NCBI GenBank assembly: GCA_036339735.1
Contig: JAYZAL010000030.1
Span: 1-46,781, forward strand
From: Candidatus Poribacteria bacterium
GTDB lineage: Bacteria > Poribacteria > WGA-4E > UBA9662
Length of the DNA: 46,781 nucleotides
Direction of reading: 5' to 3'
How positions within the stretch are numbered: the stretch's first letter is position 1; each line of letters starts with the position of its first letter. The notes below the pieces were generated by a model, which made no database searches, had not been told where the DNA came from, and saw nothing but the letters and a program-made list of their open reading frames with translations. A program made the position numbers and the translations under genes. Of the stretch, positions 1-46,781 are shown one piece after another.

Positions 1-720
1 GTCTCAACAAGATTCAATTCTGGTCAGACCAAACGCGAAACTGAGATAATAAACCCACAAACCAGTTCAGACACTGAGGAATATATCCAGCAAGGCTTAG
101 AAGCAATTAGGAACCTCGATAACCAAAGGCTTGAAGATATATTGATACAAGCAGCAGTTGAATTGAGTCGACCGCGACTATTAGAAGAAGTTATTACGCC
201 CCTGATGGATCAGGTTGGCAATGGTTGGCGTGAAGGTACGATCCGAATATCGAGTGAACATATGGCTAGTGAGGTGGTTAGAAGTTTTCTCGCAACTATC
301 AAATCTAGATCTAGAACACGACACCGAACTGGTCCCAGTATTGTAATTGCCACACCTTCGGGTCAATATCATTGTATCGGAGCTTTTACTATCGCAGTAA
401 CGGCCGAATCCGAGGGCTGGCAGACTAATTATCTTGGCGCCGACCTACCAGCCGTTGATATTATACAAGCGGCTACAAAAAATGATTCTCGAGCTGTTGC
501 CCTAAGCATTACTTACCCACCAGATGATCCACAACTTTCTCAAGAACTACAGACGTTACGCGCAGGATTGCCACCTAAAACTGAAATTCTGATCGGTGGA
601 AAATCAGCTTATGCTTATGACGAAGCAATAAGAGGTGCTCGCGCTTTGCACTTAACCTCCCTCAAAAGTTTTCGCGAAGCACTCAGAAATATTCGTTCTT
701 CAGAAGAAATAGAATTTTAA
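1..720 (+). CDS. carH: CarH/LitR-type cobalamin-dependent MerR-family photoreceptor/repressor, 5'-truncated by the window edge
   Basis: Frame is open from base 1 (VSTRFNSG...LEDILIQAAVEL). It has the W-x9-EH motif (GWREGTIRISSEH), then a Rossmann B12-binding domain (ATPSGQYHCIG...GWQTNYLGADLP...VALSIT...LIGG). The MerR HTH would lie upstream of the window. Confidence 0.8.
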   Translation, partial: VSTRFNSGQTKRETEIINPQTSSDTEEYIQQGLEAIRNLDNQRLEDILIQAAVELSRPRLLEEVITPLMDQVGNGWREGTIRISSEHMASEVVRSFLATIKSRSRTRHRTGPSIVIATPSGQYHCIGAFTIAVTAESEGWQTNYLGADLPAVDIIQAATKNDSRAVALSITYPPDDPQLSQELQTLRAGLPPKTEILIGGKSAYAYDEAIRGARALHLTSLKSFREALRNIRSSEEIEF

Positions 721-841
721 TTTTCCTTGATAAGACAGTAATGGTGTCAACTCTGAGTTCTTAGATCTGTAACAAAATAACTTTCTCATCGTATTCTTCT
801 CGAGAAATTCAACAAAGCTACTTAGATCTAATAAAGTAAAC

Positions 842-2086
842 TTAGCTACCGCTCTGTGTGGAATGGGCGAGGAGTCCATCTTCACCAGGGTTCTTATTAG
901 AAACGAGTGAAAAAGCAATCTGAATTCCTTGCTCCTCCACTATTATGCCAACAGTAGGGTCTTTCCCCACATAATCCTGCAACAAGGATCCGACTTCTTT
1001 GAAAATACTAGGTGTCAGATGATCTGCAGAAATTATAATAGCCACACCGCTACCGACATCCTGTGCTTTAATCTTCACTCCCCCGCGTAGACCAAGTTCA
1101 TTCATTTGGGTCGATACAAGGACCAAGCAGCTGGATATAATACTTATCGCTAATGACTTCTTTGTAACTAATAAGGGATCATGTTCTAAGTGAGGCAAGG
1201 GTGCTCCACCTACTTGTTTATAACAAGGACGCGCTAAATCTTGTGCAGATTTCAGCGTTTCTGATAAGGTAATAGCTTCATCATCTATTAAGACACCTTC
1301 TAATGCTGAAACTGATTCTCTAACATCTTCTAAACTAACTTCAATTTCGGTGATTGCTTCTTCTAAATCAGTCAATGCTGTCAAAGCCTGAGAAAGACCG
1401 TTTCTCATTGCATTCGGTGTTGAGGCCCCATCAATTTGAAGATGTTCCACTAGGCGTATAAACGATCGCAATCCAACAGAAGCCATACGACTCACATTGT
1501 TGTTGTAATCTAATAATTCAAGTGATTCCCTGATTTCGGTAAATCCGGAGGATGCGGCCAATTGAGTCAATGAGAGTCTCGGATTGTCCCGTTCTTGGTT
1601 TATTTCCTCAAGCCTTAGGCTAACTTGGTTGGCTAATTCAGACAACAGACGTTGATCTTCAGATGAAAATTTTCTCGGTTTAGTATCTATGACACAAAGT
1701 GAACCTGCAACGTGTTCGTTGATTTTTATAGGTATACCCATGTAGGCTCTAATTCCGTATTGGCGTACTAGTTGCTGCGGAACACGATTATCATCTTTTG
1801 CATTTTCAACTTCAAACGCTTCTCCGTCACGAACGACAAATTGACAAAAAGAAACATCTCTTTCTGTAGAGCGCAAAACCGCTAAGTCGGTGGGAAGACC
1901 ATAATGAGCCTTAAAAAACTGTATTTTTTCAAGAACCATTGTAACCATAGCCATCGGAGTTGAAAGGTTATTAGCAGCTTGACTAACGATTTCAGCTAAT
2001 TTGGGGTCCTCAACTTCCGCTAAGATCTCTTGAGAAAAGATTTTAGATCTTTCAGGTTGATGTCCTAATGCGTCATACTTGTCCAT
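842..2086 (-). CDS. GAF-domain sensor protein with a coiled-coil and a possible degenerate kinase-like C-terminus
   Basis: N-terminal GAF signature (SFCQFVV...FEVENAKDDNR...IRAYMGIPI...GSLCVIDTKPRKFS). No H/N/G boxes are recognisable downstream. Confidence 0.75.
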   Translation of the reverse strand: MDKYDALGHQPERSKIFSQEILAEVEDPKLAEIVSQAANNLSTPMAMVTMVLEKIQFFKAHYGLPTDLAVLRSTERDVSFCQFVVRDGEAFEVENAKDDNRVPQQLVRQYGIRAYMGIPIKINEHVAGSLCVIDTKPRKFSSEDQRLLSELANQVSLRLEEINQERDNPRLSLTQLAASSGFTEIRESLELLDYNNNVSRMASVGLRSFIRLVEHLQIDGASTPNAMRNGLSQALTALTDLEEAITEIEVSLEDVRESVSALEGVLIDDEAITLSETLKSAQDLARPCYKQVGGAPLPHLEHDPLLVTKKSLAISIISSCLVLVSTQMNELGLRGGVKIKAQDVGSGVAIIISADHLTPSIFKEVGSLLQDYVGKDPTVGIIVEEQGIQIAFSLVSNKNPGEDGLLAHSTQSGS

Positions 2087-2358
2087 TTTAATAATTCACC
2101 CAAAATAAAATTGATGTAGTTGAAAGTAAGATTGAATTTGTAAAATTTCCCTTACTCAAGAAAAGTTAAATAATCCACATTTTCTCTTTACTACAAGTTA
2201 TTTCCCTTTTTGTCCCTGTTAAATATAAACAGCAAATTGATCCTTTGGCTAAAGTTGCAAGCTTTCAGTAACACCTAATTACCTCTACTATCTTAGTTTT
2301 CCATATACTCTTTATTTGTATTTCTATACTTCACGCCATAAACTACAAAAATGTCTAC

Positions 2359-2387
2359 TTAACAGAAGACAGAGATTATTCTACTAT
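2359..2387 (+). promoter_or_regulatory. Putative sigma70 promoter upstream of the inverted sigma fragment
   Basis: TTAACA (2359-2364), 17-nt spacer, TACTAT (2382-2387). Confidence 0.4.
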
Positions 2388-2450
2388 AAATCACGACAGG
2401 AATCCATGAGTCATTGGCTTCGGATGCCTAATCTGGTTTTGGAAAGGAGG

Positions 2451-2556
2451 ATTGCTCGAGCCATATTATCTAGTAACCGCATGATAGCTTGACGTACCCA
2501 CCAAATTGCGTAAGTGCTAAACTTGAAATCCTTTGTATAATCAAACCTTTTGTCGC
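2451..2556 (-). repeat. Inverted ~106-bp copy of sigma-factor coding sequence 3466-3572
   Basis: The reverse complement aligns to 3466-3572 with 4 substitutions and one 1-nt gap by manual count. The perfect core is 73 bp (gene 3495-3567). Confidence 0.97.
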
Positions 2557-2769
2557 TCTCGTACAGCCTAAATATTCTTACCTCATAAATCCTTTAATTA
2601 ATTTAGTAATTACCTTACCTAACTTCCTAGGATAAACATGCAGAAGATCGACATGTTCCCCCTATACAAGCTGTTTGTCTAAATGAACCCTTGTCTAGGA
2701 AAAGGTGGGTAACTTAAGCAGGAACTGCCTCTCCCCCCCTGCATGTCTAAATAAAGCCCAAAAAAACCC

Positions 2770-2798
2770 TTGACAGCAAGTTAGACAAAATGTATTAT
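2770..2798 (+). promoter_or_regulatory. Near-consensus sigma70 promoter of the sigma-factor gene
   Basis: TTGACA (2770-2775), 17-nt spacer, TATTAT (2793-2798). Confidence 0.75.
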
Positions 2799-2811
2799 TA
2801 AGCATCAGGCC

Positions 2812-2827
2812 TAGACATATTTGTCTA
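2812..2827. promoter_or_regulatory. Palindromic operator candidate TAGACA-N4-TGTCTA just downstream of the predicted TSS
   Basis: Perfect 6-4-6 inverted repeat. Further TAGACA/TGTCTA half-sites lie at 2352, 2676, 2692, 2744 and 2782. Confidence 0.6.
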
Positions 2828-2844
2828 ACAAAGAAGGTAGCCCA

Positions 2845-2964
2845 ATGAAATTAAGCATCCCTATCATATCCAACTTGAAGAATCAACTCACTAGATTCAC
2901 TACACCGATAGAAGATACCAACGTAACCGTTTGGAAAATCTCTTACTTCTTAAGGATTTACTAG
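2845..2964 (+). CDS. Putative 39-aa leader ORF (MKLSIPIISNLKNQLTRFTTPIEDTNVTVWKISYFLRIY)
   Basis: ATG at 2845 is preceded by AGAAGG, with TAG at 2962-2964. It lies between the promoter and the sigma gene. No homology was recognised. Confidence 0.3.
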   Translation: MKLSIPIISNLKNQLTRFTTPIEDTNVTVWKISYFLRIY

Positions 2965-3060
2965 AGATGATGACTAGAGCTCTAATTAAAGAAAGCAGTA
3001 GATCCTAGCTTCAACATCGCCAAAATCAAAATCCCGTTACAATATAAAAAGGAACGTACC

Positions 3061-4083
3061 ATGACACAAATTTTAGTAGACAACAACAAAAGTGAAGCCC
3101 GTGTATTTCTAGACGAAGAAGTGAATTCAAATGATTTGACAAACGTTGAACATGAAGAAACAGACCGAGATATGGAAAATTCGATCTCAGAAGAAGTGAA
3201 TTCTTCCGATGAAGAGACTGAAACATACAGCAAGAGTTATGAAGGTGTTATTCCTCCTTGGTTATCTAAACTCGGCCAACACCGAATCCTGAGCAGGCAA
3301 GAGGAAAGAGAAATCGGGAAAAGAATAAAAGAGGGAGACGAAGATGCATGTAACCTTCTAGTTACACATAACTTCCGCTTAGTTTTCTCAGTTGCCCTAA
3401 AATATAAGGAACTAGGCGTTCCACTTGAAGACCTCGTTCAAGAGGGGAGTGTGGGCCTCATGAAGGCGGCAAAAAAGTTTGATTATACAAAGGGTTTCAA
3501 GTTTAGCACTTACGCAATTTGGTGGGTACGTCAAGCTATCATGCGGTTACTAGATAATATGGCTCGAACAATTCGCTTACCTTCGTATCTAATTGACAAA
3601 TCTTACTTGCTAGACGACGTACATGGCCATCTACAGAAAAAACTAAATCGGGACCCAAGTTTCGAAGAGATTGCGAACGAGCTAGAAATTGATACTGATC
3701 AAGTGGTCGCCATAACTACTTTAAAGAAAAGCACAGTATCTCTCGACAAGGGGCTCAACTCGACAGATGATGTAACAATAAGCTTAATCGATACTGTTGA
3801 AGATCCATATGCTGACCCTGAACAAACATATATCAGTGATATGGTAGATAAGGATCTAGTGGATAATCTTCTAGATAAACTATCAGATAAACAAAGCGAA
3901 GTCCTTAGGCGTAGGTATGGTATTGGTAAAGAAGGCAATGTCGAAACTTTAAGAGAGCTAGGTGATATGTTTGATTTAACTCGTGAACGTATAAGGCAAA
4001 TCGAAGTTGATGCCCTAGAGAAGTTGCGTAATGTGTACGACGAAAATGGCGAATCACGGTTGGCTGTAAATATAAATATCTAG
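3061..4083 (+). CDS. RNA polymerase sigma factor, RpoD/RpoS-like (group 2-type, probably non-primary)
   Basis: Region 1.2 (LSKLGQHRILSRQEE), region 2 (NFRLVFSVA...[37 protein letters not shown]...ARTIRLP), region 3, and region 4 (TLRELG...TRERIRQIE). Acidic N-terminus; AAGGA RBS. Confidence 0.93.
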   Translation: MTQILVDNNKSEARVFLDEEVNSNDLTNVEHEETDRDMENSISEEVNSSDEETETYSKSYEGVIPPWLSKLGQHRILSRQEEREIGKRIKEGDEDACNLLVTHNFRLVFSVALKYKELGVPLEDLVQEGSVGLMKAAKKFDYTKGFKFSTYAIWWVRQAIMRLLDNMARTIRLPSYLIDKSYLLDDVHGHLQKKLNRDPSFEEIANELEIDTDQVVAITTLKKSTVSLDKGLNSTDDVTISLIDTVEDPYADPEQTYISDMVDKDLVDNLLDKLSDKQSEVLRRRYGIGKEGNVETLRELGDMFDLTRERIRQIEVDALEKLRNVYDENGESRLAVNINI

Positions 4084-4301
4084 TCCCACTAGATTCAAGT
4101 TTTCTATCTCATTTCATACGAATTTGTACATTTGAGCAGATCGGGTATAGTCAATATCACTATCGGGTAAAGCCGGAGTAATGGATATACCCAAAATCTG
4201 TTCAAGAAAAACTGGTAGGAAAGAAAATATTGTACCTGAGTTGAGTAGAAGAGGTTACTAACAAATCCATTAGATTATAATAGAAAGGAGATAGGCAAAG
4301 G

Positions 4302-7300
4302 ATGAAGCATGTTTTCCGTGTTCCATTTCACCGATTAGTAACGTTTCTGAATGACCTCAGCAAAGGAATTGCAATTTGCCTACTCTACTGTTCACTTTTT
4401 TGTATGGCCTATGCTCACCCAAACCATAACAGGCCAGTACAATCGACAATCGAGGGTCGATTGTCATTAAATGCAGCACTTCGTACCGGTCAGGTAGGTA
4501 CTCTGGCACTTTCTTACGAGACTAAGTTAAATCAAACGGCTCAGGGCCAACTCGAGTTTAGGCTGCCAAAGGGTATAACGCCACTCTCCCCAACAACTTT
4601 TGGTAGCATTTATTTTGGCGCTCAAGAACAAAGAAGTCAAGTTTCTATTCGTGTTGATGCTCCTGGTCATTATCCGCTGCAAGCGTCTCTCTATTCCACC
4701 ACACCTGATGGCTACCAAACGGCTGAGCACTTTTATTTGTATCTCAAAACTGACCCAAGTCAAGCCGAAATCTCTTCATATCCTCTGATAAGCTATCAAC
4801 AGAACAGAGAACTCCGGTCTAAAGGCGGCCTTAGACCTGTATCAGCTAAAGATGTCAGTGTAGGAGGAAAACTCACTTACTACAACGATAATCAACGCCA
4901 AGTACGTCCTCTAGCTCGTGCGAAAGTATTATTGATTCAATCAGACATTCTCCTTGAAACCACATTTTCTAATTTGGACGGAGATTATCTGTTTCAGGGC
5001 GTAGTAATGCGGCCAGAGCAACCTAAAGCACTGCAGATTGTGGTTAAAATGGAAAATGACATCCTAGTTCTCAGAACACCAAACCGGGAGATCTACACTT
5101 TTGAGTCTGGCCTAATTCGAAATGTCGAAACCGGATATATTGAGAGAAATTTAACTCTGGACGTGAACAACCCTAATCGAGGAACAGGATATATATTCGA
5201 AAGCATTCAGAAAGCACATGACTTTGTGGAAACCCAAGTTAACACCCGTCGAACCAAATCTATAAATGTCATTTGGCCAGAACCATCTAACAGCTCATTC
5301 TATTATGCCGCGCAATCATTCGGTCGTATCAATAACGAATCAATTCATATTGCTACTGGAGCAGATCAGTGGAGAAAGAGCGTGATGTATCACGAATACG
5401 GCCACGCGTTGATGTCAGCGATGTATGATTATGATTTTGATAATATTCCTCGTGGTGAATACCGGAAGTTTCACACACTTGCCATGGTTACGGATCTAGA
5501 ATTCGCCTTTAGTGAAGGGTGGGCTGAATTCTTTGAGGCCGCCGTTGATAATCGAGCTATGGATTTAACCGGATTCCTAGATGGTCGAACACCCAACGTA
5601 GAAAACAATCAATGGTGGTCTGGTAGATATAATGGTCGTGGATCTAATTCAAATGGGGCTTTGGTAGAGGGAGCAGTAGCTAGTATATTGTGGGATATAT
5701 TCGACACGTCTGAATCCATTGATCTTTCTCCCAATACTGATGATGATCAAATCCAGAACCGGTTCGATCTGTTATGGAAAATTATACTTCGACAAAAACC
5801 TAAAAATATTTTGCAAATCGCCGAAAACTGGCGTGACGAGGGATATCCAAAATGGGAAGCACTACAAAGCATTTATGCCGAGCACCGTGCCTTATCCAAT
5901 ATCAAAACAGCACCGATCTTGACCTTCACAGCCCCTAACCAGCAGATAAATGTTCCAGTAGGTTCAAACTACGAAATATCTTGGACAACTAACCTACAAA
6001 ACCGTGAAAATTTGAAAGTTGATGTTTACTATTATGATAAAAGCCAAACACCCAAAGAAGCCAATTTAATCTCACGCCAAGTAACAAGTAGTAATTTAGT
6101 TTGGGATACAACAAAAGTTCCAAACGGTCGTTATTACCTTCTGGCTGTTTTCACCAACACGGAAGGTAAAGTAGTCCAAATCCCATCGAAATTCACCGTA
6201 ATAATTGATCAATCACCGCTACAACCGCCAGAGATCAATTTGTCCACCAACCCAGATATTTACAGAGTAGACATTACTAACAGTTCACCAATATTCAACC
6301 TGTCGATAGAAAAAAATGGTTCAACAAGTACCAAGGATAATATTTTCAGCTATTTGTTAGATCAACAATCAGACAGCATACCCAATACTGAAGCAGATCC
6401 TAGAGTTCTCGATGGTCAACTTAGATTTTACGAACTAGAACCAGGAATGTGGTGGTTGCATGTTCGTGCTTATGACCCATTGGGCTACTGGAGCGAGACT
6501 CAGCACTTGGGCTTCACAGTCCTTCCCACAATTATTGATGAACCTACTACTGATGTCTTAGAGTACCTTATTGAATTATCTATGTCTGAGCTAAAAGAAG
6601 ATAAGTTAAAAAAGTGGACATCAGAAATACGTCTTCAGCCTTACGGATTCTTAACTAACCGAGACTTGTCCGTCCTGATTGATACAACGGTAGCTTTGAA
6701 CGGATTAATGGAAACAACACAGATTCGAATTACCAAAGACAATCCAAATTTCAAAGTGTACTTTTATCCATCAGTAATGCTACGTGCAGTAGATCCAGAT
6801 TATCGAATCGATAACCCGAGTTTCGTCATTAATCAGTCGAAAAAAAACGAGATCGTTAGTTCAAAGGTTCTAATCGATAGTTTTCGTACTAACCAAACAC
6901 AGCGAGATCATTTGATTCGCAAATGTGTTGCACAAGGATTGGGGCTTACAATAGATGGCAATAGTTATCCGGATAGTATTTTCCATCAAAGATGGAATGA
7001 CGTTACTAGGCTATCACCACTCGACAAACAAGTGATAAGGTTATTCTATAGCGATCAGGTACTATCAGGGATGACTGCACAACAACTTCTACAACTGGAT
7101 ACTAATCAACGACAAAATCCTAACCTAAATGAGTTAGTTGAATCAACTAGTGAAGACACTATAATAGAAGAAATAAACAATCTTCAACCTGAGACTTTAG
7201 CAGGAGATATCAACGGGGATGGAACTGTAGATATTTTTGACTTAGTGATTACGGCAGCATCGTTTGGCAAAACTGGCACTAGCCTTCTATCGGATGCGAA

Positions 7301-7817
7301 CAATGATAATCGTATAGACGTTTTGGATTTAGTCATTGTATACAGCAACTTTAGTCTCTCAGCTGAATTTACACCTTCAATGATTTCCCAAGTTTCGTTA
7401 AGCACGGATGATAAAAAGCACATCACTTCAGCAATAGACCAATTATCATCCAGCACCAACAAGTCAAGCGCAGAAGAAATAACATTAAATATTTTAAAAT
7501 CAATTCTGCCTGAAAGATTACCAGCACGCACCCGCCTGTTAGCTAATTACCCGAATCCATTTAACCCTGAGACATGGATCCCTTTCCAGTTAGCAAAAGA
7601 TTCAATCATACGCATAAACATATATGATCCAACCGGTGAACGCGTTAGATTAATTAACTTGGGGCAATTAACAGCGGGAAACTATGTAGAGCCTGGGAAA
7701 GCGGTTCTTTGGGATGGAACAACAGATAATGGAGAATTGGTGGCTAGTGGACCTTACTTCTATCAAATTGAATCAGAGGGCTATACAGAAATACGAAAAA
7801 TGGTCATAGTGAAATAA
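4302..7817 (+). CDS. Large secreted multidomain protein: Zn-metallopeptidase-like domain, Ig-like domains, DUF2927-like domain, dockerin, and T9SS-A/FlgD-like C-terminal domain
   Basis: Signal-peptide-like segment (GIAICLLYCSLFCMAYA); HEYGH plus a downstream FSEGWAEF; KWTSEIRL...QGLGL...DSIF...LSPLD...SGMT; GDINGDGTVDIFDLV...DANNDNRIDVLDLV; LLANYPNPFNPETWIPFQLA...WDG...VASGPYFYQI...RKMVIVK. Confidence 0.8.
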   Translation: MKHVFRVPFHRLVTFLNDLSKGIAICLLYCSLFCMAYAHPNHNRPVQSTIEGRLSLNAALRTGQVGTLALSYETKLNQTAQGQLEFRLPKGITPLSPTTFGSIYFGAQEQRSQVSIRVDAPGHYPLQASLYSTTPDGYQTAEHFYLYLKTDPSQAEISSYPLISYQQNRELRSKGGLRPVSAKDVSVGGKLTYYNDNQRQVRPLARAKVLLIQSDILLETTFSNLDGDYLFQGVVMRPEQPKALQIVVKMENDILVLRTPNREIYTFESGLIRNVETGYIERNLTLDVNNPNRGTGYIFESIQKAHDFVETQVNTRRTKSINVIWPEPSNSSFYYAAQSFGRINNESIHIATGADQWRKSVMYHEYGHALMSAMYDYDFDNIPRGEYRKFHTLAMVTDLEFAFSEGWAEFFEAAVDNRAMDLTGFLDGRTPNVENNQWWSGRYNGRGSNSNGALVEGAVASILWDIFDTSESIDLSPNTDDDQIQNRFDLLWKIILRQKPKNILQIAENWRDEGYPKWEALQSIYAEHRALSNIKTAPILTFTAPNQQINVPVGSNYEISWTTNLQNRENLKVDVYYYDKSQTPKEANLISRQVTSSNLVWDTTKVPNGRYYLLAVFTNTEGKVVQIPSKFTVIIDQSPLQPPEINLSTNPDIYRVDITNSSPIFNLSIEKNGSTSTKDNIFSYLLDQQSDSIPNTEADPRVLDGQLRFYELEPGMWWLHVRAYDPLGYWSETQHLGFTVLPTIIDEPTTDVLEYLIELSMSELKEDKLKKWTSEIRLQPYGFLTNRDLSVLIDTTVALNGLMETTQIRITKDNPNFKVYFYPSVMLRAVDPDYRIDNPSFVINQSKKNEIVSSKVLIDSFRTNQTQRDHLIRKCVAQGLGLTIDGNSYPDSIFHQRWNDVTRLSPLDKQVIRLFYSDQVLSGMTAQQLLQLDTNQRQNPNLNELVESTSEDTIIEEINNLQPETLAGDINGDGTVDIFDLVITAASFGKTGTSLLSDANNDNRIDVLDLVIVYSNFSLSAEFTPSMISQVSLSTDDKKHITSAIDQLSSSTNKSSAEEITLNILKSILPERLPARTRLLANYPNPFNPETWIPFQLAKDSIIRINIYDPTGERVRLINLGQLTAGNYVEPGKAVLWDGTTDNGELVASGPYFYQIESEGYTEIRKMVIVK

Positions 7818-8120
7818 CATATTTTTCAGCATTCATGACGTAAAAATAATTTCCACGCGAATATGCTTGAAGAATAGCACAGAAGTTGTTTCTCCATTAC
7901 CTATTTGCTTGCTTAAACTAGTTTCTAGTATTCAAAATCATATAGGCCAAAAACTAGGAAACCGGGTAAGTTGACAATCAGAAATGTTGACAAAAAACAT
8001 TTTGGTCCAAACTTCAGACGATCCGTTATTTTCTACCAAACTAGGTTTGGGTAGTTGATTGGCCAATTTGTAGAGTATCCACCAAATTTATTTAATCCAA
8101 ATTTGGATTTATTGTGCCAC

Positions 8121-8597
8121 TTAGTCAATTTGACAAATGTCCGATTGACAGTCGACTGATTTACCGAAATTCAGTCGATGGCGATTTTTCGCTACAATCC
8201 AATAACCAATTTTGCAGAGTTGATGTAGGATTGGTAGGCGGTAAATCCATGACACGTAGCGTTGCCAGCCAACACGTCGATAGATTTCGAAAACAGCATC
8301 AGAGCCACAAAAAACGTGTCCATGTTTGTCTATGAAACGCATTCCTTCTTTGTGAGCATATACTTTTAACTGGGGATAATCATCGGATAAGTTTGGAGTT
8401 TGCTGGGGTAAGAAATCGAACCAGCCATTACGGTCTTGTTTCTTAATCTGGTTCGTTCCGTTTATGCAGAAATTGCAGTTACCATCGTATATGACCAGAG
8501 GACGAATAGGTCGTACAGTTTCTGCTTTCATTTGGATAGACCACCCATCGGGTAGAATTGTGACAAAACAGACAGCCTCATGTCCGTGGTTGAACAC
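8121..8597 (-). CDS. DCC-family thiol-disulfide oxidoreductase (DUF393); the true start may be the internal M (MKAETV)
   Basis: IYDGNCNFC (DxxCxxC) and C-terminal YWIVAKNRH. Confidence 0.88.
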   Translation of the reverse strand: MFNHGHEAVCFVTILPDGWSIQMKAETVRPIRPLVIYDGNCNFCINGTNQIKKQDRNGWFDFLPQQTPNLSDDYPQLKVYAHKEGMRFIDKHGHVFCGSDAVFEIYRRVGWQRYVSWIYRLPILHQLCKIGYWIVAKNRHRLNFGKSVDCQSDICQID

Positions 8598-8637
8598 ATT
8601 GGCAAGTGGTTCGGATTGAATCTGAAAAACATTTGGT

Positions 8638-8967
8638 TTAACGGAGAGAAAATACCGATAATAGTACTTGGAACGGCTTTAAATTAACCGGGGTTATTCC
8701 TAGCAGTCGAGACAATAGACTGACCTGCTGCTGACTATCTATCCTAGCAATTTCTCGGCCTTTGTGTTTTATCACCAAGTGGAGACCAAGCTTACTTAGT
8801 ACTCGGTGCAACTGTGGAGCAAGTTCTTTAATGGTTACATCAAGCAGATTCATGATATCGAAACCTGATTGCAAGCTTGGCAGGTCGATTACTATCTCTT
8901 GCTTGTTGCCGAGGATTTGGATTTTTTTGTTTTCCTGACTAATTGTCAGGTTCATGTCGATGTTCAA
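8638..8967 (-). CDS. Hypothetical protein (109 aa)
   Basis: Co-oriented ORF in an apparent three-gene unit; family not recognised. Confidence 0.55.
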   Translation of the reverse strand: MNIDMNLTISQENKKIQILGNKQEIVIDLPSLQSGFDIMNLLDVTIKELAPQLHRVLSKLGLHLVIKHKGREIARIDSQQQVSLLSRLLGITPVNLKPFQVLLSVFSLR

Positions 8968-9032
8968 TTTTGATTCTTCAGTTATATTTTCGAGGTAACA
9001 TTATTAGTCGATCAGGAATATTATTTTTTTAT

Positions 9033-9311
9033 TTAGAGAGTCCGATTTGTCGACTTTTGATGATTTGATAAATTCCAGTTGATAACTGCTATTTCTAAGT
9101 CATTATTGTCGGAACGAATATCTACTCTTTGCCTACTTTTAGCGAATTCGTCACATATGCGAGACAGATTGTCTATGAAAGATGAATCGCGACTTTTGTT
9201 ATTTCTAGATTGACCATCAGCTAACATTAAGGCAATCTCGTACAGGTCTGTTGTTGGGTTATAGTTACAATTTTTGTCGTCTACTTTGTTTTGGTTTTGT
9301 TGTAATTTCAT
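9033..9311 (-). CDS. Hypothetical protein (92 aa)
   Basis: ATG-initiated ORF downstream of a predicted promoter; family not recognised. Confidence 0.45.
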   Translation of the reverse strand: MKLQQNQNKVDDKNCNYNPTTDLYEIALMLADGQSRNNKSRDSSFIDNLSRICDEFAKSRQRVDIRSDNNDLEIAVINWNLSNHQKSTNRTL

Positions 9312-9391
9312 TGTGTTTGTTGCCGAGTTTTTGTTGTTTAACGATTGATAGAATCTTATATTCAGCGGCGCTACGCTGAACGTTTTTTCAC

Positions 9392-9451
9392 TGAGGTTAA
9401 CCTCACTAACGAATCCACTTAAAATTTACCTCGTGTTAAATCGTGTTTCAA
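9392..9451 (-). promoter_or_regulatory. Putative minus-strand sigma70 promoter with a downstream palindromic operator
   Basis: TTGAAA (9451-9446), N17, TAAATT (9428-9423). Perfect palindrome TGAGGTTAACCTCA at 9392-9405. Confidence 0.45.
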
Positions 9452-9550
9452 TTTTTTTTCATAGTTAATTGAATATGCAACCAAAAATCAAGAAATTACA
9501 TAAAAACGTTAGCTTTTTCGCACAAGGGCTAACTTACGCTGGCAATTCAT

Positions 9551-10126
9551 TTAGCGAATCCGGATTAGAATTTCATTTCGGCGAAATGGTGGTAAAGCCC
9601 AAGGAGAATTATATTGCGCAACCATTGGTGGTCCTATTTGTTCTAATCCTAGTTTGGATATCTTTCGAAAAAGCTTTGCTTGATAACGAAACACACGCTT
9701 TTCTGTAGCCCATCCCCCGAACCGAATGGAAGCAACTTTATCTAGAGTCCTCTCTTCTAAATAAACATTACCACGATCAGGTTTCGGGAGACTATCTATT
9801 TCGTATTTTTTCGGCATGATGAAAAGAATTTCGTGAGTTTCAACATTTTTTTCTACCTGATGAGAAATCACTGGTGCAGTCATAGCTATCTTCATATTCT
9901 CATCGTTACCACCAAAAATGTAGTTAGCAATACTACGAAAGCCTGAGTACAAGGCTGTTCTATAAGGTTGCTCTACCTTTGTCCCTGCAATAATAACCTT
10001 AGGGTATTGACGAATTTCAACAGAACCATGTCTTTCTAGAATTTCATATTGAGGTTTTTCAATAGCCATAGTTACAGGTACAATTAAAAAAAAATAGATC
10101 CATATTTGGGTCTGTATTTTTTGCAT
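9551..10126 (-). CDS. SOUL-family heme-binding protein
   Basis: IEKPQYEIL...VEIRQYP...GFRSIANYIFGGN...KIAMTAPV...FIMPKKY...YNSPWALPPFRRNEILI. Confidence 0.93.
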   Translation of the reverse strand: MQKIQTQIWIYFFLIVPVTMAIEKPQYEILERHGSVEIRQYPKVIIAGTKVEQPYRTALYSGFRSIANYIFGGNDENMKIAMTAPVISHQVEKNVETHEILFIMPKKYEIDSLPKPDRGNVYLEERTLDKVASIRFGGWATEKRVFRYQAKLFRKISKLGLEQIGPPMVAQYNSPWALPPFRRNEILIRIR

Positions 10127-10141
10127 TGTTATATTCCTTAT

Positions 10142-11008
10142 TCAAAAAATAAATGGAACAAGTACTGCTGTGTTTTTTTTATAATCTTGATAATTATCTA
10201 AATGTCCCCACTTTTTATCAGCGCTTTCTTCTAAGAGATTGACACCACTGATCCTAGTCAGTAACAGAGTAACAAAAATCGGTGAAATCAGAGTTGCATA
10301 TTGCCAACCAGAAAGTACAGGTAGAGATATAATCGCCATCCCCGTCCAAATTAATATTTCACCAAAGTAGTTTGGATGACGAGAAATTGACCACAGACCA
10401 GAGACAATAAACATTCCTTGATTTTCAGTTTTTTTTCTAAAACGTCGTTTTTGTTCATCTGCAATCACCTCAAAAGAGAAACCAATAATCCAGATAGTGA
10501 GACCAACGAAAAACTGAAAATCGCCGAATAAATCAGAGTTATTGAGAATCAACGTGAGTGCGTTTGCTGTTGTTAAAAAAACCCATAACCCTGAAATGTT
10601 GAAAAACATTAGAAACGTGACAAAAGAATTTTTAGCATCTTCAAAGCGGCTATCTTCTCCTACTTTCAGAACTCTGATGAACAAAAATAAACCCAACCGC
10701 ATGGCCCAGACAATAACCATTACAACGACAACTTTCGAACGAAATGCCAGTGCACCAGCTGTGCTACTCACCACATAGACTGAGGTCGAAATCATGGCCA
10801 AATAGGCTATTGTTCCGGTAATGTCATAAAATTTCTCTGTCCTCATTAGATAAGAAGGGATAAATATAACCCAGTGAATTAAAAATCCAATAGAAACAAT
10901 GAACAGAAGGGCAGGAAAGCCAAGAATAGTTGGTCCATTTTGTGCCCCGGCCCAAGCAAAGACAATAGCAACCGCAACAGAAACAACCGAGCCAAGGATA
11001 TCGCGCAT
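10142..11008 (-). CDS. DUF1295 / steroid 5-alpha-reductase-family membrane protein
   Basis: TEKFYDITG, WAMRLG, GEDSRF, ADEQK, GLWSISRHPNYFGE, ISGVNLLE. Confidence 0.92.
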   Translation of the reverse strand: MRDILGSVVSVAVAIVFAWAGAQNGPTILGFPALLFIVSIGFLIHWVIFIPSYLMRTEKFYDITGTIAYLAMISTSVYVVSSTAGALAFRSKVVVVMVIVWAMRLGLFLFIRVLKVGEDSRFEDAKNSFVTFLMFFNISGLWVFLTTANALTLILNNSDLFGDFQFFVGLTIWIIGFSFEVIADEQKRRFRKKTENQGMFIVSGLWSISRHPNYFGEILIWTGMAIISLPVLSGWQYATLISPIFVTLLLTRISGVNLLEESADKKWGHLDNYQDYKKNTAVLVPFIF

Positions 11009-11010
11009 GT

Positions 11011-11742
11011 CTATTTCTGGTGCTTAAATTGAATGATATGTAATTTTTGTAATAAAAATGCGATTAAGTGTCCCAAATCCATTTCGAACCATCGGTGTGC
11101 AAAATTTCCTCGGTTCGGTGCCTGATGATGATTATTTTGATATAGTTCTCCCATCATCAAAAAATCAACAGGCAGTGTATTTTGCGAATTATCATCTCTA
11201 TCCTTAAAGTTACGGTACCCAACCAGATGGCCAAACCAGTTGACGATAAATCCGTGAATTGGACCCATGAAGATATGTAACGGAATCAACAAGAAATACC
11301 AGTGAGAAGGTGCAAAAACCCAATAGATTCCAATATAAAAAAGAACGAACAGTAACCTCAAGGGGAATAATTCAGTAACTCTTTCAAATTTAGGCCATCG
11401 TGGTACATTTTTGACCCCAATTTCATCATTCATAAATTGCTTAACAAGTTCGCTGTATTCTAACCAAGTTTTTTTGTTAAAATCAAAAATGTTGGTAACG
11501 ACTATTGGTGAGTGAGGGTCTCGCTCAGTATCAGAATATGCATGGTGTCTGCGGTGCATAACTGCGTAGGCGGCTGGATGCAAAAAAGAGGACCCTTGAA
11601 AGATAAAAGACAAAATAAAAAAGACTTTTTCACAAGTAGGACTCATTTTATACAAATTATGAGACGCGTAACGGTGCAGAAAGAAAGTTTGAAAGAACAA
11701 AGATGAATACCAATGTGCAATCAAAATAATAAAAATCGTCAT
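11011..11742 (-). CDS. Membrane acyl-CoA/acyl-lipid desaturase (delta-9-like)
   Basis: His boxes HRYASH, HRRHH, NWFGH and GELYQNNHH. Confidence 0.9.
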   Translation of the reverse strand: MTIFIILIAHWYSSLFFQTFFLHRYASHNLYKMSPTCEKVFFILSFIFQGSSFLHPAAYAVMHRRHHAYSDTERDPHSPIVVTNIFDFNKKTWLEYSELVKQFMNDEIGVKNVPRWPKFERVTELFPLRLLFVLFYIGIYWVFAPSHWYFLLIPLHIFMGPIHGFIVNWFGHLVGYRNFKDRDDNSQNTLPVDFLMMGELYQNNHHQAPNRGNFAHRWFEMDLGHLIAFLLQKLHIIQFKHQK

Positions 11743-11829
11743 AACTAAGTTATCTCACTGGAATTAATTACTAGAGACTAAATTTTGGAATAGCTATAGT
11801 AAGGTTTTATATAATCCGTTTCAAATCAA

Positions 11830-12861
11830 CTATTTAACAAATAAGTAATGCGAGACGCCCCACTCTTTTCCATGATTCATACTAAATAGTTCGGCACATG
11901 ACATGAAGAATATTCTCCACCTTTGCCACCAAACTTTAGCATTTTCTGGGCCATACGTTGATGAAAATATTCTAAGTATAGCCGTTTTGTTTTGGTCCAT
12001 TTTGCGTAACCAAGCCCAAGAAGTTTTTCCATAATGAATACCGGAAACACGCCAGACTTTTTCTATTTTCAAGTCATTTTGAAAATGTAACAACAGTCGA
12101 TGGGAAGGCATTTGTCCTCCACTGAAAAATTCCCTCCCCATCCAATCACTAGGACCATTATCTTCGAAAGGATATACTAGCGATTCATGGGAAAAAATGT
12201 GAACAAATAACTTACCATCAACTTTCAGATAATTACTAATGCGACGTAATAGTTCATCATAATTACGCATGTGTTCAAACATTTCCACTGAAACAACCCT
12301 GTCGAAAGCCTCGGACGTAGTGAAATTATTCATATCGGCTGTGACTACAGTTACATTACCATATCCATTTCGCTCGCAACGTTGTTCTATGTATTTTCTT
12401 TGGTCGTTAGAATTGCTAACAGCCATAATTTTCGCATTGGGCATGCGGGCAGCCATAAAACAGGTTAGGGACCCCCATCCACACCCTAATTCTAGAATGT
12501 CCATGCCATCTTCTAACTCTGAACGTTGACAAGTAATTTCCAACATGGCAGTTTCTGATTCGTCTAGTGTTTCCGCACCAGTAGGCCAATAGCCTGAGCT
12601 ATATTTTAGGTGCTTACCGAGCACTTGCTCAAAAAAGGCCGGTGGTACTTCATAATGCTGTTCATTTGCCTTCTCTGGAACCAGAGCTATCGGGCTTTCT
12701 GACAGCTTGTCTACCCATTCTTGGTGATAGGCTTCAACAGATTCAGGGCCAACAGCCTGTGCCCATCGTAAACGCTCCCGGCATATTGATCTTATACCGA
12801 CACAGATCAAACTATCAGGTAAAATGCCTTTCTCAGCTAATTGTATTAAAGGTTGTAACAT
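11830..12861 (-). CDS. SAM-dependent methyltransferase, CFA/coclaurine N-methyltransferase-like (start revised to MLQPLIQ at 12861)
   Basis: ANEQHYEVP, LGKHLKYSS, ILELGCGWGS, VVSVEMFEHMRNY, WRIFFMSCAELF. ATG 12861 directly follows the upstream stop at 12869. Confidence 0.88.
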   Translation of the reverse strand: MLQPLIQLAEKGILPDSLICVGIRSICRERLRWAQAVGPESVEAYHQEWVDKLSESPIALVPEKANEQHYEVPPAFFEQVLGKHLKYSSGYWPTGAETLDESETAMLEITCQRSELEDGMDILELGCGWGSLTCFMAARMPNAKIMAVSNSNDQRKYIEQRCERNGYGNVTVVTADMNNFTTSEAFDRVVSVEMFEHMRNYDELLRRISNYLKVDGKLFVHIFSHESLVYPFEDNGPSDWMGREFFSGGQMPSHRLLLHFQNDLKIEKVWRVSGIHYGKTSWAWLRKMDQNKTAILRIFSSTYGPENAKVWWQRWRIFFMSCAELFSMNHGKEWGVSHYLFVK

Positions 12862-12868
12862 GTTTGGT

Positions 12869-14140
12869 CTAGTATTCGATTCGAATGTCTTGAGCTGCGG
12901 GTTTTGAAAATACAAACTGATAATTTCCGATGTTTCTTTCTCTGAATCCAGCCTCACAGTAAGCGAAATAAAATTCCCAAATTTTGATGAATTCTTTTGA
13001 AAAACCTAGATTTTTGACAGCTACAATCTGATCTAAAAAATTGTTCCGCCAGATTTCGAGAGTGGTTGCATAATGCATTGTAATATCTTCTAGATGAGAA
13101 ATGGATAAATCAGTATACTTTTTTATTGCTTCGGTTACCTGAGCTATAGAAATTAAGCATGAGCCAGGGAAAATGTATTTTTTAATGAAATCGACAGATC
13201 GTCTGTAATCATCAAATTCTTGATCATTAAAGGTTATACCTTGTAAGCCAAATAATCCATCTGATTTAAGAAGAGATGAAACTTTCTGAAAATAGAGAGG
13301 AACGTATTCAAAACCGACAGCTTCAATCATTTCAATTGAAACAATTTTGTCATATTGCCCTGTGAGGTTACGATAATCATCCTTCAGAAGGGTAATTTTT
13401 TCACTCAAACCAGCATCTTGGATCTTCTTTTTGGCCCAATCGTATTGAGCATCTGAAATAGTGGTAGTTGTAACATGACACTCATAATTCATGACAGCAT
13501 GTATTGCAAAACTACCCCAACCACTACCAATTTCTAAAACTGAGTCCTTATTACTCAAATTGAGCTTGCGACAAATTCGGTCGATTTTTTCTATGGAGGC
13601 TTCTCTTAACGTACTAGACTGATCTACAAAGAAACCAGATGAGTACGTCATAGTCTCATCCAACCACAGCCGATAAAACTCATTGCTTAGGTCATAATGA
13701 GCTAAAATATTCTCTTTACTCCCATGTAACGAGTTTTTACGGTGCCAGTGGATAGCTATATTCAAAGGGTCAAGCATTTTTGACCATCCGGATTCTAATT
13801 TACCTAAGACTTCCTTGTTTCTTAAAACAATACGAATCAAGAGTAATAATTCATCTGTTTCCCAAAAACCCGACGTATAAGCTTCAGCTGCGCCGACTAA
13901 GCCACCACTACCTAAGAGAACATAAAATTCAGGAGATAGCACCCGCACGTTCACCCTCATTTCACTATTCCTATCCCCAAAAGAATAAACCTTGTCTCCA
14001 TCGGTAAACTCAATCAAGCCTAGTGCCAAATGCTCGAACTTTTTCAAGATGACACGTTTGAAGAAAGCAGATAGAACTCCTCGATTCCTTTCAGAAGATA
14101 GCCTTCCTGCAAGTACGTCAACGCTCCGATTATTTCTCAT
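12869..14140 (-). CDS. cfa: Cyclopropane-fatty-acyl-phospholipid synthase family (UfaM-like)
   Basis: GSKENILAHYDLSNEFY, LDETMTYSS, VLEIGSGWGSFA, DKIVSIEMIEAVG, DFIKKYIFPG, WEFYFAYCEAGF. Confidence 0.9.
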   Translation of the reverse strand: MRNNRSVDVLAGRLSSERNRGVLSAFFKRVILKKFEHLALGLIEFTDGDKVYSFGDRNSEMRVNVRVLSPEFYVLLGSGGLVGAAEAYTSGFWETDELLLLIRIVLRNKEVLGKLESGWSKMLDPLNIAIHWHRKNSLHGSKENILAHYDLSNEFYRLWLDETMTYSSGFFVDQSSTLREASIEKIDRICRKLNLSNKDSVLEIGSGWGSFAIHAVMNYECHVTTTTISDAQYDWAKKKIQDAGLSEKITLLKDDYRNLTGQYDKIVSIEMIEAVGFEYVPLYFQKVSSLLKSDGLFGLQGITFNDQEFDDYRRSVDFIKKYIFPGSCLISIAQVTEAIKKYTDLSISHLEDITMHYATTLEIWRNNFLDQIVAVKNLGFSKEFIKIWEFYFAYCEAGFRERNIGNYQFVFSKPAAQDIRIEY

Positions 14141-14916
14141 GGATCTTCAATTTTCACCTTTATTTCATTCGGATGATCGAACACATGTGCTCCCTTAGCC
14201 CATAATTTTAAGGCTTGCCAATGAATTCTAAATATGATGCGAGCAGTCATGAAAGGGAAACTCAATGTTTGTAGAACTAGGTTTTTCAAATTAAACGCTT
14301 TTCTTTCTAGTTTTAAGGTTGCATCGAAAACTTTGTTTTGGTCTTTGATGTTTTTCATGTTGACTACTAAATTTTTCCCTGGCTTGGTAAATATCCATTC
14401 GTACTGATGATCCATACCCCAGAACGGACTAACATGAAAATCCTTACTAAAACTTGCGGTCAAATTGGATTTATCATTGAGCTTATCAGATACAATATAG
14501 GAATGTCTTTCCTTCCACGGAGTATTAGTAATTTCAGCCATAATTAACTCTACATCTTGATCTGATTTGTCAAAACAATAATAAAAACTGACAGGATTAA
14601 AGCAATAGCCGAAATAACGAAGATGAGTCAGGATACGTATCGGTCCTTTTAAAATTCTGCCTGTTTTTTGATAAATAGTTGATCGAACTGCATCATCTAG
14701 AGATTGCTCTTGGTTACCATGATAATCTTCTCGGTAGAAAGAAACGACAGAAGGCGTATTTATGTTCCAAAACCATGATTTTTTCAAAATCTTTTCTACT
14801 TTAGAAATATCAAAGTACACCATGAAAATTCGGTAGCTGAAAAAATGATCGAAAGGAACAAAACGACGGTGCCGGATAGTACCAGTGTAAATATAATCAC
14901 TAACAGATAGACTCAT
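14137..14916 (-). CDS. DUF1365 protein (UfaO-like)
   Basis: GTIRHRRF, GYCFNPVSFYYC, AEITNTPWKERHSY, KDFHVSPF, IHWQALKLW. Translationally coupled to its neighbours. Confidence 0.92.
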   Translation of the reverse strand: MSLSVSDYIYTGTIRHRRFVPFDHFFSYRIFMVYFDISKVEKILKKSWFWNINTPSVVSFYREDYHGNQEQSLDDAVRSTIYQKTGRILKGPIRILTHLRYFGYCFNPVSFYYCFDKSDQDVELIMAEITNTPWKERHSYIVSDKLNDKSNLTASFSKDFHVSPFWGMDHQYEWIFTKPGKNLVVNMKNIKDQNKVFDATLKLERKAFNLKNLVLQTLSFPFMTARIIFRIHWQALKLWAKGAHVFDHPNEIKVKIEDP

Positions 14917-16160
14917 AAAGATAACCCAAAATGGTGACAGACTTCTAACGCACTTACTACGCCATCTTCGTGGAATCCATTATGCCAATATGCACCGCAA
15001 TAATAAGTATTGTTGACACCACTAATCTCTTGTTTACGTTTCTGGGCACTAACTCCCAACTCAGTAAATAATGGGTGTTCATAATCCAATTCTTTTATGA
15101 CTTTACTTTGGTTCACAATTTCATTACTGTTTAGGGTGACACAGTAGGTTTTTGCAACATCTAAGCTTTGGAGCATATTCATGTTGTAGGTCATAGCTAC
15201 AGGCCGATCGGTACTTTGATCCAGATGATAATTCCAACTAGCCCAAGCCAACCTTCGTTTTGGTAATACGGAAGTATCAGTATGTAGTAGAGCCTCATTT
15301 CGTTGATACGGTATAGCACTCAATATCTCTTTCTCTTGGGGCGAAGAATCAGATAACATACGCAAGGCTTGATTACTATGAGTTGCAATGACAACGGAAT
15401 CGAATATTTCTTCATCGTCACTCGTTCCACTTCTTATGATTACTTTCCCTTGAGACCTTTTGATAGAATTGACTGGTGTATTTAACCGGATTCGTTGTTC
15501 AAAACCTTTTATTATTTGCTTAACATATTCCTTTGACCCACCTTTTATTACCCACCAACCGCTGGTATTTGTAGTTTTTAATAGATCATGGTTACTGAAG
15601 AAACGAATATAAAAGAGTGCTGGCATATCCAACATAGATTTAGCCTTCGTAGACCAAATAGCTGCTCCCATAGGAATCGCATAGTTTTCTATAAACTCCG
15701 ACGAAAATCGGTTTTCGGAAAGGTATTGCCCTAGGGTTATATTGGGTGTCAGCCTATCTAAGTCTCTTGTTGCTTTGGCGTTAAATCGTAGAATATCCTG
15801 TAGCATTCGCCAAAAGGACGGTCGAAAAAAATTTTGCCTTTGTGCAAAAACAGAATTCAATGAATTGCCCGCATATTCGATATTTTTTGTTACCGACTTA
15901 ACACTAAATCCCATACTTGTCTTTTGCCGCTCTACATGTAATTGATCTAAAAGTTTAATAAAATTAGGGTAAGTTACTTCGTTATAAACAATGAACCCGG
16001 AGTCGACCGCGACAGTTTCCTGCCCATTAGTAATAGAATGGGTATGTGTATGTCCGCCGATATAATCATTTTTCTCGAATACTTCAACTTGATGCTTCCG
16101 ACTTAACAGATATGCAGCAGTTAAGCCAGAAATACCAGTTCCTATAATTGCTATTTTCAT
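14913..16160 (-). CDS. FAD-dependent oxidoreductase, amine-oxidase family (UfaD-like)
   Basis: KIAIIGTGISGLTAA, GGHTHT, VDSGFIVYNEVTYPNF, AWASWNY, GAYWHNGFHEDGVVSA. Confidence 0.92.
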   Translation of the reverse strand: MKIAIIGTGISGLTAAYLLSRKHQVEVFEKNDYIGGHTHTHSITNGQETVAVDSGFIVYNEVTYPNFIKLLDQLHVERQKTSMGFSVKSVTKNIEYAGNSLNSVFAQRQNFFRPSFWRMLQDILRFNAKATRDLDRLTPNITLGQYLSENRFSSEFIENYAIPMGAAIWSTKAKSMLDMPALFYIRFFSNHDLLKTTNTSGWWVIKGGSKEYVKQIIKGFEQRIRLNTPVNSIKRSQGKVIIRSGTSDDEEIFDSVVIATHSNQALRMLSDSSPQEKEILSAIPYQRNEALLHTDTSVLPKRRLAWASWNYHLDQSTDRPVAMTYNMNMLQSLDVAKTYCVTLNSNEIVNQSKVIKELDYEHPLFTELGVSAQKRKQEISGVNNTYYCGAYWHNGFHEDGVVSALEVCHHFGLSL

Positions 16161-16181
16161 TATCCAAGAGTCTTCAACTAT

Positions 16182-16721
16182 TTACCATCGCTGAGGCACC
16201 ATTTTTATCTTTGAAAGGTCATATCCAACATTTTCTAGCTTTTGAATAATTACTTTGTAGGTTTCTTTGGGAATTTGTGGCTCGCGAGCCATAATCCAAA
16301 CGAAATCCCTACTAGGATAACCAATCACTGTATAACTGTAGTCGGGATCTAGATCAATGATAAGAAAAGGCATTTTAAATGGCCAGACAAACTGCATTCT
16401 CCATTCTGCGTTTGTTTGAGAATTATGGATGAAGCCTTTTGGCCTATAAACTTTTTTCTTGCCTGAGGGGCTATCTTGAAAAAAAGAAAAGGTAGTTTCA
16501 ATTTCTCCTTGATTATTTAGTTTATAAGACTCGATTGCGTTGGTAGCTCTCTTTTCAATAAAGGTAGGAATATTAGCAATCACATACCAATCTCCCATAA
16601 ATCGATCGATATCAACATAGGGTACCGTTTGTAACGGCTCCCAACTTACCTTTGAGGTGCCACAACCAACCAACAAAAGTATAAGAATTAGTACAAGAAT
16701 TAAAGACTTTCTTACTCTCAT
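16182..16721 (-). CDS. blc: Lipocalin lipoprotein (Blc-like)
   Basis: Lipobox LLVGC; VDIDRFMGDWYVIA; LDPDYSYTVIG...WIMAREP. Confidence 0.88.
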   Translation of the reverse strand: MRVRKSLILVLILILLLVGCGTSKVSWEPLQTVPYVDIDRFMGDWYVIANIPTFIEKRATNAIESYKLNNQGEIETTFSFFQDSPSGKKKVYRPKGFIHNSQTNAEWRMQFVWPFKMPFLIIDLDPDYSYTVIGYPSRDFVWIMAREPQIPKETYKVIIQKLENVGYDLSKIKMVPQRW

Positions 16722-16738
16722 TTGTATTCCTAAATGAC

Positions 16739-17428
16739 TCAGCTATTCCTAACTCTGACCTCTTTAATAACATCACGAAATAGTCCTATAATACTTCGCC
16801 TATTAATTGCATCTACCAAAAAGTCCGGTATTGATCCGCCAGGATGCATATACAACATGTAGGAAACTTTCCATTTATTCAATTCAAATGATTCCCATTT
16901 CCAAATGCCTGCGCCTTGTTTCAGATAAGTTGTATTCTTAGATTCTATCGGTTTGTTTATTTCATAGTCTGGGTCCAACAATACCCAATAACACATTGTC
17001 GTATCATCTTGATCACCAAATGGAGTTCGGTTCATTCTAAAAAAATACTCTCGATCGTCAAAAAACGGAAAATCAACTTTAATATGCTGATAACCAACTA
17101 ACCCAATATCCGAACGTTCAACCACAAGACTTTTTAATGATTTGGCATCAGAAAGGAATGAATTATAATTTTCTACGTCCATTATAACGTCGGTAATTAG
17201 ACTTGGATCTATCTCCAATATTTTTTCTACTTTTATGGCTTCCAGTTCGGCATCATCTAATTTCTTTACACTAATGCTTATGAAGTCATTGGTTTTTTCC
17301 AAGGTTTCCCATCCAGAGTTTGTGTTTAGAACATTCAATAATGCGTAGTTTCTATCTTGTATAACCTGACCGTAAACAACAAAATTTAATAAAAGCACTG
17401 ACAAAGTCTTCAATAACAAACAGTTCAC
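16739..17428 (-). CDS. START/SRPBCC-like lipid-binding protein
   Basis: Signal-like N-terminus, FPFFDDREY and YMHPGGSIPDFLVD (START-like). First gene of the operon. Confidence 0.65.
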   Translation of the reverse strand: MNCLLLKTLSVLLLNFVVYGQVIQDRNYALLNVLNTNSGWETLEKTNDFISISVKKLDDAELEAIKVEKILEIDPSLITDVIMDVENYNSFLSDAKSLKSLVVERSDIGLVGYQHIKVDFPFFDDREYFFRMNRTPFGDQDDTTMCYWVLLDPDYEINKPIESKNTTYLKQGAGIWKWESFELNKWKVSYMLYMHPGGSIPDFLVDAINRRSIIGLFRDVIKEVRVRNS

Positions 17429-17643
17429 CCCAATTCTTGCTCTTTATGAAAAACACAGCATATAAATACCATATCAAGTGCTCCTAATTTTATTTTTTTG
17501 CAAACCAAAGAGGAAACAAAATAAATGTAGTTACAAACTTTAAAAGATAAGGACACACCACAACAAATATTCTGCAAGTATATGTACATGCAAAAATAAC
17601 CGTATAAGATTTTGAAAAATATCCAAAACACTAAATAGTAAAC

Positions 17644-17685
17644 AAAAAGCACCTATTATGCAAAAAAATATAATAAGTGCTTTTT
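17644..17685. promoter_or_regulatory. 16-bp imperfect inverted repeat (terminator or operator) upstream of the lipid operon
   Basis: AAAAAGCACCTATTAT-N10-ATAATAAGTGCTTTTT, with one mismatch. Confidence 0.45.
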
Positions 17686-17950
17686 ATTGACGAAATATTT
17701 ACTTACTAAGGCTTATGGGAACTTGAGTTGGACAACCCGAAGCTGAAGTGAAACGAAAGGGATTTATCATTGCTTATCGGAAAATCCTATAGAATACATG
17801 GTAAAAAACCCAATGTTGAGCCAAGCAAGATATCGGTTTATAAACTACTAACCATATTCAGCTAAACTCTGAAGCTATTTAGTTGGGATTTACTTTGATC
17901 ATAGCTAACTTTTAGTACTTTTAGTGTAAAATGAAGTAGGATCAACTTGA

Positions 17951-18889
17951 CTATAGTGTTTGACGAAATTGGTCGAATCGTTCTAGTACACCAGTAGATA
18001 ATGGTGTGCTCGCAGCCGTTACGTTATCCAACAGTTGCTGTTTATTCAATGATCCAATATTATTACCGTGAATCCGCTCTTCCCTCAAACAAAACTGAAG
18101 CGCGAGCTGTAGTATGTCTACATCCTCATTCTCACACCATCGCCAGATTTTGATTGAGGATTCTAAGTCAGGATCATTTTTCCAACGGCCTGTATCGGAT
18201 ACAGCCTTCTCTAAATCTAGACCGGTTAACATACCACGCAAGATTGACCAACCATTCATTACACCAATATCGGCTTCTGCTGCCGCAGGTAATAACTGAT
18301 CATTGACCGTCTGACGTACAAGATTATAGTCATTAAAACAAAGAAGAAAATCCACTTCACCAGTAGCAATAGCTTTAAGGTGAAAATCATGGGGACGCAT
18401 CCCATAACCGATAAAACGGGTAAAGCCTCGCTTTTTACATTCTATCAACCCCTCTAAAGTCCCACCACTTTGTAATGTAGGATCGATCTCGGGAGGATCA
18501 TGGATCATCAGTCCGTCGACATAGTCCACATTTAAAGCTTTGAGTTGATCCTCAACATCAGCGAGCACTCGCTCTCGAGAATAATCTGGACTTCCCTGAC
18601 CATATCCACCCCATTTAGCAGCCGAATGACAGCAGACACGAGCAGTAATAATCACATCCTCACGTGAAATTTCTTTCATTGCCAAGCCTAGTTTACGTTG
18701 AGAGTCCCCATAGCAACGAGCTGAGTCAAAATGATTCACACCTAGACCAACAGCATATTTGATGAGTTCTATGGCTTCATCATCAGAAACTGGCCCAAAA
18801 TTATTACCAAATCCTTGAGTTCCAAAGGGAACAACCGGAATCATAATCTCAGTCCGACCTAGTCTTCGTCGAGGCAAATTTACATTCAT
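17951..18889 (-). CDS. Aldo/keto reductase
   Basis: RRLGRT, GVNHFDSARCYG, LNVDYVDGLMIHDP, LQLALQF. Confidence 0.88.
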   Translation of the reverse strand: MNVNLPRRRLGRTEIMIPVVPFGTQGFGNNFGPVSDDEAIELIKYAVGLGVNHFDSARCYGDSQRKLGLAMKEISREDVIITARVCCHSAAKWGGYGQGSPDYSRERVLADVEDQLKALNVDYVDGLMIHDPPEIDPTLQSGGTLEGLIECKKRGFTRFIGYGMRPHDFHLKAIATGEVDFLLCFNDYNLVRQTVNDQLLPAAAEADIGVMNGWSILRGMLTGLDLEKAVSDTGRWKNDPDLESSIKIWRWCENEDVDILQLALQFCLREERIHGNNIGSLNKQQLLDNVTAASTPLSTGVLERFDQFRQTL

Positions 18890-18907
18890 AATTGTGGTCT
18901 CACCAAA

Positions 18908-19669
18908 TTATACATTGCAAACGTCATACGCGGCCTTCATCGCTTCCATTGGATCCCCTTTAGGTCCAAATTCATGCCCAATGTATAAGTCATAATCAGT
19001 CGCCGAAATGGCTCTCATAATTGCTGGATAATAAAGTTCTTGTTGATCATCTAAGTCTTTACGACCAGGATTTCCTGCAGTATGAAAATGGCCAATATAC
19101 TCAATATTGTCTGTCAGAGTGCGGATAATATCGCCCTCCATAATCTGCATATGGTAAATATCATACAATAACTTAGCTCTCGGTGAGTCTACACCTTGAC
19201 AAACCGATACACCCCAAGGGGTATTGTCACATTGATAATCAGGATGATCAACTTTACTGTTGAGTAACTCTATATTTAGATTAATTCCTTTCTCTTCAGC
19301 ATAACCTATCACTCGCATTAAACCTTCAATAGTATTGTCTCGGCCTTCTTCTTCTGACTTCCCATCTCGATTGCCAGAAAAGCAGATCAGACCAGGAATT
19401 TCGTACTCGACGGCTAAATCTATATTGGATTTTAACTCATCTTCGATCCTCTGGTGGTTTTCTTTTTTGTTAAGCCCATCAGGAAGCGACGAATGACCGG
19501 AAATAGTCGCAATTACTAAACCATTATCCTTGACCAAATCCCAATGTTCTCTTGGTAGCATTTCTACTGATTTATAACCGAGTTTAGCCGCTTCTTTTAT
19601 AACTTGCTCCGCAGTGTAACCTTGTCGAGCAAAACAGCCGTAGCAAGCAGATTGGTTAATTGACCCCAT
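18908..19669 (-). CDS. Hydroxypyruvate-isomerase-family TIM barrel (start revised to MGSINQ)
   Basis: GYKSVEM, ICFSGNR, IELLNSKVDHPDYQCD, LLYDIYHMQIMEGD, HFHTAGNPGR. AGGGGA RBS precedes 19669. Confidence 0.9.
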   Translation of the reverse strand: MGSINQSACYGCFARQGYTAEQVIKEAAKLGYKSVEMLPREHWDLVKDNGLVIATISGHSSLPDGLNKKENHQRIEDELKSNIDLAVEYEIPGLICFSGNRDGKSEEEGRDNTIEGLMRVIGYAEEKGINLNIELLNSKVDHPDYQCDNTPWGVSVCQGVDSPRAKLLYDIYHMQIMEGDIIRTLTDNIEYIGHFHTAGNPGRKDLDDQQELYYPAIMRAISATDYDLYIGHEFGPKGDPMEAMKAAYDVCNV

Positions 19670-19757
19670 TATCATTCCCCTATTGACTGAAATAAAAAAT
19701 ATAAATTGAAACCGACGGGAGTATAGCACTTAATTAGTACACTGACAAGCGCCCCAA

Positions 19758-20174
19758 TTAAGTATCGCGTGGCCCCTCATCTTCTTGTAAACATCGTTCC
19801 AGACGATCTAGTAACTGAGAGATACTCCCACGAAACATGCTACTGTAGTTTTTAAGACTGTGATTCAATTCATCTAACTTTCGACTTAAGCCAATCACAT
19901 TTTTGAAATTCTGGTGAATATTAGGTAAGTGAATTCCCAAAGCTTCAGAACTTACAGTATCGAGCTTTTCACTTTGTCCCATGACAATCAATGTTTCTTG
20001 CCTCAGTTTGGAAACTTGACCCATTAGTTCTTCGACATTCTCAATTTCCAGTAATTTTTCTACTGTAAAACTATTTTGAATTGACTGTGATTCGACTATC
20101 TCAGCGGCCCGTTCCAAAATCTCAGCATATTCAGGATGATCACTTGCTAATTTAACTTCCCACTGCTTGTTCAT
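19758..20174 (-). CDS. Hypothetical helical protein
   Basis: 138-aa ATG ORF co-oriented with its neighbours. Confidence 0.55.
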   Translation of the reverse strand: MNKQWEVKLASDHPEYAEILERAAEIVESQSIQNSFTVEKLLEIENVEELMGQVSKLRQETLIVMGQSEKLDTVSSEALGIHLPNIHQNFKNVIGLSRKLDELNHSLKNYSSMFRGSISQLLDRLERCLQEDEGPRDT

Positions 20175-20283
20175 CGTAATTTTTGATCGATTCTATCAAC
20201 AGTTTTCTAGGTAAAACCATCTATCTCAGAAAGTTTATTTGGCTTAAAAAGCATAATCTTCGTTACCATTATACTTCTGATTA

Positions 20284-21087
20284 CTAAGACCAGGATTGAT
20301 GCCATACTAGTGTGTTTTGTTCATTATTATTAAGTAAATCCCCAACTTCCAACGACTCAAAATAATCTTGAGGAAGAATATTCTGTTTCCCATTGAAAGT
20401 TGAACCATCAGGCATGAAGGCACACGTCATAGCTCGACGATGATGGATAGTCATATTAGCTCCAGCAGCGTGGGCTGTTAGACCATTGTGCCAAACAATA
20501 GAGCCAGCGGAGCATGGAATTGGTTGAGGTGGAATCATTTTCCACTCCGGATACACCTGAAATAGTGCCCCCAAGTTTTGACCGATTCCTACATTATCGT
20601 AATTCGCTTGCTTATGTGACTCAGGGATATACCACAAACAACCATTAGCCAAGGTTACATCGTCTAAAGCTATCCAGAAAGAAAGGGCTGCTCTAGAATC
20701 GAAAGACCAATAAGGTACATCCAAATGCCACGCTGTAGGGTTACCATGTGGAGGTTTGATCAGTGCTTGGTCGTGCCAGATACGCATTCCAACTTCCCCC
20801 GCCAAAATAGTGGCCATCCGACCGATTTTGGGATCGTGAACAAGTTGGCGCATACCAGTATGGCTATCGGATAATCGCAAACACTGCGTAAAGACCTGAG
20901 CATAAAAATCATCAGGATTCATTTGGTTTGTCATTTGATTAATCGATTTTCCCAACCGTTGCGCTACAGCCTCATCTGTACAACATTGCCATTCAGTTAA
21001 TTCTTCAGTTGTTAAAAAATCAGGAATTACTAAAAAACCATTCGTTTGGTAAAACTCGATCTGCTGTTCAGTTAATTCATGTCGCAC
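20284..21087 (-). CDS. PhyH-family Fe(II)/2-oxoglutarate dioxygenase
   Basis: LTEQQIEFYQTNGFLVI, TAWHLD, WIALDD...NGCLWYIPESH, HNGLTAHAAGAN. Confidence 0.9.
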   Translation of the reverse strand: MRHELTEQQIEFYQTNGFLVIPDFLTTEELTEWQCCTDEAVAQRLGKSINQMTNQMNPDDFYAQVFTQCLRLSDSHTGMRQLVHDPKIGRMATILAGEVGMRIWHDQALIKPPHGNPTAWHLDVPYWSFDSRAALSFWIALDDVTLANGCLWYIPESHKQANYDNVGIGQNLGALFQVYPEWKMIPPQPIPCSAGSIVWHNGLTAHAAGANMTIHHRRAMTCAFMPDGSTFNGKQNILPQDYFESLEVGDLLNNNEQNTLVWHQSWS

Positions 21088-21100
21088 TTGTTATCACCCA

Positions 21101-21844
21101 TTACTGAAATCTGATTTTACAATTGGCCCAAGTAGTTGTTAATTTATTTTTAAGATCGACTGACTGTGGTATTTCAGGCCCCTCGACCGTCAAATTATCG
21201 AAACTGACACCAGCGTTAAAAGTCCCAACACCAACAGCCCCTTTAGGAAAAGACTTATCCTCGACATCAAATTCTAATTTGTCATCGATAAAACACTTTA
21301 TATTAGAACCTTTAACCACTACCTTCAGGATATAATCTGTTTTGAGTTTGCAAGGTTTAGCTTTGTGAATTTTCAGTATCTGGTTCGGGGACTTAATTAG
21401 GCAAGGACCTTCTGCAGCTCTTTGATCAATCCGAAAATAATAGTAATTACATTCCATATCACCTTTTTTGGGATTATCGCCATTAACTCGAAAGAAAAGG
21501 CCAGCAATTGGGGCTAATGGACCTCCTTCGTCGATCCGTACGGTCGCAGAAACAGTATAATCAGTCCAATTTTCGTTTCCAATATGGCTCCGATGGTAAG
21601 TAGTGCAGTTTGCTACGCTTGTCCATTCGGTTTCCGATTGAACATATTTCTTGTTTTTTACTGTCCATTTACCCTGTAGTTCTTGCCACTCCAATCCACC
21701 GTCAATCGGAATTGGTCTTGGCTTTCCGTTAGGCTGGTCAAAATCGACGATAAATTTACCAGCTTGAACTGGTACAAAACTACAAAATAGAAAAAATAGA
21801 ACTAAATAGTAATTGCGGGTACAAAAGCACTTGACTGAATTCAA
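21101..21844 (-). CDS. Secreted ConA-like/DUF1080-like protein with the conserved C-terminal Trp/Lys tail
   Basis: Signal peptide; WTDYTVSA, AGLFFR, KGAVGVG, FDNLTV; tail SVDLKNKLTTTWANCK. Confidence 0.7.
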   Translation of the reverse strand: MNSVKCFCTRNYYLVLFFLFCSFVPVQAGKFIVDFDQPNGKPRPIPIDGGLEWQELQGKWTVKNKKYVQSETEWTSVANCTTYHRSHIGNENWTDYTVSATVRIDEGGPLAPIAGLFFRVNGDNPKKGDMECNYYYFRIDQRAAEGPCLIKSPNQILKIHKAKPCKLKTDYILKVVVKGSNIKCFIDDKLEFDVEDKSFPKGAVGVGTFNAGVSFDNLTVEGPEIPQSVDLKNKLTTTWANCKIRFQ

Positions 21845-21886
21845 GTTAATTTCTCCTTGTTCTCATTGGTAAGTCTATTACTAGGC

Positions 21887-23095
21887 TCAATCCACTATTG
21901 ATTGGTAGGTTAAGACTCGGAATTGTGATAAAAGGGGGTGTGGATTGTTAAGTAGTTGGGTCATTAGAATAGCAATTAATTTTTCTTTTGGGTCAATCCA
22001 GAAAGTAGTTGAAGCTGCTCCTCCCCAACGGAATAAGCCTTCAGATCCCGAGATAGCTGATTCCGCCAGATTAGTAACAACCGAGAACCCCAAGCCAAAT
22101 CCAACACCTCTCATTCCAAATGGGTATTGGTCTGTAACCAAATGATTGCAGGTCATCAATTCCACAGTGGTTCTAGATAATAATTGTTTATTTTCTAGGC
22201 ATCCACCATTTAGCATCATTTGACAAAAGCGTAAATAATCGGCCGTAGTAGATAATAAGCCACCACCGCCAGAACAGATAGTTCGTTTTTGACCAGAGGC
22301 ATCCAGACGAGCGATAATTGAATCGCTGGCTTTTTCATATTTCCCCTCTTCTGTAGCTCGGTAGAGGGACGCATAACGGTCAATTTTTTCCTTATCAACA
22401 TCAAAGCTTGTGTCATGCATACCCAGAGGCGAAAAGATACGACGTTGCAAAAATTGATCAAAAGGCTGACCCGCGATTAACTCAACCAAACAACCGAGTA
22501 CATCAGTTGAAAAACTATAGTGCCAAATCTTCCCTGGATGATGTACTAGTGGAAAACTAGCTAATTTCTGAGCCATTTCCAACAAGGATTCAGAATTATA
22601 AAGATCAGCTTCTTTATACATTTCACTAACTACGTTACCATTGAAATCGTAAGTCAAACCTGAGGTGTGACGCAACAAATCGTGAATTGTCATTTCACCT
22701 TTGGCTGGAACAGTTTCATACGATCCACCAGCTAGATCAGTAATAACCTTCATATTACTGAAATCGGGAATAAATTTAGATACAGGATCACTAAGTTGGA
22801 AATGCCCTTCCTCATACAACATCATAATCGCGACACTAGTAATAGGCTTGGTCATAGAATATATACGAAAGATAGTATCAAACTCAATCGCAGAGTGATC
22901 ATCTTTTTGACCAAATTTACCCAAATGGGCGACTGAACCATTTCGCCAGATCATTGTTGTCAAACCCCGAAAACAACGGTTATCGATGTATCCGCTCATG
23001 ACATGTTGAATACGATCCAAGCGTTGGCTGGAGAGTCCTACACTCTCAGGGGCAACAACTTCAAATGTCATTACGCAACCCTCTTCTATATCCAT
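21887..23095 (-). CDS. Serine hydrolase, beta-lactamase class C-like (family VIII esterase type)
   Basis: FRIYSMTKP (SxxK), LLRHTSGL, WHYS, GGGGLLST, WGGAASTTFWIDP. Confidence 0.9.
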   Translation of the reverse strand: MDIEEGCVMTFEVVAPESVGLSSQRLDRIQHVMSGYIDNRCFRGLTTMIWRNGSVAHLGKFGQKDDHSAIEFDTIFRIYSMTKPITSVAIMMLYEEGHFQLSDPVSKFIPDFSNMKVITDLAGGSYETVPAKGEMTIHDLLRHTSGLTYDFNGNVVSEMYKEADLYNSESLLEMAQKLASFPLVHHPGKIWHYSFSTDVLGCLVELIAGQPFDQFLQRRIFSPLGMHDTSFDVDKEKIDRYASLYRATEEGKYEKASDSIIARLDASGQKRTICSGGGGLLSTTADYLRFCQMMLNGGCLENKQLLSRTTVELMTCNHLVTDQYPFGMRGVGFGLGFSVVTNLAESAISGSEGLFRWGGAASTTFWIDPKEKLIAILMTQLLNNPHPLLSQFRVLTYQSIVD

Positions 23096-23366
23096 TTAAG
23101 TTAAAGTGAAATCAGGCTAATCATACCCTTAGTAAAGCCAAGATTTTCGTTTTTCAGTTTATCTTTCCTTCCACACACGTATTACAAAATTTTTAACACT
23201 GTGTACAATTTCCCAATGTACTAAGCCGTCATCATGTTAATTACACAAAATCCAAATCTTACTTCTTAATGATCTGCAGATGAAAACGACAACATGGCTC
23301 CTTTAATAAAACTAACAAAAGGCTAGTTTTTCATTGATATTCTCCACAAAAAAGTTGCCGTTCTTT

Positions 23367-24464
23367 CTAATTTCGGTGGCGAGCTGAAACTTCCCACCTA
23401 TCAATGCATATGCCTCTTTCATCCACTATGTAGTAAAATTGGTGTAACGCCACTGTGGGACAGATATGTGCAGGACAAACAAACACAGGCTGACCTAATA
23501 ACACATTGTCTGATGGTCTTATTTTTACGGACCAATGTTCCTCGTGTTGGGCTAAAAGCTTAGAACCATCCAGGTTCAAAATCTTTCCTCTTGGGTCCTT
23601 AGAATCAGCCGAAATTGCCTTATGTCCAAGGTCAAGCGTAGCATATCCCTCGATAGGTAAACTAATAATTCGACTCAATAATAGTGCCGCCGGAACAAAA
23701 CCAAGATCGGGGTATTTTGTCGAATAATTATAATCAGAAAAGACGAAAGTTCCTGGTGAAGTTTCAATATCAGAAATTTCGGCGTAAATAGGAAAAGTCG
23801 GCGTACCACCCATCACAAGGTTAGGTAGATGTTTTTCCCCAATTTTGCGTTTGAAAATTTCGACCTGATCCAAACTATACTGACAAGCTGATCGACGTTC
23901 GGTGAGTGAACTATGGTGAATATGACCATCGTAGACATGCAGGCCCCAAGGTATCAGACCGTCAGCTCGCTGAATTTGTCGATAAAGATCTACGGCTCCG
24001 TCAGCTAAAGTTACTCCTGTACGATTCATACCAACATTAAAATCCAACATCACCTTAACTGATTTATTTACCCCTTGAATTGCTTTTGAAAGAGCTTGCA
24101 TTGCTATTGGGTGATCGACTACCAGCTGAAAATCGACTTCTGGAAATTGGTTCATTAAATCCACAAAGCGCTGAATATTTGGTCCGACCATCTGGTAAGC
24201 TATTAAAACATCAGTAACACCCACTTCAGCCAGCATCTGTGCTTCTACGAGTGTAGCGCATTTGTGTTTATAAATCCCGGCAGCTAATTCTAGTTCAACA
24301 ATCCGAGCTGTCTTATGTGTCTTGACGTGTGGCCTCAACTTCTCGGTTCTTCCTTGAACCATCTCAACTGCCTGTTTAATATTATTTTTGACTAACTCCA
24401 CATAAACAATTAGTGAGGGCGATGGAATTTGATCAGTGCTCTGAATATAGTATTTTTGATCCAT
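23367..24464 (-). CDS. D-threonine aldolase / D-serine dehydratase-like PLP enzyme (fold III)
   Basis: LRPHVKTHK, GMNRTG, GLHVYDGH, GGTPTF, HEEHW, PAHICPTVAL. Confidence 0.9.
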   Translation of the reverse strand: MDQKYYIQSTDQIPSPSLIVYVELVKNNIKQAVEMVQGRTEKLRPHVKTHKTARIVELELAAGIYKHKCATLVEAQMLAEVGVTDVLIAYQMVGPNIQRFVDLMNQFPEVDFQLVVDHPIAMQALSKAIQGVNKSVKVMLDFNVGMNRTGVTLADGAVDLYRQIQRADGLIPWGLHVYDGHIHHSSLTERRSACQYSLDQVEIFKRKIGEKHLPNLVMGGTPTFPIYAEISDIETSPGTFVFSDYNYSTKYPDLGFVPAALLLSRIISLPIEGYATLDLGHKAISADSKDPRGKILNLDGSKLLAQHEEHWSVKIRPSDNVLLGQPVFVCPAHICPTVALHQFYYIVDERGICIDRWEVSARHRN

Positions 24465-24697
24465 GGTCTAATGAAATCCGATACTTTGATTTAGGAAGTT
24501 GAATATTTAGTTGGAAATAGCGGTGTGTAACCGATTTTCTTTTTAGAAATAGGGTTAATAAGAATACAGAAAGTATATTCAGAGGTCATGGAAACAACCT
24601 TGCGAGTCTAGCACGTTTGAAGTTGAAGTTCAACTACAACATTGATATATTAGCTTGCAACTAAACATACATCAATTACAACCATTCTACCCCACTA

Positions 24698-25942
24698 ATG
24701 AAAACCCGCCCTATAGATCAACTCAATCAATACTTTAAGCAAAATGCAAAAACAAAGCATAAAATCGTCGGTATCCAGACTTGGCATCTTAATTTGAATC
24801 CATTAGCTATGTCTCAGTTAGCTTTCTCTAAGGGAGCAAAAATCAATGATATGGACTTGGGGTATCATGTTGACTGGCGAGGTCCATTTGCAACGCAAGC
24901 TGGAGCTTTGATAGTAGAAATCACCACAAACAAAGGTCTAAAAGGCTATGGTCTTGGAGGTGGTGGACTTGCGGGCGAACTAATTATTGATCAACACCTA
25001 CAACACTTTTTAATAGATCAAGACCCTTTAGATGTTGTCCAAATTTGGGATCATCTTTATCATATTAGTTCGATCTATGGTCGACGAGGTTTGGTTATCT
25101 ACGCGCTGAGTGGTATTGATCTCGCACTATGGGATTTGTGTGGAAAGATTCTTAATCAGCCTGTCTACACGTTGATAACAGATCAACCCCGGATCGAAAT
25201 TCCGGCTTATGCAACTGGCAATGATATTGTTGATTACGTTGAACAAGGTTTTAGCGCCTGCAAAATACCCCTTCGATTTGGATTGACTGAAGGTGAACTT
25301 GGATTGCAAAAAAACCTGGAAATAGTCCAAAAATCACGAGACCTGATAGGCGAAAAAATTGATTTAATGGTCGATATTTACCTGCGCTGGGATGTGGACT
25401 ATACACTTCGTTTTGCTGAATCGACTACTGATCTTAACCTAAAATGGATTGAAGAACCGATAGCATTAGACAACTATCGAGGAATGGCTAAACTGGTTGA
25501 TACCATCGATTCAACTTGGATTGTTTCTGGTGAACACGAATTTACCCGTTACGGATTTCGTGAATTACTACAGTGGAAAGCCGCGGATATGATTCAACCT
25601 GATGTTAGTTGGGCTGGTGGGTTTGGAGAATGTTTGCGGATTGCACAGGAGAGTGCTAACTTACATATTCCCACTTGGCCTCATCAAGCAGGTACTCCCT
25701 GGGGATTACACTTGACCGCTTGCCTACCATTACCTGCTATGGCTGAAACATTTGGTTTGAACCACTCAAGTTGGACACAAAGTATCGAAAGTGAAATCTA
25801 TCACAGGTTACGACCGCAGCCTAAAGATGGCCTATTTAGATTGAATGACCTTCCTGGGTTTGGTCTAGACCTTAGTCCAGAGTTGTTGGATGCCTATGCT
25901 GTTGACACAGTTATTATAAAAAAACATAAAAAAAGAAATTAG
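24698..25942 (+). CDS. Mandelate racemase/enolase-superfamily acid-sugar dehydratase (L-rhamnonate dehydratase-like)
   Basis: YGRRGLVIYALSGIDLALWDL, LMVD, WIEEP, GEHEFTRYGF, IQPDVSWAGG, WPH. Confidence 0.85.
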   Translation: MKTRPIDQLNQYFKQNAKTKHKIVGIQTWHLNLNPLAMSQLAFSKGAKINDMDLGYHVDWRGPFATQAGALIVEITTNKGLKGYGLGGGGLAGELIIDQHLQHFLIDQDPLDVVQIWDHLYHISSIYGRRGLVIYALSGIDLALWDLCGKILNQPVYTLITDQPRIEIPAYATGNDIVDYVEQGFSACKIPLRFGLTEGELGLQKNLEIVQKSRDLIGEKIDLMVDIYLRWDVDYTLRFAESTTDLNLKWIEEPIALDNYRGMAKLVDTIDSTWIVSGEHEFTRYGFRELLQWKAADMIQPDVSWAGGFGECLRIAQESANLHIPTWPHQAGTPWGLHLTACLPLPAMAETFGLNHSSWTQSIESEIYHRLRPQPKDGLFRLNDLPGFGLDLSPELLDAYAVDTVIIKKHKKRN

Positions 25943-26245
25943 ATATGTAAACCCAAAAATTATCCGGAAATATGGTGATTGGAATCTCATGTCTTACCAA
26001 AAATCAAAAATTTCAGTCAATTTTGCAACAAGCTTGATAGTTTCTCGACTTTGAGTCTTTATGGAAGTGCTGATAAAATCATACATATCAATCGAAAAAA
26101 CAAATGGTAATAATGCTCAAAACTCTACGATTTATTTCTACAATATCAATCAATCTTATGCGATGCGTAGTTGTCGTTGGAGACACAAACAGACTTTAAA
26201 CAATTTAGCTCTGTATCAACAGAAAGAAAAAAGGAGAATATCAAT

Positions 26246-27037
26246 ATGCAGTACAATCAGCGATTTACAACCCTGATTTTCTTAACACTCTGTTCGTTAT
26301 CGTATTTTAGAGCAGAAGCTCAGCTGATAACCAAAGGTTTAGTGGCTTACTGGCCATTAGAGCAAGGAACAATAGAAGGTAAAAAAGTTAAAGATGTGAT
26401 TGGCGAAAATCATGGTGAGATGGTGGGTAATGGAAAAATCAAAGCAGGGAAGATCGGCCAAGCTTTTGAGTGTGATGGCGATGATTCGGTCGATATCCCA
26501 GGTAGTAAGACCTTAGAATTTAACGGTAAAAAATCTATGACAGTGGCTGCATGGGTCAAAGCTAAAAACAAACTGCCGGTAAAAGGTGTAGTAGCTGGTT
26601 GTTGTGGAACTATTGTAGCTCAAAGAGATGCAGATGGTTGGGCATTCCGATTTGATGGTCGAAACGCTGGAGCTGAAATAGAATTTATCACATGTCCCGG
26701 TTGGCAAGGAGATGGAGGCTTTGGCGCTCCAAAATTTGCGCCCAATGAATGGCACTATATAACTGGAGTTATCGATAATAAGAAAAAATTTCTGTACGTA
26801 GACGGTGAGCTCGTCAAGGAATCAGACTATAATGGCCCGATGAAAAGTAATAGTTCTGAAACAGAAATTGGTAAGGCACAAGATGGTGGATTTATTGGTT
26901 TGATAGATGAGGTTACTATTTACAATCGTGCTTTATCTGCGGGCGAAGTTCAAGTTAATTTTAAGGCTAAAGGACTAGCAGTTGATCCAAAAGGTAAATT
27001 ATCTACCAGTTGGTCTTTGCTCAAGGCTGGACTTTAA
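26246..27037 (+). CDS. Secreted LamG-like jellyroll protein with the conserved C-terminal tail (start revised to MQYNQR)
   Basis: AAGGAG RBS; signal peptide; GLVAYWPL, GKIGQAF, MTVAAWV, EWHYI, LYVDG, GLIDEVTIYNRALS; tail AVDPKGKLSTSWSLLK. Confidence 0.88.
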   Translation: MQYNQRFTTLIFLTLCSLSYFRAEAQLITKGLVAYWPLEQGTIEGKKVKDVIGENHGEMVGNGKIKAGKIGQAFECDGDDSVDIPGSKTLEFNGKKSMTVAAWVKAKNKLPVKGVVAGCCGTIVAQRDADGWAFRFDGRNAGAEIEFITCPGWQGDGGFGAPKFAPNEWHYITGVIDNKKKFLYVDGELVKESDYNGPMKSNSSETEIGKAQDGGFIGLIDEVTIYNRALSAGEVQVNFKAKGLAVDPKGKLSTSWSLLKAGL

Positions 27038-27040
27038 AAA

Positions 27041-27712
27041 TTGGGCTTGCAACACCAATGTCCTCTTTGCTTAGGCAAAAGCGGCGATGATTTTTTTCAA
27101 GATGATCGTCGCTCATTTCTTCGATGCTCAAATTGTCAACTGATATTTGTTCCACCAAATTTTTTCCTGTCTCCAGAAAAAGAAAAATCCAGGTACGATA
27201 CCCACCAAAATTCACCGGAAGATCCTCGATATCGATCTTTTTTGAGTCAACTTTTTGAACCCGTCGAGAAACGGTTGTCAAAAAATAGCAAAGGTCTGGA
27301 CTTCGGCTCTGGACCAGGACCTACCCTATCCGTCATGTTCGAAGAAGTCGGACACCAAATGACACTTTACGATCGATTCTATGCCTTCGAGCCAGCTGTC
27401 TTCAAAAAATCATACGATTTCATTACTAGTTCTGAAACAGTTGAGCATTTACAAAATCCAAAATCAGAACTAGACCGGATTTGGTCTTGCCTTAAACCAA
27501 ATGGCATATTAGGCATAATGACCCAGTTTGTACCATCAACCACAGAATTCGGTAGTTGGTACTATAAAAACGATCCCACTCATGTTTGTTTCTTTGAAAG
27601 ACAAACGTTTCGCTGGTTAGCCAAAGATTGGAATACGTCACCAGAATTTGTAGCGAAGAACGTTGTACTTCTCACTAAGCGTAGTGATTTTCTTAATCAC
27701 TCAGTACGATGA
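27041..27712 (+). CDS. Class I SAM methyltransferase with an N-terminal Zn-binding CxxC pair
   Basis: CPLC, CSNC, EKSRYDTHQN, GLDFGSGPGP, WYYKNDPTHVCFF. Confidence 0.88.
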   Translation: MGLQHQCPLCLGKSGDDFFQDDRRSFLRCSNCQLIFVPPNFFLSPEKEKSRYDTHQNSPEDPRYRSFLSQLFEPVEKRLSKNSKGLDFGSGPGPTLSVMFEEVGHQMTLYDRFYAFEPAVFKKSYDFITSSETVEHLQNPKSELDRIWSCLKPNGILGIMTQFVPSTTEFGSWYYKNDPTHVCFFERQTFRWLAKDWNTSPEFVAKNVVLLTKRSDFLNHSVR

Positions 27713-28581
27713 GTAGCTGCACCTCTTGGGTTTTCAAATGCATCAACCCATAGATCTGACCATGCTTTATGGTCAATCAGTGCACTATCTTGTTGACTCA
27801 AGCTTCGGACCACAAAATCCGGATGTGCAGTACGACCAGTATGCTGACCCGTGGGTTGATAACGTAAATCTAGGGACCATCGGCAATAATCAGATAAGTT
27901 AGGCAATGAACGGTGAGGAGTGTAGCGACTAAGGAAAACGATATCACCACGATCACATTCTAGGTAAACTGGTTCAGAGTCTGGCATGATATCAGGAACA
28001 ATCATGGTGCCGCCCTCCTTCTGATGAGTTAAATATCCTAACTGGGAAACCCCAGACAAAACTTGTAAACACCCTCTATCACGATTACTCAAAGTCAACG
28101 GTAACCAACAGGTAATGACATTAGAATTTTCAGCCTCTTTCATCATTACGGCTGCATCTTGGTGCCAAGGGACACCATGAGACCAACTGCTTTGCCCAAA
28201 ATTTGATGGTGGTTTCGCTCGAACGTGCTGAATCGGATTGCAAGTAATCTCGGGGCCAACTAACGACTGAACCGCATCCAACAGGTTATCGTTACCCAAA
28301 AAATTGAACATGGCAGGCCCTCGCATATCCATAATATCCATACCACGACCAATTTCCACCGATTCCTTGAGAATTAGACCAAACCGTTGCTCAAAACTAG
28401 CCTCGGCATACATATTGGTGATTTTTCCTTGCTCAAACAGTTCTTTAGCCCGGTGATCAATAAATTCGACCAATTCATCAATGACAGGTTGAGTGTCGGA
28501 AGTATCCAATACTCCCTTAGCTACCACAAATCCGTTTTCATTATAAGCCTCAATTTGCTCTCTTGTTAATTCCATGTACAC
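27697..28581 (-). CDS. PhyH-family dioxygenase
   Basis: LTREQIEAYNENGFVV, VPWHQD, TPHRSLPN, RWSLDLRYQ. Confidence 0.9.
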   Translation of the reverse strand: MYMELTREQIEAYNENGFVVAKGVLDTSDTQPVIDELVEFIDHRAKELFEQGKITNMYAEASFEQRFGLILKESVEIGRGMDIMDMRGPAMFNFLGNDNLLDAVQSLVGPEITCNPIQHVRAKPPSNFGQSSWSHGVPWHQDAAVMMKEAENSNVITCWLPLTLSNRDRGCLQVLSGVSQLGYLTHQKEGGTMIVPDIMPDSEPVYLECDRGDIVFLSRYTPHRSLPNLSDYCRWSLDLRYQPTGQHTGRTAHPDFVVRSLSQQDSALIDHKAWSDLWVDAFENPRGAATHRTE

Positions 28582-28590
28582 TATTCCTTA

Positions 28591-30207
28591 TCAATTTGCT
28601 CTTCTAGATTTTCTTCTAGTAGTTACGTCATCCCAAGATTCAACGCTACAAAGATCGGCCCAGGCATCATACAAACATAACAGTTCAGTAACCACTTTAG
28701 GGTATTGAGGAGACAAGTCATTCAGTTCAGTTCGGTCTTTTTCTATATCGTACAACTCCCAATTTCCAGGATACTTAGAAACTAACTTCCATCGCCCTTT
28801 CCTGACAGCCCGATTACCTTCATGTTCCCAGTAAAGGACCTCTTTACCATTATCTTGATTGTCAAAAATAGGAACTAGACTATCACCCTGTAGGGGTTGA
28901 ATTTTGTTGCCTTTATGTTCAGTTGGATATTTTGCGGATGAGACTTCTAGACAAGTCGCCATAATGTCTGTCAGTTGAGCTGGCTGATGTCTAAGTTCGC
29001 CTCTTGCCGAAATACCTGCCGGCCAATGAACAATCAGTGGGGTACCAATTCCACCTTCATGTACCCAATGTTTATATTCACGAAATGGGGTATTGGAAAG
29101 ATTAGCCCAAGGTACACCATAGCTTTGATATGTAGTCTCAGGGCCAGGCATAATATTTGGATCGTTACCATGGTAAATCGGTTGGCCATCACTCGTTAAA
29201 AATGTCGAAATATCAGTATCGGATTCCCGAACTCGGGCGTTACCAGGTCTAGGTGATCCTCCCAATTCTTCAGCGCAGCCACCATTGTCAGCTAGAAACA
29301 TGATAATAGTATTCTCTAACTGTCCTGTATCTTCTAAGGCTTTGATAATACGACCAATTCCTTGGTCCATTCTATCAACTTGAGCTGAGTATACTTCCAT
29401 TCGCCTGCAATTCCACTCCTTAAATTCAGCTTGTTCCCATGGTAGTTGTGAAGGGTCTCGATCACTCATTTCCCAACTCTCATCTAACAGGCCCATTTGG
29501 CGCATTCTTTGTAAACGTTGCTGCCGCAGGATATCCCACCCTCGGTCGAACCGCCCTAAATATTTATCTATATCTTCCTGATGTGCGTGTAATGGCCAGT
29601 GTGGTGCAGTGTAAGCAACGTAAGAAAAAAACGGATTATTTGGTTTCGTCTCTTGATGCAAACGAATATGCTCAACTGCTTTGTCACTAATAGCATCTGT
29701 GAAAAAATAATCATCAGGCAAATCTTCCAAATCCAGTTGCTTATTGTTGTGTGTCAAAGTTCGAGGTCGCCAAAAATTAGCTGCACCAGTGATGATGCCA
29801 TAAAAATGGTCAAATCCCCTTTGTAATGGCCAGCTGTGCTTGGGACCATCAGGCCCAATGTGACGACTGATATGCCACTTACCACTCATGTAAGTATCGT
29901 ACCCAACGGCTTTGGTTACATCTGCGATCGTCACACAATTATGGTTCAGGTCGCCTCGATACCCTTCTAATCCATCATCCGTCATCATGTGGCCAACACC
30001 AGTCTGGTGCGGATGTAAACCGGTCAATAAAGAAGCTCTTGAAGGGCAGCATCGTGCAGTGTTGTAGAACTGGGTAAATCTTAATCCACCATAAGCCAAC
30101 CGATCCAAGTTCGGGCTATGAATTTCACCTCCATAGCAACCTAGGTCCGAGAACCCCATGTCGTCGTTCAAGATCAGTAGGATATTCGGCTGTTTATATT
30201 CACTCAT
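28591..30207 (-). CDS. Arylsulfatase (Cys-type, formylglycine-dependent)
   Basis: PNILLILNDDMGFSDLG, RCCPSRASLLTG (CxPxR), GKWH, APHWPLHA, ADNG. Confidence 0.93.
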   Translation of the reverse strand: MSEYKQPNILLILNDDMGFSDLGCYGGEIHSPNLDRLAYGGLRFTQFYNTARCCPSRASLLTGLHPHQTGVGHMMTDDGLEGYRGDLNHNCVTIADVTKAVGYDTYMSGKWHISRHIGPDGPKHSWPLQRGFDHFYGIITGAANFWRPRTLTHNNKQLDLEDLPDDYFFTDAISDKAVEHIRLHQETKPNNPFFSYVAYTAPHWPLHAHQEDIDKYLGRFDRGWDILRQQRLQRMRQMGLLDESWEMSDRDPSQLPWEQAEFKEWNCRRMEVYSAQVDRMDQGIGRIIKALEDTGQLENTIIMFLADNGGCAEELGGSPRPGNARVRESDTDISTFLTSDGQPIYHGNDPNIMPGPETTYQSYGVPWANLSNTPFREYKHWVHEGGIGTPLIVHWPAGISARGELRHQPAQLTDIMATCLEVSSAKYPTEHKGNKIQPLQGDSLVPIFDNQDNGKEVLYWEHEGNRAVRKGRWKLVSKYPGNWELYDIEKDRTELNDLSPQYPKVVTELLCLYDAWADLCSVESWDDVTTRRKSRRAN

Positions 30208-31046
30208 ACTACCTCACTATTCAATCCCAAGTAGGTCAAAAGTTTATCGATTTCGGCGTAATCATTTATAATAATATCCGCACCAGCCCGAATTAGTCGA
30301 TCGCGTTTATTTGCATTCATCTGATATCGGTTGTTTTCTTGGGAGGCTACACCAATGGCTATAGCAGAAACACTTTTAGCATTTTCTATCTCAACGTATC
30401 CATCACCAATAATTAGGAGCTGTTCGCCTGATATGTTGAAATCTGACAATATCTTTTGAATTACCATGGCTTTAGAAAATTTAGCGTATTCTCGTAAAGC
30501 TCCAAAGATTCCACCATCAAAATAACTAGCTACGCCTAGTAATTCCGCTTCTTTTTTTACAAATTCAATATCTGTACCACTAGCTAAATAGAGGTGAATA
30601 GAGCACTCCTGCAGTTTTTGCAAAAGTTCTATACTGAATGGAACCCGCAGGGAATCAGATTCTATGGACCCATTAACCAAACCTGCAATTCGTTGATTAA
30701 CTATCGGTAATAAGCGACGATTATAAAGGTCTTTGTAGTCTAGAGGGGTTGCAGCTCTGGCCTTTCTCTTTTCAACTTCTTTAACTAATTGCATCATCTG
30801 ATAAATTGTTTGCTTACCAGTTAGCCGGTCAACAAACTCCACCACAATGGCTTCTAGTTGTTGCTCAGTTTCGATTGTGGGTGTCTGAGCCAAAATTTCA
30901 ACCATCATTGGTACCATTACATTCTGCCAACCATCTCGTATCAGAGAAAGAGTCCCGTCGAAATCTAAAACTGCGTGGCGGATATTCTTCCCATCAACTG
31001 CTCTAACTAACTCAATCGAAGTATTATTTAAATATGTTAAATCCAT
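30204..31046 (-). CDS. HAD-family hydrolase
   Basis: LDFDGTLSLIR, LASGTD, IGDGYVEI. Confidence 0.88.
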   Translation of the reverse strand: MDLTYLNNTSIELVRAVDGKNIRHAVLDFDGTLSLIRDGWQNVMVPMMVEILAQTPTIETEQQLEAIVVEFVDRLTGKQTIYQMMQLVKEVEKRKARAATPLDYKDLYNRRLLPIVNQRIAGLVNGSIESDSLRVPFSIELLQKLQECSIHLYLASGTDIEFVKKEAELLGVASYFDGGIFGALREYAKFSKAMVIQKILSDFNISGEQLLIIGDGYVEIENAKSVSAIAIGVASQENNRYQMNANKRDRLIRAGADIIINDYAEIDKLLTYLGLNSEVV

Positions 31047-31285
31047 CTGGCGATTCTATCAACTAACCATAATCCTGTCAACGAACGATAGCAAAGGAGA
31101 AAATGATAAATTCATTTTGTAAATCGTAAAATTGGAGCGAATATTAGGTTAATAATAATTCGGGTTCTGATTAAATAGCACTAACCAGAATACTATTGTG
31201 AATATGGTAAAATTTTGTCTTACCTTTGAAGTAAGATTAAAATTATGTCATCATTAGGAAATTCTCGTTTGAACCTTTGTAGTAA

Positions 31286-32524
31286 ATGAATCCTTATTTG
31301 ATCATTATAATCTTAGCACTAGTCGGCGAATTCTTGGTTCGCAGTGTGGTTCGGCATCTCAACCTAAAAGCTATGAGCCCTAACTTGCCTAGTGAGTTTG
31401 ACGGTTTTTATCAATCCCAAGAATACCAAAAATCTCAAAGATATACTCAAGCGAAAACTAAGCTGTCTTACGTGACCTCAAGCGTAAGTTTGCTCGCAAT
31501 TCTGGGATTAATTTTTATTGAAGGTTTCAGTTGGCTCGATAATTATGTTCGAGGTTTTGGCTTACCGCCAATTCCAACGGGCCTTCTTTTTTTTGGTCTA
31601 CTTTTTTTGGCCAATGATTGGCTTTCTTTTCCTTTTTCTTTCTACAATACATTCATAATTGAAGGTAAATTTGGATTTAACAAAACCACCATCAAGACAT
31701 TTCTGCTTGATAAAGTCAAATCGTACCTGTTGACCTTAATCTTTGGTATTCTTATTCTCTCTGCTATTTTATTCTTCTTTATCCAACTAAGTGAATGGGC
31801 TTGGCTATATGCCTGGGGCTTGACTGTTATTTTTTCCGTTTTAGCTCCACCAATTTATACCAGCCTGATTTCGCCATTATTTAATCAATTCACTCCGTTA
31901 GAAGAAGGTGAACTCAAAACAGCTATTCAGAAATATGCTGATCAAGTAAAATTTCCTTTGGCAGAAATATTTATCATGGACGGCTCTCGACGTTCATCTC
32001 ACGCCAATGCTTACTTTACCGGATTTGGGAATCAAAAACGGATTGTCCTTTTTGATACACTAATCGAAAATCATTCAGTGAATGAATTAGTAGCTGTCAT
32101 CGCACACGAGGTTGGTCATTATAAAGAAAAACATCTACTGAAAAATATGATTCTGTCTGTTGCCCATTCTGGTTTTTTATTCTATCTTCTATCTCACTTT
32201 ATCGACAATCCGGCTTTATTCTCTGCTTTTGGAATGCAACAAACACCGTTATATGCAGGCTTGGTATTTTTCGGCCTTTTGTACTCTCCAATTGAATTTG
32301 TATTATCAATTGCTTTGCACGGACTTTCACGCCGGCATGAGTATCAGGCGGATGCGTACGCAGTAAAAACACTTGGCATGGCAGAAAACCTGATTTTGGC
32401 ACTGAAAACTTTGTCAGTGTCTAATTTAGGCAATTTAACACCACACCCAATTAATGTTTTTCTGAATTATAGCCACCCGCCAGTTTTACAACGCATTTCA
32501 GCTATGCGAGAGTTAAAAATATAA
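31286..32524 (+). CDS. M48 (Ste24-like) membrane zinc metalloprotease
   Basis: DGSRRSSHANAYFTG, IAHEVGH, SRRHEYQADAYA, YSHPPVLQRI. Confidence 0.93.
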   Translation: MNPYLIIIILALVGEFLVRSVVRHLNLKAMSPNLPSEFDGFYQSQEYQKSQRYTQAKTKLSYVTSSVSLLAILGLIFIEGFSWLDNYVRGFGLPPIPTGLLFFGLLFLANDWLSFPFSFYNTFIIEGKFGFNKTTIKTFLLDKVKSYLLTLIFGILILSAILFFFIQLSEWAWLYAWGLTVIFSVLAPPIYTSLISPLFNQFTPLEEGELKTAIQKYADQVKFPLAEIFIMDGSRRSSHANAYFTGFGNQKRIVLFDTLIENHSVNELVAVIAHEVGHYKEKHLLKNMILSVAHSGFLFYLLSHFIDNPALFSAFGMQQTPLYAGLVFFGLLYSPIEFVLSIALHGLSRRHEYQADAYAVKTLGMAENLILALKTLSVSNLGNLTPHPINVFLNYSHPPVLQRISAMRELKI

Positions 32525-32549
32525 CACTATTTCTCAAAGGAGTTACCAA

Positions 32550-33440
32550 ATGTCCCTTAAGGAAATCTCCCACACCACTCCGTACATAATTGGTAAGAAT
32601 CTTGGAAGTTCGGCCCTACAAGAACAAGATAATCTACCAGTAATGAATTCGGACCAATTACCGGTAATTAGTTTAAGCCAAGAGCAGAAATATACATTTG
32701 ATCGTAAGGGCTGGTTGTTAATTCCCGGGGTACTCAATGGTAGTGAATTGAAAGAAATGCAGGAATTCGGCTCACAATTACGTAATGACCCTCAATCAAT
32801 CCCCGAAAAAGATCGATCCGCAATGGGTGGACCTCTCCAGAAATTGGTCGATCACCCATTAGTAGTTGGTTTTATGAACGAATTCGTAGCTCATCCACCA
32901 CTTTCTAGTTCCTGTTGCTACGGATTTCGGATGGAGTCTTGTGCCCTCTTTTATCGGACTCTAAATGATGGTCATTTTGGTCCCCATAATGGAAATGGGT
33001 TGTTCCGTTTTCCCGGAGACTCACATCTTTATCGTTGTATTCCAGGTAAAGCATATAGTGGTTTATCTCGGGTAGTTTGGGAACTCAATCCTGTCAAAAA
33101 GGGAAAAGGTGGAACATTATTAGTTACAGGTAGTCACAAAGCTGTCTACGCAGCACCGGAAAGTATTAAGGCCCCTAATTCGCCAATTTGGGATACTTAT
33201 GGTTGCCCTGAAGGTTCAGTTCTCTTTTTTACAGAAGCCTTAACACATAGTACCCACCCTTGGACTAACACAGAAAATGACCGAATTGCCGTATTCAGTT
33301 GTTACAACACTGTCAATAGCAAATGGCACGATTGGGAACCTCATCCAGACTTATTAGCTGAGATGCCATCTATGAGACAGACACTATTCCGTCCAGTTCG
33401 AGCTGCTAACAACTTAGTTGGTGAAAATTATCAGCACTAG
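32550..33440 (+). CDS. PhyH-family dioxygenase with a non-canonical HxG iron motif
   Basis: EQKYTFDRKGWLLIPGVL, PHNG, VVWEL, GSHK, FTEALTH, R before AVFSCY. AAGGAG RBS. Confidence 0.8.
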   Translation: MSLKEISHTTPYIIGKNLGSSALQEQDNLPVMNSDQLPVISLSQEQKYTFDRKGWLLIPGVLNGSELKEMQEFGSQLRNDPQSIPEKDRSAMGGPLQKLVDHPLVVGFMNEFVAHPPLSSSCCYGFRMESCALFYRTLNDGHFGPHNGNGLFRFPGDSHLYRCIPGKAYSGLSRVVWELNPVKKGKGGTLLVTGSHKAVYAAPESIKAPNSPIWDTYGCPEGSVLFFTEALTHSTHPWTNTENDRIAVFSCYNTVNSKWHDWEPHPDLLAEMPSMRQTLFRPVRAANNLVGENYQH

Positions 33441-33608
33441 AAAAAAATGAGTTAAATGGAAACCCCAAAAGTATCACTGTAATTAGATGTTTAATTTATG
33501 TCCGCATCAAAACATGACTTTCTAATCTGTCATGATATTATTACTTCTCACCAGTTATACCCGTTGTGCCACTATATGAGTTTATAGATTCACTTAAGAG
33601 AAATAAAC

Positions 33609-34310
33609 ATGAAAATTATAGTTAATGGCAAAGAGTATACGATAGAACCAGACGCTGACTTGAGTGGTGCCAACTTGAGCGAGGCCGACTTGAGAAGTAC
33701 CAAATTATGGAATGCTGACTTGAGTGGTGCCAACTTGAGTAATGCCAACTTGAGTAATGCCAACTTGGGTGAGGCCAACTTGGGTGAGGCCGATTTGAGT
33801 AATGCTGAATTGTATCGGGCTGAATTGAGTGTTGCTGACTTGAGAAAAGCCCAGCTTGAAGGTGCTGACTTGAGAAGGGCTAACTTGAGATATGCCAGCT
33901 TGAGTGACACCAACTTGAGTGGTGCCAACTTATGGCGTACCAAATTGAATGATGCCAGATTACAAGGTGCTAATTTGAGTGACGCTAACTTGAGTGACGC
34001 CAAATTGAGTGGCGCCGATTTGAACGGTGCTAAATTGAGTGACGCCAAATTATGGAATGCTGACTTGAGTGGTGCTTATGCGATAGAGGCTGACCTAAGT
34101 GATGCCAAGTTGGATGGTGCCGACCTAAGAAGTGCCACACTATGGAACGCAAACTTAAGTCATTCTAACTTATGGCGTACCAAATTGAATGGCGCCAACT
34201 TGAATGGCGCTAACTTGAATGGCGCTAACTTGAGTGAGGCCAACTTAACAAACATTGAATATGATGATGAAACTATTTGGCCTGAGGGCTTTAAACCACC
34301 TATGAGCTAG
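33609..34310 (+). CDS. Pentapeptide-repeat protein
   Basis: About 40 tandem A(D/N)LxX repeats (15-nt DNA periodicity); C-terminal YDDETIWPEGF. Confidence 0.93.
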   Translation: MKIIVNGKEYTIEPDADLSGANLSEADLRSTKLWNADLSGANLSNANLSNANLGEANLGEADLSNAELYRAELSVADLRKAQLEGADLRRANLRYASLSDTNLSGANLWRTKLNDARLQGANLSDANLSDAKLSGADLNGAKLSDAKLWNADLSGAYAIEADLSDAKLDGADLRSATLWNANLSHSNLWRTKLNGANLNGANLNGANLSEANLTNIEYDDETIWPEGFKPPMS

Positions 34311-34813
34311 TGCAATAATAGAGAGATTCTTTAGCTTCTGTCTATCTATTCCTTCCACTGTTTCTAACCACGCTTGTTTTCTTTTTGTATAACTTACCAG
34401 TCATTTCCGAACTAGATTATGTATACGACTTTCGAGCCTTAAGAAATAGTCGAATTCCTAATTGGCCCTGCATTTTAGTACTCAATAATTTGGGCAAATA
34501 TTCCAATCAATATATCGACGATCTAAAATTTCCACCTATAATACATACAAAAGACGTCAATGGTCCTAATATTTTCTCAAGACTTTAATGCATTGGAGCC
34601 TCATTTTTACCAATACCCTTTTCTAATCCACTTTTAGCCACTTATTTAACTAAAGATTATTGGGTTTTAATCTGTTTTTCAATTAATCATGTTTGTCGTC
34701 AGAAACTAATAGTCCATTAGCATTGACTAATTTTCTTCGTCTATTAACTGAAGGCTTCAGAATAGATAAATTATGTATGAGATAAAATAAATAAAAAACC
34801 AGGAATTAGAATC

Positions 34814-35413
34814 ATGATTTTAGATTATTCTATGATGCAATGGGTTTTGTCCATTGTCGTTGGTATTTCTTTAAGCCGGTTTATTAATACGGTTGCTTTA
34901 ATGGGTAGAAAAAAATCCCGGATTAAATTTGATTTTCTGTTGGTTAGTATCTTGTTTGCTACAACCACCAATATGATTCATTGGTGGTTTAACTCCCCAG
35001 ATTACTTTAGTAACATTGAAGGTAAATATATTCCTTATATGTTCGTATTTTTGGTCATAATATTTTATGCTATTGCACTCGAGTCTCTATTACCTAGTTC
35101 AAGTGAACTTGAATCTGCAGACACAGTTGATTTTAGAGAAATTTATTTCCATCAAAAAGACTTTTTTTACTTGGCTATGGCTACGATCGGGCTGATTATT
35201 GTTGGACTCTACATTTTGTATCCTGAAGTAGAAGGTTTAGCTTTTGGTCTAGAGTCGAAAACGGTCGAAATACCAGTTTTAGTAATTGTGGGAATCATAC
35301 TTCCGGTGATATTGATTATTTCAGACAATTATTATTTGCACGTGTTTCAGACAATATTGGTTCTATTAGGCTTCACATCGCAAGTAATTAAGTATGCAAC
35401 AACAATGAATTAA
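34814..35413 (+). CDS. Hypothetical multi-pass membrane protein
   Basis: About 6 hydrophobic segments; SIVVGISLSR, HWWF and DFREIYF motifs. Confidence 0.7.
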   Translation: MILDYSMMQWVLSIVVGISLSRFINTVALMGRKKSRIKFDFLLVSILFATTTNMIHWWFNSPDYFSNIEGKYIPYMFVFLVIIFYAIALESLLPSSSELESADTVDFREIYFHQKDFFYLAMATIGLIIVGLYILYPEVEGLAFGLESKTVEIPVLVIVGIILPVILIISDNYYLHVFQTILVLLGFTSQVIKYATTMN

Positions 35414-35869
35414 GTAAAAAACTGTTATAGATTGCTTTAGCTCTATTTTGTTTCATTATGTTCCACCTCCAAATTTCAAGTAGTAAGACTGAATGCACTG
35501 AAATCTGAGTTATTTAAATAATTAATCACATCAATAAACATATGAGTTACAGAGGTCGAGAGACGAAAGAACTAATACCGAGGGATAGTCATGACGCATG
35601 CTCTAATAAAGATCAGATTTGGACGGCTGAAGATCCAGGATTAGGTCTTTCGAAAACGTTTAGGCGTCCCAGAGCTCAGAATACCAATGGAAAATGTCCG
35701 AAAAATGGTCTAAGGGTTAAGTAACGATACAGTGTTCATTCAAAAGTAAGGCCCGATATGGAAAAGCCCACTGGTAAAATTACTGTGTCCAGACTACTAT
35801 CTTATTAAATATCGGGCGATTCGCACGCAAATCATGTTTGAGTAAAGCCCTTTTGAAAGGTGCGCCAAA

Positions 35870-36967
35870 ATGAGAAATAAATTCTTATATCTGTTTACAG
35901 CTTTTATGTATAGCACAGTTTTCGCTTCAAACTCAAATATTGAATTTAACGGAACTTTATCCATCTTAGGGCCAAATACTGAAAGTAATTCAAAAACTTT
36001 AGGCTTAAGCCTTAGATATATACCGCTTGTAAAATTTGATATTTCATCACTGTTTGATGCTGAAGTTTCAGGAAATATATTCACCACTTTCGATTCAAAT
36101 AATATCGTTGATGTAACGAATAAGCTTGAAATAAAACCATATCGTGTTTGGCTCCGCTTTGGTACAACAAAATTTGAAGCTCGGATTGGATTACAGAAAA
36201 TCAATTTTGGACCAGCAAGAATATTACGCTCACTTATGTGGTTCGACCAAATTGACCCGAGAGACCCACTTCAATTTACTAGTGGCGTATACGGGCTACG
36301 TATGAGGTACGATTTCCAGAATAATACTAATATTAGTTTGTGGGGACTTTATGGAAACAAAAACCCCAAAGGCTGGGAAGTATTTGGTACAAAAGATCAA
36401 ACACCGGAAATAGGTGGTAGGATACAATACCCGATAGGTAATTCTGAACTAGCTGTTAGCGGACATCACCGAGATATTCGACAGGAAGGTATTTCTGAGA
36501 ATAAAATTGCTCTGGACGGTTTTTGGGACGTTGGTATAGGTCTCTGGTTTGAATCGGCAATAGCTCATATTAATTTTGAGGATAGCAATAGGATAGACTA
36601 TCATTCGTTCCTTACCCTAGGAACAGACTATACGTTCGGTATTGGTAACGGAATTACTGCTACTTTGGAACATCTACTCAGATCGATAGGCAATAGAACC
36701 TTTAGTGCCAATGAGAGGTATAATACTTCTGCTATTTCCTTGTCATATCCTGTCGGCATAATGGATGCACTTTCTTTCTTTTCGTATTATGATTGGAATT
36801 CAGAAATACTATTTAACTTTTTCAGTTGGCAGAGAACCTATGATTATTGGAAAATCCAGTTTAGTAGTTACTGGACTAATATTGATAATATAACACCCAT
36901 GACTAGTAGGTTGGCCAGAACAGCAGAAAGTCAAGGTCTTCAATTTATGACTATTTTTAACTATTAG
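35870..36967 (+). CDS. Putative outer-membrane beta-barrel protein
   Basis: Signal peptide, amphipathic strands, RIGLQKINFG, DPRDPL, aromatic C-terminal residue (IFNY). First gene of the ABC operon. Confidence 0.65.
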   Translation: MRNKFLYLFTAFMYSTVFASNSNIEFNGTLSILGPNTESNSKTLGLSLRYIPLVKFDISSLFDAEVSGNIFTTFDSNNIVDVTNKLEIKPYRVWLRFGTTKFEARIGLQKINFGPARILRSLMWFDQIDPRDPLQFTSGVYGLRMRYDFQNNTNISLWGLYGNKNPKGWEVFGTKDQTPEIGGRIQYPIGNSELAVSGHHRDIRQEGISENKIALDGFWDVGIGLWFESAIAHINFEDSNRIDYHSFLTLGTDYTFGIGNGITATLEHLLRSIGNRTFSANERYNTSAISLSYPVGIMDALSFFSYYDWNSEILFNFFSWQRTYDYWKIQFSSYWTNIDNITPMTSRLARTAESQGLQFMTIFNY

Positions 36968-37015
36968 ATATTTCATTCCATCAAATTTAAAATACTGAAA
37001 TGTGGAGGGGAAAAT

Positions 37016-37717
37016 ATGACTGATTCAAATCTAATTACCACGAGTAACTTGGTAAAAACCTTTACAATGGGAAGTCATGAGTTCACCGCCTTAAATAAAA
37101 TCAACCTGTCATTCAAAAAAGGCGAATTTTCTGGCTTGGTTGGCCCCAGTGGATCGGGAAAAACTACCTTCTTGAATATATTGGGATCCTTGGATGTTCC
37201 AACCCAAGGAAAAGCTGTCGTTTTGGGCCACTCTATCAGTGAACTTAGTACAAAAAAAATGGCTGAATTGCGAAATCACCATTTGGGTTTTATCTTCCAA
37301 ACTTACAATTTATTGGCAGTGTATACTGTTTATGAAAATGTAGAATTACCCTTGTTACTTTTGAAGATACCTGAAGCTGAACGGAAAAAAGCAGTACTAC
37401 AGTCATTAGAATGGGTGGGGTTAACCGATAAAATAAAATCCCGCCCAGCACAACTATCCGGTGGTGAATGTCAGCGGGTATCTATTGCTCGGGCTATGGT
37501 AAAAAAACCGAAAATCGTTCTAGCTGATGAACCTACCGCCAATCTAGATGCCCGTAACTCACATAACATTCTAGAAACTATGGAAAAGCTAAATCAGGAA
37601 TTAAAGACAACATTCATTTTTTCCACTCACGATGAAAAGGTGATTCAGTATTTACGGCGAACGATTGTTTTGAAGGATGGACAAGTGGTAAACGATGACG
37701 ATATAGCCAACAACTAG
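37016..37717 (+). CDS. ABC transporter ATP-binding protein (LolD/MacB family)
   Basis: GPSGSGKTT, LSGGECQRV, LADEPTANLD, STHD. Confidence 0.95.
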   Translation: MTDSNLITTSNLVKTFTMGSHEFTALNKINLSFKKGEFSGLVGPSGSGKTTFLNILGSLDVPTQGKAVVLGHSISELSTKKMAELRNHHLGFIFQTYNLLAVYTVYENVELPLLLLKIPEAERKKAVLQSLEWVGLTDKIKSRPAQLSGGECQRVSIARAMVKKPKIVLADEPTANLDARNSHNILETMEKLNQELKTTFIFSTHDEKVIQYLRRTIVLKDGQVVNDDDIANN

Positions 37718-37728
37718 AGAAGATTATT

Positions 37729-38904
37729 ATGAGACTAGCTTTGAAACTAGCATATCGAAACTTGATGGGGGCTAAATTAAGAACCTGGCTGAATGTTTTT
37801 GTTTTATCTCTTTCCTTTGTGGTAATCATTTGGCAAAAGGGCATCATAAATGGATGGGATCAGCAAGCTCAACGTGATACTAAAGACTGGGAAATCGGTG
37901 GGGGACAATATTGGCAGAAAGATTATGACCCTTACGACCCATTCACGCTTGAAGATGCGCATGCCCAATTGTCCGATGCAACTCAGCAGTCAGTTACTGA
38001 AGGAGAATTGACGCCAATTCTGGTTTCACAGGCCACTATGTACCCGGAAGGACGCATTCAGAATATCCTACTAAAGGGAATTGATCCTGATCAACAGATC
38101 ATAAAACTGCCTTCATCTAACCTTGTATCTAAAAATGGTGAAATTCCAGCAATAATTGGCAGACGCAACGCAAAAAGTAGCAAAATGAAAGTTGGCGACT
38201 ATGTAACCGTACGCTGGCGGGATAAAAATGGGACATTTGATGCGGCGGCAGTAAAAATCGTTCATATTTTTAAAACTAACGTACCAGCTGTAGACACTGG
38301 AATTCTATGGATTCCTCTCGAAAAACATCAAGAAATGATGAATCTTCCTGATCAAGCAACTATTCTGGTCGCTAACCAAGAAACTAATTTTGATGGATCA
38401 ATCGTTGGCTGGGATTTTAAGGATCATCATTTTCTATTGACCGAATTTCGGGAGATGATTGAAGCCAAAAATGCAAGTGGATATATTATGTTTTTGATAC
38501 TAATGTCTTTAGCTATGTTAGCTATTTTTGACACACAAGTATTGTCAATTTTCCGGCGTCAGAAAGAAATTGGTACCCACATTGCACTGGGAATGACGCA
38601 AAGACAGGTCATTACACTATTCACAGTTGAAGGCGCTATGCACTCGATACTAGCAGCTGTCTTAGCAGCATTGTATGGTATTCCTCTGCTGTCTTATCAA
38701 GCTTCTGTCGGTTGGTCTATGCCAGCAGGAACAGATAGTCTGGGTATTACTATTGCTGAGAAAATTTACCCCGCATATAGTTTAGCTTTAATTATTAGTA
38801 CAACTTTCATTGTATTGATTGTGACAACAATTGTCAGCTTCCTACCTACCCTTCGCGTATCCAAAATGAAGCCAACCGACGCTATCCGAGGAAAAATACA
38901 ATGA
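37729..38904 (+). CDS. FtsX/LolCE-like ABC permease
   Basis: LAYRNL, one TM, a large periplasmic loop, then three TMs; RQKEIGTHIALG; PTDAIR. Confidence 0.88.
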   Translation: MRLALKLAYRNLMGAKLRTWLNVFVLSLSFVVIIWQKGIINGWDQQAQRDTKDWEIGGGQYWQKDYDPYDPFTLEDAHAQLSDATQQSVTEGELTPILVSQATMYPEGRIQNILLKGIDPDQQIIKLPSSNLVSKNGEIPAIIGRRNAKSSKMKVGDYVTVRWRDKNGTFDAAAVKIVHIFKTNVPAVDTGILWIPLEKHQEMMNLPDQATILVANQETNFDGSIVGWDFKDHHFLLTEFREMIEAKNASGYIMFLILMSLAMLAIFDTQVLSIFRRQKEIGTHIALGMTQRQVITLFTVEGAMHSILAAVLAALYGIPLLSYQASVGWSMPAGTDSLGITIAEKIYPAYSLALIISTTFIVLIVTTIVSFLPTLRVSKMKPTDAIRGKIQ

Positions 38905-40175
38905 TAAAGTTTTTGGTAAATGGCCTGTTGCGGGACCGGCAGCGTAGCTTAATTCCCATTTTGGTTGTGACCATCGGCGTTTGTATCACCGTTTTTTTTC
39001 ATGCCTATCTCAGAGGCACCTTGGGCGAAATGATCGATTCTACTGCTCGTTTTCAAACAGGACATGTCAAGATAATGAGTCGGGCTTATGCTGAAAATTC
39101 AGATCAAAAGCCCAATGACTTATCACTAATTGGTGTTGGACAAATTACGGCTGATCTTCAGCAGAAGTACCCGAAGATGACTTGGGTACAACGCATTCAA
39201 TTTGGTGGATTATTAGACATACCCGATGCAAATGGTGAAACGCTGTCCCAAGGGCCTGTATTCGGCATAGGTGTTGACCTATTGTCACCCGGAAGCAGTG
39301 AAATCAAACTTTTGAATATTGAAAAAGCATTGGTTCGTGGTCGTTTACCTCAAAATTCAGGTGAGATTCTGATTAGTGATGAGCTAGCAGGAAAGCTAGG
39401 AGTAAAACCGGGTGGAAATTCAACCCTTTTTACTTCCACTATGTACGGCAGTATGGCAGTCTACAATTTTACTGTTGTGGGTACAGTTCGATTTGGATTT
39501 GCGGTTATGGATCGAGGAGCCATGATTGTCGACTTAGCCGATATTCGAAATGCAATGGATATGGAAGACGCTGCTGGGGAAATTCTAGGTTATATGCCAA
39601 ATAGAATCTACGATGATCAAAAAGCCACCATAATCGTAGATCAGTTTAACGCTAATCAGTCAGTTGTGAGTGATGACTTTGCACCAGTGATGGGTAAGTT
39701 GAAAGAGTTAAGCAATCTGTCTGATTACCTAGCTATGGCAGAATATCTGGGCTTAATATTAGTTTTTGTCTTTGTCTTTATCATGTCTATTGTTCTTTGG
39801 AATGTAGGTCTTTTGGGTGGATTGCGCCGATACGGGGAAATTGGGTTGCGTATAGCTATTGGTGAGCAAAAAGGTCACGTATATTGGTCTATGATTTATG
39901 AGTCGATATTTGTTGGACTGACGGGGTCTATTCTCGGTACCGTTTTTGGGTTGAGCGCATCCTATTGCTTGCAAGTGTGGGGCTGGGATATTAGCTCGAT
40001 GGTAAAAAATGTAACGATGATGTACCCTTCTGTTATTCGGGCTAAAATTACCAAAGAAACCTATTATATTGGTTTCTTTCCAGGCTTATTCTCAACAGTC
40101 TTTGGTACTGCTTTATCTGGAATTGGGATTTACAAGCGACAAACCGCACAACTATTCAAAGAGTTAGAAGTCTAA
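38901..40175 (+). CDS. FtsX/LolCE-like ABC permease
   Basis: Same topology; RYGEIGLRIAIG; ATGA overlap with the previous gene. Confidence 0.88.
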   Translation: MIKFLVNGLLRDRQRSLIPILVVTIGVCITVFFHAYLRGTLGEMIDSTARFQTGHVKIMSRAYAENSDQKPNDLSLIGVGQITADLQQKYPKMTWVQRIQFGGLLDIPDANGETLSQGPVFGIGVDLLSPGSSEIKLLNIEKALVRGRLPQNSGEILISDELAGKLGVKPGGNSTLFTSTMYGSMAVYNFTVVGTVRFGFAVMDRGAMIVDLADIRNAMDMEDAAGEILGYMPNRIYDDQKATIIVDQFNANQSVVSDDFAPVMGKLKELSNLSDYLAMAEYLGLILVFVFVFIMSIVLWNVGLLGGLRRYGEIGLRIAIGEQKGHVYWSMIYESIFVGLTGSILGTVFGLSASYCLQVWGWDISSMVKNVTMMYPSVIRAKITKETYYIGFFPGLFSTVFGTALSGIGIYKRQTAQLFKELEV

Positions 40176-40215
40176 TTGTGAGGTTGAAGATTCTCAAATA
40201 CTGAAGGATTTTGTT

Positions 40216-40953
40216 ATGAAGAAAATACTATTGGGACTAATGATTTTTTTACCGATTTCATTATGGAGTCAAATGCCCACCGGCAGAGAAATATTGATAA
40301 AGATAGATCAAAATACGATCGCTGGAAACCGTTGTGCCACATACACTATGGTTGTTCATGGCCGTCGACGGGATCGTACAATGTCAATTAAGACCTGGGT
40401 TGAAGGCTCAGAAAAATCTTTTAGTGAATACTTGGCACCAGCTCGCGAAAAAGGTACTAAAATGTTGAAGTTGGGGGACCAACTGTGGATGTACTCGCCT
40501 CAGTCGGATCGTATCATCCGCATCGCCGGCCATATGTTGCGTCAATCTATGATGGGATCTGATTTGTCTTATGAAGATATGATGGAAGACCGCAGTCTGA
40601 GGAAAACATACAACGCAGAAGTTGTGGGATCAGAAGATTTTCTTACAAAGGATTGCTGGGTTATAAAACTAACAGCGAAAGTCGAAGATATAGCTTATCA
40701 TTCTCGAAAAATATGGGTGGATAAAGAAAGTATGTTGGCTTTGCGGGAGGATCGTTTCGCCAAAGGTGGAAAATTACTAAAAACAGCTGAAATTCCGGAG
40801 GTCTTCCAAGTAAATCAGCGTTGGTATCCCAAGAGGATCGTCTTTAAAGATGTGTTATCTAAAGGAAAGGGTACTGAATTAATCGTTGATTCTATTGAAT
40901 TTGATGTGGAAATCCCCAAACATATTTTTTCGAAAGCGAGTCTTAGAAGATAG
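40216..40953 (+). CDS. Outer-membrane lipoprotein-sorting protein (LolA-like)
   Basis: Signal peptide; PAREKGTKMLK, LWMYSP, SMMGSDLSYED, IWVDK. Confidence 0.88.
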   Translation: MKKILLGLMIFLPISLWSQMPTGREILIKIDQNTIAGNRCATYTMVVHGRRRDRTMSIKTWVEGSEKSFSEYLAPAREKGTKMLKLGDQLWMYSPQSDRIIRIAGHMLRQSMMGSDLSYEDMMEDRSLRKTYNAEVVGSEDFLTKDCWVIKLTAKVEDIAYHSRKIWVDKESMLALREDRFAKGGKLLKTAEIPEVFQVNQRWYPKRIVFKDVLSKGKGTELIVDSIEFDVEIPKHIFSKASLRR

Positions 40954-41122
40954 ACTAGATGGCTATATACTATGAATCAATCTTTTTGTTAATAGTATGT
41001 GTTTTATAAATTAACTTTGTTACTTCATGATTTGGGTAACTCCCAAGTTTCTCACAATAATTTTGATTTAGAATTGTTGTTTAGTGGAATCTGATTTTAA
41101 GCCATCATCTATTCGGAACAAT

Positions 41123-41179
41123 GGTTCAAAGGAAAAATGAGCAATTGCCACTAATCTCCACAGGTTTTTCCTTTGAACC
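41123..41179. repeat. Perfect 15-bp inverted repeat with a 27-nt spacer
   Basis: GGTTCAAAGGAAAAA (41123-41137) and TTTTTCCTTTGAACC (41165-41179). Confidence 0.85.
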
Positions 41180-41270
41180 CTAAAGCAAAATTGTCTCAAA
41201 TTTACGATAAATTATAGAACTGTACATCAATCAATACTGAGATATTCCTTTGGGAGGGCTTAATAAGAAA

Positions 41271-41609
41271 ATGATTGTAATTATGAATTCAAAAGTCACA
41301 TCAGAAGAAATTGAAATAGTTATTGAACAAATTAAGTCAATGGGATTAAAAGCCGAATCGTCCCCTAGTGAAAAACAGACGATTATCAGCATTACTGGAG
41401 ACAAAACTAAATTGGAAGATCTATCACTTGAATCAATGAAAGGAGTTGATTGTACGATACCTAGCCAAAATACAAAGAATAAACATTTTACATCTAAGCC
41501 TAACGCCTATGATTATTCAAGAGCAAGGCTGGAGAAAGCAAAATCGGGTAATAAATCAGGAAAGTCGGATGGTAATTGGACCGTGGGTTTCGGTGGTGGT
41601 GTTTTTTAA
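41271..41609 (+). CDS. Stand-alone ferredoxin-like (ACT-type) regulatory domain of type I-beta DAHP synthase, plus an unrelated low-complexity tail
   Basis: MIVIMNSKVTSEEIEIVIEQIKSMGLKAESSPSEKQTIISITGD...LESMKGVD matches the N-terminal FL domain pattern. No catalytic TIM barrel follows. Confidence 0.6.
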   Translation: MIVIMNSKVTSEEIEIVIEQIKSMGLKAESSPSEKQTIISITGDKTKLEDLSLESMKGVDCTIPSQNTKNKHFTSKPNAYDYSRARLEKAKSGNKSGKSDGNWTVGFGGGVF

Positions 41610-41877
41610 GGACCTTCTATAGCCCATTTCTCAAAATCCGACAATCAGAATCAATCGGCCAGATTAGGAAACAGTTATGATTATGGTCAATAAAGCTAAA
41701 AGCCCTTTATAAGTATTCTTGTAGGGATCCTTGCTCTTCCAATCTATTTACTTTTTAGGACTAGTTTCCAATTAACTAAATAACCTCATATTATCCTACC
41801 TAATCAACCCAACAACAAAGAATAGCTGATTCTGTTTAGCATTGGATAAATTAGGCAGGATTTTGGATAAGCAAGGA

Positions 41878-42651
41878 TTATTCTACCGTTTTGATCTTAC
41901 CCCAGATTGCAGTTAACTTATCTTTGGATTCTACGGTAAAAGGGTTGTCTACATCTTTGAAGTACTCAAAATGAGAAGTCAACGTACCTCCAGCAGCACG
42001 ACCAATTCCAGCATAAATACCAACTTCTAACGGGTCCTTCAGATCTGACTCGTATACACCAACCATCTTCCATTTATTGTTCTCTCTTATCTTATACCAG
42101 CTTTTAAATTTGTTTTTTGTACGTTGCATCCGCATATAAATTGGTATTATACCTTGCTTGACTGGTACATATGAAGCCACCTGACCAGCTAATCCAGGCT
42201 CACCATCTCTTTCTCGGGCCTGATATTGCAACACTGCGTTATTGCCATTATCCTGACCTCGTCCCCACAACTTCAGCGTCACCCAATCTCCTTCTCTGCC
42301 TTTATTGTCTTTAGTCGTTGGAGACAGAGCAACTATGCCCTGAACTGTTGAAATATCAGCATACTCACATATCATACTAGCTTCGACATGGAAATCACCA
42401 GAGTGTATTTGATACAGTCGGTTGGGGTTGTCGGCCCCCCAAAGATCCCGATTATGCTCACCTTCAATCGTTAGCCAGCCATCTTTAGTTTTACTAATAT
42501 CCCACTTCTCAGGCTCGTTGGACCACAACCAATTTGGATTTTGCAATTCGTTGCCATCAAATGGATCTCCTAATGAATCGGCTGCTTGAACTGAAATGCT
42601 GGAAGTGAACAATAAAAATGAAAGACAAAAGTATTTTATGAAATTTTTCAT
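41878..42651 (-). CDS. Secreted ConA-like (beta-xylosidase C-terminal/DUF1349-like) protein with the conserved C-terminal tail
   Basis: Signal peptide; DPFDGNELQNPNWLW, SGDFHVE, YMRMQR...FKSWY, EVGIYAG; tail TVESKDKLTAIWGKIK. Confidence 0.72.
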   Translation of the reverse strand: MKNFIKYFCLSFLLFTSSISVQAADSLGDPFDGNELQNPNWLWSNEPEKWDISKTKDGWLTIEGEHNRDLWGADNPNRLYQIHSGDFHVEASMICEYADISTVQGIVALSPTTKDNKGREGDWVTLKLWGRGQDNGNNAVLQYQARERDGEPGLAGQVASYVPVKQGIIPIYMRMQRTKNKFKSWYKIRENNKWKMVGVYESDLKDPLEVGIYAGIGRAAGGTLTSHFEYFKDVDNPFTVESKDKLTAIWGKIKTVE

Positions 42652-42876
42652 ATAATCTAACCCACTAATTTCGAAAATTAACTAACGGAAGCTAATTTAT
42701 CCATATCCTGATACTAATTTTCAAGATGAAGTGTATTCGATAAACTAATTACTAAGTAAATAGTAGAAATTAGTGACCAAGGACTACTGAGGTTAAGGTC
42801 CAACCTAAGAAGCCAATAGAGATAAAAAGCCACCATTCCAAAGAACAGTGGCTGCGGATGGATGATTGGTTGGTTT

Positions 42877-43602
42877 CTATTTCAGTTGTTGATATTTAAC
42901 TTGGCCTGGTGTGGTGGAACGTCGTTTCCCTTTTCCTCTCAAGCCTTTCTTACCATCTCTTTCTTTCTGCGGTGCTTCTATGCCAAACCCTTTTAACATG
43001 CTATGGATCTGCTTTCGTATTTCTCGACGGTCAGTGCCTGCTTCCCGCATCTCTTTAACCTTAGCATCTACTTGAGACTTCTGCTCTTCAGTTAGCTGCT
43101 TGAATGGATTCTGGCCTTTGCTTCTCCCTTTTCCTCTTCGCTGGCTAGTATCAATACCAAAGCCTTCTAACATGGTACCCATTTGCTGGCGGATTTCACG
43201 GCGGTCAGCACCAGCTTCACGCATCTCTTTGACTTTGGCATCTATTTGAGATTTTTGTTCTTCTGTTAATTGGTCAAATGGATTGCGACCTTGTTCTCTT
43301 TTTTTACCTTTTCGTTGGGCAGGATCAACACCAAAGCCTTTCATCATTTGGTCAACTGTTTGTTTGATGGCCTCAGGTGTGGCCTCAGCTTCTTTCATTT
43401 GACTGACTTTAGTTTTAATAGTTTCCCGCTGTTCAGCTGTCAGTTGAGAGTGTTTTTTACCTTTAGATTTTTTGAATTGATGACGCTTGGTTTTGGTTTC
43501 CTGACCACGAGGGTGTCCATCTCGACCTCTGGCTTCAGCTAAGGGAGAGATTGTTAGGATGACGGTCAATAAGGCTAGGAATAAGTTCAATTTGCGAAAC
43601 AT
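42877..43602 (-). CDS. Secreted helical repeat protein (three ~57-aa QLTxEQ repeats, Spy/CpxP-like); start revised to MFRKLN
   Basis: GAGG RBS before ATG 43602; signal peptide (PLAEA); repeats QLT(A/E)EQ...K(V)..M.EA......I......M..GFG(V/I). Confidence 0.75.
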   Translation of the reverse strand: MFRKLNLFLALLTVILTISPLAEARGRDGHPRGQETKTKRHQFKKSKGKKHSQLTAEQRETIKTKVSQMKEAEATPEAIKQTVDQMMKGFGVDPAQRKGKKREQGRNPFDQLTEEQKSQIDAKVKEMREAGADRREIRQQMGTMLEGFGIDTSQRRGKGRSKGQNPFKQLTEEQKSQVDAKVKEMREAGTDRREIRKQIHSMLKGFGIEAPQKERDGKKGLRGKGKRRSTTPGQVKYQQLK

Positions 43603-43755
43603 AGTTTGATACCTCAATCGTATTTTTTGATCTTTACTTGGTCTGCGTTAGATAAGACACTGAGTTAATCGAAAGGTTCGAAAAAAATAAAAAGGGAAGA
43701 CTGAAGGATCGTGTCGAGAGGATTCTCGACGATCTTCGATCAAGAGGCAATAACC

Positions 43756-43795
43756 TGAACAATGTCCGATAATTTATATTATCAGACATTATTCA
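43756..43795. other. Symmetric dif/Xer-like 11-6-11 site within a 17-bp imperfect inverted repeat
   Basis: ATGTCCGATAA-TTTATA-TTATCAGACAT (43762-43789). Confidence 0.45.
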
Positions 43796-43981
43796 ACTCT
43801 CTTCTTTCTTCTCTTTACAACCTGTAAAATTCTTGCTATATTCCGTCAACCTATAACTGCATAAAAGATGAAGAACAACGAACTTAGTTATTTAACTCGT
43901 ATCTGTTTTTAACAGAATCGTTCAAGTTCAAAAGTTTTATAATCTGGATTCATCCGCTTTAGTATCGGAAAGGAAAAAATA

Positions 43982-44911
43982 ATGCCGCTTGCACCCGAAT
44001 ATGTAATGATGTTCGAACAGCTCGAGGAATCTTCATCTGCGGCATCTCGTATTTCTGAAATGACACCGGCAGAGGTACGTGAAATGTATCGTACGATGCG
44101 TCCAGTTAATCCAGATCTTCCGATCTATAGCATTCGACACGAGACTATTTTCGGACCGCTCGGCGATATTCCCCTTCGTATATATACCCCAGAAGGTAGT
44201 GGACCATTCGGCGTTCTCGTCTATTTCCACGGTGGGGGGTGGGTAATTGGCGATCTTGACACGTGTGATTCCGTATGTAGGGAAATCTCCACTATTGGAA
44301 ATCTCGTCGTAGTATCAGTTGACTACAGGCTTGCGCCGGAGCATTTATATCCAGCAGCAGGTGAAGATTGTTATGCGGCAATTGAGTGGGCTGCGGCGAA
44401 TGGGGACATTCTCAAATCAAACGGGAAACTGGGTGTCGCCGGAGAAAGCGCCGGTGGGAATCTCTCTGCAGTGGTCTCCCAGAAAGCCAGAGATAACAGT
44501 GGTCCGACTATCGATTTTCAATGTCTCCTTTATCCTGTTGTCGATCATGATATGACACGTCCTTCATATGAGGAGAACGGCGAAGGCTATCTTTTAGAAA
44601 CCGAGTCGATGCTGTGGTTTTGGGATAAATATTGCCCAGATAAAGCCAAGCGCGACGAACCTGGTGCATCGCCACTCAGAGCAAAAAATCTCGCTAGCCT
44701 TCCACCAGCACTCATCGTAACCGCAGAATTTGATCCGCTACGTGATGAGGGAGAAGCTTATGCCGATGCAATAACCGATGCTGGCGGCGAAGCACGCACA
44801 GTTCGCTACGATGGATTAGTACATGATTTCTTCGCCACGGCGGCGCTCTTCGAATGTTCTCGTGGCCCATTTATCGAGACTGTAAAAGAAATTCAAAAGA
44901 GAATTGGATAA
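43982..44911 (+). CDS. Alpha/beta hydrolase, hormone-sensitive-lipase family esterase
   Basis: YFHGGGW, VDYRLAPEH, GESAGG, FDPLRDEG, HDF. AAGGA RBS. Confidence 0.93.
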   Translation: MPLAPEYVMMFEQLEESSSAASRISEMTPAEVREMYRTMRPVNPDLPIYSIRHETIFGPLGDIPLRIYTPEGSGPFGVLVYFHGGGWVIGDLDTCDSVCREISTIGNLVVVSVDYRLAPEHLYPAAGEDCYAAIEWAAANGDILKSNGKLGVAGESAGGNLSAVVSQKARDNSGPTIDFQCLLYPVVDHDMTRPSYEENGEGYLLETESMLWFWDKYCPDKAKRDEPGASPLRAKNLASLPPALIVTAEFDPLRDEGEAYADAITDAGGEARTVRYDGLVHDFFATAALFECSRGPFIETVKEIQKRIG

Positions 44912-45093
44912 AAGCTACTATCCTCTGCATTCCTTCGTTAGATAGCCCAATAACCGTTAATAGCTAAATTAAAAGCTGTATTCGCCGCCAATTAGCCTTG
45001 TTGGTTTTCTTAAGTAAAAGTCTTAATTCGCTCCTATTTCCGTCGACGTTCCTCCATTCATTACTTGTGTCTATCAGCGTGTTTCAAATTAAG

Positions 45094-45912
45094 CTATTGT
45101 CGTCCTAACTTTAAGGTTGCCCACGCAGTTGCAAGTCTATCTTCAGGCTCAACGATTAAGCCGAGAACTGAGGATAGCCCGGGGGCTATCAGTGTTTGAA
45201 TCTCAGCCTTCCCTAGTGCAACGTTAAACAGGGCAAGGTCATCGATAATCCCTTTGTAAAAATTAGACGGATTACCACCTTGAAAACGAGCTCCAACCAG
45301 TACTGGCGTGGCTGCATCTTTATTTTGTCCTACCCTTGGTTGTTGGCCAGATATTTCACCATTGACATACACCTTCATCTCTGACCCATCATAAGTAGCC
45401 GTGATATGAGAAAACTTGTCTTTCGGTGGTACGATTTGATCGGCAAATAATCCCCACGGAGCCACTTCCCGGTGGAACACAACATTACCTCCTCCCAGAA
45501 CTTCGAGAATATATGCACCGATCACCCCACCGTTGAATTTCCCGATAATTGTGCCACCAGGCTGAGGGTTGACCCACACCGAAATAGTGAATGGCTCGAC
45601 ATCACCAAAGTGTAGGTCTGGCGCAGAATTTTCCAGCTCTACATAATTCCCACCGTCGAATTCTAATGCTTGTCCTGACTGTCCTTTAACCCATTTTGGC
45701 CCTTTCTCCAGTTTCCCGTGATGTTGGCCGCCGGATAAATCCTCGGCCACTTTGCCCTTTCCTTCATCAAAAAGCCATGCTCCTACAATTGTATCGGGAT
45801 CAATTTGAGCATGGCCTGAATTAGTCACAAACATAACCGTATAAACTAACGAAATATAAAAAGCTATTACCACCATAGTCTGTCTGTCTAGGCTCATGTT
45901 GATTGTCCTCAC
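45094..45912 (-). CDS. Secreted LamG-like jellyroll protein with the conserved C-terminal tail
   Basis: IDPDTIVGAWLFDEGKG, ALEFDG, FTISVWV, VYVNG, GIIDDLALFNVAL; tail IVEPEDRLATAWATLK. Confidence 0.88.
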   Translation of the reverse strand: MRTINMSLDRQTMVVIAFYISLVYTVMFVTNSGHAQIDPDTIVGAWLFDEGKGKVAEDLSGGQHHGKLEKGPKWVKGQSGQALEFDGGNYVELENSAPDLHFGDVEPFTISVWVNPQPGGTIIGKFNGGVIGAYILEVLGGGNVVFHREVAPWGLFADQIVPPKDKFSHITATYDGSEMKVYVNGEISGQQPRVGQNKDAATPVLVGARFQGGNPSNFYKGIIDDLALFNVALGKAEIQTLIAPGLSSVLGLIVEPEDRLATAWATLKLGRQ

Positions 45913-46601
45913 AATTTGATAAATATCATAAAAATTTAAGTTTTGATATTGAAAAGTTAACTAGATTAGGTTTATTAATCCAGACGCTCACAACGTATAC
46001 AATGGAGAACCGCCCTTCTCATCTATGAAAGAAGAAGTCATATACCAATTATATACTTTGATTTAGACTAATTTCAAAAATTGATTGTCTAAAAGTTTGG
46101 GGGAGAAAAATATAAAAAATCGGCAATTAGATGAATGCGGGAGACATTATAAATCTAACAAGCCTAAGAAACAGTAATAAGTTGACTCAAGACCCACCGC
46201 GAAAAACTTTGTATTGATGTTCAAAAACCTTAATTCTTGGTCATTGGTTCACCAAATTGAGTAAACGTCTTTTCTTCCTTGTATTCGGCAAGTTTATAAG
46301 ATTTATCACTGTCATATCAATGCAATCCTGTACCACAAACGGTCGTCTTTTACACAAAGTATGTGATGTGAAGGACATATTAATAATGTCCGTCGACAGC
46401 AATTATCGGACCGAAACCTTCCCAATAATCAGCCAAAATCTCCAGTTTGTTCTAGTACTTCTGTCGAATGGCCACGAGCCCGATTCCTTCTGCCGATTTT
46501 TGTACCTCTACTAACAAAATCAAGCTCGCTATTCCTTGATTAATATAAATTAATTTGATAGAGTCCGAGCTGGAAAAAGAATTTACAGGGAGAGTTCATT
46601 G

Positions 46602-46781
46602 ATGAATAACTTTTGGAAATTTGCTGCCTTGGTTTTTTTGGTATTACTCTTGAGTCCATACTTTGTATTTGCTCTAAGAATCGAATTCGATGACCCAAAA
46701 GATATCAAGGATTGGGAACTTGGACCAGGTGCCACGGCCGAGGTCTCCAACGGTCAACTCGAGTTGAAGGTCGGGGGACAG
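46602..46781 (+). CDS. Secreted protein, 3'-truncated by the window edge
   Basis: AGGGAG RBS; MNNFWKFAALVFLVLLLSPYFVFA-LRIEFDDPKDIKDWELGPG... is open to the end of the window. Confidence 0.65.
   Translation, partial: MNNFWKFAALVFLVLLLSPYFVFALRIEFDDPKDIKDWELGPGATAEVSNGQLELKVGGQ

What the first reader, a model, noticed from the sequence alone, without database searches (positions are those of the whole stretch)
2359..3572. Sigma gene preceded by a ~95%-identical inverted copy of its own region 2.3-2.4: possible self-antisense RNA or fold-back
Seen: 2451-2556 is the reverse complement of 3466-3572 (codons ~136-171, [30 protein letters not shown]), with a 73-bp perfect core. A plausible + strand promoter (TTAACA-N17-TACTAT, 2359-2387) lies ~60 nt upstream, next to a TGTCTA box. 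A + strand transcript would be antisense to the sigma mRNA. It could act as a separate sRNA, or, since no terminator is obvious, as a read-through leader forming a ~100-bp duplex (RNase III-type substrate). The shorter mRNA from the 2770 promoter would lack the intramolecular duplex. Inference: a gene-derived antisense silencer, or a two-promoter switch.
Basis: partly seen in the sequence, partly recalled or inferred. Interest (0 to 1): 0.85.

Follow-up and report, generated by a model that had tools for sequence, protein, structure and literature searches.

The report
Inverted sigma-gene fragment kept by conversion
A 101-base piece of a sigma-factor gene sits in reverse orientation about 900 bases upstream of the same gene in several related marine bacteria and stays nearly identical to the gene, most likely through DNA copy-correction, while a regulatory role is possible but unshown.

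Summary
Window 2451-2551 is the reverse complement of 3472-3572 (98 of 101 bases, 73-base perfect core). The parent stretch encodes region 2.3-2.4 of a 340-aa RpoS/RpoD-like sigma-70 gene (3061-4083). It is the only spaced inverted repeat of 50 nt or more in the 4.32-Mb genome.

It is not an assembly artefact. The same repeat lies at the same place, with 920 nt between the arms, in four other distinct sequences of a sister clade. A third species carries a 384-nt version, 99.5% identical to its own gene.

The copy follows its own genome's gene: 0-11 mismatches in 107, against a synonymous divergence of 0.19-0.8 between lineages. That is concerted evolution, best explained by gene conversion. 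The closest described case is the inverted partial ntrX duplicate of Ehrlichia ruminantium.

The antisense or fold-back idea is untested. RNA contigs from two studies cover the gene from about 2987 and 3004 onward, and none covers the copy. The proposed promoter is a chance-level match with a conserved -10. There is no terminator.

My odds: passenger relic kept by conversion about 0.45, antisense regulator about 0.27, recombination (inversion) switch about 0.1. Interest is moderate.

The parts
2451..2551 (-). Upstream inverted partial copy of the sigma gene. Its coding sense lies on the - strand and corresponds to aa 138-171, region 2.3-2.4. Decayed edges reach about 2438-2566.
   Evidence: (tblastn-type match 2438-2566, aa 133-175, 77%, open frame only 60 aa)
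3472..3572 (+). Parent arm inside the sigma CDS. The perfect 73-nt core is 3495-3567.
   Evidence: core contig at 2x depth in DNA run X1
3061..4083 (+). Sigma-70 family gene, 340 aa, with regions 1.2, 2, 3 and 4. Its best NCBIfam hits are RpoS and RpoD models, all below their cut-offs.
   Evidence: RNA contigs cover it from 2987 (X15) and 3004 (X17)
2348..2417 (.). Most conserved non-coding block of the intergenic region. It lies 30 nt outside the outer edge of the copy. Its core TACTATAAATCA...GAC.AG.TCCA..AGTCAT is also present in the third species, directly abutting that species' 384-nt copy. Strand of action unknown.
   Evidence: 3 of 70 differences G000-L047, against 0.33 and 0.27 in the flanking stretches
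2359..2387 (+). The same hexamer reads TATAGT on the - strand, pointing to the GAF gene.
   Evidence: 9 of 12; -10 invariant in all lineages; -35 is TTATCA in clade B and absent in G001
2770..2798 (+). Near-consensus sigma-70 promoter TTGACA-N17-TATTAT, invariant in the 4 aligned sequences.
   Evidence: 11 of 12
2676..2827 (.). Cluster of six TAGACA/TGTCTA (TnnACA-type) boxes around and inside the 2770 promoter. It is the only such cluster in the genome.
   Evidence: the motif matches the CarH direct-repeat core given in PMC9304148 (passages read)
2845..2964 (+). Conserved 39-codon small ORF between the 2770 promoter and the sigma gene.
   Evidence: same length and stop in 4 of 4 sequences; TTA>TTG and AGG>CGG are silent changes
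842..2086 (-). Divergent GAF-domain gene, 414 aa. Found only in this genus (3 of 21 genomes searched).
1..720 (+). B12-binding, CarH-like protein. Its 5' end is cut off by the contig end.
   Evidence: NCBIfam CarH, E 5.9e-20, below cut-off; profile positions 88-263 of 274

Best explanation
The upstream element is an old inverted partial duplication of the sigma gene. It probably once covered at least aa 106-234, as it still does in one species. It lies in the long regulatory region between the sigma gene and a divergent GAF gene.

Recurrent intrachromosomal gene conversion between the two inverted arms keeps it nearly identical to the parent. Conversion is an inference from the sequence pattern. 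It needs flanking homology, so the edges escape it and erode. This would explain why the repeat has shrunk to a core of about 100 nt in two of the three lineages.

On this reading the copy is a non-coding passenger rather than a dedicated regulator. Its conservation is borrowed from the protein-coding constraint on region 2.3-2.4. Shown here: the duplicate exists, sits at the same site in relatives, and evolves in concert with the gene. Inferred: that conversion is the mechanism, and that the copy has no function of its own.
For: 1) The repeat is real and unique: 101 nt at 97%, and the only spaced inverted repeat of 50 nt or more in 4.32 Mb.

2) The site is ancestral. The repeat has the same position and the same 920-nt spacing in L005/L047 (107 nt, 95%), L095 (93.5%) and L093 (89.7%; L094 is an identical record). 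In G001 a 384-nt copy lies beside the same GAF gene and the same conserved block.

3) It evolves in concert with the gene. Copy against own CDS shows 6, 4, 7, 11 and 0 mismatches in 107 nt. Synonymous divergence of the rest of the gene is 0.43 (G000 vs L047), 0.19 (L047 vs L093) and about 0.7 (vs G001). At 3 of the 6 sites where the G000 and clade-B CDS differ, each copy carries its own genome's base. In G001 the copy matches its CDS at 382 of 384 positions.

4) It shows the marks of a non-functional sequence. The edges are decayed and include an indel. The open frame is only 60 aa. L093's copy has non-synonymous and double changes in its inner half at about the intergenic rate: 7 of 60 against 0.12-0.14 in the flanks. 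Mismatches show no bias toward G-U-compatible changes (my reading).

5) No RNA contig covers the copy in the two RNA runs, whereas the gene is covered at depths 264 and 57.

6) A described precedent has the same pattern: a 421-bp inverted partial ntrX duplicate about 2 kb from the gene, with segmental conversion, which its authors consider unexpressed (PMC9937504, abstract and sections 11 and 16 read).
Against: The element persists across lineages whose intergenic DNA is otherwise unalignable (G001 against the others). No lineage without it was found, though only 3 species-level lineages exist in the collections.

The outer half of the copy is perfectly identical to the CDS in every clade-B sequence. 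L047 and L093 differ at 0 of 47 positions there, where about 6-9 would be expected from intergenic or synonymous rates (my arithmetic).

The copy sits next to the best-conserved non-coding block of the region, which contains a conserved -10-like hexamer pointing into it.

The G001 copy is longer and almost perfect. That requires either a very recent long conversion or a fresh duplication at the same spot.

A 100-400-nt inverted repeat flanking the 5' half of the gene should carry a recombination cost, so its retention hints at a benefit. The absence of RNA contigs is not evidence of silence.
Confidence: 0.45

Rival explanations
1. Gene-derived antisense regulator. A + strand promoter in the conserved block (-10 TACTAT, 2382-2387) produces an RNA whose 101-nt body (384 nt in G001) is antisense to the sigma mRNA. 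It acts in one of two ways. As a separate RNA it pairs with the mRNA and triggers double-strand-specific cleavage. As a read-through leader it folds back on the coding region. Gene conversion then serves to keep the regulator matched to its target.
For: The complementarity is long and is kept up to date in every lineage.

The -10 hexamer and the following AAATCA are invariant in G000, clade B and G001, and in all three they point into the copy.

The copy is much better conserved than its immediate flanks: 0.09 against 0.33 and 0.27. The outer 43-74 nt are perfect in all clade-B sequences.

A read-through RNA is predicted to pair the two arms completely. A TnnACA box overlaps the -35, which suggests control by the same factor as the main promoter.
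Against: No RNA contig covers 2355-2986 in the two metatranscriptome runs, and the mRNA contigs begin at 2987 and 3004, downstream of the copy (weak evidence).

The only RNA contig near the block lies on its other side (2085-2353, depth 4.2). That fits a - strand start toward the GAF gene better.

The promoter match is at chance level and its -35 is lost in G001. There is no terminator, and the stand-alone RNA folds no better than shuffles (z +1.2).

The inner half of the copy drifts freely in L093, and mismatches are not biased toward wobble pairs. There is no Rfam match.
Confidence: 0.27
2. Recombination switch. Homologous (RecA-type) crossing-over between the arms inverts the 920-nt segment that carries the promoters, the small ORF and codons 1-137. 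The flipped state would split the sigma gene. It would leave a truncated region 1.2-2.4 protein reading toward the GAF gene, and regions 3-4 without a promoter. This would be an on/off or dominant-negative phase variation. Homogenisation of the arms would be a by-product.
For: The geometry matches a 'partial intergenic inverton', with one arm in a gene and one outside it (PMC10028968, passages read).

The perfect cores of 73 nt (G000) and 373 nt (G001) are long enough for homologous recombination (the length requirement is from general knowledge).

Concerted evolution shows that the arms do interact. Data based on k = 31 contigs cannot tell the two orientations apart, so the flipped form could be present and go unseen (my reasoning).
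Against: All 5 distinct assembled sequences (G000, L047, L093, L095, and G001 as far as its two contigs reach) show the gene-intact orientation.

Read laying reported no joints.

No serine or tyrosine recombinase gene lies on this contig. The only hits are on C77/C19 and C29/C49. However, the contig starts only 2.4 kb to the left of the copy.

The arms are far longer than typical invertase sites, and their length differs between species.
Confidence: 0.1
3. Assembly artefact: a fold-back chimera or a mix of strains.
For: The window comes from a metagenome-assembled genome with 2.4% estimated contamination. The repeat lies 2.4 kb from a contig end.
Against: The same architecture is found in independent assemblies whose flanks are only 82-87% identical.

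DNA contigs in run X1 cross each junction: 2000-2485, 2499-2790, 2761-3524 and 3538-3698. The core is at twice the depth of its flanks. Run X5, from another study, crosses the left junction (2000-2480).
Confidence: 0.01

Closest known systems
Inverted partial ntrX duplicate of Ehrlichia ruminantium (PMC9937504; abstract and sections 11 and 16 read)
   Same: It is a partial copy of a regulatory gene, inverted, within a few kb of the parent and present in all related genomes. At some sites the copy and the gene agree within a genome but differ between genomes, which indicates segmental gene conversion. One end is more decayed than the other.
   Different: In Ehrlichia the copy is 421 bp, lies about 2 kb downstream, and has been compared only among strains of one species. 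Here it lies upstream, inside the gene's own regulatory region, next to a conserved promoter-like block. It persists across species whose synonymous sites are at or near saturation, and its length differs between species (about 100 nt and 384 nt).
Concerted evolution of the inverted tufA/tufB genes in Salmonella
   Same: RecA-dependent gene conversion between inverted repeats in one chromosome keeps the sequences near-identical over long periods.
   Different: Those are two complete functional genes, far apart. Here one partner is a non-coding fragment of about 100 nt.
Partial intergenic invertons and shufflons (PMC10028968, passages read)
   Same: Inverted repeats with one arm inside a coding region and the other outside it, flanking a promoter-bearing segment.
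   Different: Invertons use short repeats recognised by a dedicated recombinase, and both orientations are seen in reads. Here there is no nearby recombinase, the arms are long and gene-derived, and only one orientation has been observed.
Bacterial antisense RNAs with extended complementarity cleaved by RNase III (general class; review PMC5415839 seen only in a search listing)
   Same: A perfect duplex of about 100 nt with the target mRNA would be possible.
   Different: Known cis-antisense RNAs are transcribed from the opposite strand of the target locus itself. Here the antisense sequence would come from a displaced, inverted copy on the same strand as the gene, and no transcript has been seen.

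Membership tests
Inverted partial gene duplicate homogenised by gene conversion (ntrX type) | Partial copy of the parent gene, in inverted orientation, within a few kb | tested here: met
   101 nt, 97%, 920 nt apart; matches aa 133-175
Inverted partial gene duplicate homogenised by gene conversion (ntrX type) | Copy present at the orthologous site in related lineages (ancestral duplication) | tested here: met
   present in all 5 distinct same-genus sequences (G000, L047, L095, L093, G001)
Inverted partial gene duplicate homogenised by gene conversion (ntrX type) | Sites where copy and gene agree within a genome but differ between genomes | tested here: met
   3 of 6 CDS-variable sites between G000 and clade B; G001 has 0 of 107 mismatches to its own CDS against 18-27 to the other lineages
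Inverted partial gene duplicate homogenised by gene conversion (ntrX type) | Copy itself not expressed and without function | tested here: inconclusive
   no RNA contig over the copy in 2 RNA runs, but contigs cannot show absence; open frame only 60 aa
Antisense RNA regulator | Extended complementarity to the target mRNA | tested here: met
Antisense RNA regulator | A promoter that drives the antisense strand | tested here: inconclusive
   9 of 12 match, class at chance level; -10 conserved, -35 not conserved in G001
Antisense RNA regulator | A detectable transcript of the antisense strand | tested here: inconclusive
   none in the contigs of runs X15 and X17; no stranded raw reads were available
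Antisense RNA regulator | A defined 3' end or terminator, or a stable fold | tested here: not met
   no + strand terminator-like site; z-score +1.2
Inverton (DNA inversion switch) | Inverted repeats flanking a promoter-bearing or gene-bearing segment | tested here: met
Inverton (DNA inversion switch) | Both orientations present in the population | tested here: inconclusive
   only the forward orientation in 5 assemblies and no joints reported, but k = 31 contigs cannot distinguish the orientations
Inverton (DNA inversion switch) | A dedicated site-specific recombinase nearby | tested here: not met
   no PF00239 or PF00589 match on contig C30
Diversity-generating retroelement (template and variable repeats) | A reverse transcriptase gene, and adenine-specific mismatches | tested here: not met
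   no PF00078 match in the 92%-complete genome; mismatches are not adenine-specific

The most novel reading that the evidence does not exclude
The fragment is a self-updating antisense regulator. A piece of the sigma gene was copied in reverse into the gene's own upstream region, beside a promoter that carries the same B12/light-repressor-type boxes as the main promoter. Its transcript silences the sigma mRNA through a perfect duplex of 100-380 nt. Gene conversion from the target gene continually re-matches the regulator to its target, so regulator and target cannot drift apart. That would be a new route by which bacterial antisense regulators arise and are maintained.
Probability: 0.25. Interest if true: 0.75.

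Novelty: new member of a known kind. Interest (0 to 1): 0.45.

Why it matters
If the copy is only a passenger, it is a clean natural example of how gene conversion can preserve a useless gene fragment across species of a genus. It also shows how such a fragment erodes from its edges. This is useful for people who interpret conserved non-coding sequence, because here the conservation is borrowed from a coding region elsewhere.

If the copy is transcribed, it would show a bacterial regulator made from its own target and kept matched by recombination. It would sit in what looks like a B12/light-controlled sigma-factor module of an uncultured marine lineage.

In either case the repeat puts the sigma gene at risk of inversion and of importing mutations from the copy, as happened in Ehrlichia ntrX.

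Tried and rejected
Assembly chimera: rejected.

Diversity-generating retroelement: rejected. No reverse transcriptase was found, the repeats are inverted, and the mismatches are not adenine-specific.

Known RNA family: none. The only two Rfam matches, at E 0.23 and 3.4, lie elsewhere (4103-4230 and 3881-3967) and are far below their gathering scores.

Translated mini-sigma: unlikely. The frame is open for only 60 aa in G000, and L093's copy carries non-conservative changes. G001 has a 159-aa ORF over its copy, but I saw no ribosome-binding site (by eye).

Mobile element with long terminal inverted repeats: rejected, because one arm is a conserved part of the sigma coding sequence.

Similar repeats at other sigma loci: I scanned 139 loci. 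Of the 13 spaced inverted pairs found, only those in L038 (this window), L093, L094 and L095 have an arm in the sigma CDS. Flanks of the order-level loci were only 1.5 kb.

Extra constraint on synonymous sites in the parent arm: there is a trend only. pS is 0.24 against 0.43, and 0.05 against 0.19, on about 21 sites, with no such trend against G001.

RNA cover:
- There is no RNA contig over 2355-2986 in X15 and X17. Contigs cannot show absence.
- The break of the X15 contig at 3567/3538 looked at first like a sign of copy-derived reads. A clade-B-like strain in the same run explains it as well, because clade B differs at 3537.

Earlier findings of this scan: 3 answered look-ups returned nothing.

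Literature: full-text searches for a bacterial antisense RNA arising from a partial duplication returned no such case among the titles listed. This is not proof that none is in print. Supplementary files were not consulted.
Full report
**Observation**

The window holds one long inverted repeat. Arms 2451-2551 and 3472-3572 are 101 nt long, 97% complementary, and 920 nt apart. Identity drops sharply beyond both ends, apart from about 24 decayed bases with one indel on the inner side and about 10 on the outer side. In a 107-nt frame the mismatches fall at positions 5, 23, 97, 102, 104 and 106. This leaves a perfect run of 73 nt, 3495-3567 = 2456-2528.

The right arm lies in a 340-aa sigma-70 family gene (3061-4083) with regions 1.2, 2, 3 and 4. 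The gene's best NCBIfam hits are RpoS and RpoD models, all below their cut-offs. The arm encodes region 2.3-2.4.

A self-comparison of the whole 4.32-Mb genome found five same-contig inverted pairs of 50 nt or more. Four are self-palindromes, and this is the only spaced pair. The only other match to the arm in the genome is a paralogous sigma gene at 74% identity.

**Not an artefact**

In DNA run X1, separate contigs cross each junction: 2000-2485, 2499-2790, 2761-3524 and 3538-3698. The 73-nt core is a contig of its own at depth 18.2, between flanks at 8.9-10.2, as expected for two copies. Run X5, from another study, crosses the left junction (2000-2480).

More important, the same architecture occurs in other assemblies whose flanks are only 82-87% identical to the window.

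**Relatives**

Among the 40 related genomes searched, close orthologues of the sigma protein exist in only two, both of the same genus: G002 at 92% and G001 at 78%. The next best match is 51%. The divergent GAF gene is likewise found in only 3 of the 21 genomes searched (20 relatives plus the window's own genome).

- **G002.** L005/L047 carries the record title 'MAG: Candidatus Poribacteria bacterium isolate SAT10'. It has the repeat at the same place: 107 nt, 95%, and again 920 nt between the arms.
- **Metagenome contigs.** L095 is 98.8% identical to L047, and L093 is 93.4% identical to it. L094 is an identical record of L093. These contigs carry the repeat at 93.5% and 89.7%.
- **G001.** The locus is split over two contigs. 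C175 holds the GAF gene and then, about 410 nt further on, a 384-nt inverted copy. This copy is 99.5% identical to aa 106-234 of G001's own sigma gene on C257. The two mismatches lie at positions 8 and 11, next to one edge.

So all five distinct same-genus sequences have the element, but these amount to only three species-level lineages and are not independent.

**Concerted evolution**

Copy against own CDS shows 6 (G000), 4 (L047), 7 (L095), 11 (L093) and 0 (G001) mismatches in 107 nt. Synonymous divergence (pS) of the rest of the gene is 0.43 between G000 and L047, 0.19 between L047 and L093, and about 0.7 against G001.

Without any exchange since these splits, a neutral copy would differ from its gene at some tens of positions (my arithmetic).

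At 3 of the 6 sites where the G000 and clade-B coding arms differ (positions 36, 60 and 66), each copy carries the base of its own genome. In G001 the copy shares all 18-22 differences that separate its CDS from the others.

The copy is also much better conserved between G000 and L047 (0.085-0.10) than the stretches on either side of it (0.33 and 0.27).

Within clade B the pattern is segmental:
- The inner half carries copy-specific bases shared by all clade-B copies. In L093 it has also drifted at about the intergenic rate (7 of 60).
- The outer 43-74 nt are identical to the CDS in every clade-B sequence. L047 and L093 differ at 0 of 47 positions there.

**What the pattern means**

The pattern has four elements: an ancestral site, agreement within a genome, segmental tracts and eroding edges. 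This is the pattern described for the 421-bp inverted partial ntrX duplicate of Ehrlichia ruminantium. Its authors attribute that pattern to recurrent gene conversion and regard the copy as probably unexpressed (PMC9937504; abstract and sections 11 and 16 read).

Conversion alone therefore explains the similarity. The conservation is borrowed from the coding constraint on region 2.3-2.4.

Several observations fit a passenger. The frame of the copy is open for only 60 aa. L093's copy has non-conservative and double substitutions. Mismatches show no preference for wobble-compatible changes (my reading).

**The antisense or fold-back idea**

As a class, however, such sites are no more frequent than in shuffles (7 found, 6.8 +/- 3.0 expected), and there is no + strand terminator-like site.

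The promoter lies inside the best-conserved non-coding block of the region, 2348-2417, which shows 3 differences in 70 between G000 and L047. The core of the block, TACTATAAATCA followed by GAC.AG.TCCA..AGTCAT, is also present in G001. There it directly abuts the outer edge of the 384-nt copy.

The -10 hexamer is therefore invariant and points into the copy in all three lineages. The -35 is TTATCA in clade B and is not recognisable in G001. The same hexamer also reads TATAGT on the other strand, toward the GAF gene.

A read-through RNA would pair the arms completely. A stand-alone RNA (2394-2640) folds no better than shuffles, with z = +1.2. There is no Rfam match in the region.

**RNA data**

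Only unstranded Logan contigs were available. In two metatranscriptome runs from different studies, contigs cover the sigma gene at depths 264 (X15) and 57 (X17). They begin at 2987 and 3004, where DNA contigs continue. By the tool's own standard this is a weak hint of an mRNA 5' end 57-74 nt upstream of the start codon. That position is downstream of the copy, the 2770 promoter and the small ORF.

No RNA contig covers 2355-2986. This is not evidence of silence.

X15 has a low-depth contig (4.2) over 2085-2353, on the GAF side of the block. This fits a - strand start in the block at least as well as a + strand one.

**Inversion switch**

The geometry is that of a 'partial intergenic inverton' (PMC10028968, passages read). 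Crossing-over in the core would flip the promoters and codons 1-137 and split the gene.

All five assembled sequences show the intact orientation. No joints were reported. No serine or tyrosine recombinase gene lies on this contig.

Because the two orientations share all 31-mers when the crossover lies in the perfect core, the contig data cannot exclude a minority flipped form (my reasoning).

**Context**

The 974-nt intergenic region is dense with conserved elements:
- a near-consensus promoter, TTGACA-N17-TATTAT, at 2770-2798;
- six TAGACA/TGTCTA boxes between 2676 and 2827, the only such cluster in the genome;
- a conserved 39-codon ORF at 2845-2964.

The boxes match the TnnACA core of CarH direct repeats (PMC9304148, passages read). 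The gene at the contig start encodes a B12-binding, CarH-like protein. The module looks like a B12/light-controlled sigma-factor unit. This is inference.

**Verdict**

The element is real, conserved across the genus and evolving in concert with its parent gene. My best reading is an old inverted partial duplication kept by gene conversion, with no function of its own (0.45). The antisense regulator (0.27) and the recombination switch (0.1) remain open, because neither stranded RNA reads nor arm-spanning DNA reads could be examined.

I file it as a new member of a known kind, the ntrX-type inverted partial duplicate. It is of moderate interest for three reasons: its persistence across deeply diverged species, its position inside the gene's own regulatory region, and its longer, near-perfect form in one species.

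Noticed in passing
window 2676-2827, with 1-720: Six TAGACA/TGTCTA (TnnACA-type) boxes surround and overlap a near-consensus promoter (2770-2798). It is the only such cluster in the 4.32-Mb genome. A B12-binding, CarH-like gene lies at the contig start. Together they look like a B12/light-repressed promoter for the sigma gene.
   Followed up: partly
window 2845-2964 (+): A 39-codon ORF (MKLSIPIISNLKNQLTRFTTPIEDTNVTVWKISYFLRIY) lies between the 2770 promoter and the sigma gene. Its length and stop are kept in 4 of 4 aligned sequences, and some changes are silent. It has no NCBIfam match. No RNA contig covered it.
   Followed up: partly
window 2987-3004: RNA contigs from two studies begin here, 57-74 nt upstream of the sigma start codon, where DNA contigs continue. 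This is a weak hint of a proximal promoter or a processing site. I found no convincing conserved -10/-35 pair by eye.
   Followed up: partly
window 2085-2353: A 269-nt RNA-run contig (X15, depth 4.2) covers exactly the stretch between the GAF start codon and the conserved block. It covers neither the GAF coding sequence nor the copy. It may be a GAF leader or a separate RNA. Strand unknown.
   Followed up: no
L044 1295-1774 (-) (G001 contig C175): In G001 the 384-nt copy lies in a 159-aa ORF with an ATG start. The ORF would encode sigma regions 2.1-3.1 with short foreign ends. I saw no ribosome-binding site by eye.
   Followed up: no
L155 (G002:C49:22667-23905, -): The GAF-gene orthologue in G002 is read through one in-frame TGA. 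This may be a sequencing error or a pseudogene.
   Followed up: no
window 4302-7817 (+): A 1171-aa protein with DUF2927 and a C-terminal FlgD Ig-like domain lies directly downstream of the sigma gene. The X17 RNA contig that starts at 3004 is 2927 nt long, so it runs on into this gene.
   Followed up: no
L047 vs L095, copy inner half (window 2492-2551 equivalent): These two sequences are 98.8% identical overall. The inner half of the copy has 2 differences in 60 nt, while the three intergenic stretches counted (window 2087-2347, 2552-2669 and 2670-2765) have 2 in 476. This may be a locally raised change rate in the repeat. The numbers are small.
   Followed up: no
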